A stretch of 64,000 nt of DNA from NCBI GenBank assembly GCA_051294905.1, contig CM119372.1:9488001-9552000 (forward strand), read 5' to 3'. The stretch comes from Botryllus schlosseri (taxonomy: Eukaryota). This document shows, piece by piece, positions 1 through 64,000 of this stretch. The notes under the pieces are model-generated. The model saw only the letters and a list, made by a program, of their open reading frames with translations, was not told the DNA's origin and did not search any database. The position numbers were made by a program, and so were the translations under genes. Every line of letters starts with the position of its first letter. The stretch's first letter is position 1.

Positions 1-36
1 TCTGCGCACTGAATCGACCCAGACATGCTTAAGACG

Positions 37-227
37 TGATATCTGCGCTCTAAACGAAGCGTGACCTTTATATGACCTCGATGTCTGCGGTTTTTGGTGA
101 TATCTGCGATATCTGAGTATATCCACAATGATATCTGCGATATCTGCGATATCTGAGTATATCCACAGTAGTGATATCTGCGATATCTGCGATACCTGCG
201 ATATCTGCGATATCTGAGTATATCCAC
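37..227. repeat. Tandem array of GATATCTGC 9-mers, with a higher-order unit ending GATATCTGAGTATATCCAC
   Basis: Directly visible, densest at 98-227; it creates the spurious DIADIA ORF at 68-376. It may be the subterminal repeat of a transposon truncated by the window edge. Confidence 0.8.
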
Positions 228-799
228 GGGGCCTCTCTGCTAAGGTAAATGCAGAGAGTAAGAGACGAATGTGTTGAATCGTCCACCGTCAAGTAATTTG
301 CAACGAACGAAATGCAATAACGGCAGTGACAAGGGTACGAAAAAAGTTGAACAGTAGCCAGGGTGTGCCAATGCAAAAGAAGTCATCAAAACGCCATTGA
401 GTATTGAGCAGATCACGAACGCCACGGGAAACAACAAAGAACGAAAATCATAACATAATAATATAGCAATGTTTTGAGGTATTCTCATAGCTATGGACCT
501 TCATCCATTTATAGTGGTCGTGGCATACTGGTAAATTGAAATAAATATCCGTTAAGTTATCGGGATAGATTTCATTGCAAGTTTTCGTATGCTTAATGCT
601 GCTGGTATCACTGGTATGCAGAATAAATGAGTCAATATTGAATGAATAAGATCACAATTCACAATAATATAATATCATTGACTTTCTCTTTGGTAATAAT
701 ATCAAATATTACTGTGTCTATTCAAATACATTTATATGATAGATAAGAATAATAAGTAACATAATTCCAATTTCTTTTATCACCGAATGATTCTGCTTG

Positions 800-1130
800 T
801 GCTTGGTGAAACTTTCCTTTTTCAATACAGTGTCTCCAACTGCCATTCTTTGCTTTTTCCCACTTGAAAAAGCTTTCACCCATTCTAGCATCTCTCCTGT
901 TATTCCATACCATTTTATGACTTGTGCAGTACTATATAGTGTGAGGAACTTTCTCTATTAATCTTTTCTAAATCAAGGTAGCCTATACCGTATGTGACAT
1001 CTTCGTCGCTTCATGTATTTTGTCAATGTCGATACAATAATGGTTGACGACAGGGAATGCACTTGCGATGTTGGTCTAAACACCTAAACCTATGATAACG
1101 GAGTGGATTCTGAAAGCTCGAGAATCATGA
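800..1130 (-). mobile_element. Degenerate CR1/L2-type LINE reverse transcriptase fragment
   Basis: Minus-strand translation, with stops and frameshifts, gives YLDLEK..EKVPH..KWYGITGEMLEWVKAFSSGKKQRMAVGDT. This matches the CR1-group RT pattern YLDFxKAFDKVPH..YGIxGxxLxWIxxFLxxRxQRVxV. Confidence 0.65.
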
Positions 1131-1534
1131 ATGTAAAAATTGCTTCTTAAAACAGACTGCACATAAATCTAGGTGTGAAATCTCTTATTTTTTTAGGTCA
1201 CTAAATAACGTATTATACCTTGAGTCTCATTGATATAAGATACAGTCAGACTTGAGCTGAAAAGTTGTGCTTTGTATAATTCAGTTATGTTATTATGTAG
1301 GGTTGTATGCTATGTCTGCATATAAGACGGGAATCTTGGTCCCGTGAATTATTTTTGCTTTTCATTCAGTTTTCAGTGAAAAAAGATGCCTGCTTGGTCT
1401 ACAAGTAGAATAACTTCGTAAATTTCTACTCAAGTAGAAGTAGCGATTAACCAGTACGTATTCTAGGCCTGGTTTTGGCCTGAAAAACTGAAAACTATCA
1501 TATAAGAGTAGACATAGCCTAGTCTAAAATCTTA

Positions 1535-1980
1535 GTCCGAGTCACAACACTTTGACTTTGAGTCAAAGTGTTGTGACTCGAGTTCAAGTCACTGTGTTCA
1601 CTGTTCAGTTTTGAGTTCAATCCAGTTCAACCCACTTTTTCAACTCTGTTCGAGTGATATAGAATGGTTCGCATTCATAATATCGTAATTTTCATCAGTC
1701 GTAACAAGTTTCCGGCCCTATTTTCCAAGTATCAGGACTGTCGACTGACAGAGGAAATATCAAAAATGTGGTGATTTTACTATTATTCGCAGTTACAATG
1801 AAATGAATTGGCCGTCCTGCTCTCGAATCATATGATTTGGTTTGAGTCATGCACAATAACTCTAGTACAAGTCGAGTCGATACACAATTTGCTTCTAGTC
1901 GAGTCATTTTACACATTTGAAGAAATTACTCGAGTCAAGTCGAGTCACCAAAAGTTGTGATTCGAGTCACAACAACCCTG
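1535..1980 (-). mobile_element. Truncated copy of the GACTCGAGTC-rich hAT-like MITE family
   Basis: Ends in ACAACCCTG at 1980. The interior is the reverse complement of the intact copies at 40231, 51156 and 55130. Confidence 0.75.
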
Positions 1981-2260
1981 CCAAAAATAGTGTCATTATG
2001 ATTGCTATTTTCATCTATTGAACCTGCATATGGATTGCATAATAAGATATTGTCAATCAATGTGTTGACAAATGACACCTTTTGTCTTAGATAAAGAGAG
2101 AGGTTATATCCTCATTATTGCATCATACATATTTTAAGTAAATTAAATCAGTGATGAAAACCACATTGTAGTAGCGTTTAAAATAATAGTATTTTTTTTT
2201 TTTCAGCGGTTTGATTTAGGCCTTCAGCTGTCGACTGATTGAGTCGCTGAAAATTGGAAC

Positions 2261-5200
2261 ATGGCGGATTCCCAAGGAAATAATAGTACCCGACTCCGGA
2301 GGAATATCTCGAAAATTGCATTCAGAAATAAGGAGCGGGTATGTCTATTTGTAGTCCGCTCTTGTGGACTCTGCATAATGAGCGTCCCTCGTGCGCAGGT
2401 TATGAGAACGATTGGACGTGCTGAAGAGACCAAAGACGAGATAATTGACAACTATGTAATGCTGATCAACAAGCAACAGGTACAGCACTACATAAAATGG
2501 CGTACCGGTACAATTTCAAAACAAATGTTGCGGACCTGTGAACCTTCGAAAATCGAAATTTACTCGAAATGTAATGGCGACAAATGTATACAATTGAAAT
2601 GCAATATTGGAAATTTCATTTAATGCCGCGTTTTTGATATTATATGTACTTTGTTCTATTAAAGTTTCTACGGCAAGCTAGCAAGGTCGGGTTAAATTTC
2701 TCTATTTATTGAATTTTGATGGACCCGGAAAATTTTCTTCCATGCCAGTTACAAGCGTTAGAACCTCATTTGTGATCAGCTCCAGCAGGGTTCACCGATG
2801 CGATTTCTGGAATCCCGTTACTGCTCTGATTTTTAAATGTCGAACATGATAAATGCTACCGTTGGATGTTTACTCAATAGCTCTATTTACTGATCCATGC
2901 CTGTATGACGCTTAATGTTTTTGCAATGTTGTGTCGGCTAAATTATGTTGACCTGGCCAGCATCAATCATTAGCCAACCTCTCACATGCATGTCCTTATA
3001 TTTGATCTGTAGTCGGAATGTGCTTACCGCAGGGTGTTGCAAACACCTGGACATGAAATTGCCGGCTATGCAGTGTATTAAATGCAATCATTCGTGTTTG
3101 TGATAAATCGACGTGTTGGATACACAGAAACAAAATGTAGCTCGTCTGTATGCATTTGGAAAACGAAGCTAGCTTGTGATGAATCATTTACTCGCCCTGA
3201 TAATTCTATGCCAGCGACCAGATTTTTATCTGTGGAAGAGCATGTTGTCAATAATGGTTAATTATCCCCATTTGTATATTTATATTTTTTTACGAATAAA
3301 AATCAGGTTTGTCAGATTATATCAAACTGTCCTACAATTACTGTCCTCCAAATCCATCCAAACTATTTCTCGTCACATTCATCACTAATTGTTCATAATA
3401 ATACAAAATATATGAAAACTAGTAGTAAACTACAGACATGAAATTTTATTGTCATTTTATTTGCTTGCAAAAATTCCATTTTTCGAGTGATTAATGTGGT
3501 TTGGCCTGAAATATACAGCTTTGCTTTATACTTGGGTTTGCAATGGTGCATGTGATGACCTGAATGCCAACTTCCAATGCGAAAACTCATTGATGATTTC
3601 ATGCTTACTGCTGCTATTATATGTGTTCAGTGTGACATCTAGTAAATTTCTAGTAAATTTCAAAGAGTAGGCTAAAAAGGAAATTTCATTGAGTGCAGCA
3701 GGTTAACCCTAAAGGCCTAAACACTTGTCTTTTTTCAGTTGCAAATGCAGAAGTTGCAAAGGGATATGAAGCAATATTTACAAGCAATAAAAGGTTTGAA
3801 TTTCATGCATCGTTTTTCATTGCATTATTTCACTTCAATGTATTTTTTAGCCATGAGCTTGTCAAAGAAAGCCTTTTATAGTTCTTTATATGAAGTTTAC
3901 GATGACGAATGGGATGGTAAGGATGTGGTAGCCTCGTGTTCACAGGTATGCTGAATTACCCTATCTAATATTACATCTTTCAATTTTAACAATGTCGCTT
4001 TTTCAGCGAAACGAATCACTGTACGATGATATTTTTGCAAGATTTCAATCTGAAGTTTTAGAGTTGTTGCAGAACCACTTATCAGAAGTAAGCAAATCTC
4101 ATTTATGACCTGAGGTTATTGGCGACTGACGCTACTATTTTTGTATCCATATTTTTCAGTATCAGAAATGCAAAACCTGTATAGAAAAGAGGGGGCGTAA
4201 ATTGGTGGATTATGATGCAGCCAGACGAGCGGTGCAAGCTATCGAGGCGTCCAGAAAACCCGATCCGACCAAGGTTGATAAGGTATGATTTGCCTGTCTT
4301 GGTGTATTATCGGTCTTGTTCATTTGATTTTGCATAGTTTATAGTAATTGTCACCGTCTGATTAAGGCACCATTCCAACTGCAAGTTTGTGGTTTTAAAA
4401 ATCACAATGCATCTGCCTATGACGGACATATATGCAATAGTAATGGATTTGATATATCATCTCAAATGATATCAATCTTCAGCAGTTAATAATTGTTGTT
4501 CATCGTTGCTTTATGAGCTTTGGGTTTGTTGTGCGCATCTGAAATTGCAAATTTGTTATATTATAGGAACTCGTAGAGTAAAGATTGACAAAATGCATAC
4601 CCAGTATGAAACCGAATGTGAATGCCCTTGTATTCTTTGGTACGCATCACACTATTCTGTTGCTATATATATATACTTGGGATGTATAGTGGCGTGACGC
4701 AATTCCGAACCAATGTTTAACGTCCCAACAGTCGAGAGAACATTTACGGCAAGCGCAAGAAATTTACGAAGAATTGAACAACTTCCTCCATCAACAATTG
4801 CCGACGTTGTACGACTCGCGGCTGTCCGTTTGTGTCAACATTTTCTCGAGTATCTGCGAGAGCGAAAACGTGTTTTCGTCCGATGTCTCGGAGGTAAGAG
4901 GAAATGCTTTGCGGTTACATGTGCCGATAAAACTCAATTTGATCTGTTTCTCTTTTTCAAAGCTGAGAACGAAGCTAAGCAACGTGCTGTCAAATCTTAA
5001 AACGTCGTTTGATAATGGAAACTATCGTATCCAAAGAATGCAGACACCGCTGTGAGTTTAAAATTCTTGAATCTTCCATGGTATTCTTGAATGTACCTTT
5101 TCGCCTGACGTATTCGGTTTGTTTTTCGCTGCACCAGTGTGTATGTTCCTCCAACGGGACCTGCACATAAACAAATCTACAATCCACGTAATTATTGTTG

Positions 5201-8200
5201 GAGAAAGGCTTGTGATCAGGGTCGTAACTTCCGCACCCAGAAACCCCCTAATTGGGGGACGGGGCAAGCTCGAAAGGGGCCTAAAATTATAACGTAAATA
5301 CACAAAAATTGTATGCTATTTTTAAGACATTTATTACACTTGAATATATTCTTCACACGATTTAATGTTGTTAGATTTATTGATTTGACCAACACATATG
5401 ATGTTTTGGCTAACAATGTGACTCAGTGAAGTGTGCTGTCTAATAATTATCGGTGGCAAGAAAATCTTGGACGAAAATGGCCGGAATCTTCGATATAATG
5501 TATATCCTTATCCAATTGTCAATATGCCACAGTTGCATGAATGGCTGCTGCAAAATACTCATGTCCTTGCAATCTGGTACCAACAGTAGAACCGGTAAAT
5601 CTGATCACGTTGAATGGGAGAGGATAAAAATTACCAATATTATCGACTAAATTTAGTCACGAGTTCAAGAATAGACATTCGGTAATATACATGCTGTGTA
5701 GTGTGTATGTATTGAAAGTCTTGCTTTATAGTAGTGGTGGAATGGGGCAGCGGAAATGGGTGGACTAAGTGGGAGGGGTGAAACCAGAAATTTGATTAAT
5801 CAACTTATAAAGGAGGCCCAAGACGATTCTTTTTTGAGGGGGAGGGGGGTGACGAAGTGCTTTTTGGAACCTGCTTGTGATACATGATTATTATCATTGT
5901 GTTTTTTCCTCTCAAGCCCTTTGAAGTGTGCCTCAAATGCGCTACAAAACTGTTCCACTTCTTGAGTTTTTCTGAGCTTGTTAGCCGACAGCCTATAAAT
6001 AATTGAATATGATTTGCCTTATTAAATTTTGTGCACGTTACTCTCTGAATTACAGAGATAATGGTGCCCAGCCCAGTCCCAGCGTCAGCACGGTGCCTCG
6101 GTTAAAAATCCCGCCGACGACAGAACAATTTGCCAGCGTTCACAACAGCGACACCATGCCGGCCCCGAAAACGCCCAGCGAAAACGAGATTGTGAAGCCT
6201 AGCAATGCCAGCGACCCAAGGTACGGTTTGCAGTTGTTAGTTCTTGTAACCTGATAGAATCGTTGTGTGTTTGGGAAGCTCATTAGATTAGACTCCTGAC
6301 CCCCATAAATAAAAGGTGAACATGGCTTGACTCGAGTCACTTTGCAAAAATGACTTGACTTGACTTGACTCGACGTTCCAGAAATGCGAATTGACTCGTG
6401 ACTCGAAGCAAAATTGACAAGTCAATTTCAAGTCATCAAGTAATCGATGTCGACTATCGCTGTATCTTGTGTAGGCTAAGTTCGGATTGTTAACGAGTCG
6501 TTGGTGTGACCTGTTCAGAGCAACCAATCACTCAATGATTGTGCGTTTAACCGAGCCTCCACTGTTATATCACAAATAAATTGATCGCAAACGCAGTGAT
6601 CGCACCTTACAGCTTACGTTGTCGAAAACTATAAGTAATTGTTCTATAAACTGCTCACAGTGCCCAGTGCTCACCTTAACCAACCCTCTTGTATGATTTA
6701 AATCGAACGAATATCCTCCATACGTTTATAATTGTATATCATGGATACGTAGGTGGGTAGGGTATTGCACCATATCCTTTTTGCAACTTTCTGAGGCTTC
6801 GTATTTCATCCTGTATTTTGGCTGATAATTCTAGACTGGGGCTACTGATACTTGCGTAGTTTCGCAGTTCTGTGTATGTGTGAGCGCCTTTTTACGTGTG
6901 TAATCAACTCTGTATTCATTCCTCGACTCAGAATAAATGGGAACTCCATCTGTATTTCAAACAGTTAGCATAATGCAATGACTTCAAATCATGTCTTGTA
7001 CTTTGAAAATTCAACTTGACTTGACTTGACTCGAGTCACTTCCAAAAATCTTGTGCCTTGATTTGACTCGAGTCACCTTTGAAAATCGAGTGACTTGACT
7101 TGACTCGAGTCAAAATGTGCAATGACTCGTGACTCGAAGGTAGTGACTTGATCCCAACACTGTCTTACGGAGTACTCTATCTGTATATATTTCGATTCGA
7201 ATAACAACGCGGTATCCTTTACAGTGCACACGAATACGTGAATTTGCAAATCGGTCCGATCTCGGCCGCAGAAAAGCCAGAGGATGAGCAAGCGGGCGGC
7301 GGCGACAATAATCAGAGCAAAAAGAAGGTATATTTCGTTCTTACCTTCATTTTTTGTCGGTGTATTAACCACTTTCCTTGGAAACTCAAAGATGGAAGAA
7401 AACATGTACCTCACCCCGAACGTTCCCTACGAACGGCGTCATTCCGATTACGCGATGGCGTCCGATTTCGCGGCACTGTCCCAAAGACCGCAACCGGTTG
7501 GCATGTCGCGTGACCCAATGCCCGGCCGCGTTTTTCGTAATCCGTCCGACCGCCGCAACGCACGGCCCCCGATACCGAGGCCGTTGCCGCGGGCTTTGAG
7601 CGCCCCGCCCGGTCGTAGGCCTATTGTGAGGAGACACCCGAAACTTGCCCCGTGCGGAAAGCGTCACAATCTGAAATACGTTGGGGTCGACGGGGTTGAT
7701 GGCAGAAGTGCCCTGTCCATTTTGAATCGGCCTAAGGTTTGTTGGAAAGGAAATCACCCCCCTGAGCTCGCGTTCTGTTGAATCCATATTCACTTTCTGA
7801 CTAACCTCGCCTTACGGAAGGGATAATCTCGCGTAGCCGAAAGGGCTGGGCAAAATCGAGAGCCTGAGTGATGTGATTCGGAATTTAGTATTAATCGTCA
7901 AGTTAAGTATTTGAGTATCACACATTTTGATTATGGATAGTTCAAATATAGACCTTGTATGCAACCACATAGAAAATAAGGTCTGTTCTATACCATTGAT
8001 AATTATATATATTTTGACCGTGAATGCATCATTGAACTTCATGACAAGCTCTAGGTTGATCACAATTTCACAGAAATGTCATTACTACTAACATGCATAG
8101 CTGCGTCCTACCTGTTTGGATACTGCGATACCATTATTCGAGGTTTCGATGATCCTGTGTTGGGAGAAATAGTGTATAAACTATAAATCTCGTTGATAGT

Positions 8201-11200
8201 GTAGAACTCCTCTCATCATAAACGTCGTCACTCTCCTGAGTTTTGTATTTGAGTTTTCAATCACCTTTCGTTTATCGCGAAGCTGTTCGGTTCAATACGT
8301 TGTTACGTTAAACAGAAAAGCATACGTCCAGCGTCCATGTTTGTGGCGTCCAGCGCCAAATTGTCGACGGCTGATGGAGAAGCCGCCAGAGAGAAAGACG
8401 GCGATAAGAAAAAAGAGAAAAGCCAAAAGGACGACAAGCCGCAGAAAGGCCTTTTCGGGATGCTTGGCAAGAGGCTGTCCAGGTCTACGAAGAATCTCAG
8501 TGCGGCGGCGCCGTTGTCAGTCCCGCCGAAAGAGAGTGCCCCGCCGGAAGAGAATCATGAAGTACCCGGCGAAGGGTCCGGCAATGCTGTCCCACCGCAG
8601 ACAGGGACAAGCGAACGACGCGACGATGACCGACAAGTTGTGGAAGATGAGGCAAATGACTACAGCGAAATTGGCGCGTCCGCTGTAGCCGCACGAGAGC
8701 GGATGGGAAACAGCGACCCGACAAAAGCTGCACAAGAGCAGTCGGAAACGGACGACTCGGCAGAAGCCACGGGACATGAGATGCAAAACGGTGACTCATC
8801 GAATGCCGCAAGAGCGGACACTGAAAAAAGTGACTCTGCAAAAGTCGAAAATGATGACTCGGCAAAATTCACAGGAGAGCAAATTGAAAATGATGACTCA
8901 GCAAAATTCACAGGAGAACAGATGGAAAATGATGACATTGCAAAATCCGCACTGGAGAAGAAGGAAAATGGTGACTCGGCAAAAGCGGCGGATGAAAACG
9001 AGGCGATTATGAATTCGACCTCTGTGACGTACGCGACGGTTCAGAAAAAATCGGTGAGCGCCGAAGAGCCGCGTCAAATCGGAGAGACAGTGGAAGACGG
9101 AGTTGCCGATCGCAACCACCAGAGGGAAAAGGCAGAGGACAAAACTGATCCGTCTTTGCAGTTGAACGATTCAAAGTCTGACGAAGAAAATCGCGAGAAT
9201 TTCACGGACCAGTCCCACGATTTCACCGATCAGTCTGGGCAATTTGCGGATGAGTTTTTCCGTGACGACGGTTTCGTCCATTTCGATCACGCCGCCGGAG
9301 CCACCGTCGATGAAAGTACAGCTTTTGGCGAAGCCGCCGGCCCAGTCTCTGCGGGATTCGATGACGGGTTCGGTGATTCCTTTTCTGCCCCGGCGCCTGC
9401 CCAGGTTGACGGATTCTCAAACGAACCGTTTGACGCGGCCGACCCAAGTCCTGACATGGCTCTCGACCTAGACGAAAGTGTTTTCGACCCAGATACCCCG
9501 ATCTCTCCCGGTCATTTCGAGTCGGTTGGCGGTGGCGACTCGGATTTCAAAGCCGATTTCTCACAATTCGACAATGCGCAATTTGAGTCGATTGTGAATA
9601 AGGGAAATGATAACGTTCAAGACGAAGTTTTGCAGCCAGAGAGCGAAAATGCGGATTCAGATCTTGCCAAGAACGACACAATTGCTCTTTCGAATTTGGG
9701 TGGTCCTGAATTGAGTTCGTTTGAGGGTGTGTCTGAAGATGGTGGCGCTGTTTTGAAGTCGGCTTCCGAGGATGAATTCGCTCTGTGCTACGAAGATACA
9801 GCCGGTGTTGGTGTAAAAATGCCAGATGTTAATTGTGACACGCATCGGCCCAGAGATATCGTTACGCATGATGCGGCGGCTGATTTAGATTCTTTGCCGT
9901 CTGATGATGACGCAGAAATGGCAGGAAACGTGGATTCAAATCTTGTAGCAGCTATCGAAAATAGTGTGGTTGTCACAGCCACAAATGCGTGCAAGCTGAA
10001 TTATGCCGGAGATGAAATCGTGAAGGCCGACGGTGATGTATTGGACGATAACCGCGTGCAGAGTGATGCTCGGCCTGCGGTCAGTATTGCGAATCAAGAA
10101 GGCAAACAAGTGTCCACGGCTTCCGAGCCACCAGGAGACGATTTAGATATGGCGGCGCAATCAACCTTTCCGCGTGTGTCTGGGCATTCTGTGGCATCAG
10201 ATGAAGGGCATGATACGTTGGACCCAGTCACTGGCGTAGTCAATACAGATGCGGATGCGAAATCGACCAGTCCTCATGCGCCAGGACATTCTGTGTCGTC
10301 AGACAGTGCGCAGGATTCGCAGGACCAAGTACCGGGCGTGCAGGATTCACCGGGCAGGGGTTCGAGCCCGTCTGAAGTAAGGGACTCACACGGGTGGCGA
10401 TTCTCAGTTGTCGTGTTGCGTGTCTGTAATTTGCTTGCTGTGTCCACGGGTCTCACCGGTAATTTCGGGAGTTTGAAGCAGTTGGTGTTGTTGAAGATTT
10501 TGCAGAAGACCGACGCGCTGTAATTTGCGGTTTCGCAATCACGAGAGAATGATCACAATGTCGAGAGTGCAACAAGACAAGATTTTTGTGGCGTGTTCGA
10601 TTCTGGTTTTTGTACAATTTATATTTTAGAGTGTGGCATTGAAATTGAGCGAGAGACGTGCGAATTCGCGTTTCTACGTTAATATTAATCAAGATTTTGA
10701 TCTACTCAATTTGTTTGATCAAACTGTTATCGTGCGTTCGCGATCGTTTTTGATTTCTCGATCATTTCCTCATCGCCCGATCTTCACGAAGCATGATTTG
10801 ATTTGAATTAGCCTCACGGGCACAAATGCTGAACCCGTCTGGCGAATATTCTCGAAATAACTGACGTTCCTGTATTCAGCTTCCCCTGCCCCATGAAGTT
10901 AATCACGACGCCGCTGGAAGTTCCGAAATATCACCAATCTACGAAGAACCTCCGAGAGACGATTGTGAGCGAATTTCTTTGATAGTCAGTGGTCTTGTGA
11001 TAATCGTTGTTCGCCTCGGTTTGCAGTTCCTGAAGAGCGGCCTTCTGGAAGAATCAACCATCCGCCGTTTCCTCCGAACTACCTCTTTTCTGTGAGTGTT
11101 GTTATGACACTTTTATTTAAGAACGACAGTATTCGTAACCAAGATATCATAGGTGATTTGCCATACCGTCGTTTTCAAATCGAATGGTGATGTCTTATAA

Positions 11201-14200
11201 AATTACGACTATTATTACAATTGCATTGTCCTCATTGGTAGGATATTTCTTATCTTCTTAGCACTCGTCGTAGCTAAACGCAAAAGATTAACATCCATAA
11301 ATACGCCATTGCTGCCAATGATTCCGGTTTATTGAAAGTGGAAGCGGAAGCATCTGTAACTCTCTCTTGATGTCATGATGCGGTTTCTTGTAACTGGATT
11401 ATGTTTCTATCCTCTATTATTGACCCTGCGTTCAACTTCGTGCCCTGTGATACGATGGAGGGATTGATGGATTAAATGTAATAGAATTGGTTTCGCTTTC
11501 GCTAATATAAACACTTTCAATGTCTTTTTTCATTCACTCTCATTGCTATACTACGGAATCGTTTTTTTAACTGGTTGTAATATTTACGACATCCAGGTGC
11601 AAGCTCTCTACCAGTTTCGTAGCACCGATGACGACGAGCTGTCGTTCGACAAAGGGGATGTCGTCCATGTCATAGTTCACCCTGATCCAGAGGAACAGGT
11701 GGGTCGAGGGATCTTGTTGCGTTCTACCCAGGCCTTTTGACACCTTTTTGACCTCGCGGACCAGTAAAACGTCAAAAGCATATGTTACGGACCAGTGAAC
11801 CTTAATCCAAATTAACCATACATTTGATTGCGATATAAGTATGCTACTCAAATGGAATATTGTAAATTTCATTTAATGCTGCCTTTTTGATATCAATTAT
11901 TTATATATGGTTCTATTGAAGTTTCTGAGAGGCAAACTTTGCGAAGTCCTGTTAACACAATCCTGGTTGTGATTGTTTGGTATCTTTTGAAAGAAATGAG
12001 ACTTTGCTCTTGCTTCTATTATACTGCCAAGTGTCGCTTAATCACACTGTCGGAATTTAACAGAGTTTGTTTATAAGTCTTCATGGCTTTAACATATAAC
12101 TTGTCTGAAATGAGTTGAAGGCTAATTTTATACGGTTTCGTACAACCCTTTGAGGATTGCGACGTACGAACTGCCTATTACAGCACCGTGCAGAAATTAC
12201 ATTCCGGACTTCTGAATCAATCTAATATTTGATGTTTTGTTTCTGTAATTAATGGACAAGCGTCCAACTTCTTTGATTTTTCGATTGAGATATAAGAGAA
12301 CCACTGGTCTAAATAGTGCAAGTCAAAGTAGAAGCAGTCTAAAAAGTGTACTGATGCAAGTAGCCAGAGCCTATTCAAATTCCCTGAACGAGTAGAAGTA
12401 CTACGTCACTGACCATTTGTGTTTGTGGTAAATTTCATACCAAAACTAGGCTTACCATACGTCCCCTTTTAAGAGGATTTGTCCTCTTTTTAAACTTTTT
12501 TGAAAGTGTCCTCGGAGGACGCCCTTTTGTCCTCTTTTTTGAGATTTTGTCCTCTTTTTTGATAATTTAGGTCAGATTCAGAGCAAATTGCGAGTGATAT
12601 GCCGCAAATTAGCACAGAAGTGAAGCTCCGGTGGGTATTTCGGAGTGAAAAACCTTTTTTTTTTTTTTCACAAAGTGGGAAAAATTCACCGGTTTTTGAG
12701 AATTCTTCTCCGGTTTTGCAAGTCTGAAATTTCTGAAAAGTGTCCTCTTTTTAGATTTCCAAAATATGGTAAGCCTACCTAAACTGATGTCGATATCGAT
12801 TCCTGATTAAATATATTCATACTGAAATAAACCCGGATGTTGTCGGCTGACACTCATCAGGGATAGTCATCAGCTACTAGTGGAGGATTGGAAAGAATAT
12901 TGTGCGTATCTGAAGTATTTGAACACAGAAAATTTATTGACAACTTCTCATTTCCGTTATATTGGGGTTAAGGCAGAGGTCTCAAACTCAAATGTGCTTG
13001 CGGGCCATTTTTCCAGTTTTGACGACGTCACGGGCCGCAGCATTTATAGGGGTATTCTATGTCTTTCGAAGTAGGCCTTATTTGGCGGGAATGAATTTTC
13101 CTATTGAAATTGAGCCGATCCAGCAGAGTGACAGTAAACACACATCGTCAAAATGTGATTTACGTTTGTATCAATTTAGGCCTGGCACGAAAAGAATCAT
13201 CACATTTATATCTATTTGAATAGAATTGTTGTTGTACTTGATATGTGTTACCTATAAGATATAGACACCATATGGGAGGACAAATGTATGCCATCATAAA
13301 AGCTATCAGGTTGTAATTTTCAGCTACTATGAATATTTTGAATCCAACAGACTGATAATAGAGACTGATCTGATATCAAAAGATTTTCAAGTTGAGCATT
13401 GTAATTACGATCCAGGATTCGTGTATACTTCTGATAAGTAGGCTATTAATCTCATGGCCAGATATTTTCAAATATAGGAGCAGAAAAAATAGATAAATTT
13501 AATATAAATATATTAATGAATGTGTCCAAGGGATAGAAATGTCGGAACGCCGAACGGCCCATTGCTGTTACATCGTTGGAGCGTACCGCTACGGTACTCG
13601 GTACCTTTAAGTGGCCTTAATTACATGGTTTAGCGACCAAAGATGTAACTAACAAATTGCCAATGGTTGCCATAACTATACTTGCTTAGTTGGCGAAATA
13701 CGAAGCTGCGACCTTGTGATCTATTACTATTCCCCTGATACGCGATTAGTTTGTTGCGTCCATGGTTCTAACAAATGTAGGCCTACGGCATTCCGAGTCA
13801 CTTCAAGTCCACTCGAGTCGTTTTGATTTTGCCATCGAGTTAGCCCGAGTCTGAGTAATTCTAAGAAAGGTCGCGTCCAAGTCCAGCTCACAAATTTCAG
13901 TCTAGAATCGTCTAAGGGTCCGGTTTTGTCATCATGAATTGGAAATTAGCGAAATAGTGAATGATCTACTCACTACTGCATGGTAGCGTTTGCAATTGAT
14001 ATGATAGTGAAGTTTGATGAATAGTTTAAGGCTTTCGGAGCAATTTAAGAGGGAATTTTCACTTTATAACCTGAAAAGACATATGTGACACTTATATTTT
14101 GTAAAATTAATAAAAATCTAAAATGTCGTCGCGGGCCGCACAAAATGCTCTGGCGGGCCGCATGCGGCCCGCGGGCCGCGTGTTTGAGACCTCTGGGTTA

Positions 14201-14420
14201 AGGTGACCGTCTTTGGCACTAAAAACTATGTCTTCTCAACGTTGCTTCGTTACCTTGTATCTTGTATTGAACTGTACCGGCTCGAGCGTAGTATCGGCTT
14301 TTTTGTTACCAGGACGACGGCTGGCAGATGGGCTTCCGTCAGACGGACTGGGACGAAAACGGCGGCAACGCGATCATGGGCGTGTTCCCGGAAAATTTCA
14401 CGAAACGGGTTCCGTCGTAG
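2261..14420 (+). CDS. AMPH: Amphiphysin/BIN1 family N-BAR + SH3 protein (16 predicted coding exons, ~1265 aa if all included)
   Basis: Phase-consistent GT-AG exons: 2261-2338, 2399-2479, 3739-3793, 3851-3945, 4007-4087, 4160-4282, 4732-4893, 4963-5051, 6056-6220, 7225-7327, 7392-7736, 8316-10376, 10880-10964, 11027-11091, 11597-11698, 14313-14420. BAR signatures are ETKDE, KLQRDMKQYL, KRGRKLVDYD and LPTLYDSR. The amphiphysin-type SH3 reads VQALYQFRSTDDDELSFDKGDVV..EEQDDGWQMG..GVFPENFTKRV. AMPH and BIN1 cannot be distinguished; this is probably a pre-duplication ortholog. Confidence 0.93.
6325..7162. mobile_element. MITE-like element with GACTTGACTCGAGTC subterminal repeats (amphiphysin intron)
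   Basis: Clusters of TGACTTGACTCGAGTCA at both ends. The right end is CCCAACACTG; the left terminus and TSD were not resolved. Confidence 0.55.
8847..8990 (+). repeat. Coding 39-bp tandem repeat (ENDDSAKFTGEQI-like, ~4 units) in the large amphiphysin exon
   Basis: Units start at 8847, 8886, 8925 and 8964, each beginning GAAAATG(A/G)TGAC. Confidence 0.85.
12447..12777. mobile_element. TAGGCTTACCATA-TIR MITE, copy 1
   Basis: TIRs TAGGCTTACCATA / TATGGTAAGCCTA; interior highly similar to 40952-41323. TSD imperfect. Confidence 0.8.
12974..14195. mobile_element. ~1.2-kb non-autonomous hAT (Buster/Charlie-type) element, copy 1
   Basis: TIRs CAGAGGTCTCAAAC / GTTTGAGACCTCTG; perfect 8-bp TSD GGTTAAGG (12966-12973, 14196-14203); colinear with 23963-25137. 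Confidence 0.92.
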
Positions 14421-16416
14421 GTAGATCGCGGCCGTCTCGTGCGTCGTACCACGATTCGCTCTCCGAACAAAATCTTGCCAGTTAATTGGCCGGATCTCCG
14501 ACTCGCGCCATAATATTCATTCGACGAATTACCTTGAATCTCTTTTTTAATAAAACTCATCGCCTTTTTTAACACGCCGCTGTCGATTGTCGGGTGCTCG
14601 CGGCCAACCGGGTCGGCGACGATTTTTTCTCGTTTTTGCGCGACTTCATATATCACATTCATAGTTTTAACTAGATTACCTTGCGAGTTTCAACGACGGC
14701 TTGTGTTTTCGTTATTAGTAAACAAATATAGCGTCGCAATACCGCAGTTGTCAACATCATTTTAACTAACTCACGTGTACAATTGAATAGTATATTCATA
14801 TTGAAATAAACCCGAATATTTCGGCTGACACTATTCAAGAGTAGGCTAATCAACACTGTATATCAGCAATCGTATCACCAAATATGAAGTCATCGTCATG
14901 AAGTTTTGGATAATCGAGACAAAGAGATCGCTTTGGCTCAATGTACTATTTTTAGGTGATACTCGAATTCCTGTTATCACACACTAGGTTTCCGTGCTTT
15001 GATAAAGGTCGACTCCAAGGCCCACACATATTCGTGTTTATTTCAATGTGAATATATTATTCAATTGTATATTGAAGTTCTGAACCTTCTGGGAGCTCTT
15101 TAATTCACATGTGCTTTGATACAACATGGATAGGTGGTACGTGTGATTGTGCTTAACTGAGTAATGAATTCCTGACTCCGAATGAAATCTTCTTTCTGAT
15201 AAATTCATAAAAGTACATAACCTGGCCTTGATTTTACCCTTTTGGTGCCGCAGCATCTGCAAAACTAGTGCTACGGAATAGGTCGCCTTATTGTGACGGC
15301 ATTTCAAGCTGAAGGTCGCTGCTATTTCTCGGGCCGTTTGTTGCTAGTTGCTACTATATCATATTCGTGATTGTGAGTACATAGTTAAAATCTATTTTTC
15401 ATCGAACGTATTTGTCGCCTTTTCATTTACAGTGCCACTGTTTCGGGATTATTTCTATGAAATTATTTTCGATAATGTAGTGTGATCGTTGTTTGATAGC
15501 ATAGTGTTCTATAGTACGTGTTATGATTGTCATAAGCAATTGCTAGTCTGTGAGACCGAACCTGTTCGTTTTTTTTTCCTTGCCACGATTGGAGAATCTT
15601 ATTACATGTGTATTGCAGGGATTCTTATCGATTTTTGAACATTATATTATAATATATATGTATATTATATTGGTCCACTGCTAAGGTGAGGTTCATAAAT
15701 TTACGCCGTTTGGATACTTTGATTCGTGGTAATAAATTCACTGACTTGTCATGCAAAGCGGGAAATGTGGAATTGGAAATGGAAATTGGGAAAAGGGTCG
15801 TGGCTGATGTGCTTCAGGTCTCTTGGCGGAGGCCCACGGCCTGAGAAGGACAGTGAGAAGGCGTCGCTGAACAGCTAACCTCTAAACCTGCGAGCTGTAA
15901 TCCAACTAGTCGACTAGGGGCGCGTTTCGAGGTCTGAGGTTACTCAATCGATGAGATATCGGAGAATTACGTTAATTGAAATAAGACGAAAATCCAGCGA
16001 ATTTCTCAACAGACCAAAATCGCCTGGAGCTACGATTGAAATCACGTGATTCACGAGTGATTGCGTTTCTTGACGGACTACGACAATGCCTGCTTCATGC
16101 ACGCCACGTCAAATTTGAATTGCAGCCAACAGATAGTCTAAGCGTTTTATCCCGATAAAGTCATTCGCGGACAACGAACATTAGCTGGATAATCGCTAAT
16201 CACAGTATAAAAGATATGGATGAAATTCAGCAGATGAGAGTTCCCTCGCCGTTTTTGGGGAAGCCCTGTCACAGGACTGCGAGTCATGTCCTTAGGAGGT
16301 AGCCTAGATTCGGTGTTAGCCACTGCTAAATAAAATACCACTAATATACGTTATTACCGTGAACAGAGATAGGTATTATGACGCTTAGAGGAACGTGGTA
16401 CGCGATAACGCAGCAC

Positions 16417-18668
16417 ATGCCAAAACCTGCTTGGATCAGATTTCCGAACCAGCAACGATTTTGTTGCTGCTGTTCCATTCGAACGGGAGCATCTCTCATA
16501 GGATGGTTCAATTTCGTAAGTACGGTGATTTCATAAGGGCAAAGCTTTGTGGCTATTGGAGTTTCACGCCGACAGGAGTGGTATTATTGATACACCTACA
16601 TCATCATCGTAGATGGGGACAAATTATAGGCTTGCTTTTTACCCTTTAGGCGAGCTGATGCACCAGGGATACGTGCGACTAGATATCTCATATGGGACTT
16701 AGTCAATTATACATATGATATATACATTCAGTTTTACAAAACTGCGGCAAACCAAGTGATGTACAATGTACATGTATAGCCTAATTATGAATTGGCGTAG
16801 CCTATGCATAGATAGATATCCTTGGATATTCCTGGCTCTTGTTAGGCATCCCAACTAACTAGTACAAAAATACCTGTGTAATCTACTATTCTACCAACCC
16901 AGTCACTATACCAACGTTGGTAAATAGGCAAGTAGCTTATTTATTTTTCGTTGTCTTTTCATCGCAGATTATCAATTCTCTGTACATTGGAATGCTCCTC
17001 CTACTCATCACAAACCTTCGAAATCTTTCCGCGGATATTGAAGCGCCTCACAAATTGCAAGGGTGAGTGTTAATTGACTTGCTTCTAGGCATAACATTTC
17101 GCAGTTTACACCGTCACCTTTCCCGATATTTTAAAATATTCAGAACGATGCAAAAGATCTTAGATCATCCTAATGGCAGTCAAGGTAAGTTATGTTCTGA
17201 ATTGATATGATGCAAGTAATGATTTTCCTGTTCTTGTTGTTGGTATGCTATAGACATAAACAGTACTACGAGTATACAACTTCCCAAGGACATTAACATG
17301 TCGGCGGTAGTTCCAGCTTCAACTCTTATACGACTCGAAGAGGCACGCAATAGTGGGTATTAATTTAAGTACTAGCCTTGTAGTACATTTAAATCTTCTT
17401 TTTGAAATCTGCAGTGATCGATTTCACTTTACCAATCATGTACAAGTCGATATGTGTCCCGGCAATTATCGTAATTTTCAGCATTTTATGGCTCATTACC
17501 GTGGAGGCTGTAAGTATGCAATGTAGGCCTACATATATCGTGCGTATATCCGCTCTTACATTTTAATGCCATTTCCAGAGTAAAATTATATACGTTCAAC
17601 TTTTCGGCAAAGCCTTCATTTTATCAATTTTCATTCAACTCATCGCACAACTTGGATTTTTGATTTATATCGAAATTGAAGCGAGGAAGATGTTTGCTTC
17701 TCACGTCAATGTTGTGGTGTGGACTGTATTCGTCGTCTACGCGACAATGAACGTAAGCTGTTGAAATTCACAATTGTCGGCTCTTGCTAATCAAACTCGG
17801 CGGATTAACTAATTAATAATTAATTCAGATGTATTTTGTTCCAATCCTGAATGAATTCATCAGACGACGGATAAGAGAGTGTGACCAAGGAATGGAACAA
17901 GGGCTTTTGACATCAGAGATGTACCCTCGTGCTCGTGTTGCTGAGTAAGTTATTGATCGGAACTCGGAATAGAAACAGGCTGCGAACTTTTTACCGTACC
18001 ATTGTAATATTAACGGGAACTTATTTATTTGCACCGAAGGGAATACATCCAAGACGCCTTCACCGTAGAACCAGATACCGATATGGTGCATTTTGAGGCA
18101 TCTTTGGTCACAGCGCATAAACCGGATAACTACAATTCAATCCAGGTAATCATTACTTCAAAATCATCTAGACATTCTAGGAATTTGTTTCGATATATTA
18201 GTAAAAAACCGAGGAGAGCAATTATTCAAGTATCTTTCCTCATTAATAGCCAACGCCAGAGGTGGTAAACTTCTCGTCGTCTGTTCGATTGCGATCGACA
18301 GAATATTTCTAGTTATTCGCATGGAAGAAAAGTTGCGATGCACTTTTCATAATCGTACTGTAGTTCACCTTTCCACTTTTAGACGTGTGAGCGACAACTT
18401 GGAGATGAGTTTGTTTTGGACTTTGAAAACGAGAGTTCGAAGTGAATTGTCCACCCTATATTGTCGGAATCACTACTTTGAATCGATAGGAGTCGTGAAC
18501 ATAGATGAGTGCTAGCCTAAATGAAACATTTAGTGACTCACATGAAATGCACCGCGATATGGTTGCATTGACCCCAACGACCATAGCTATAACGTGAATA
18601 GTTCGAAATATTTTTCTTTTCAGTCCACAGAAACTTCCGAGAAATATGACGACGAACCGCCAATCTGA
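16417..18668 (+). CDS. Divergent four-transmembrane LAPTM4/Mtp-like membrane protein (~289 aa, 9 exons)
   Basis: Phase-consistent exons 16417-16515, 16968-17062, 17144-17184, 17254-17352, 17415-17509, 17579-17752, 17829-17944, 18040-18145 and 18624-18668 give one open frame. The N-terminus RFCCCCSIRTGASLIGWFNFIINSLYIGMLLLL resembles LAPTM4 RCCGCCHVRTGTIILG. Three more hydrophobic segments follow, the first loop has N-glycosylation sequons, and AATAAA lies at 18905. Confidence 0.8.
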
Positions 18669-19039
18669 ACCCGAATATTGAGATTGAAATTGTGATCAAT
18701 CCATCTGCAACTCTTCGAACGCTTTTCCTTCTCTTTCGGAGTAATAGTGACAGTACGGTACACAGGAGTGATATGAGATCTGATTCACAACATCACGATG
18801 TCGATGGACGTGAATTGTCTCTATGGCATCTGATGTTGGATTAGTTTTCACTGTTCGAGTGTTCGTGCTTCTTCCAGTGCCAATCATTTTCTCCTTGTAC
18901 ATGAAATAAAATATAAGCTTGCTGCTCTCAACGCAACAACTTTTGAAATTTCATCAACAATGTTGAAATCACGGGGCATGGTTAGTTATTACGATCTACA
19001 GTCGCTGTGAGCTAGGCATTGTAAAGTCGCTATACATTG

Positions 19040-19230
19040 CCAACAATCACGTCAGCGTCGGTTCCGGTGCGTAGCAAGTGCTACGTATGCAGCGATATTG
19101 TTGTGCTTCGACTTCATCTAATCATCGATGGTACACAATTGCACATGCATTTGAGCTGCAGATGAAATCGGAAGAAATGGTGTTGAGCCAAGGTGTTGGA
19201 AGTGATACTGAAAACGAATTAACACCTCCC
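19040..19230. promoter_or_regulatory. Putative muscle cis-regulatory module upstream of the nAChR gene
   Basis: T-box half-sites GGTGTTGA (19179), AGGTGTTGG (19191) and GAATTAACACCT (19216-19227, fitting the ascidian Tbx6 consensus RWWNTNRCACYT). A CRE-like CACGTCA lies at ~19048, with E-boxes CACATG and CAGATG nearby. Confidence 0.45.
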
Positions 19231-19412
19231 ACTGCTCAGGAACTGCATTAGCAGCAACAGGTCATGGTTGATAGAACATACACTGCTAGTTGAATTTACC
19301 TCACCCATCAAATCCCATGCGAGTTATTGTGTAGCTTGCATCGTGGATAGATATGATCGAACTTCAATTGACTGCGTAGCTAATCCAGACAGGCTTCCAA
19401 CAGATTGTAGAA

Positions 19413-22400
19413 ATGACTGTGCTTAGCTTAGGAATTTTGGGTAATTTGTACACATTCGTTACGATGTATTGGGAGGTATATGAGCGTTTTATTCTACAGG
19501 ACTCGCTATCGCCGCCGTTGTCACGATTGCGATGGCCAAAAGTAACGTTACCATAACCGAAGACGTAACGAGAAATTACGATAAAAGAGTACGGCCCGCA
19601 AAAGGATTTAGTGACAGAGTTAACGTAATTTTCAAATTATCTCTGAACCAGCTCTTAGATGTTGTGAGTATACTTGTAATATACATGAATTTTCGCTTAT
19701 AAGACTTTGTGGCATTGGCATTATTGCGCATCAGCGTTCTTCAAAATAAGCCCTTTTATCGAATGGAACTAATTTGAAGTTTTTTCAATGCTCACATGCA
19801 GCCCACACAGACCTTCGGCTATCGCAACTTTTAGTCGTTTGCTTAGGCTCTGGCGGGGCTCCGCTAGTCAGATGATCGTTTAGTTCGAAAGTTAATTCAT
19901 TTTCATAATCTAGTCTTGCCCAACTCAACCGAGAGATACAAGACTCGTCAAGGGTACACAATACACATAATACCATATTAACTAGCTATAGCTATATGTT
20001 CACTGGTAACAGGTCATGCGAAATGTTGATTTCGATCGGTTGATGTTCCTATTCTTTTACGCAACCACGTCGTTAGTGAACAAGAACATGAATCAATTAT
20101 TATCGCTCGGTAGTCGGTACTATACTTCGTATATAACAATTCTGCCATTAACCGCTGTGGTAGGAGTGTGGATTGAGTGACGTCCAATTCATCGATATGG
20201 AAGTCCCGGCCCGTGTATTTTCATTTTCAATGTCAATTAGTGAATCTGGCTTTTTATGTGGCATGTATATCCTCACTGTTGTGGTTAGTCTTTTATTATC
20301 ATTCACTCACGTAAATTACAGAGTGAAGTTTCGCAGAAAATTCAGACAAAGTTGTGGCTTTATCATCGATGGGTCGATCTGCGACTGTCTTGGAATCCTT
20401 CGCATTACGGCGGCATCCAATACGTTCATCTTCCAGCTGAAAGGCTTTGGCTGCCTCTTTTCGTGCTATACAACAAGTAAAATTAGCAGGATGAGCAATG
20501 CGCATGCGCAGATATGCTTTATTGATTATATTGCTTGAGTGGGTTTCTTTAATCCGAAAACTCATAGGAATATTAATGCTTGACGTATATCATGGGTATA
20601 TTGTTAGCGTGCCACACTTGGACAATTAAAGAGGTAGGCCTATACTCTGGTTACGTTATAGCTCATTTTCCTTATCCCTCTCAAAAGTTGCTGACGACTG
20701 CTTTTTCTTCAGTGCTGATGGAGACTTCGCAGTGTCGGATCTCACCAAAGCGAAAGTCCATTTTAATGGCACAGTCGAATGGAAACCTCCGGTCATATTC
20801 AGCAGCTTTTGTGAAATTCAGGTAAGGGAATAGTTATTATGTGACTGATTACTGACTATGCGTTGTATAGCCTGTCGAAAAATGTGGCAAATCTCTACTT
20901 AGGTGGCAAATTTTCCATTCGACACGCAAAACTGCACAATGAAAATCGGGCCCTGGACATCGGGACAAGATTTACTCGATATTGTGAACATGGACGGAAT
21001 GGTCAAGTGAGGGACATTTTTCTTAAACTATATTGCGCTTAAAACTATTCTTGTGTCAGAAGTAATATTGTAGAGAAACCTACATAAAGAACCAAATCTT
21101 TGCACTTAATGACATTGTTATGAGTTGATCACAGCTTTATAGATACGCCATTGCAAGTAAAATGCGTAGCTCTATACTACATGTATATGGCTGGTAACAG
21201 TTTTATGTGGCTAGTATGAAGTGTGAAAAATTTCCGTGACCTTAACACAAACGTCAGTACTAGAGCACAGAGGTATCTGGGTGCGTAAAAAAACAAGCTT
21301 TGTAGATTCAAACAGAGGCCCTATTTATAATTAAATATAGGCTATTTACACTAGCTGAATGAACAAGCTATTTGGGGTGAGAAGACATTAAGCGACGAAC
21401 AAAAAAGTAATGAACGCTCTTATTGCAAATGAATTTCTATCGGAAGAAGATTAGCCCGCCCAGCTAGATCCTAATACGGTTTTTGCCTACGCTTATATAC
21501 TAATCAAGAAGTGATGGCTCCAATCGACATATCGGCGTTGATTCGTTTAGAAATCACATTTGTGACAAACCGGACCTGTCCAATTACGTCACCAATGGTG
21601 AATGGAAGCTGTTGACAACAGGATGCCATAAACATTACATCAAATACGACTGCTGCAAAGGTAGGTTTCTTATTTTAATTTTCCTATTGTCTATATCGTC
21701 GCTGTGGAATCAAAGCAGCTTATATTTTTTTTTCAAATTTTCACATATCTTCGGCCATATTTTGGCTATGTTTATGTTTGCCACATTTTTCAAGGTTAAT
21801 CACGACCAAGATGTGGCCGAAAAAAAATGAAAACTTTACGTAAAGTGATTTTTTTCAAAATGTGTAGCACTGACATAAGGTACTTTGATTCCACAACGAT
21901 GATATAGGAAACGATAATTTTCTGACTATTATTGTGTAAAATCTCCACAAAACAATATGCTCCAGGTCCGTACGTAGATATGACCTATCATTTCGTGATT
22001 CAACGACGTCCGCTGTATCTTCTCATGAACATTCTCTTTCCAACGATGCTGTTTTCATTGCTAACTTGCACCGTTTTCTACCTTCCGTCCGATGCTGGAG
22101 AGAAGATGACGCTCAGTGTATCGCTGCTGCTATCTCTAGTCGTGTTTCTTCTCGTCATTGGTGAGCCATGTTCATTACTAGGACGATTCTGGTAACGCGG
22201 GTAACGCGAAACAGTGTTCGGGCAATTTCACTTCGCTAATTTGTTCTTCTGCCCGAAGAAATAAATGGCATTTCTGAATTTTGTTGTATTATCACGGCGA
22301 ACTTCTTAGGTACACCAAACTGAATTGTCGCATTGTACGAAGTTTCATATTCTTGCTTGTTCCATTATGAATTCTAGCGAGGTTATATTAAATGTAATAA

Positions 22401-25400
22401 CGATATTCTTCTGAATCCCATAATTCGACTTACCGAGGCAAGATCATCCTATTAACTTGTATCCTGTCGTGATTTTCAGAACACTGAAGCACATTAACCA
22501 AAATCTTTTGGTAATCATTAGAGCGAGTATAAATTCTATTGATTCAAGTCGAGTCGAGGGACAATTTTTCCGGTATTGTAATTATATGCTCCTCGGCCCT
22601 GATAGTAAATTTATCAACGAGAATATTAGTTTCATTTCTCTTTTCCATTGTGGTTGCCTCGAAACTTCGATACTTAAAATGTGACTTCTGTGAAGTAGTG
22701 AGCAACCCATATTTACATAGGCAAGGTCGAAAAAATGCCAAATCTTTTTCAATGTAATGTAGAACTGGCATTGTAGGCCTATTCCTTGTGCTCACGTAAA
22801 AGATATATATTTGAACCTTCTGAGTCGTTCATACTGAGTGATAATAGAATACTCGACTCGACTGGGAAGCCTAATGCTAAAGAGCAGCGGTGGGCAGACC
22901 CGCATCGTACGCGAGCCGCGTATCTAAAATCTTGGGTCATTTGCGCCCGCACAGTAATTTTCGTACGGTCTTTCCGCTTTTCTTGCGGCAACCATTGGTG
23001 TCGTGACTGCAGTGTTTACCCAACTGCGCCACTCGCTTCCCCTGTAAGTCTGTCTCCGTTGGATAACTCGTAGCAAAGTTTTGGTGTCTGGTTTCGTAAT
23101 GACATTTCAAGTTACTAGCTTTGTAATTAATGAACTAACCTTGGCAGATAAAGACAATGGCTTAACTCCATTATCACTGAATGCGAACTATTTCTCTCAT
23201 TCTGTTTTAACAGTTCTATTTTCCTGTTCATACCTTCTTTTCTTGCAATTTTCGCTCAGCGACATTTTCTTGGGCCAAACTCTGCGGTTACTGCTAGCCT
23301 TTACATGCAAAAGCGAGATCCGTAGTTGCCATATTCAACCCGTAAATGATTGTGACCTGCGCTACCGTGATTTATCATTATCAAGTTCATTGTTGAGCAC
23401 ATTGACTTATCATTGAACAATGAACATTGAATGAACATGCACCATAATTATAGTTGCGGGTGAACGACTGAACGTTTAATGTGAACTCGATTCAAGAGTT
23501 CAATAGCAAATTTCTAACCCTGTAGTCCCACCTTTCCCGAAATTTTACAAATGCTATACGTAAACCATAAGCAAAGGAAAGGACGTGGTTTATTTTTGTC
23601 CTTGATGTTTTTGCGGCATATACACCGACTCATGATACACATACACACGATCTGCGCATATGCATATCATGAGTGCATGATGTGCATATGCCGCTGGACA
23701 ATGAAGGTACACATATAGCCTTTTACGGCTTTGACGTCTTGTACCAATCCTCCATGATATGTGATATCCCATTAATGCATGAGCGCCAAGCAAGGAAAGA
23801 ACGCGAAAGAAACAACGCGAAAACAATACGCATGTTGTTGATACGCTATAGAATGCATCATTTTATAATCAGCCTAAACCTCTCCAGCAAATTGGCACAA
23901 CGCATGTGCTGTGCATTGTGCAATCATTAAAGAGCCGCAGTTTTCCCACCCTTGCTATAGAGCAGAGGTCTCAAACTCAAATGTGATCGCGGGCCAATTT
24001 TCCAGTTTTGACGACGCCGCGGGCCGCAGCATTTATAGGGGTACTCTATGTCTTTCCAAAGAGGCCTTATTTGGCGGGAATGAATTGTCCTATTGAAAGT
24101 GAGCCGATCCAGCAGGCTGACTGTAAACACATATCGTCAAATGTGATTTACTCTTGTATAAATTCAGGCCTGACACGAAAAGAATCATCACATTTATAAC
24201 TATTTGAATAGAATTGTTGTTGTACTTGATATATATGAATTATAAGCTATAGACACCATACGGGCGGAAAATGCATGATGTCATCATAAAAGCTATCGGG
24301 TTGTAATTTTGCAGCTACTATGAGTATTTTGAATTTTACGAATTAATAATAGAGACTGATCTGATATCAAAACATTTTTAGGTTGAGCATTGTAATTCCA
24401 ATCCAGGATTCGGGTATACTTCTGATAAGTAGGCCAAATATTTTCAAATATAGGAACAGAAACAAATATAAATATAATATAAATATATTAATGAATGTGT
24501 CCTAGTGATTGACATGTCGGGACGCAGAACGGGCCATTGTTGTTACATCGTTGGAGCGACCACTACGGTACTCGGTACTTGTAAGTGCCCCTAATAACAT
24601 GGTTTAGCGACCAAAGATGTAACTGACAGATTGCCAATGGTTGCCATATCCACTTGCTTAGTTCGCGAAATACCAAGCTGCGACCTTCTGATCTATTACT
24701 ATTCCCCTGATACGCAATTAGTTTGTTGCGTCCATGGTTCTAACAAATTCACGGCATTCCGAGTCACTCCGAGTGCACTCGAGTCATTTTCATTTTGCCA
24801 TCGAGTTAGCCCGAGTCTGAGTAATTCTAGGAAAGGTCGCGTCCAAGTCCAACTCACAAATTTCAGTCACGAATCGTCCAAGGGTCAGGTTTTGTCACCA
24901 TGAACTGGAAATGTGGCGAAATAGTGAATCTTCTACTGCATGGTAGCGTTAGCAATTGATGTGATAGTGAAGTTTGTTGAATAGTTTCAGTCTTTCGGGG
25001 CATTTTAAGATGTACTTTTGACTTTATAACCTGAAAAGATATATGTGACACTTATACATTGTCAAAGTATTAAAAATCTAAAATGTCGTCGCGGGCCGCA
25101 CAAAATGCTCTGGCGTGCCGCGTGTGTGAGACCTCTGCTATAGCGCATAAATTACTAACCTCCGTAGATTAGCAATCTATACTAATACACGATTCATAAT
25201 CTAAGCACTCACGTAGGCCTACTCGAGTTTTCCTAGCACTCGAATCCTAGTCCTGTATCAATTGTAATGATTCGAGTCGCGCAGTGATGTTCTATTTTTA
25301 CGAGTAACTAAAATATACGTCTTCTCGCCGAGAGTAATAAATAGTCAATATCTACCGTTTGAGCCTCGACATTTACGTTATCCGTATCTCAGAATCGTAA

Positions 25401-28400
25401 AGCATGTTAGGCAAGACTACAAATATTCATGATACGGACCACGGAGTAGTGACAGATACGCACAATGCGCTCAAAGCGCTACTATATAGTTATCTTCCAG
25501 AAGTACGAAATTAATTTGGACGACGTGCCACCGATATCATATTTTTCCTTTGGGGCCGCGAAGAAGATACATATCCGAATTTTTAAAGTGCAACTCGATT
25601 ACTCTACTTGAAAGCGAATCACCCAGTACTCGATTTTGCCCAGCATTATAAAATATGTACGGTGTTTGTTTGTTTTAGGGTATTCATGGTGTTTTTCGAC
25701 TACTATGGTCATTTACACCAGGCCGATATTCTTCTTATTTTCCGTAACTACCGACTTATAGCACGGCCCACCTCTAGGCTTTTGTAAGACACTGCTGACA
25801 CGGACGAGGTGGCGAGGAGGAGCCTAGGTAAACCTTCAACACATAGGTATCGAAATTCGGAAGTCGACCTCGGTCGGACTCGAACCCACACCCTTTGGTG
25901 TTGTAGCCGCGGATTGTACCACTGCGCTATCTCGCCACGGCATATATGTACGGTGTATATTTATTTTTTCTATGAAGAAGGGAAACGTTTCTTCGATGGT
26001 TTACATATGACATCAGAATCCTGGTCAACTCTCAAATTAGAATCTAAAACTGTTCGAACGTTCCCATCTACCCGGACCACGCTCATGTCTACCCCACTAT
26101 TCACCTTAACTCCCTCAAATTTCCATAACTGAACAAGTTCTTCACGAAAGTCCAAGCATAAAAGTAGTGACGTGTAGATTGTAGAATTTCACTGTGGTGT
26201 AGATTGTAGGCCGACTGGAGCATTTTAACTTACGATTACAATATATCAGATACTAGGGTCCTGTCCAGGGTATGCATTGAACTGCAGAGGATCCCGATGT
26301 ATAATAAAATAAATTAGTAATTATCAGTAGGGCGATTATTATTTTATGACCTAAAAAATTGAACTTAGAATTTTATGATTTATAATGACAAGGTATTAGG
26401 CTACCAGGTGTTAAATGTCAAATGAAAAGTTCATCGACAGTGCAACCGCTATACGACACCAACGAAATGCAGTTTGCAAAATAATTTGACTTCGTAAACA
26501 ATTTGGACAATTTTTTGATAGGATTTTGATTTTTTTTGCATTGTCAAAAAATAATAGCCCTAATAATTAGCAATTATATTTTTGACAGTGGAGGCCATTC
26601 CCTCTACCGCAAAAGGCGTGCCGTTACTGGGACAATACATTCTTTTCACCATGATTCTGGTGACCCTCTCAATCATCATAACGGTTTTTGTGCTCAATGT
26701 GCATTACCGTTCTCCATCGACTCATGCAATGCCCGACTGGGTTAAACGGGTACGTGTGGTTTTACGCTAATATTTGTTATAACCGGTCTGCACATTTCGT
26801 GATGAATAACTTCTAAGGAAATCGAATTCAGTGCGGCATCTTTCAGGAATCTAGTTCTGGTATTCGGACACGTATCTTATTGCCCGCAGGTTTTCATGGT
26901 CTACTTACCAAAAATAATATGGAGTTCTTCGATACGAAAAGTGGATCCATTCGAAGAGAGAAAGGAAGATGACGAGAAGAAAGAATTTTACTCGGATGTA
27001 TCGGGTAAAATGAGCAGTTTTGTTTTAGTTTGCAGCAACTTAGCATACATGTAAAATCATAGGCCTATACTTGTTAAGGACTGTATTCCAGAGGCGGTCA
27101 AAATAGTCAAGAAAGATGCTCAAGTAGAATTGGAAGTAACGTAGCTCGTAAAAGCCCATTTACATTTAATTTTCTGGAAAATAGGGGGAGTACTGCATTC
27201 TTTTTAAACTTCAGACAAAAGAACTCTAATTAATTAAAAGAACTCAAAGTGACCGTGTACCGTTATATAAAGAAATCCGAATAGAACTTTTACAAAGTTT
27301 GTTTGTTTGTGGTGTTTATGGTGTTTGTCGACTACAATGGTCATTTACGCCAGGCCTATATTCCTTATTTTTGATTTCATGCAGACTCGTAGCATGGACC
27401 ACTTCTAGACTTTTTGTAAGACACTGCTTACACACGGATGAGACGGCGGGAAGGAGCCTAGATTTTTACAAATTGAAAACTATGTTTCATGTCTTTGTCC
27501 AGGAAGCTTCTATGTTTGTCGACTAAAACAGGACGTAGCGTTCATAAGTCAAGATCCAGTTTTTTTCCAGATTAGGACACGCCATATGCTGCTATGATTA
27601 CAGCAAGATAGTTCCAAACGTTTTGCTGAGCCCTATCTACTGTGATGAAACATGTCATATTGACGATGATACGACGTGAAAGGAACCACGGAACCTGCTA
27701 CCTAAATGAGATTGACCGATACTTTTCTGAAGCATGCTCTTCATTGCATATCTATCAATAACGAAGCACGTCGAAAATTATGTACTTCACTTAACCTTGG
27801 TGAAAATTCTTCTTCTTGAAAACTGCCCCTAAATTTATTCGCTTCATTTTCTCTCTCCCTCATACACATTGAATGAATATAATATTTCTACTTGACAAAC
27901 TGCTCATAGCAAAAAGTAAGTAAGTAAAAAATAAAATATCACGAAGTAGAAGAAGCGAAACACTAGATTTACTAGTAAGTACTACAAGTAGAGGAAAAAT
28001 AGAAGTACTTCGTTACAGACCACCTCTATTGTATTCAAGCGGTGGACCTGATTTATACCTATTCGTTACAACGGACCGTTAATCAAGTAGATACACTGAT
28101 TTTCAAAATGACGATTCATTAAATATTCTCTCGTTAAACGGTTAATTGTTGCAAAATAGAGAGTGGCTTCAATCGCCGTATACTGTTAAAGTAGAGACTT
28201 GTGTGCCCGGTCGACGAGAATTGCCTGTCTCAGCACCATCATGACCACACGAAGAGTTGCATTTAAAACAAATGATGTTAAAAAATAATGTCTTTTTAAA
28301 CAAAAACAAAAATATTTTCAGACGTTGTATAATTACGCCATAATTGTGTATAAACTTTAAAAAAACTGGTAGTATGAGCCTATGGAGGATTTTTCATCTA

Positions 28401-30655
28401 ATAAAGTCGACCCTCGACATACACGATGTGGAGTGACTGGACCGTCGAAATCATCGACGGTTCGACATTTATAGCATGTACAGTGTACACATTGTACATA
28501 TAGATCGTTGACACGGAATGAGTGTTCTGATGATGATGACCGCAAAAATGCTACATAACGATGTAGTCTCGGTTGAAGATATTTTGGTCTGTATATGATA
28601 GTGATGATAGTGGTCGGAAGCCTTTTTCGTTGAAGGAGCCATATTTACCCTGTATTTTCGATTGTCACTGCCACTCCACTGTGATATCACAATTAGGGAT
28701 TTGTGATGTCACATCTAAAAAAAACGATGAAAAAATTATAACATGTTTTAAACACAGTTGTTTTAAATTGATTGTTGTTTTAAATGCAACCCTACCTACA
28801 CGAATTTAGCCGTTTGGTGCTAAGCGTACGCACTATGGATTTTGTCGTAATCTATTCAATTCTTTCCGAATCAAGACATCTCTGGAAGAGAGGAATGTTC
28901 TGATATACAGCTCATGCTGAACCCGGACATTAGAGACGCAGTCGAGGGCGTGCGACTTGTCGCTGAACATTTCAAAGATGAAGAGGAAAGCAACCGGGTA
29001 GGCAGTTACGCACGATATACGACTAAAACTATACCGATTCGTTTGACTATTTTCACTCAAGATGCTTTTATTGCGAGGGAAAATCACTGTACAATGATTG
29101 TGTGGTGTGGAGCAGAGGTGCTAGCTCTCGATGGGATCGTAGATTACATGAATAGGGTCTTGCGGAGTTGTTTTGATTTTGCAGTGAAATCGTTATGTAA
29201 CTTTCTTATTTAACAAATGTTTTTCATTATTAAGTATGCGTGCTTTCGGTAACTTTTAACCAGAGGTGGTCAAAGTAATCAAGAAAGTTACTCAAGTAGA
29301 AGTAGAAGTAGCGACGCAAAAATCTATTCAAGTACGAGTAGAAGTAGTCCTATTAAAAGCATTCTTAAACTACTGGAAATAGAAATAGAATTGAATGACT
29401 TCAAATCTACTCAAGTAATTAAGTAGTTGTGAAAACGATCCTGATTCGTTCGTATATAGACTGTCAGAAGCTGCAAATTGAGATATGCGTAAGATGGAGA
29501 GCTTGATTCATATTGATGCATCCCAGGAAGTATAAACTTTCGACAGCATAGGTATTCGTTCGCATCATGGGATAAAAATGATAGCATTGATATGGGAGTG
29601 CGATACTAATCATCTGTTTACTTGCACACATCGATTTAGAATAAATTATGTTATGGCGCCCCCCCCCCATATTATAAGGCCCGTAGTGTGGTCGAAGAGC
29701 AACACGGAGAAGTGGTGTCGGATACGGTGTTAACACTTTGCGCGATTAGTAAAATGGTAATAAAAAATATGACTGATCGTAAAAATGCAATTTGGTGTAG
29801 CTTTACTGGGAATTGAAAGAGAAATATCTATACTACTTCTAAAAAGCGGAAAATATATTTCATGTATTTTCTCCAGAAAGTTTCAACAGTGGTCTGCTAA
29901 AAACAGATGTGAAGTCAAGAAAAAATCAGAGCCCACTTTTCCAGATATAGGTCACGCCATGGGCTGCTAGATTACGATATGATAGGTATATGCTAGATTG
30001 CGAAATGGTAGTTTCAAACGCTAAGATGGGCCATATTTGCTGTGATGAAATATTTCATATGGGTGACAATGCGGTGTGAACGGAACCACGCAACCCGCTA
30101 CCTAAATTATATTCACCGATACGTTCGTGAAATCATATTAGTCTACTGTGTACGAAGCGCGACGAAAATTATGAGCTTTACTCTACTTTTATGAAAATTA
30201 AACGTTGATACTCCGTGAAAACAGCCCGAAATTCCTCAGGATATCTTTCTGATCGGAGTATTAAACTACTTCTTCTTGACAAACTGAAAATAGCGAAAAG
30301 TCAGTAAGTAGACCACAAAATATTTCGAAGTAGAAGTAGCGGGAAATTAGATGTACTTGAGTAAGTATACAAGTAGTGGAAAACTACCTGAGTACTTCAA
30401 TAAGTAGAAGTACTTCGTTACAGACCACCTCTGCTTTTCACCAATGTATATCTTTAGGAGCAAACCGAATGGAAATACGTCGCGATGGTTATGGATCATT
30501 TTCTTCTCTACATTTTCATCGTTGCCTGTCTACTTGGAACGATTTTCATATTTGCCCAACGACTTGTCGAGCTGAATTCCGAAGAATCGATTTTCAAGAG
30601 TAACGACGGCTCCTGCTTGTTAAATTGCGGCAAAGATAGTAGCACTGCAACTTGA
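19413..30655 (+). CDS. CHRNA1: Nicotinic acetylcholine receptor alpha subunit, muscle alpha1-like (~486 aa, 11 exons)
   Basis: Exons: 19413-19440, 19500-19663, 20322-20476, 20713-20821, 20903-21006, 21551-21660, 21966-22160, 26589-26749, 26890-27004, 28876-28997, 30458-30655. Signal peptide [22 protein letters not shown]; Cys-loop [15 protein letters not shown]; vicinal YDCC marks an alpha subunit; M2 [30 protein letters not shown] and [17 protein letters not shown] are alpha1-like. Confidence 0.93.
23963..25137. mobile_element. ~1.2-kb non-autonomous hAT element, copy 2 (nAChR intron)
   Basis: Same TIR family as 12974-14195; TSD CTATAGAG / CTATAGCG (7/8). Confidence 0.9.
25666..25943 (-). 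mobile_element. tRNA-derived SINE, full length
   Basis: Minus strand shows A box TAGCGCAGTGG, B box GGTTCGAGTCC and an (AAAC)n tail. A 13-bp TSD ATATGTACGGTGT flanks it (25653-25665, 25944-25956). Related partial copies lie at ~27297-27460 and ~43690-43868. Confidence 0.85.
27089..28028. mobile_element. CAGAGG(C/T)GGTC-TIR MITE with AAGTAG subterminal repeats, carrying a nested SINE 3' fragment
   Basis: Ends CAGAGGCGGTC / GACCACCTCTA; TSD CTGTATTC / TTGTATTC; SINE tail fragment at ~27297-27460. Confidence 0.8.
28253..28794. mobile_element. TAGGGTTGCATT-family MITE copy
   Basis: Interior similar to 36604-37055 and, in reverse orientation, 59349-59732; right end AATGCAACCCTA. Confidence 0.7.
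29261..30433. mobile_element. CAGAGGTGGTC-TIR MITE with AAGTAG repeats
   Basis: TIRs CAGAGGTGGTC / GACCACCTCTG; TSD CTTTTAAC / CTTTTCAC. It ends 24 nt upstream of the last nAChR exon. Confidence 0.85.
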
Positions 30656-31807
30656 CCGCGGCAGTACTCGATATGAGACATATTATCGACTTCATTTGAA
30701 AACAAGCAGCCATAGATCTCGTGAACTCGATATGGGATCGAAATAGTCGATTAGTCGTGATAAATATATTTGTGCGATGTGATATGTACACTGTACAACA
30801 CCATACGTCGGTTGCCATACGTCCGGTTTTTCCCGGACATGTCCGGACGTTCAGTGTTCAGACAGCGTCCGGAAGGAAATTCGAAAATATACATAAATGT
30901 CCGGAATTTTGAAGGCTTGAAGTAGGCTCATATTTCTTTCGTAAATCATCTTAAGCAATATTATTTTGGGGAAGATTTATGCTACAATAAATTTTTCGTC
31001 GCGCTGCGCGCGATTAAGTGTCCCATGTCTTGATTTTAATATATGGGGACCACCTGCACCCTCGCAAAACATGCAATCAAAAATAAAATTAAAATAATCA
31101 TCATTCACTGAAATAAGTCCAATTGTATTCGCTATGATAGGAGAACAGTATATTCAGAGATAGTCAGTCAGAGATAGTGGTTCCAAACCTGGGGGTCGTT
31201 TGGCTTTATTCTGTTGTTCACGAAGATCTTGAACCTAAATAGCTTCCAAAATAGGCAGTAAGTAAGTATGGCAAGGGTGCCGACCTTTTTTTAGTAATCA
31301 GCGGAGGTGGTCAAAGTAGTCACCGTCGCTACTCAAGTAGAAGTAGAAGTAACGCCGGATTTTCTACTCAAGTGGAAGTAGGAGTGGTGGTTCACAAGTA
31401 AGTAAGTAAGTAGGTATTCTATACGCTTATTTTTGCCTACTAAACTGAAAACTGTCAAGTAGAAGTAGAAGTAGTCTAAAATCATAACTACTTAAAAAGT
31501 GGTGTGAGTAGGAAAAATCTACTTCAAGTACTTCAAAAAGTAGAAGTACTTCGTTGCTGATCAGCCTATCAAATTTTGAGCAGGGCCACGGAACACTTTC
31601 AAGTTGGAAGTGGAGTCGCGACCATAAAAGATTGGAAACCATCGGATGTGCAATCTGTTGGTGCAGACCGGCATTCAAGCTCATAAATAATCTTATCCGC
31701 GTGACATGAACATGACACAATTAACGATGTAGGTTACAATTATGCTCCCTGCATTTTCGAAGTCATCATATTTCGCCAGCTCTACCGCTAACTCTGATCA
31801 TGTAGAC

Positions 31808-32638
31808 CAGTTGTTCTCAACCGGGGGTCCGCGAAGCAATTAAATTTACACAATGATTGATAAGCAATTTTTATTTTATTTTTAGAATAGAGAAATTGCG
31901 AGACAGTTTCGCTTCATTACTGCTACAACTTCATGAATCACATCAACAGAATGACCATCTGCGATGAAATATCCTATTGTGCAAATACATTTTAATTGCC
32001 AAATTGCCAATAGCCAACTTTACAAACATGCTGCTGTTAGAGATGTGTTGTTGGGGTCTGTGGATAAAATAAAAAAGTAGGATAAGTAAGGTCTATCAGC
32101 GTCACTTCAAATGTTTGCCAAAATCCATTTTTCCTGTGATATACATAACCACTATTCCAGAACCACTTCGAGATGAGCTGGCTACATAAAAATGATTATG
32201 ATGGACGTTATACGTCCAATAAAAAAGCGGTGGCTCAATTTTTGCGACATATATGTTGCGATCATACCCAAAGGGGTCGTCGGAAGCATTGCCCGTTATT
32301 ATACAATTCGCACCCACCTATCTTTGTGGGAATAAATCTTCGGCACTTGTTCATATCAAATCGAAGGCGCGGATTTTCAAGACACTACCACGTATTTCAA
32401 GAAATGCAGCTGCAGATTTCGCTACCACCTAGTTACCCGATTCCCACATAAACAGTGTGATGTTATTTTGGAGAATATTCATTTTGTTGCTGTTTGTCAC
32501 TAGCCTACAGTATATTCGAAAAACGCAGATGACGGTTGCACGATAATTGAGCTAAATTTGAACGAAAACTTAGGGGTCATCGGGGGTCCTCGACGGTCCA
32601 AAAGGGATCCGCGAAGACAAAAAGGTTGAGAACCACTG
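31808..32638. mobile_element. Non-autonomous hAT (Buster/Charlie-type) element
   Basis: TIRs CAGTTGTTCTCAACC / GGTTGAGAACCACTG; TSD ATGTAGAC / ATGTAAAC. Confidence 0.8.
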
Positions 32639-33497
32639 ATGTAAACGCAGAGAGGATCAAAATTACATAGTGATATATGGAAGAACCAATATTATTGACA
32701 TAATTCATTCACAAAATTCAACCACCAGATGCATAAATAAACCGCCTATAGTAAGCCCCCCAGAAGTTGCAATGATTCGATTACCGCTATGGGTGGATAT
32801 ATACCAAAGCGCTAACGGGTAGGAATGGCGCAATGTCTCAAGTGCGTATTTCGAGCTCATTGATATACGGCATATCCCTTACTATATAAGACCTGATAAT
32901 GTACTTTCCGCCTTTTATATTATTTATTTCTCAATTGCAAGTGACATTTATAACACACTGATGTAGAACAGTTGCTTCTTATTGCAGCTGATAGATTTCT
33001 GCAATTGACTATTCACATTGCCACTACTTAATATCAACTGGAACCCATGGAATTTGTATAAAATGAAAAGCATATATATACTGCTGAAACTTTTCTACGG
33101 AATCAAGAATCCACGCAGTACAGCGACTTCAGTGCGGTTGCCAAGAAAAGTATTCATCTCTCCTGTGATCCACTTCAGAAATTGTATCGCAGTCCCGGAA
33201 CGTCTGCGATAAAAGGGAATTTGCCTTGGTATGGTGATGTCGCATGTCGTCCAAATAATTAGACAGTACAGTCTTTATATATTTTCCGGGTCCGCACACT
33301 CAATAGCCGCCGGCTGAATCCGACTCAATTCTGGTTAACAATATAAATCTGCATATGAGCTATCACATTACCGGCACACGCCGACCAAGTGACCCTTTCT
33401 GGTCGTTCGAGTGCGAAATTTGACGTCTTCGGTCGAATGCCGTTAGTTAAGGCTTTAATGGATTCATATGCGCATCCAGACTTTTCCAAAATATTCA

Positions 33498-36400
33498 TTA
33501 TAGTCGGCAATCGTTATTACACTTACGGCAACATCCGTTTGTTGATTGCGCAATCCAAGGCATAAACTTTATGATTGAGGTGAACAGAGCAGGCTGTAAA
33601 GATAGGTAAAGTTAAATAATGAAATGCAACAATCATAACATTACCAGGAATCCAAATGAGATACTGAGTAAATCCGTCATTAAAGGATCATATTACGGAC
33701 TAAACCCATCAACTTATTCACTTAAATCGCATAAGGCTACTGTACGTCGGTGTAAATCAATCGAATAACGTCACACCCTATGTACAGATGTGCAATTGCA
33801 CATGATGCCTGACGTGATCAAGGTTGTCACCGTTTCTACTCGAGTAGAAGTAGATACAACACCGTAAATTTCTACTCAATTACAAGTAGAAGAACAATTT
33901 CCAAAACATGACCAAACTACTGCGATTGGAAGTAGGATATGAAAGGGCTGGAAAGTTTTCAAGTAAGTAGTTTCAAGAAGTCGATTTGGTCAAAGGATCG
34001 CATACCGTTAGCAGTGAATTGAAGGGGGCTACATTTGAAATTGCAAGATGTATCAACGCGACTATAACGCAAAACGACTGATGATACTACAAGTAGGTAG
34101 GTAGAAACTTCGAAAACATATTCGGTTACGATGGCATAAACGCGATGTAAGTTTATCCCAACACTATTCTCTACTTTTCAAAATACAACCTGTAAAAAGT
34201 AAGAAGTTGTACTTGATAAGTGTTCAAGTGGAAATAAAAGTAGCCTAAAACCAAGGCACAACCTACTCGAGCACTCTGAAAAAGTAAGATACCGTATGGT
34301 ACGAAAAGTCTTACCTTGGAACCATCGCACTGATCAGAGCCAGCGAAGTTGATGCCAATCACGGTGAATACATTCAGGACGGCGTCGTAAGCAACCGCCG
34401 GGCTTCCCCCGTCTCCCTGAAACGAACGGCGTCAAAATTCAGTAAATCAATCGGCATCATCAGATAAAAAGCGAGCGCGATAAACAACGCTTACATAACA
34501 CGTATCTGAGGACTCGAAAGACTGAGCGCAGAAGACACCAGACTGCGGCAGGACCATTCCGGGATATATCGTGTTGCAGAACGAGTCCGATTTTACTGTG
34601 AAGGGCAGCTCTTTCAGGCTGGTGAAGTCGGCGACTCCGCTATAGCTGTTTTTGCCGTACCCGGTGAAGTAGAGCACCTTGCCGTCGGCGGGGCTCTCGG
34701 TTGCCAGAGGCGGCAGACAGACTGGGCTGTTCTGAAGAAGAAACGGTGATGTTGATAATTTGTTGATGTTTAAAAACCGATCCATTCACTGGTTATTGAT
34801 ACCGACCGCTGCAGTAAACGTGAGCGATCTGACTCGTAACAGAGCAATATCATTGTACGATTGCAGGGTTGTGTATCCCGGATGAACGATAATCTTTTCC
34901 ACCACTAAAAAGAAAATGACGATTGACTATAATACGCATCAGACCCATCCGGATTACAGTAAATTAGGTACTAAATCTGGACAATTCAACTCGGACGGAG
35001 GTGAATTATGATGACGTACGGGAATTGCAACGCGCGCGCAATGATACTGAATTGGCCACTGGCCTATGTCGAGAAAGTTATACATAATGACTATCTGAAA
35101 ATGTGTACGCCTCTACGCGATGGTTCTATAAACAAACTCACCAGCTTCAGGACCCGGAACCGCAGGATTAAGCGTGCCGACATAAACTTTAATAGTGGCG
35201 GGGTTGATGCTGCAAGAAGGCACAACATATATTCGTTTGATCACGCAACGGTGTATACTCTATTCTAGTCAACTTACTTTGGGACTCGCAAGTAACTATT
35301 TTTTAGGTCGTCTTTCCTTTGTAGGCACGATGCAGTGGTGAGAATCCATTGTCTGAAAAAGCCACGCTTAGATATATTACCCATGTAACCAATTTCGTAT
35401 CATTCATTCCACGGAGCAGTTTAGTAAGTATCCGGAAGCCGTAGTACTACTGGTTCAGCAGAGACTGACATCCCGCGTCTATTCACGACGCTAGAAAATA
35501 TCGGATTTATCTCAATGGTAACACAAAGCAAGGGCAATTTTTCAAATCAACAAAATCAGCCGAGAAAATTCGGAAATCACTGCTATGCGGGATTGCTGAT
35601 GTTTAAACCAGTGTTTAAGCTGACATTTTCAAGCGTGACTGATTGCAATTCTATCAGCAATGTTCAAAGTCATCGACTCATGCTGACTAGGCAACGGTAT
35701 GGTATAGTATCTAGTAGGGATGGTGTGAACCTCCGAAAGGTTCAGGTTCGTGTGAACGCGAACCTTTTCGAAAGGTTCTGTGTGAACACGAACGTGAACT
35801 TCATGACGTCACGTGACGTCATATTGCTAATTCCAACCCTACATTAGCCTATCTATACCATACTATACCTAGCGACGACTTGGGCCACATAATGCCACAA
35901 TCCTGAAGTATAATCAATATCTTCCGTTACTTTGCCAACAATTTCGACGAGGACTTGCAAGGGAATATAAGCTTACGGTATAGGCCAGACCGGACAATGT
36001 ATTCTCAATCTGAGTATTGCTACGTTGATATTGAGCAGAGTGTTAAACCGATACCGATATTATTACATTAACAAGTTAATCAGAAGTAGCCGACACCCCC
36101 ATCGCACAGATTTGGTTTTTATGATACAATAACATATGAAATCAAGATTGACCCCCCGTACGCCTGCTAGATTTTTTTACATCAGACAACGATGGCAATT
36201 TCTTTGATTGGTGCAGTAAGAATTATTCGCTGACTACCTACATGTAGTGTATTTCGCTCTTGATGTTGTGTGAATGCGGGTCAAGCTCACAACGAAATAT
36301 TCACAAACGGAAAGCTGGATATTTCGAGCAAATTTTTGAGATTGGCAAGGTGCATTCCCGTTTGATGTGGATTTTTTAATCCTTCCAGCGCCGTGCATAG

Positions 36401-39400
36401 AGTGGTGCAAAGTAGGAATGCAAAGAATTTCAACCAAAGATGTTATAATGACGCGAAAAAATGGTAATCCATGAAAAAGGTTCACAGTGCAGAACCTACC
36501 AAGGTTCGTTTGTGAACGTGAACCTCTAAATTTCCGAGGTTCACACACAGAACGCGAACGTGAACCTCACGTTCACACCATCCCTAGTATCTAGTATGCT
36601 ACGTAGGGTTGCATTCAAAACAAAAGGTGTTTTAAAACACTTTGTTTAAAACATGTCTTAAACAGTGTTTTAAACAAAGGCCCTTTTAAAAAAATATGTT
36701 TTTTGTAAGCTGTAAAATCATGCCATAATTGTGTAAATACTTTCCAAAAACAGGTTGTGTGAACCTATGGACAATTACCACCCGTTATAGGCGATATCTC
36801 GATATGGGACGGTTGGAACGGGAACCCTCGAAATATAGTTGGTTGAACATTAATAGCACATACATTCCGTCAAAGGAGCTATATTTACCATATATTTTCA
36901 ATTGCCAATGTCAATACACTATGACGTCACAATTGAATATTCGTGACATCATGGCTTAAAAAACAAACAAAAATATAATAGAAACATGTTTTAAATTAGG
37001 GCATTCTTTTAAACATGTTTGTTTTACATTGATTTTTGTGTTAGATGCAACCCTAATGCTACACCATAATTTATGTTACACTCACGAGCATATCTGGACA
37101 CCTCCGCATCTGAATATCTCCGAACCATCAACAATTTGTTTGATAACGGCCATCCACGGTCTACTGGTAGGAGAGTTGACATTGACACCGCCTAAATATA
37201 CATGGTGTTAGTCTTGTATATGTTTGCATGTACCCATGTACTCGCTTTATGAAAAATAAAATGAACCATTCACGTCGGAAAATTATGGGTATTTTCATTT
37301 TTAAGTATGTAACCAATGGATTGGTCTCGTAAAGGAAAGCATTCATTGTCCGCCGGATTACAATGATGCTAGAGGAAATAGTGGCTAGGAATGTTACATA
37401 TAAAACTGAATCCATATCGTAGGTTAATAACCGCTGAATAGTGACAAACTTTTCCTTGTTCTTTTCAATTTTGATGTTCGATTTATTTGACACCACCGTC
37501 CTATTCATTTCAATTATTTGAAGAGCTTCTTGGAGGTACAGAACTTCAATATACAATTGAATAGTATATTCATTGAAGATTTGGGTTCATTTCAATATGA
37601 ATATACTATTCAATCATTTCAATTAATATCGGGCTACGTGAGCAGTGAGCACTGAGCAACTGTCATCTCGAGCATGACTTTCATAGGTATATACATATCA
37701 GCGTGCTTCAATGATCCGTGAGCACATTTATTGAAACGCATCACGAATAGGATCTATCAAATGCAAGCGACAAGGGAAGGTATATATCGCCTATCGGAGA
37801 AAATCTCAAGTTTTACCGACTACTCTTTGCAGATTACTGATGTCCAGACTTTTTCCGCAGGTACCGCTGTCTGTCGTGGGAAGACAGCCCGTCGGAAAAG
37901 AAACACCTGAAACACAAAGAGTTACCAGCATACCGGCGTTTTTCATCCATGTACCTTGTACACGTATATATAGGCTACTAATATACCTTTCTTGTGACAA
38001 ACTCCACCCAGTTGACTCCCCGCGTCCTGAGCCCAGCAGCAGCCCTTGGTTTCGCAAGTCGATTTCAGGTGACCCAACGCGGCTGGGCTCAACTTCGGTA
38101 TTTTGATGCCGGTCGTACCGCCAGTAAGCAACGCACTTAAAAGAGCAGGATTGGTTCCGCCGATGGAAGATGAAGACCCCCCGAGAAGACCAGAGGTTCC
38201 GCCGAGAAGACCAGAGCTGCCACCAGACAACAAACTCAACAGAGTAGACGTGTCGAGCTGTCGCGTTGCCGAGGCGGAACCGGATCTCGCCAAAAGCGAG
38301 AGAAGCGGATTGCTGGCAGCTGAGCCGAGACCGCCGAGAAGACCGGGGTTGGATTGAAGCAGCGCGCTCATCAGGGGGTTGCTTCCGAAAAGTGAAGCTA
38401 GAGGGTTCGGGGCTGGTGTCGTAGCAATTGTGCTCTGTTTCCCTCTAAGGTCGAGGGCGACAACCGACAGTTGAAATGACTTGAATCCATCGCATTCCTC
38501 TTGATCGTCTACAGCGCAAGTATCTGAAAAAGATGTTAAGTTATAAACCCCTACCCGAGGATCAACACGATAAACCTACCAGCGCTATCTTGAAGCCGGT
38601 ATGCCGATGCAGGTACTAGAGTGCATCTAAAACAGCGGGAGCCGTACGTGTCGCGAAAGAAAAGGCAACCCTGCCGTAAAATGGTATTTTTACCACGTTC
38701 TGTTGTGCCTTGTGAAAAGGGTCAGTCAATGTACGTACCACATTGAAACATTCTGATTCGGTGTTGATGTTTGTGTTATACCCAGATCTGCATGAATCGT
38801 AGGTGTATCGCTGCGAGATGCATTTGGCAAGTATATCAGACGGAATGAGATCTGAAACGCAATAGGGAGATCAGCCACACGCCCGCGACTGCTCGTTACA
38901 CTATATATTGCACTGGTCTACACGATTTTGCGCCAGGATTTCTTTGGATCATTTTTACCTAATTTGTGGGCGCTGAATCGGAATCTGGCGCTATTTTTGT
39001 TCCATCACATCACGTTTTTGAGACAATATATCAATCGATTATATAGACTGACCAGTGACCATGATTCAAATAACAAAGATAATTGTTAAAACCTCAATTT
39101 CAGCTAATTTAAATGTGTCCATTATTATACGTGATTGATCTTTATCCATCAGTCAAATTTATGGAGTATGTGTATAACTTATGCAGTATATGGACTATAC
39201 GACCACTTTTCACACTGCAGCAGCGTATTCGATCGTTAATTGTTTTGCGGTGCATGTGCTTTAGCCATTTTCCCCATTATTATGTACTCTATTACTCACT
39301 TGGATTTATTGACCCCTGCTTAAAAGCGGTGACTGCAGGTGCGTCCGCCGTGATACCAAACAAACTGATAATGCCTGTCAAACAGCAGACCATTAATGGA

Positions 39401-41172
39401 TTCGAAAGAGAACGAATGAAATACACACTAGCTTACTTGGAATCGATCCGAGGCCTGGGGGAGAGTTGCCAGATGCGAGATCGATCAGTGCATTACCAGT
39501 GGCACCGCAATTGTAACGCAGCTTCATGATAGCTGCAACTTCGGAGGTCAAGCTCTTCAGCAGCAGACATGCTCTTGCGTTAGTGGGCGGGGGTCTGTAG
39601 CTCTGTACGCCGTAAGCTGGAAAACGACCACCGAGAGATGAACGCCAATTTGTATTTTGCGCTACATTTTAGACGCACGTACTCGGTAGTCGACTTCCCA
39701 CTGCGCTTGCGGCCGGTAATACAGGAAACGTCAGTTCGGGTGATACCTTAGGCGCGGCAGTTGGGGCGGGGGTGTTGCCCGCCGCCGGTGCAGCTGCCCC
39801 GCCTCCGGTGCTCTAAAGATTATTCCGTTTGATTAGGAAATCGCAGTCTTGCTAAATACAGACCTGCTTTAACCGAACACGAACACGTATTGAGTAACAT
39901 TCGATACTTACTCCAAGAATGCCTTGCACCAGCCTGTTGGCTTCCTCGGCTTCGATAGGTGGTTCATTTCCGGTACAACCGAGAAGTTTTTGTAACTCTG
40001 CTCTTGCCTAGGAAACAACAACAACAACGCATACACTAAAGGGGTTCTGTGCTCTAAATATGATGTGGTCTCATATTTAAGTAGAAGGAATGAAAAGCAT
40101 TTTGGCACAGCCATATTCTTTGAAAGCCATCGTATATGATATCGAGGTGACGTGTCATCGATTCGTAACCACACAAAGGTATTAAGTAGATTCACAATGT
40201 GTTAAGTAGCGATGACGAGTGACCTCGATGCAGGGTTGTAATGACTCGAGTCATTTTCTTAAAAATGAAAAATGACTCGACTCGAGTCAATTTGGGTATC
40301 GACTCGACTTGTAATCGAGTCATTGCACATGACTCGGACTAAGTCATATGACTCGAGACTGGGCCTACCAAGACAGTCATTTCATTGTAATTCCGAAGAA
40401 TAGTAATGCTATCCCACTATATTATCATTTCGTCTAGCCTACACTTGAAAATGCTACCAGAAACTGGTAAAGTGAGGAAATCACTATATTATAAATGCGA
40501 AGCATTCGATATCATCGAGCAGAGTTGTAAAAAGTGGGTTTCACATGACATTACCTCGGAACTGGACGGTCAACACAATGACTTGGACTCGGAGTCGAGT
40601 CAAAACACTATGACTCGGACTCTACACTCTACACCGTGACTTGCATTACACCGGACTTGACTTGGTGGTGAATTGAATATGACTCGGGTCAAAACTAGAA
40701 AGATTGCACGAGATTGAGATTGAGAGATTGCCTTGTGACTCGGAACCTTGTGACTTGGTTACAACCTTGCCTCGATGTCACAGAGATCGATTGACTGGAA
40801 TGGTACCTTTCTCAAAAATCGTCTGCTGCAGTTCGAATGACGGGGCTTGCTTAGGAGGATGGCTGCTTCCAAAATGTTTTTCACACTTTGATTTGAGACC
40901 ACATCACTGTAAGCGTAATGACGTATGAACCGGCCACGGTAGGCCTATCACTAGGCTTACCATACGTCTCGCTTTAGGCGGGACACTCCCGCTTTTTAAC
41001 GTATTGTCCCGGCGTCCCGCCCAGTCAGCAAAGCGTCCCGCTTTTTAAGGCCGTAAGAAATTTAGGTTTAGAGCAAATTGCGAGTGATAAGCCGTAAATT
41101 AGCACAGAAGTGACGCTCCGGCGGGTATTTCGGAGTGAAAAACGGTGATTTCAGCTCTGAGCGAAAAGATGA

Positions 41173-41203
<31 letters not shown>

Positions 41204-43089
41204 GTCAACCGATCACAAAGTGGGATAAATTCACCGGTTTTTGAGAATTTTTCTCCGGTTTTGCAAGCCTCAGATTTCGGAAAAAGTGTCCCCCTTTTAG
41301 ATTTCCAGAATATGGTAAGCCTACCTATCACTGTAGATAGGCATCTGACCTAGCACTGATGGCATAGTTTCATCGACCGATTTGATGCTGGAGTGATGCT
41401 CAGGATATAGCGATATTGTGTGATTGCGATTACTTTGCAATGCCGCACTAATTACAATGGCAGCAAATTTTGATTGCAAGGTAGCCTATTGAATACCGCT
41501 TCATTCGTAATGCCGTTTGCCAGACTGCATTGGTTGATGCCGCTCAATGGATCGGTGCTTTGCTTCACTATGGAAGCTGCCACGTTCGTACCTAGCGCTC
41601 CTTGCTGTCCTGCCGAGATATTCATAGTTAAGTAACCAGTAAAAATCACTATTCTCATGTGTCATGTTCCAATCAACTGACCTTGAATTCCTTGTACAGG
41701 TACAGGTGTCCTATTCGGTAATCCTAGAGAAGCGAAAAGATTTTTCATGTTGGTGCTGACGGAAGACGTCGGCGGTTGCGTGGATTTCTGGGGCTGATGT
41801 TGGTTCTGGTAGGTCTGTCCCTGTTGGCTTGGCCGTCTTCGTGAATACACATAATTTCCTTGTTGGGTATGTGAATATTGGTTTTGCGTATGAGTTGGGG
41901 TCTGATAGTGACTTGATGGCTGATGAGGGTATCGGTATTTCTGCTGAGATGGATATACATAACGCTGCTGGTTGTGCTGCTGACCCATCTGCTGTTGATT
42001 TGGAGCTTGGTATGGTTGTTGATAATGTGGTTGGGGCGGCTGTATCGGCTGAGCGAAACTCTCGGAAGGAATTGCGCTATCTGCAAATCATAGGTTACAT
42101 TTGGTATTGTTTTATGACGTAATATCACCCGGTCACTTAATTGAAAACATTATACCATAAACATTGCGCTGGTTTACATTCATCCACGAGTTAGTAAATG
42201 CCAATATTTCCCTATACTTACAATTCAGTATGATTCGATCTGAAATATCAGGGATGTCTAAATACGCCAGGAATTCGAGACAATCTGTCATGTGTTACTA
42301 TAATAAGTTCACATTTATCAGATAGGTTTGTAACAATGGAATGGACTACGTCACAGTCTTTATACACCAGAGAAAATGGAAACAACTCCATACGTACTAT
42401 GATCTTGCCAACTTTCCGATGATCCCGTCACATGAGCTGAAAACAAAGATCGCTGTTCAACTGATACGCGGCAGCTCATTCCGCAGCTGAGGGGACATCG
42501 AACTAAACTTACTTTTTCCGTAGCATCTCGGTATCGACGAATTCCAACAGCACTTCTTCACCTGCTCACAAAATGCCTGCGCATTCTTGTGAATTGACGG
42601 AACACCGTTGTTGTAAAGATAATTGTTTATGTCGTCCTGGTCGAAGCAGCCGTGTTCAACGTACGCATTAGTGAGGCAGATCCCTGCACCTGTAACGGAG
42701 GATATTATTGTAGTATGAACCGCACTTATGAAATCCGACTGCATTTCGTATATCGCGATGGGTGGAAAATGGCGTTTTAGCATATCCCAGCTCACGACCT
42801 ACCAATATTCAAAGTTCCCACCGATTTCGCCATGTTTTCACCTCAGAGAACAATATCTTTCCGAAGTTCATTAGGATTTAGACCAATTACACAGCACATG
42901 ATATATGAAATCCCACTATCAGTTCACGAGCATTCAATGCCATGAAAAGCTAGGCCCGATACCGAATTTAGGTGGTCCCCGACATCAATATCAACGATGA
43001 TGTAAAACCGAGCGATTATTGAATTCACCTGATACATAAACCTCCATCCACATCGAAACACAGATTGCTGCAAGTAGTATTCGAGCCAT
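33498..43089 (-). CDS. Secreted mosaic protein: trefoil(P)-like Cys modules + Q/Y/H-rich and G/S/L-rich low-complexity regions + non-catalytic trypsin-like (S1) domain, ~990 aa, >=20 exons
   Basis: Phase-consistent minus-strand exons: 43089-43029 (signal peptide MARILLAAICVSMWMEVYVSG), 42689-42513, 42080-41682, 41609-41456, 40906-40807, 40007-39912, 39812-39683, 39616-39437, 39374-39300, 38851-38739, 38670-38580, 38523-37987, 37906-37817, 37191-37086, 35352-35278, 35209-35142, 34904-34807, 34731-34495, 34416-34315, 33593-33527. The protease domain reads CGK..QR/VVGG, RPWMAVI, CGG, WILTTASC, NDIALL, PVCLP, DTCYGDGGSP, FMPWI. The 3' end is uncertain: a GTAAGT donor at 33526 or read-through to TAA at 33498. 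Confidence 0.85.
35715..36586. mobile_element. TAGGGATGGTGTGAAC-TIR non-autonomous hAT-like element
   Basis: TIRs TAGGGATGGTGTGAAC / GTTCACACCATCCCTA; perfect TSD GTATCTAG; GTGAAC/GTTCAC subterminal repeats. Confidence 0.9.
36604..37055. mobile_element. TAGGGTTGCAT-TIR MITE
   Basis: TIRs TAGGGTTGCAT / ATGCAACCCTA; TSD ATGCTACG / ATGCTACA. Confidence 0.85.
40231..40769. mobile_element. GACTCGAGTC-rich hAT-like MITE
   Basis: TIRs CAGGGTTGTAA / TTACAACCTTG; perfect TSD CCTCGATG. Confidence 0.9.
40952..41323. mobile_element. TAGGCTTACCATA-TIR MITE, copy 2
   Basis: TIRs TAGGCTTACCATA / TATGGTAAGCCTA; perfect TSD CCTATCAC; internal poly-T. Confidence 0.9.
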
Positions 43090-43166
43090 ATCTGCGTGCT
43101 TGTATTCAATCGCTAGAATATGCCAAAATTCTCATGAACACAACTGAAATGTCGAAAATGGAATTA

Positions 43167-46100
43167 CTATTTAATCGACTGCGCATAGCGCGCAATCTTC
43201 TTTATCTTTTGGAATCTCCAGGTGAATTTCCAAAGCGGATCACTCTCCTCCATATTAGCTTTTACAACTTTTAAATATCTCTTGCATGACTTTCCTTTCT
43301 TCCGACTACGTGGGACAGACATTTTAAGTATCCTCTGACCAAAATAATCACCATTCCTCCTTCACACGTACCCACGCCACCAGAGTCAAGTTTCTCTGAT
43401 TCTGATTCTCTTTAATTCGACATGGGCTGTGCCTCGGATAAACATTAACTATCCTGTACATCTAGTCAATCCTTCGTTCGATCATCTAAAGTGCAGTATC
43501 CTGACTCTTCACGAGAACAGTGGTCGCTAACACGTACAATATCTGGTCATACTGCAATATTGTAAATCTTTCCATACACCACATAGAGATTATTCATTTA
43601 CAGAATCGAGCTCACAAGTGAAAAGTATATTTCTCACGGAAGGTTTTTGACTAGACATAATTCCATATTGCATTTTTTATAACCCTCGTCAACTGAACCG
43701 TTACTGCTCGCCATCTGATCCGCGTAAGCTGTGTCTTACAGAAGCCTAGACGTGGGTTGTGCTACAAGTCGGCAATAACGGAATCATAATAAAGAATATC
43801 GGCAAGGTGCAAATGACCACTGCAGTCGAAAAACACCATGAATATCACAAACAAACAAACAAACAAACTGAGCCGATACAGGTTAAGCTCATCGAATTGT
43901 GACGACGGTACAGGTTTACGTTATCACTAACTAGCGTGGGCACGAGGAGCGATGAAATGAAAGACTGTAGCATGATATTAAATTTATCCTTGGTCGCAAT
44001 TCAGGTAACATAATTTTCAAGAGTTCGAATTTTATCTATGATCAGACATGATCGCGTAGTCTCCTATGTTTGTTTGCGGAACACACGGAATTATATAAAT
44101 CCGCATTTCAATGTAAAATGTGCATCAGACCAAGGAACCATACCGCAATTAGCATATAGTTCTCCAGATCTCTTGCGTATCACCACAATAAAATTAACAC
44201 GAAGCTGTCGTCTTCACCCATATTATGTATATATCCCAATTGCTTAATTTTCACCACACTCCCTTTTCATCTCAAGCCTATTCTTTCGAGATGTTTTATA
44301 ATTCCAGAATTATCCGCTATAGAATTTTAGCTGCGATACGGATGCAATGATAGACCACAGTGGACTTCATGTATAGAAACATTCAGTAGAAGTAGTAACC
44401 CAGTAAGTGCGTTTTGATAACAGTTCCAACTAAGTCACGACAAGCGACTTGGCCAAGGCCACTAATAGGGAACATGGCGGCAAATGGCACGAATCCTAAC
44501 GAAAATATTATAAAATTCATCTATCATACAATTTGCTATTATCTCAAATATATCTACACTATAATCAACACTTTTGTCGACTAAGATAAAGATACGGATG
44601 TTGAAGATCAAATAAATCGTGACTTTTATTAATCAATATCCAATGTTACCAATAAATTTATAACATAGTTAAGTCAGTTTTATCCAGCGTTTATAATACC
44701 ACTTGAATGTATGTCTTACAGTTTGAAATATCAAGTTGGAATCAACCACTGAATTATATCGCAACGGGTCCACATGCATACATGTTGTTCAATGTCAGTC
44801 ACATGTACTGATGAACAGTCAGCCGGGTACATATGCATTTTTACATCACACAACAACAAAGTTATCGGAACACGTAGCAACAAATTATAGTTTTAATATC
44901 AACGGAGCATGGACATTGGACAACATGATATCGAGAATTCTGCGCTTTCGCTGTAAGCCACCACATTTATAAAATACTCTCGAGAATCCTGATTCTCTAT
45001 AATTGCACACTTTAAACTCAACCCGCCCGTTTCACGTATTACATCTATTCGAGCCTTGTTCAGCCCGCAGCGGGGTGGTACATACTGGTATTTTAAAGCT
45101 GTATGATACTGCGACTCGATACACTATATTGAAATTCGGGGAAAGCGTTCTTCGTAATGTGGGTGTTTTATGCTATAATTGTTTTACTGTCCCGCGATAT
45201 GGCGACTAGACTTGCACTTTTACACCAGCATAAGTGTGTAATAAATATAGGCGCAAATTGAAACTATATCTAAATCTCTGTTCTATTAGGATATTGAGCT
45301 TTCCTCCCGGTCATAGGTGTGGGAGACAAACATTTTCTGTCATATTCTATCCTATATTGTTGATGCTAGTAAAATAGAACCATCATATCGATTTATGCCT
45401 AAAATATAATGATTATTACCCGAAAATGGCCCATTTTAATACAGAGCGAACACGTGATACCTGAAAATTAGTAATATCTCCAGCGAAATGGCCGATATTT
45501 CAAACTTTTTCCAGAATATCAGTCAAGATTTTACCAAATATGCGATGTCATCGCACTTTTCGAGATGTGGTTTCACCACTCTCGTGCACTTATGCACCTG
45601 ACAGAGTTGCGTACTATACGTACGTATAGAACATCCCAACCGGTCGCTATGTCTTGCCTCGCTTTTTTTCATTTATCCCAATAGGGCGCATTTGAGCCTA
45701 TGTCGATTTCTCTGTCTCATTGCTGTGTCGCATTTGAGTGGGGTATATCGTTCGCGAATATTATTTGTTCTATTTTGAAGTGACGTAGCCTACAAAGTTG
45801 TCCAGGCGCTGGGTACATAGCGTGATGACTGCGACGACAATTTTTACAGTGTGAGACCGGACTTGGCTTGGGTAACCAATTTCCATTCGAGTATTAGACA
45901 AATCGAAAAAGTAATTTTATCCTATTGCTGTTATAAGAGTCATAACTATTATTTGCGATATGATTGGACTGGTGCTCATCGCGAATTGCGTCCTTCGTAG
46001 GGTTACCATAATTTGAGATCCGAAAAAGAAGACAGTTTGTACAAGTTACATGAGATATATCAGCGGGCGAAAATATGAATAATTCAGAAATTTTTGCGTG

Positions 46101-46491
46101 AAATATTATTGCGCGTTGACTAAAAAAGGTTATTTTCACAAATCGATTCCCGAAAGACACACTTCCAATTTAAATCGGTTGGAGTTGACCTTTTTTAGTC
46201 AACCTTGCCATCATTGTGGTCGAAATCCAGATTCCGGGTCATTTATGGCAATTTTTAATTGTCCGAGTCTCAGCGCCTGCCTCTCAAAGCTATAAAGGAG
46301 GACGAATTGCGAAAAAGGAGGACGCATGGTAGCCTAATCCTAGTCCTAGTGCACCATGGCTAGGGTGCTACTTGGAACAATTCTTTCAACTTATATATAC
46401 CGGTCACTATGTATGACATAAACATGAACACTGCAAATAGCGAGTATAGCGACCATATCCGAGCCCCTTTTTTGATTAAACTGGAAGGCAT
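43167..46491 (-). pseudogene. Possible heavily decayed polypeptide GalNAc-transferase-like (type II glycosyltransferase) remnant
   Basis: Minus strand: a type II anchor MPSSLIKKGARIWSLYSLFAVFMFMSYIVTGIYKL at 46491, scattered GALNT-like words (KCG..YIIPC / VFRKQ at ~44070-44110; LENYV.PELRP at ~43990-44020) and Cys/Trp ricin-like fragments ending ..PLWKFTWRF..IK* at 43167. Many stops and frameshifts; motif-level resemblance only. Confidence 0.28.
43690..43868 (+). mobile_element. 5'-truncated copy of the tRNA-derived SINE
   Basis: Body similar to the reverse complement of 25666-25830; (AAAC)n tail at 43848-43868. Confidence 0.75.
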
Positions 46492-49400
46492 TACCTTAAC
46501 GGTACTCTTTGAGCTATATTTCGCATTATAACATGACACACACCATACACCATGCGAGTACAGAGAATGAGAATGTATTGTTGTTGTGAGATTTTTGGGG
46601 AGTTTTTTCGGAATACAAACAACTACCGAGCAAGCCAATTGAATATTATGTTACCCCAGAATAGATTGATTCAAATTTAATTTTATACATATACGTTGAG
46701 TATTCAACTGATAATTTAGAAAAAATGCCCGTTTCTATAATTATTGTAAAATACTCAACAACAATTACAAAGTCCCTTCGAATTTCAATATCAGCCACAT
46801 TCAGCCCATTCAGTTTTCAACTTCCTTTCTTACAAATGGTAACATCTTCATTGATAGGCCTAACTTGGGCGGAATACTGTTCTGAAGCAATCATCAAGTC
46901 CACAATCAGAATCACGAAGACAATTGTTCAAATCTTGCAACTCCAGCCTGACATAGCCTGCTATCGGAAATGGCTAGCAGACGGCTTTGAATGAACAAGC
47001 TATACGTTTCGCATACGGATGCGCCGGAATTTATAACTACTTTTTTCTACCTCTCTCCTACCAGACGCTTGGCATTCAAGTGAGTAGATCATAACATAAA
47101 TTGATTACGGCATGATTCGATCGCAAATATTATATCGCTATTCGCCACATTCGATAGCCCTTTGTAAACTTAACCTTTCCGGCGTCTGTTCGTGATATTT
47201 TGCATGCATCGCGCGACGCACTGTAGACAATTATGTCGAGATATGATTTGGATAAAAGCTACGGTCGCTTCTAAAGCTACATCGTGACGTGTGCTCTGGT
47301 AAATATGATTCGTGTCGGAGCCGTCTAACGCAGCGGGTCGAGCACCGGTTTAAATATTGCTAATCCGATATCTATTTTGTAAATATACGCACATAGACAT
47401 GGTTTATCCACATTACACCACAAATTTACAGTAGCCTAACGAATGCACGCTCAACGTTCATTCGCTCAATCATCACAACAAGATATTTGGTACGGATTTT
47501 AAAAACTGCTGGAAAATATTTTGCACATGTTGTATTGCGTAATTATCATTGGTTTTTACATAAACAAGGCTATGCATGCCAGGATTGAACGTACCGCACT
47601 ACTTTACATCTTCGCCGCCAAATTTATGACCCAAAGACATTCTACACCTGCTTCGTAAATGACCCGACCACCTCCTCAATCAGTTCACTTTTGACGTACG
47701 GCATCGACTCGGGAAATAAAGTGTTTTGTAAACAACGCGACGCGTTTTGTATCTGCCAGACTCCGCGATGTGTATTGGACGGAGCCGAGGAATGCGATCA
47801 CGATCACATATCTGTCAACCATAACATCTGCCAACGGGGTAGGAAGGAGACAGCGGTCGTAAATCTCGAATGATGTATCATTATAACTGATTGGAATGCT
47901 GCATTCTGCTTCAATTGTGTTGAACCGATGATGTTTGAATGATTTGCGACATGCCGTTAAAATTTATTGTCGTAACAGTCTGATTTCATGCGATGGGAAT
48001 CTTCTTGTGATTATTCCAATATTCAATTATGACTTTTGCGGGATGAACTTTTCAACCCTTGCTTGATTCGCTTTTATAGACATAACAATCGTGGTAATGA
48101 TTCGCTCTCGTTAGAGTCTGTCCGGTTTAACTTATGAAATCATAGTGTTCTATTGAATACAATATGATGAAATTCATCAGAATCAACAGATTCCGCTCCT
48201 GGTAAACGGCGTTAACTGATTTCACTCATAAGGCAATTAATTTGTTGATAATATCGCCACGATAGATAAGGGTGTAATTACTTCATGCAGCACGTACCAG
48301 CCTCTATCGCCGCACGTCTTAGAACAAACCGCCTCGCTTTATTGTATTTATGCGATGTGATATGCTACCGACAATGTGCGCGGCTGTGATATCACCTACA
48401 AATATCACTGTGGCTCTGACGTAAGCCTAATTTGACTTGCCGATAACGTACGATGCCGTCAGGCATATCAAGACTTGATTTTGCTAGTACTATACCAAAA
48501 GGACTAATGAATCATGATAAACGAGGTAAGGTCCAGAGAAATCATTTCTATATTGAGAGAGTGATGCACATAACTGTTATATGTGATGACTGATGAGGCC
48601 TGAAACGTTATATGTCTTGAATGAAACCAAAGTTTTCTCCGGCCACCATCTTCCAGGCATCCTTAGCCTCAAGCATCTTTAGCGTTCGTAGCAGGAAGGT
48701 CGCTTACCACGTCTTATAAAAACTTGTCCATTTCTGGGGATAATGGGATAATCATTACGTGTCAGTTCGGGAGATTCTGTCATAAAACGTGAGCGAACTG
48801 ACGGGTGTATCAATTACAAAGGGATTTCGCCGGGCAAAGTAATCTGCGCCTCTTTACATGGAATCAAAGCTGCCGGTTGCGGAATCTTATACAGCATTTA
48901 TGACATGCTATACTCGCTGATTGTGAAACTAAAGAGTTCGTGAAATTGCCGATTGTAATATCCCGCAAGTGGTACTGATAGAAGAAGGTTGCGTCTAATG
49001 AGTGCAATTTCGATTTTCTCTCAAAACTACGGTAATACCATTATGAGTTTATGGCACTACGATAACAATACTCGAATGCCGTATGCTTATTTGCTATTTA
49101 CATATGCAGGAAATACAGAAGTGTTCTGAAAATATTCTCAACACGCAATCCGAAGTTAACTCTATATTTTATGACACCGATTAATATTCATCTCAGGGGT
49201 AGGGAACCTTTTTCGTCAAAAGAACCATGATTGTATATGTTCGATTCGAATCCCCAAACAGCCATACAATGATAATAATTATTTAGGGCTGGGAAAAATC
49301 GAGTACCTGAGTGAGTCGATTCTGAATCACGTATTACGCTTCGAGTCGACTATAACTCATTATGACGTCACAACCGAATGTACTATGTCAAAGTTCAAAC

Positions 49401-50039
49401 ATGTACCTGTTATGCCGTCACAAAGAACATAATGCCTGTTATCCATCACATTAAAGATACTCCGGTATTGTTTCGACCATACCGATTTCATTGCACTTCT
49501 TGACAATGTTATGAGATGGTCATGACTTCGGAAATATGTTATTTCCAGCAACGTTCGTAGCTTTGTGCTACGTCTCGTAAGCTGCGACACGGCCAATCAA
49601 GGTTTCAAGGCTTTCTCAGTGGAAAATAGTATCAAAACTATAATTCTCGTTAGTAAATTAACTTTCAGTTGCGAGGAGCGTATAATTTCAGTACTCGAAA
49701 AATCGTCTTTTACTACTCCACTCGAATCATTAAAATTAATACTCGATTCAGATTCGAGTGCTGGAATCATTGTGCCAAGCTTAATCAACTGTGACGTTGA
49801 AGATTGGGGACGTCATGGTGACACAAAGTCGAATTTCACTAATAAGTCCCGTCCCTGTGTTAAAAACAAATGTGACATGATAACGCCCGAACTAATCAAG
49901 CCATGTATAGCCGGACTTCGAGGTGTCGCGGTGGGATCAGTACATGCCCCGTCATGACTATCACAAATCCAATTTTTACTCAGTATACCCAGCAGTTCAA
50001 ATTTCGGTTTTTGTGCTCCAGTAACGGTGATATCGTTAT

Positions 50040-52639
50040 CAGACATGGGGTGATTACTTCACGAATGTAATCGATTGCGATTACGATTACTTGTGAATCC
50101 CGCGATTACGATTACGATTACTTGTGAATCCCGCGATTACGATTACGATTACAGCAAAATCTGGAAGTAGTCGATTACGATTACGATTACATTTCAAAAG
50201 TAATCACGATTACTCACGATTACATTTGTTTTGCTTCTTGGAACTAATTTCAGAAGAGATATTGGAAGACAATATAAGGCTTGCGATGAAAAGGTCTAAT
50301 GAGATAACTACTTTCTTTATAAATCTTACGTCATTTGCTTGTTACGTCATAATGCACCCATATCCCAACTCTACGCAGGACTATTCGTCGCACCCAGCGA
50401 TTTGCATTCTTGCCAGGTCCGTAATTGCCACACCTCAAACTTCCCAATAGGACCGCGAGCGAGCTCTAAGGGGACTCAAAAGTATTTCGTAAATCAACAT
50501 AAATTATTATAGTGTATTTTCAAGAGAGTTAATTACCTTGAAAATTTTCTTCAAGCTTCGGGATTTAATGTCTCTAAATAGCTTGATTTTGAAATGCTTA
50601 CCTCTCCCCCTCAAGAAAAAAAGCAAGCATAATTTATAGGAATAGGCATTTCGGTGGCGGTTATTGCTCCGCCACGACACACCAAAAGACGTATGCAATT
50701 TCGGCCAACATGCAACTCCACAAAGTGTGCTACCAAAGAATGACCTTCGTGCCAAAACTTTTGGTATGTGTCCGTTGTCAGTAGCCGCGCTCTGTGGGCG
50801 TAACGAATAGTCCGTTCCTTCCAATCTGAGCCCCAATAATGCAAGTGCCACCCGGGGTACTCACAGAGGAATGAAGACATGACAATTTGTGTGTGCGTCT
50901 CACGAAACTTTTTTTTTAGTCTGCTACGTTTGGGCGACTACAGTATCTTTTGATTATATAAAAAACCGGAGGTCACGAATCAACAACATACAATAAAGTA
51001 ATTATAACAACATACCAGATGCTATAATTATGAATTACGTGCCCCCAGCTCTACCGGTAAATCTGAATGAATAGCAACATATTGTAATTACCTATATTAT
51101 TGACGAAATTCAGTCATCAACTTGAAAACTGACCACCCCATGGGGCCCCAATATCCAGGATTGTAATGACTCGAGTCGCGATGTTTTGGTGACTAGAATT
51201 GACTCGAGTCATTTTTTCAAATGCGTAAATTGACTCGACTCGAGTCAATTTTTGTATTGACTCGACTTGTACTAGAGTCATTTTGCATGACTCGAACCAA
51301 GTCATATGACTCGAGACTAGAACGGCCAAGACAGACATTCCACGTAACTTCGAAGAATAGTAAAGTTACCACATTATTTGTATTTCGTCTATCAGTCCTG
51401 ATACTTGGAAATAGGGCCGTAAACTGTGAAAACTGATGAAAATTACTATATTATGTATACGAGCCATTCTATATCACTCTAGCAGAGTTGAAAAAGGTGG
51501 TTCAACCGGATTGATCTGAAAACTGATCTGTGCACATAACGACTTGGCATCGTATGCCAATCAAACACTATGACTCGGACTCGTCCATATACTAGCTGAC
51601 TTGGACTCGGACTTGACTCGGGGTTGAATTGGAAATGACTCGACTTGACTCGAGTCAAAACTATAAAAGTGCGATTGACTTGTGACTCGGAACATTGTGA
51701 CTTTGTTACAACCCTACCAATACCAACGTTGGGAGTGGGAGACGAATTGCTGTTTTGGTCCTGATTGTGCCTACAATTTACGCTAACATGGTGTATAAGC
51801 GGATGGCCATGGCGACAGGTATAAATCTCGAGTGAAGAACAATGAAACAACGATTGGCGCCCGTTTCAAGTAGAGTCATATGAGAATAAGATAAAGTGAA
51901 CTTAAAATTCTACTTTACACTTAATACAGATACTGAAAGCTGCCGTTATGAGAAACCGCAAAGAACGGGTCGGTTACGATATATATCAGCAGCTGTTGAT
52001 TTTAACCATCGTAATGTTTTATTTGAGTACAAAATTTCAAACCTTTGTCCGGTGTACGTACAATACGTACGTATACTACATAGATACTTAGGCCTATACT
52101 GCTCGCCAAGCAGCAACTGTCAAACTGCGTTTAACTAAGCATAACGAAACATCAATACATAAGTTACTATTTGAAACTAGGCAGAGTGGTGATTATTATC
52201 TTGCTGCGAGGTAGTCGCGTCTGGAGTGTATTGATAACCTGATATACAGTATGGCTTACACTGTTCTAACAATAACACAACGATTACCATCGAATATATA
52301 TTTACTACGTGTGGATACTTCTGACGCAAAAACGAGCAAAGCTAATACTTCTGACGTAATAATGAGCAGTGGCGTTTGAAAATCAGCCGTTTGCGCTATC
52401 AATAACCTGGTATAATATCTCTTCCTTGTTCACGAATGTTCGGTAATGTCATATTCATTGTACAAATAAAAAGTAATCGTTCTTTCACAAAGAAATCGAT
52501 TATATATGTGAAGTAGTCGATTACGATTACGATTACTTTGGATTTTTTTCGAATGTAATCGATTGCGATTACGATTACTTGAAAATGCTGTAATCGTCGT
52601 AATCGATTACGATTACTAATCGCGATTACCCCATGTCTG
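50040..52639. mobile_element. 2.6-kb non-autonomous hAT-like element with (GATTAC)n subterminal arrays, containing a nested MITE
   Basis: TIRs CAGACATGGGGT / ACCCCATGTCTG; perfect TSD ATCGTTAT (50032-50039, 52640-52647); CGATTA arrays at 50065-50225 and 52495-52630. Confidence 0.88.
51156..51716. mobile_element. GACTCGAGTC-rich MITE nested in the 50040-52639 element
   Basis: Ends CAGGATTGTAA / TTACAACCCTA; TSD CCAATATC / CCAATACC. Confidence 0.85.
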
Positions 52640-52874
52640 ATCGTTATTAATTCGTGCTTTAAGTAAAGAGTTAAATCGGAATCTCCAAAGTAGTGATGAT
52701 CATAGGGCAAGTTTTTGCAACTTTTGCAACTTTTTCTACAGCTTCGGTTTGGTTTATTAGCAATTTTTATCAGTTCAATACCCCAAAAAATTTGCGATGC
52801 AGTGAAAAGATATTGGAAGGTGTCGAAACGACTTGGAGTAGTCTTTGAAATCAGACACCCACCTTGGTCTAGGC

Positions 52875-54063
52875 CAGGGGTTCTCAAAGGGTGGGCCATG
52901 GCCCACTGGTGGGCCACAGGAGCATTTTGGGTGGGCCACAACGCTATTTAGAAAATTTGTTATGTATAACGCTAAACCAATATTCAAAAATCTTTTCATT
53001 CGACTCTGATGAGACGTAGTGGCACGTATGGAGTCAGCATGTACAAGTAGAAAACGGGAGGGATAACGGCAGATTTTTCCATTGGTTATGACAACCTACG
53101 GCCAACAGTAATTAAAATAATTCGGAGTATATAATAATTGGAAGGTAAATCTGAAATAACCAAGTACTCCGGAAAGGGTCATATATCGTATGCCGTTGAA
53201 AGGGGTGTGCAATAAACTCGGAATGAAGTGTAATTGTTGAATAGATTTACTGTACTTCGGCAAGTCGTATTATTGTAAGATAAAAATAGCCGTAATTGCG
53301 AATTATCAGCAACATCTGGTGAAGGGGTACTGCACGACCGCAACGAATCGTAAACGAAGCGCATTAATCTTTGGAGTCGGTTTAAAATGTGCGGTCTGGA
53401 AACCATCGTATATAATGTAAGAGTCACATGAATTGAGTGTATCATTGGATTGAATATATTCTGACATCGCAACTGCAGTTGGTTTGGTGCAAGACATAGG
53501 CTACAATGTACATTGTAGAGCATGCATATTAAAAATGCTTTCTCCACTTCTTTGTAGTACCCTATTCATTAATGAATTGTTTGAAGCTTGCCCAGAATGA
53601 TTATATTATTCCCCACAATATAGTGGAACTAAAACCCAATCACACAGTGGATGCGGGGATTTGATCATTGTGTTTCGCGACGGGAATGGAGCAGCGGACG
53701 ATAATATACACAGGAGATTTAGCCTATGATCTACCAGGGTCGTAACTGCCGCACCCAAACCCCGAAATTGAGGGAGCTCGAAGGGGCCCAAGATTATTTC
53801 GTTGGTCGTTTGTTGGAGGATAGTTTATCCAACTTGAGAATTTTCGTCGCACTTCGTGCGATTTAATGTCGCGAGAGGTCTAGATTTGAATGTCATCAGC
53901 AGTAAATTCAGAGTAAAATGCGCATATTCTAGAGAAGTAGGCATATCGGCGCCGTCGATTAACACGCATTGAACGGGATTATGACTCTGAGAAAAGAGGT
54001 GGGCCACAGCACATTTTCAAACCGGAAAATAGGCCACGGCCAAGAAATGGCTGAGAACCCCTG
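52875..54063. mobile_element. Non-autonomous hAT (Buster/Charlie-type) element
   Basis: TIRs CAGGGGTTCTCA / TGAGAACCCCTG; perfect TSD GTCTAGGC; TGGGCCA subterminal repeats. Confidence 0.9.
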
Positions 54064-54074
54064 GTCTAGGCGGT

Positions 54075-54570
54075 GTAAAAAGGAGGCATGCACACTGAAT
54101 GAAAAGTAAAAGGAGGTAATATAGAAAACTAAGCGACAAAAATGAGGTGGTATGTCACGGAAGGCGAGATCGGCAGGTAAGGTCGTGGTCAGGTAATCGT
54201 GAGGACGGACTAGTATTCATTTAGTAGAAATTGCTTGTATTTCGACTTGAATGAGGACATGCTCGTCGACTGTCGGATAGCCGGCGGGATACTGTTCCAC
54301 ACGTCAGGTCCGGCATATTTAATAGAGCGATGATCCTTTTGGTCGATCATATGATAATTGGCCGACCTGGACGCGCATGTGTCGTACTTGTGCGCTTTTG
54401 ATTCCGTGGTAAAGAAGTGATTGAAATATTCGGGCAATGACCGCAGTGGAACTGATACATAAATTTGGCGATTTCTAGATTCAGCTTATCCTCTATGTTT
54501 AGGACACTGAATCTCTTCAGCAGCGACTTCTTGGATGGACGACCAGGCCCCTTCGGGGCTCTAGCTATGA
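54075..54570 (-). mobile_element. 5'-truncated CR1/L2-group LINE 3' end (ORF2 C-terminus, frameshifted)
   Basis: LLKRFSVLNIEDKLNLEIAKFMYQFH, then a frameshift, then PEYFNHFF..HKYDT..RSIKYAGPDVWNSIPPAIRQSTSMSSFKSKYKQFLL*. This is the typical C-terminus of CR1/L2/Crack-group ORF2. Confidence 0.8.
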
Positions 54571-55129
54571 CAGCTTCCCAGACACTCAGTAATTATGCAG
54601 TGTGATGTTTGAAGCTTTTTGCAGTAATTCTATATTGCAACTTTTTGCAACATTTTCCTATTTTTCGTACAAATTTTTACAGCAATTATTATCAAATATT
54701 GCGCAAAATGCTTCTATTGTCTTTGATTTGGATTACAAATGGTTATGACCGTTATGTGATCGATTAGCTGCATCCCAGTTCAGCACGACCATGCCCGCAC
54801 TGTATGTAATTGTAAATAGATTGCTTGATTCATTCTTCGTCGTTTAAATTTGAGGTGGTTCCTCGTTTCTGGGACGCCCAGACCATCTCGCTGAAAATTA
54901 TGTTTTCACTGGGTCACCGGTTTCAGGCTATTGAGTTTTTCTGCAATGCCTTGGATCAAATTTATAGACCTAGAGGGTTTGGCGTGTGATATTTCATTTG
55001 TTTGGGGGCGGGGATGGGTGGGGTTGGTTATCGTTATGTTGTTGGGCTGTTTGGAGAAAATTATTACCGCGTTGCGTTATTTTCTTGCTGCGTACCGGCA
55101 AAAATGTAGTTTTTGTGGTCTCGCCAGAC

Positions 55130-55725
55130 CAGGGTTGTAATGACTCGAGTCATGCATCGACTCGAGTCAGACTCGAGTCGCGATTTTCTGATGACTCGAC
55201 TTGACTCGAGTCATTTTCTCAAAATGCTGAAATGACTCGACTCGACTCGAGTCAATCTATGTATTGACTCGACTTGGACTCGAGTCATTGCCAATGACTC
55301 GAACCAAGTCATATGACTCGAGACTCAGACGGTCAAGACCGACATTTCATTGTCATTTCGAAGAACAGTAAAGTAACCAGCCTATTGGGATTTCGTATAT
55401 TGGTACTTGTACTTGAAAATGCGACCCGAAACTGTTAAAAGTGAGGAAAATATATATATTATAAATGCGAACCATTCGATATCACCAAACAGAGTTATAT
55501 AAGTGGGTTTAACAGGACTTTAACTGGAAACTGAACAGTCAACACAATGACTTGGACTCGGACTCGAGTCATAATACCATGACTCGGACTCGAACCTCTG
55601 TTCGATGACTTGGACTCGGACTTGACTCGGTGGTGAATTGAAAATGACTCGACTTGACTCGAGTCAAAACCATAAAAGTGAGATTGACTTGTGACTCGGA
55701 GCTTTGTGACTTGGTTACAACCCTG
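55130..55725. mobile_element. GACTCGAGTC-rich hAT-like MITE, intact copy
   Basis: TIRs CAGGGTTGTAA / TTACAACCCTG; perfect TSD CGCCAGAC. Confidence 0.92.
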
Positions 55726-56611
55726 CGCCAGACTGTCCGTGAGATGGGTAACTACCAAATTTGACATCTATGCAGGAATTTACAGCGAAATGCTGTTATT
55801 TAGGTTTCAAATTGTGGAGTTGGGGATGCGGTAGTTACGGCACTGGATCTATGCATCAAAATAACAGTCGGCACCAGTTTAAAATACCCGAACGACAATG
55901 TATTTAATTCGTTAAAAGAATTTTAGATGTTGAGTTGCGTGTCAAGTCGAGATCATCATTGAGTTCGTGCATATTTTAGAGATGGGCGAAGTATAGTCAT
56001 AAAGTCACTGATTCCACGATAATATGGGTTTGTTTATAATGAAAATGAACAGAAAACACAGGTGTGTTTAAAACAATACCCCCTCTCTCTCTCTCTCTCT
56101 CTGAGCAGGCGTCAGCTTTTATAATCGCATAGCGCACCAACAATGGCCATGGCCGATTGACTACTACATCATAGAATACACAAAAAGTCCTATTATTAAT
56201 ATCAAAGTTTTCCGTATTTTAGGCCGTCATTGGAGAGAAGCGAAAGGGAGTAAGAGACATTATTCCTGCAATGAAAAATAGAAATAAAAGAAATAGAAAG
56301 AAATTCATAACCCAGGGCATCTGCAGCACCGCTATCACTGTACCGTGGCTTGATGCAACCGGCCATCGAGCAAACGAAGGGACGCGGAAAAGATTGTCAG
56401 TGTGACGATAGATTGCCGACATGCATACCCCCGCTGCAGTGTTCAATCATTGTGTTGAATCCTTGAATGTGGTGACGGGCACTGTATACTATGATGCAAT
56501 CCATAAAATACTGCCGTATAGCGATTGTAAAGGCGAGCTTCCGAATTCACGAGAGGTCGCTTGATGACATATAGGCCTCATATGGGATATTATCAAGAAA
56601 AATAATGATTA

Positions 56612-58388
56612 CACTGGACAGCAACAAAATTTCACCATGGTATAGGTGAGAACAATTTTAGGGTAAATCGGGGCGCTAAGCTCGAAAATGGCATTGGTTT
56701 CTGCAGATTGGCTCTATTTTCAAGATATCACCGAATTTGGACATTTTTATTTTTTTATTTTATTCAAACTAGGTTACATTTTAACCCTAACAGCTTATAT
56801 TATATGTTTTTGTAGCTCCGTCTGTACTGAAACCACGAGAATGTGAGAAATGTAAAACACGATTAGATCGGCGGAACGAAACTGTGCTACATAAAGCGAT
56901 TCTTTTCCATATATCGAACACAAAATACCTCATGTATTCGTGCTTTTATAGGTTTCTCCTAATACATTGTATTTGTGACAGTAAGATTCATATGAAGATC
57001 AATGTGCTTGAAGTAAACAACAAATAGCAGCAATTCGTTAATAAGAAACCAAGTAATGCCTGCACCTACAAAAAGACGACAATTTGTAAACACAGACCGC
57101 ATAAACAAGCAAGCAATAGTTTTGTTTACCTATGAGTATTCAAATCTTCTTATAGAAATAAATCAATATCAGAATGTACATTAGTGAAGTTCTTAGATGC
57201 AACTCCTGTTATTTTATGCTTATCCTTGATCCAAGAATGGTGGTGAACATCACCTCCACGTTATCCCCACAGTTTCTTTTTTGTCATCTCAACACAAGTC
57301 AAAACTTTCGTTGTTTAGCTGATCTCGGGTAAAAGGCGCTGGTTCACTCTGTTTTCGTAATAAAAAGTTGAGGAGTCGGTGTTAATGGATTTTCTACAGC
57401 ATATAGGCTACTATTGCCATCTACATCTACCACTACATCCTATATCGTGGCATCTTTCGAAATCAGATCTGGCAGGGACGTATATAAAGCTGCAACTGGA
57501 ATTTCAGAGGAGTGGGTAATTGGTTGTAAAGTAGAGTGCTATGACTTCATCTTTTTGTTCCAACCTTTCATCTCATTCATGTAGAAATATCAATCATCAT
57601 GGTGGCTCTTTGGCTCGCAAAAAACTACGGGTATTATAAATTGCATCATTTAGACTTTACCTTGAGTACATAAGCGCGAAGTTTCAGCCTAATGCTGGCG
57701 GACCGTTTGCGGTGCGTTTAGCTTGATCTCTCAACGTCATACCAAAGTAAGAGCACTTGGTGACATTACACTTATTGAATCGCTTCTTGTTCAACGTGTT
57801 CTCGTAACATATGTAGCAAAACAAATTTAGGTCATTACGACACTTTCTCCGTCTAGCTATCACTCAATTTTTAACATACCTAATAATACACCCATGAATT
57901 GAAATTGCTGAAAATGATAGCAAGGGACAGTATCTATAATAATAAAAATCATCGGAAAGCGTGTTAAATGTGAGCCCACTAATCATTGGTGGTGAGATAA
58001 GTGTCATGTGACTCTTTCTGTCGTTTAAATGAGGGGGGGGGGTGTTATTTGACGTAATCTGTCGGAAAAATAGTATCTAAACTAAATGACAATTTTCAGG
58101 ATAAAACTTACTATTGCTCTATCAGTGCACTACGACGCACATGTTAGTACTACATGGGAGATGACAAAAACTAATCTAAGCCCATATTCACTTCCTCAAG
58201 CGCGAGCTAACCTACATTACCCACTAACATACTAGGCTTCATGGCATATGTAGGAAGAGGCAATATCTCAAAAAATAGAGCCAATTCGGCAAAAGTAATG
58301 CTATTTTCGGATTCAGCGCCCCTGATATACTCCTACATCAATCTCACATATCATGATTTTTGAATAAATTATTTTTTGTTGCCCTATG
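56612..58388. mobile_element. Long-TIR DNA transposon remnant, possibly Chapaev3/CMC-like
   Basis: Imperfect ~120-bp inverted ends: CACTGGACAGCAACAAAA..GGGGCGCTAAGCTCGAAAATGGCATT..TTGGCTCTATTTT versus AAAATAGAGCCAA..ATGCTATTTTCGGATTCAGCGCCCC..TTTTGTTGCCCTATG, flanked by TTA on both sides. The superfamily call is inference. Confidence 0.5.
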
Positions 58389-58689
58389 TTATTATATTAT
58401 TAATATTGTTCTTGATTTTTTTATTTCTGATTTTTGCCATTTAGCTCCACGGTCCACGGTCACGGAAATGCAAGGTTTCACCTTGTAAAGTGTCATCGTG
58501 TTGATTGGTCGAAACGCAAGCGTGATACCAATTGCTTGATTACAAATGAGCTTACAAAATATTGAAGAAAGAATTTGCATTTCAGAAAGAGTGGTTTTCG
58601 AGTTCGGATCCCAACCTCCCCTGCGTACGCCATTGCGCATGCCGTACCATTGAAACAGTCACAATTCGACTACTGATCGGATTCTAGAG

Positions 58690-58930
58690 CATGTGTCCTT
58701 AAACATAGGGGCATGTGAACCCCGTGAAGGTGCGGAGCACCGAAGCATGGGGTACGAGATGCATTAGTCTTTCGTCCGTGAATTGCGTAATGTGATGAAC
58801 TTTCGGTATCATAAGTTGTTTTGAAACTCCCATGGGAGCCCTATCCTAAGGTTTGGGGGCGGCCTAACAACGGACAGGGGGTTCACGAAAGCTCAAAAGG
58901 CAAAAGCGCTAGAAAGGTTAAGAAACACTG
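58690..58930. mobile_element. Short hAT-type MITE
   Basis: Right end GGTTAAGAAACACTG; TSD TTCTAGAG / ATCTAGAG; GTGAACCCC / GGGGTTCAC subterminal motifs. Confidence 0.6.
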
Positions 58931-59348
58931 ATCTAGAGATAGTGGATCCTGGATAAATGGTGAGTCAAGCCACAATCTCCAGCTAGTAATTGGAAAACTG
59001 CCCAGTCATGTCATGTTCACTTCAGATAAGGTCATGTACTTCTTCTTTCCGTATATTTCCCGAGTTTCCGCTATATTCAGTGTGAAGTCTTGACTCTTCA
59101 GGGTCACTGAAATCCAGGTGGCTGGTCAGTGGTCATGGGTTCGTCGCCCCACTTCTACAATGTGAACTGGTGAACACAAACACTGTGAATAAAGAATAAT
59201 CTGTGATCGAAATTACGAGAATTTCATTTTTTTTATGACTCGCTGCATCACACAGTGGCAGCAATAAAATGTATTCAACAGAATACGATGTTAATTCTTG
59301 TATCGACAAAAATACACTGATGCCAGATGATTTTCCTCGTGATTGGCC

Positions 59349-59732
59349 TGAGTTGCATTTAAAACAAAATCAATTTAAAATGAATATGTTTAAAACAATG
59401 GTCGTTGTTCAAAACATGTTTTTAATTATTTTTTTGAAGTCATGACGTCACGAATATTCAAGTGTGACGCCATAGTGGATTGACATTGCCAATTGAAAAT
59501 ATAGGATAAATATAGCTACTTTGACGAAATATCTACGTACTATATAGCTGCTGAACCGACTATTTTGAGGGTTCCCAACCATACCATATCATGTACGTCG
59601 GCTATAGCTGGTGGTAATCGTCCGTAGCCTCATACGGCATGTTTTTTGGAAAGTATTTACACAATTATGGCATAATTATACAACTTGAAAAAAATGTTTT
59701 TTTTTTTAAGCCTTTATTTAAATGTAACCCTA
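59349..59732 (-). mobile_element. TAGGGTTGCATT-family MITE, reverse orientation
   Basis: Interior is the reverse complement of 36604-37055 (e.g. ATGACGTCACGAATATTCAA, AATTATGGCAT). Confidence 0.75.
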
Positions 59733-60336
59733 TGTATGGCGCTGCCACGTGCTTAGCTCTGAAACCGGATACTAGAGCGAGATTATGAGCGTCCGGTAAT
59801 TAGCATTCAAGGACCGACGCGATGCTTAATCACAGGTTATTCACGTTATGAGTCGATAAATTATGCGTTATCAGCGAAGCGTAAACATCGAAACGAAATA
59901 GTAGCAGTAGCTACGCCGAAGGCTCACCGGCAACGGTACGTAGACCTACACCTACACCCAGCGAGGTAGCGACTCGCCTCCAGGAAATTAGTACGATGCG
60001 GTACGATGAAAGTTATGGTAGTTCGTACCACGAAATATTTTCGTACCGTCCTATAGTAGCGCACTATATAATATCATACCGCACCGGTACGATTACGATG
60101 AAATACACAATTACGTTGACCGATCACATTGACAATGTCGTAGTATCTGGGCGGCGAATGTACATTTACGTTATCATTGCACAATAACTTTCGTCATCAT
60201 CACTGACAAACTTCTCATCGAGTCTGATCAACGTAGTTTTCAGCTTTATTCACATGGAATCGCAAAATTCGAGAGAATATAGGATACACCAGAAAAAGGC
60301 CATCAAAATATATGACTTGAATCAAGCCATCGAGAA

Positions 60337-61179
60337 CAGTGGTTCTCAACCGGCGATCCTAGTCGACGTTTCTGACCGTCCGCAAGTTCGTTGAGTTGTC
60401 CATTATAATTAGAGCAGGGGCTACCAAACTTTTAATGGTCGTGACTCCATAAAATTTCGATTTGAAAATGTCACGCGACCCCACCTCTCAATTTGGCGTG
60501 TTAATTACGTAAAACTGGTCACCACCTTCGCCCAAACCTGCGATTTCTATCTATATCCAATCCAAGTATTGCTACATGAAATTCTGCGTCACGCTGAATA
60601 CAGTCTGTGACTTATTCGATGGCGACTTGCGCGTGTGCCCTGTGTATGTATTATTATACTGTTAGCACATAGCACTACCGATCACTTGTAATTTTGCCTG
60701 AAGGAAAATTACCGTGCTATTGTTTTCTATGCTCCCAACACTTTCATCTCCATACTAATGGCCAGGCACCAACGTTACGCTATAGTAGGCGGCGCTTTAA
60801 AATGACGCTTCGACTGATCTGATACCTTGTTTGCCGGGTTCGCATTCCTCTGAGGTCGTTTTTTTCTTCTAATTTGAAAAAATGAACTGAAATATTCAGA
60901 GATGAGCCGCCGATAGCATCTGCGTAATTGACCTTTTTGTAATTGTAATTGATATTTAATTTTCTTCTCCGCGACCCAAGCGAATAGGCGCCTCATTAGG
61001 GTCGCGACCCCTAGTTTGGGAACCCCTGAATTAGTGAAATCAGATATTTGCGACTATACGTTACATACAGTTGTTGTAATTACATTTTGGCTTAATTTTT
61101 ATTATTTCAGCAGTCCACAAATTTTTATTATTTCAGCAGTCCACAAATATGCGCGAGCTGAAAATGTTGAGAACCACTG
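60337..61179. mobile_element. CAGTGGTTCTCAAC-TIR element with a nested hAT MITE at 60415-61028
   Basis: Outer TIRs CAGTGGTTCTCAAC / GTTGAGAACCACTG (TSD not recognisable). Inner ends CAGGGGCTACCAAACT / AGTTTGGGAACCCCTG with TSD AATTAGAG / AATTAGTG. Confidence 0.75.
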
Positions 61180-62254
61180 GAAATCCTCGAGTCATATGAC
61201 GTTGTCGAGTCGTGCAATCAAGTACAAATAGTGATGCAAGTCTCAATCTCAATGACTCGAGTCATTACAACCCTGGGAATACTAGACAGCGCTAGAGATG
61301 GACCATGATCTGACATGTAGACTTCGCCCATACCAGGGGTCGTCAACCTTTTCGGCCAAAGGGCCACATGAGATTTACGAACCATTGCGCGGGCCACTAG
61401 AATGAACCGATAGAAGCGAATCGGATTAGGTAACGGTAAAATTAGGACTTATATCCCCAAGCACCGAAATCGATAACAATTATCTCATGAAAACTTTATG
61501 TACATGTCCTAGCCGCAGCGAAGCGCGAAATTTTTTCAATGTTTATCAATGAATTCGGTCAATAGTAATGTTAGCTGAATATATTGTGGGTCGCGTCTGT
61601 ATCGCCGGGCTCATTTGACCAGGACATGATTAATTGGCACTTGGACATGGAAATATCAATATCGATATTTCAGTGAACATGCGTGTATTATTTTGTGCAA
61701 AAGTTTCATCGCCGACGATCTTTCTGCGAGTGCAGACGCGAAGTCGCATGTTGGACGATACGTTCTCTGATAATTGCGAATATAGTTAGACTCAATTCCG
61801 TAAATTGGGCGTATTTTGAATTTTTAGTATTCAGGGGAGGAGGCATTACTCGACACAAAAAATCAGGTGTCGATTACATCTGCCGGGAAAATCCAGATAA
61901 CTAACTTTACACATTAAACGGGTTAGCAGCAAATCAGCCCGGGGGCATAAGCTTACACTTTTTGCGTTTGATATGATCCAAGCTGCGTGACATACGTAAT
62001 CTTACAATTATCGCCGAAACGTATTTTAGAAGTCATCGATCTTCTTCACTAGGTAGCACTACGGCATTCCATGTAGCGATTGCCGATAGAGAGGTATGAT
62101 GAGATATTCGAGATATGATGCGGTTTATGCAATACCCAGCGTTAAATGACATGTAATTTCATTCTTGTGCTGGCGTAGCATGCCTTTCTGCAATAGATCA
62201 TAGATACAGATATGGTATAGATGCCGCCGCGAGAAATAAGTCTGAAACTGCATC

Positions 62255-62525
62255 ATGATCTGGAGTCGATTGAGGGCATCACATCAACACCCCTCGTTGA
62301 CGCTACTAGTTAAGTCTGTACTGGGCAATTTGCTGCAAACGATACGGACGCCGAGACGAGCGATCAGCAAACTGGTTCTGTTTCTCGGTTTCGCGTTCTT
62401 GTTCTATGTGAGCGGTACGGGAGGCTTCTATAGGAGACTGCAGTCTAGCACGGACGATTTCAAGTTCACCTCTGTGCGAAGAAGTGCAGCTGAGTTCATT
62501 TGGCCAAACATACGTGAAGATATGG
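62255..62525 (+). CDS. Probable first coding exon of a type II membrane protein (Golgi glycosyl/sulfotransferase-like topology); the rest would lie beyond the window
   Basis: Basic cytosolic tail (..IRTPRRAISK), hydrophobic anchor LVLFLGFAFLFYVSG, a stem region, and donor G|GTCAGT at 62525/62526. No catalytic domain is visible. Confidence 0.45.
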
Positions 62526-62677
62526 GTCAGTAAGCAATAAGCAGGTTATTTCTAGGGCTGGGATATATTGCGAACCCTGAGTGATTCGATTCTGAACTGA
62601 GTATCGCTCATTATGATGTCATGCCAGTAAGGATGACATTTCATGCGATCACGAATAACATTATGAGTGCTCTACAT

Positions 62678-63871
62678 CAGTGGTTCTCAACCTTTTTCAC
62701 CTCGCGGACCGGTAAAATTTCATAAAATGTCCTGGCGGACCGGTGAACTTTCAAAATTGAAATGAAGCTAAAATCTAGAGTATGAAACCGTTTTTTGCAA
62801 TTATATGGTGCTAGCGAGTGACATTTAGCGGGTTATGATCGTAATTAATTAACTTCATGATGGCATCCATGTGATTTTATGGTAGTCAGTCTGCTGAGTG
62901 GAGGTAAAATAGCCTCGTCCAGATAAACGTGGCACCGCCGAGAGTCGTTTATATAGTCTCTCGCGCCGAATGCCATGGGTTTAACCGACCCCGCCAACTC
63001 GAAAAATATTCTTCTCTTTGATAATATCGAGAGAAGAATCGTTTCGGAGTCGAACCAAGCACTTTGTCGTGCTACCTCGATCATGACCCACTGCCACCGG
63101 GCGCATAAGCTACTCTGGCAACTACGAATACAATGCGTGCCGCAAGAAAACACCATACAGCAACTACAGAGAGTTTATGTAGCTTAATCGTGCCAATAGC
63201 GAAAATTTCCGATAACTCATGACTGAATCGGTTTTCTCGCTGACGAATTTTTAGCACATCGTCCAGAGTCCCATGTTAGCCTGAACTTCATTATGTGTTG
63301 GTGCGTCGTGGCGCGGTGATGGCTGACGCCGAAATTCCTATTTCCATAACTCATGCGTATTTCCCGGAGAAGGACACCTAATAAGCAAGACATTTAGTGA
63401 CAATAAATCGCGCAAAGCGCGAAAAGAAATTGAAAAATATTGGAAAAAGTTTTAAAATAATACGCTATGATGTATGTTAATTTGCAAAATAATTTTAGGT
63501 TCTTTTCAAGCTCGGCCCCTCTCCAATCGGGTGGTTTGGGGTGCCCAGTTACGGTCCTGCTGCACAAAATGAAAGAAATCGAAAACGAATGATCGCGATA
63601 ACTGCGCTGTTTAGCGATGAGTCAGCTCGTACCTGTTGTGTACTTGTCGCTCGCATGTTGTCAAATGACACGTCTTGAACTTTGAGTCAAAACGAACATG
63701 TTACCAGCCCTAATGTTACCTCACGAAGTTTTGAATCAGTTTAAAATTTGATGTTTTATTTATTTTATCAATGGATAAGCCTTCGTCATTGCATCTTGAA
63801 TTTAAGGTATAGAATTGAAATATACCTGGCGGACCGGCACCGGTCCGCGGACCGGCGGTTGAGAACCACTG
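62678..63871. mobile_element. Non-autonomous hAT (Buster/Charlie-type) element
   Basis: TIRs CAGTGGTTCTCAACC / GGTTGAGAACCACTG; perfect TSD CTCTACAT; GCGGACCGG subterminal motifs. Confidence 0.9.
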
Positions 63872-64000
63872 CTCTACATCACATTAAAGATAATTTTGTA
63901 TTCTTTCGACCATACCTATTTCATTGTACTTTGTGACAATGCTGTGGGTTAATCACGAAATCACAGATATGTCATTTCCATCTAACGTGCGTACCTGCGT

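Follow-up and report, generated by a model that had tools for sequence, protein, structure and literature searches.

Most of the proteins that form the tunic and the feeding mucus alongside cellulose are obscure, and tunic formation has been described as poorly studied, with unidentified genes posited (PMC10986139). In Ciona, the trefoil protein Epi-1 is required for a normal tunic (10.1101/2024.09.30.615758). Mucin-glycan binding by trefoil factors needs an Asn or Asp before Cys2 and a Trp before Cys6, according to the available portion of PMC7221086. Cleavage-induced oligomerisation of insect non-catalytic protease homologues is documented in the accessible sections of PMC10540698. For the Oikopleura house, the figure legend available from PMC3390340 has a trypsin-like domain and no trefoil among the oikosin domains, and the accessible parts of a tunic proteomics study (PMC7401272), PMC11788884, and PMC3036616 held nothing relevant. 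Here we analysed a window of 64,000 nucleotides (the whole stretch of DNA under study) from the sea squirt Botryllus schlosseri, which encodes a mosaic of trefoil-like modules, low-complexity tracts, and a dead trypsin-family domain. No description of this mosaic protein was found in the literature searched, and searches returned no characterised full-length match, in keeping with the preliminary description, which did not recognise the architecture.

The gene consists of 21 coding exons on the minus strand, from 43089 to 33175, with an open frame of 960 aa. Among the joints listed from spliced transcript contigs, at least 13 of the 20 introns were seen with the modelled length, all GT-AG, and the remaining 7 were consistent with contig-piece offsets (339, 279, and 39 nt). 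The preliminary description was right to splice the exons into one gene but counted 20 of them, missing the last. Exon 20 ends at 33527 and exon 21 begins at 33203, outside the stretch first reported; contigs from runs X1 and X14 contain the joint 33203/33527, as do 2 raw reads from X19. The C-terminus encoded via exon 21 agrees with that of the homologue P0001, and the stop at 33498 represents read-through into an intron. The first gene model (extra exon 40906-40807, longer exon 5, stop at 33498) was ruled out by P0001 and the contig offsets. Two separate genes were also ruled out, because exon 4 was present in both 5' and 3' contigs and because trefoil 1 and the dead protease domain lie on one chain in four relatives; the single transcript proposed earlier therefore stands. 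The sea-squirt gene is real, is spliced, and yields one transcript and one chain. Of the 29 coding variants (among 40 of 323 variants listed), 21 were synonymous versus 24% expected (p 6e-8). In the unlabelled bulk RNA runs X19 and X23, exonic reads were almost absent from the portions scanned (about 6% of X19 and 13% of X23). Exons 2, 4, and 18 each had one place in the genome among the matches listed, and no close paralogue lay within the window. The family appears from these data to be single-copy and conserved, and is apparently undescribed. Neighbouring genes are unrelated to the mosaic-protein gene, and the earlier term "system" is dropped.

All parts listed in the preliminary description are present, with corrections. 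Exon 1 (43029..43089; joint 42686/43026 in X14) carries the start codon and a predicted signal peptide (aa 1-20). This N-terminal stretch is the most hydrophobic 19-mer of the protein (1.75, hydropathy), no second membrane-like stretch stands out in the hydropathy of the whole protein, and the mosaic protein is likely secreted. Exon 2 (42513..42689) encodes trefoil-like module 1 and exon 3 (42398..42436) a 39-nt linker (joint 42436/42513, loose ends, X1 record 3). Exon 4 (41682..42080; aa 93-225, with Q31, P18, Y11, and H7 of 133 residues) encodes the Q/Y/H/P-rich tract (aa 98-200), after which a short block of conserved motif (aa 204-240) begins. The motif continues in exon 5 (41497..41609; placed by P0001 alignment and contig offset), together with the first Cys of a helical two-Cys module, H1, whose remainder (aa 264-295, predicted helical) lies in exon 6 (39912..40007). 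Exon 7 (39683..39812) is an Ala/Pro/Gly linker, exon 8 (39437..39616) holds a second two-Cys helical module, H2 (Cys355 and Cys375), and exon 9 (39300..39374) was placed by contig offset. The idea that H1 and H2 are copies of a single module was rejected (probability 0.5% by hhalign, with a poor H1 alignment), and an ESM Atlas search with P0001 115-290 gave no usable match.

The composition of the low-complexity tracts varies between relatives, and a Thr/Pro-rich sequence replaces the Q/Y/H/P tract in 3 of the 4 relatives reaching the N-terminus, so that a glue chemistry based on this tract is not supported. Tandem Gly/Ser/Leu repeats also occur elsewhere in P0159 and P0166. In a modelled 768-aa homologue, pLDDT was below 50 at 409 residues, about half of the chain, as would suit extended flexible tracts. 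The mature chain (99 kDa) has its S1 domain at the C-terminal end and contains 34 Cys, an even number. From their spacing, all of them could pair within the chain, so that none is evidently left free to build polymers of the mucin type.

By Pfam, the window protein alone gave trefoil E values of 0.53 and 0.0073, both below cut-off, and a PDB sequence search with exon 2 gave 0 matches at E 10; the trefoil calls for modules 1 and 3 are backed by homologues. Module 1 (aa 25-76) has the six-Cys spacing, and all 4 of the 4 relatives in which it occurs retain its Cys. Its profile score was 13.3 bits in the window protein (reached by 0 of 100 shuffles) and 14.5-36.3 bits in relatives, and the P0159 module passes the Pfam cut-off. 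Module 2, six-Cys and split between exon 10 (38739..38851) and exon 11 (38580..38670), is only trefoil-spaced: it scored 0.3-6.8 bits, lacks the fifth trefoil Cys in 7/7 aligned proteins (the scope of all counts out of seven), and has an extra Cys (Cys477) three residues past the sixth. Its model reached pLDDT 46, with a best VIA-align Z of 3.8 in helical rows only, neither of which is informative about its fold. Exon 12 (37987..38523) encodes module 3, in which Cys494 and Cys502 are separated from Cys648-Cys667 by a 145-aa Gly/Ser/Leu loop (38491-38057). The second half scored 15.4-25.1 bits in 7/7 proteins; the first half beat shuffles in 5/7 (not the window protein or P0001), and in those same 5 the joined score exceeded the second-half score. 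The Cys2-Cys3 loop was present in 7/7, at 126-229 aa with 44-58% Gly+Ser+Leu and 5-13% charged residues, and pLDDT in this region of the homologue model was 34-67; the trefoil disulfides 1-5, 2-4, and 3-6 would have to form across it. On the profile scores and Cys positions, trefoil 3 is a split trefoil, as first read, and each member recovered has the long interrupting loop. At the two glycan-binding positions, whose numbering was verified, the window protein has Gly/Arg, Ser/Arg, and Glu/Val in its three modules.

The pre-protease linker (Cys678, Cys687) and the activation site Arg698-Val699 (37826-37821) lie in exon 13 (37817..37906), and the protease-like domain begins in exon 14 (37086..37191). 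Exon 15 (35278..35352) has Ser744 at the His57 position (35330-35328); exon 16 (35142..35209), placed from homologue and contig evidence, continues the domain; exon 17 (34807..34904) keeps Asp102 as Asp802 (34851-34849); and exon 18 (34495..34731) contains Asp189. In exon 19 (34315..34416), Asp194 is kept and Gly898 occupies the Ser195 position (34410-34408). Exon 20 (33527..33593) has Ala at position 226 and the C-terminal Cys-Cys, and exon 21 (32978..33203; X1 record 1) adds the final 9 codons, the stop (33177-33175), and a 3' UTR to at least 32978. Single window exons matched Trypsin at E 0.002-0.035 only; P0001, 79% identical in the protease domain, matched it at E 1.7e-35. Foldseek gave E of about 1e-15 to S1 proteases, and the domain is modelled to adopt a chymotrypsin-type fold. 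The active S1A triad His57-Asp102-Ser195 is incomplete in the window protein, in agreement with the missing His and Ser reported earlier. Among the seven proteins, His57 was lost in 7/7, Ser195 in 6/7, and Asp102 in 2/7, and position 226 was non-Gly in 7/7. The activation site, already read as intact, is kept across the family, with a basic P1, Gly193, and Asp194 in 7/7 and Ile/Val at position 16 in 6/7; in P0165 the canonical residues immediately past the cleavage site are gone. Asp189 is likewise kept in 7/7. On these residues the protease domain is non-catalytic, an S1A non-peptidase homologue with retained zymogen-type switch residues. Conservation of the dead domain is among the highest in the protein: five distant relatives have 98-116 identities across about 245 positions of it, and 2-31 in the Q-rich tract.

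The family comprises six relatives (Styela clava LOC120342169 and five others) plus a Phallusia fragment. In a quick tree that included 60 other protease domains, the family and the trefoil-protease P0149, which has an intact triad, were sisters (SH-aLRT 96). The uncharacterised Styela protein (XP_039266817; P0006/P0154) is 45% identical over aa 644-957. It shares the signal peptide, trefoil 1, Q/P/Y tract, H1, H2, module 2, split trefoil 3, a protease domain without His57, and the C-terminal Cys-Cys, but has an added Sushi domain, a kept Ser195, and a longer loop (229 aa). Its accession was not mentioned in the literature searched, including the available parts of a Styela thyroglobulin-like paper (PMC12992692) with 6 supplements. 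Gel-forming mucins such as MUC5AC have VWD/C8/TIL domains, long PTS repeats, and a cystine knot, and Pfam scans of the mosaic protein and its relatives had none of these. The Phallusia mammillata "mucin-5AC" CAB3264079.1 (P0133), a 145-aa fragment that matches the C-terminal 140 aa at 45% identity, falls inside the family in the tree and has Gly at 195 and the C-terminal Cys-Cys. Pfam finds Trypsin in it and does not back the mucin name, and we correct this database label. P0149 and its Botryllus counterpart (G000:C11:20050524-20066212) resemble the family in three trefoils plus an S1 domain, the extra Cys pattern, and the C-terminal Cys-Cys. They differ in that His, Asp, and Ser are intact, the trefoils have no long split loop, and no H2 or module 2 match was found.

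We tentatively favour, with less than even confidence, the reading that this single-chain, dead trypsin-family mosaic is a secreted, cleavage-switched, non-enzymatic scaffold of an extracellular layer in tunicates, either tunic or mucus. In its favour are the single chain, the family-wide triad losses alongside kept activation residues and Cys modules, the high conservation of the dead domain, the flexible tracts and the split-trefoil loop, the oligomerisation of insect homologues on cleavage, and the need for Epi-1 in the Ciona tunic. Counting against it are the Cys that can all pair internally, the residue loss in P0165, the varying tract composition, the near absence of exonic reads in two bulk runs, and the ESM Atlas leads given below. 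A trypsin-like protease, with the intact-triad sister on contig C11 as candidate, would cut after Arg698, and the two chains would stay linked via Cys687-Cys821. The new N-terminus would pair with Asp194, and the protease-like domain would thereby become ordered and offer a surface for protein binding. Weak multivalent contacts and spacing may come from the Gly/Ser/Leu loop, closed by disulfides, and from the remaining flexible tracts, with the trefoils acting as structural staples and not as mucin-glycan lectins. A bolder version, which we consider quite unlikely, is a matrix protein found across tunicates that undergoes polymerisation via the split trefoil, whose halves would close disulfides with a neighbour molecule to give covalent chains, cleavage by the sister making the dead domain a second cross-link site. 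A homodimer prediction for the C-terminal 324 aa of P0001 scored 0.00, which speaks neither for nor against a dimer.

The main rival of the scaffold is a protease-cascade cofactor or decoy like the arthropod clip-domain homologues, which after cleavage would oligomerise and present a substrate such as prophenoloxidase in tunic tanning, wound repair, or immunity, or would regulate the active sister protease. Gly at the Ser195 position occurs in clip homologues, and the same logic of Cys-knotted N-terminal domains with such a dead protease is found here. The same genome also encodes active trefoil-proteases, namely the C11 gene and, on contig C2, a trefoil adjoining protease exons that bear His and Ser. 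The oligomerisation documented for the insect homologues also favours a cofactor, as does, as a lead only, an Atlas cluster assigned to phenoloxidase-activating-factor-2 at 0.88. In the ESM Atlas, the Styela protein resembles haptoglobin-like and clip-type protease homologues (again leads), which suit a soluble binding or cofactor role as well. However, the family grouped with none of the 60 other protease domains in the quick tree, even those with Gly at 195, no CLIP match was found in P0001, P0154, P0155, and P0159 at E up to 1-5, and about 500 residues of flexible tracts are left unexplained. We hold this role possible but doubtful.

Retained activation residues with a lost triad would also suit a ligand like HGF/MSP, in which cleavage activates a receptor-binding pseudo-protease chain, as is known of HGF; kringle or PAN domains were not found in Pfam scans of the family, ligands of this kind do not typically carry long repetitive Gly/Ser/Leu tracts, and this reading is very improbable. 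It is just as hard to credit a lectin cross-linking mucin glycans as in vertebrate trefoil factors, which the preliminary description had in mind. A chain with two or three trefoil-type modules would be multivalent, and both binding residues are present in 5 of 18 canonical trefoils that the genome encodes, so that the activity may exist in the animal, but the two residues occur together in 0 modules among the seven proteins. Unlikely, too, is an Epi-1-like epidermal factor kept in the cell or secretory pathway to aid cuticle protein maturation, or an egg-coat or gonoduct protein. Epi-1 carries a signal peptide and trefoils and is reported as cytosolic, it was knocked out at a trefoil that, like trefoil 3 here, lies on exon 12, its 80.8 kDa is near the mosaic protein minus the protease domain, and the scarcity of reads in the two bulk runs would be compatible with expression restricted by stage. 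Against this, the published Epi-1 C-terminal peptide is unlike that of the family, the paper states that Epi-1 lacks a protein-modifying domain, no Ciona protein came up in homologue searches, and the potential for 17 disulfides points to the secretory pathway. Identity with Epi-1 is not supported, given a 99 kDa mature chain ending in an S1 domain versus about 81 kDa and a different C-terminal peptide.

If the bolder polymerisation reading is true, it would mean a new way in which chordates build an extracellular matrix, be it tunic cuticle or feeding net, together with a pair of enzyme and pseudoenzyme derived from one gene. Since knockouts are routine in ascidians, the function of the mosaic protein is directly testable. 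The family combines a trefoil split by a long loop, a dead protease with an activation switch, and an intact sister as candidate activator. With Ciona Epi-1 it shares tunicate specificity, a signal peptide, and P-type trefoils, Epi-1 also having a tunic phenotype; Epi-1 differs in its size and C-terminus, and no protease-like domain has been described in it. Like arthropod cSPH/PPAF-II, it has a dead S1 domain behind Cys-knotted domains, cleavage being needed in the arthropod proteins according to the available sections of PMC10540698, where the cSPH cleavage sites are at residues 77-133, near the N-terminus; those domains are clip and not trefoil domains. Vertebrate TFF1-3 have the six-Cys spacing of modules 1 and 3, whereas the window protein is without their glycan-binding Asn/Asp and Trp and is a large mosaic in place of small dimers.

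The region held a single intron-rich gene on the minus strand, and the final model spanned 43089 to 33175 in 21 coding exons, encoding 960 aa. The model was drawn from six-frame translations, corrected with the homologue P0001 (an unnamed relative), and corrected again with spliced contigs from two public runs, X1 and X14, whose RNA status was not on record and whose contigs lacked the introns. The preliminary description had counted 20 exons and placed the gene end at 33498; that end proved to be intron read-through, and with a 21st exon at 33203 the C-terminus resembled that of P0001. Among the joints listed, 13 of the 20 introns were represented, all GT-AG and agreeing with the model in length; the remaining seven, outside the joints listed, were yet consistent with offsets between contig pieces. 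No single X1 or X14 contig covered every exon: X14 record 5 (2626 nt) extended from exon 4 as far as the 3' end, exons 2-4 were connected in X1 record 3, and the exon 1-2 joint was present in X14. Exons 2, 4, and 18 each matched one place in the genome searched. Among the 40 of 323 variants listed, 29 were coding and 21 of these were synonymous versus 24% expected, which argued that the reading frame is under selection.

Contig depth in X14 (41926-43089) was 259-997 over exons 1-3 and 410-640 over the 5' part of exon 4, and was 54 between 41956 and the 3' end. No splice donor was found at this branch in exon 4; the drop may reflect 5' bias, an allele bubble, or a short isoform carrying trefoil 1 and the Q-rich tract. 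Introns 5, 13, and 14 (35536-37737 and 39940-41407) contained high-copy repeats with contig depths in the thousands, among which the sequence near 35720-35810 and 36490-36590 looked like an inverted pair. Elsewhere in the window, a BAR-domain exon (4690-5055, plus strand, E 3.7e-5) preceded an open frame of 756 aa, acidic and of low complexity (8253-10523, plus strand), and the two probably form an amphiphysin-like gene. At 28851-29213 (plus strand), weak similarity to the membrane region of neurotransmitter-gated ion channels (E 0.07) probably marks an exon from a nicotinic-type receptor gene that terminates downstream of the gene under study.

The encoded protein began with a hydrophobic leader (aa 1-21), six-Cys module 1 (aa 25-76), a Q/Y/H/P tract (aa 98-200), and a short conserved motif block (aa 204-240). 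Two helical two-Cys modules (aa 253-274 and 355-375) flanked an Ala/Pro/Gly linker and preceded six-Cys module 2 (aa 434-477) and a split module 3, in which Cys494 and Cys502 were separated by 145 residues from the last four Cys (648-667). A pre-protease linker with Cys678 and Cys687 led to Arg698, and the S1 domain after it ended in Cys-Cys.

Sequence searches recovered the uncharacterised Styela clava LOC120342169, a fragment from Phallusia mammillata that bears the label mucin-5AC, and the unnamed P0001, P0155, P0159, and P0164-P0166 with their cluster members. Among the matches listed, the named members were ascidian only, and there was no Ciona protein, the searches being word-limited or giving the best 150 of 22,259 matches. 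The window model was aligned with nine proteins, and counts were made on six of the nine, leaving out the near-duplicates P0167, P0169, and P0172, the truncated P0164, and fragments; as P0159/P0165 and P0155/P0166 are related pairs, the seven counted proteins are not independent. All 26 Cys from 355 onward except Cys678 were invariant in these seven. Module 1 kept its six Cys in all four relatives possessing it and was missing from P0001 and P0155 (which start later) and from P0164 and P0167; in the last two no trefoil module 1 directly followed the leader, which suggests exon skipping or loss. The Q-rich tract was common only to the window protein and Styela among aligned relatives, with Thr/Pro-rich sequence replacing it in P0159, P0165, and P0166; within the tract the Styela protein had an extra Sushi domain. 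The window gene is real, conserved, and uncharacterised. The literature searched, drawn largely from outside subscription journals, gave no account of this family or of any split trefoil combined with a dead protease. The parts are of known kinds; the way they are combined, and the splitting of the trefoil throughout the family, appear undescribed.

The window trefoil exons scored under the Pfam cut-off, and a profile was built from 18 canonical trefoils from the 20 best genome loci. With it, module 1 of the window protein scored 13.3 bits (matched by 0/100 shuffles) and its counterparts 14.5-36.3 bits. The second half of module 3 scored 15.4-25.1 bits in all seven proteins; the first half exceeded shuffles in five, the exceptions being the window protein and P0001, and joining the halves raised the score in the same five. 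The intervening loop was 126-229 aa long with 44-58% Gly+Ser+Leu in all seven. Standard trefoil bonds are 1-5, 2-4, and 3-6, and with these in module 3 the loop would be disulfide-closed. Two Arg-containing motifs in this loop (38491-38057) aligned across the family and are possible further cleavage sites. Module 2 lacked the fifth Cys in 7/7, had one extra invariant Cys, and scored weakly. According to PMC7221086, trefoil factors bind GlcNAc-alpha-1,4-Gal via Asn/Asp and Trp, and both binding and cross-linking are lost in mutants. Checked numbering placed these TFF1 residues immediately before Cys2 and Cys6. The glycan mechanism proposed earlier was unsupported, because no module of the seven proteins carried both residues, versus 5/18 canonical trefoils. 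At least 72 Pfam Trefoil matches lay across many contigs of the Botryllus genome, a strong expansion.

Pfam Trypsin matched P0001 at 1.7e-35, and in a structure search its predicted model resembled S1 proteases. The protease-like domain had been described as lacking the catalytic His and Ser yet keeping its activation site, and this stood: the Arg698 site was retained, His57 was Ser or Ala in all seven aligned proteins, and Ser195 was Gly in six, Styela retaining Ser. Asp102 was Asn in two. P1 was Arg or Lys (7/7), residue 16 was Ile or Val (6/7), and Gly193, Asp194, and Asp189 were retained throughout. Position 226 was Ala, Ser, Val, or Leu, and such a residue is expected to make the S1 pocket narrower. 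That the activation machinery persisted when catalysis was lost suggests, from sequence, a pseudo-protease domain still switched by cleavage.

A quick maximum-likelihood tree was drawn from 69 domains: 8 family members, P0149, and 60 of 144 others passing a length filter, picked by score. One branch (SH-aLRT 99) had the family alone on one side, and the family joined P0149 (SH-aLRT 96), which has three trefoils and the full catalytic triad. The tree was midpoint-rooted and long branches may attract; the grouping is backed by an extra Cys pattern common to both. The Botryllus genome has a counterpart to P0149, a three-trefoil trypsin-like protease retaining His, Asp, and Ser (G000:C11:20050524-20066212, loci L036 and L037; by-exon identity to P0149 44-81%), which is likely the sister of the dead-protease family. 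A trefoil of the canonical type, carrying both glycan-binding residues, lay directly upstream of His- and Ser-bearing protease exons at G000:C2:18452000-18462000 (L038); all share one strand and may form another trefoil-protease gene.

Our leading reading, held tentatively and at somewhat less than even confidence, is a non-enzymatic scaffold whose secretion, cleavage, partner, and place we infer. One cut at Arg698 would switch it, the two chains would remain joined through Cys687-Cys821, the ordered pseudo-protease domain would bind a partner, and multivalent contacts would come from the flexible Gly/Ser/Leu loop. The main rival, a cascade cofactor resembling insect clip-domain homologues, is rather improbable, at perhaps one chance in a handful or slightly better; those homologues oligomerise upon cleavage and help phenoloxidase activation, according to PMC10540698. 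Expression data were of little help in choosing among roles: exonic reads were nearly absent from the portions read of two bulk RNA runs, with 2 and 4 reads across the last two joints in one of them (X19). A role as a ligand, as a lectin, as an Epi-1-like factor, or in reproduction is less likely. Epi-1 is an 80.8 kDa protein with a signal peptide and trefoils, is required for the non-sticky larval tunic, and was reported as cytosolic (10.1101/2024.09.30.615758). The window gene was not assigned as Epi-1, because the published C-terminal peptide differs from the end of the dead-protease family and no protease-like domain is described for Epi-1, whereas the window protein carries an S1 domain.
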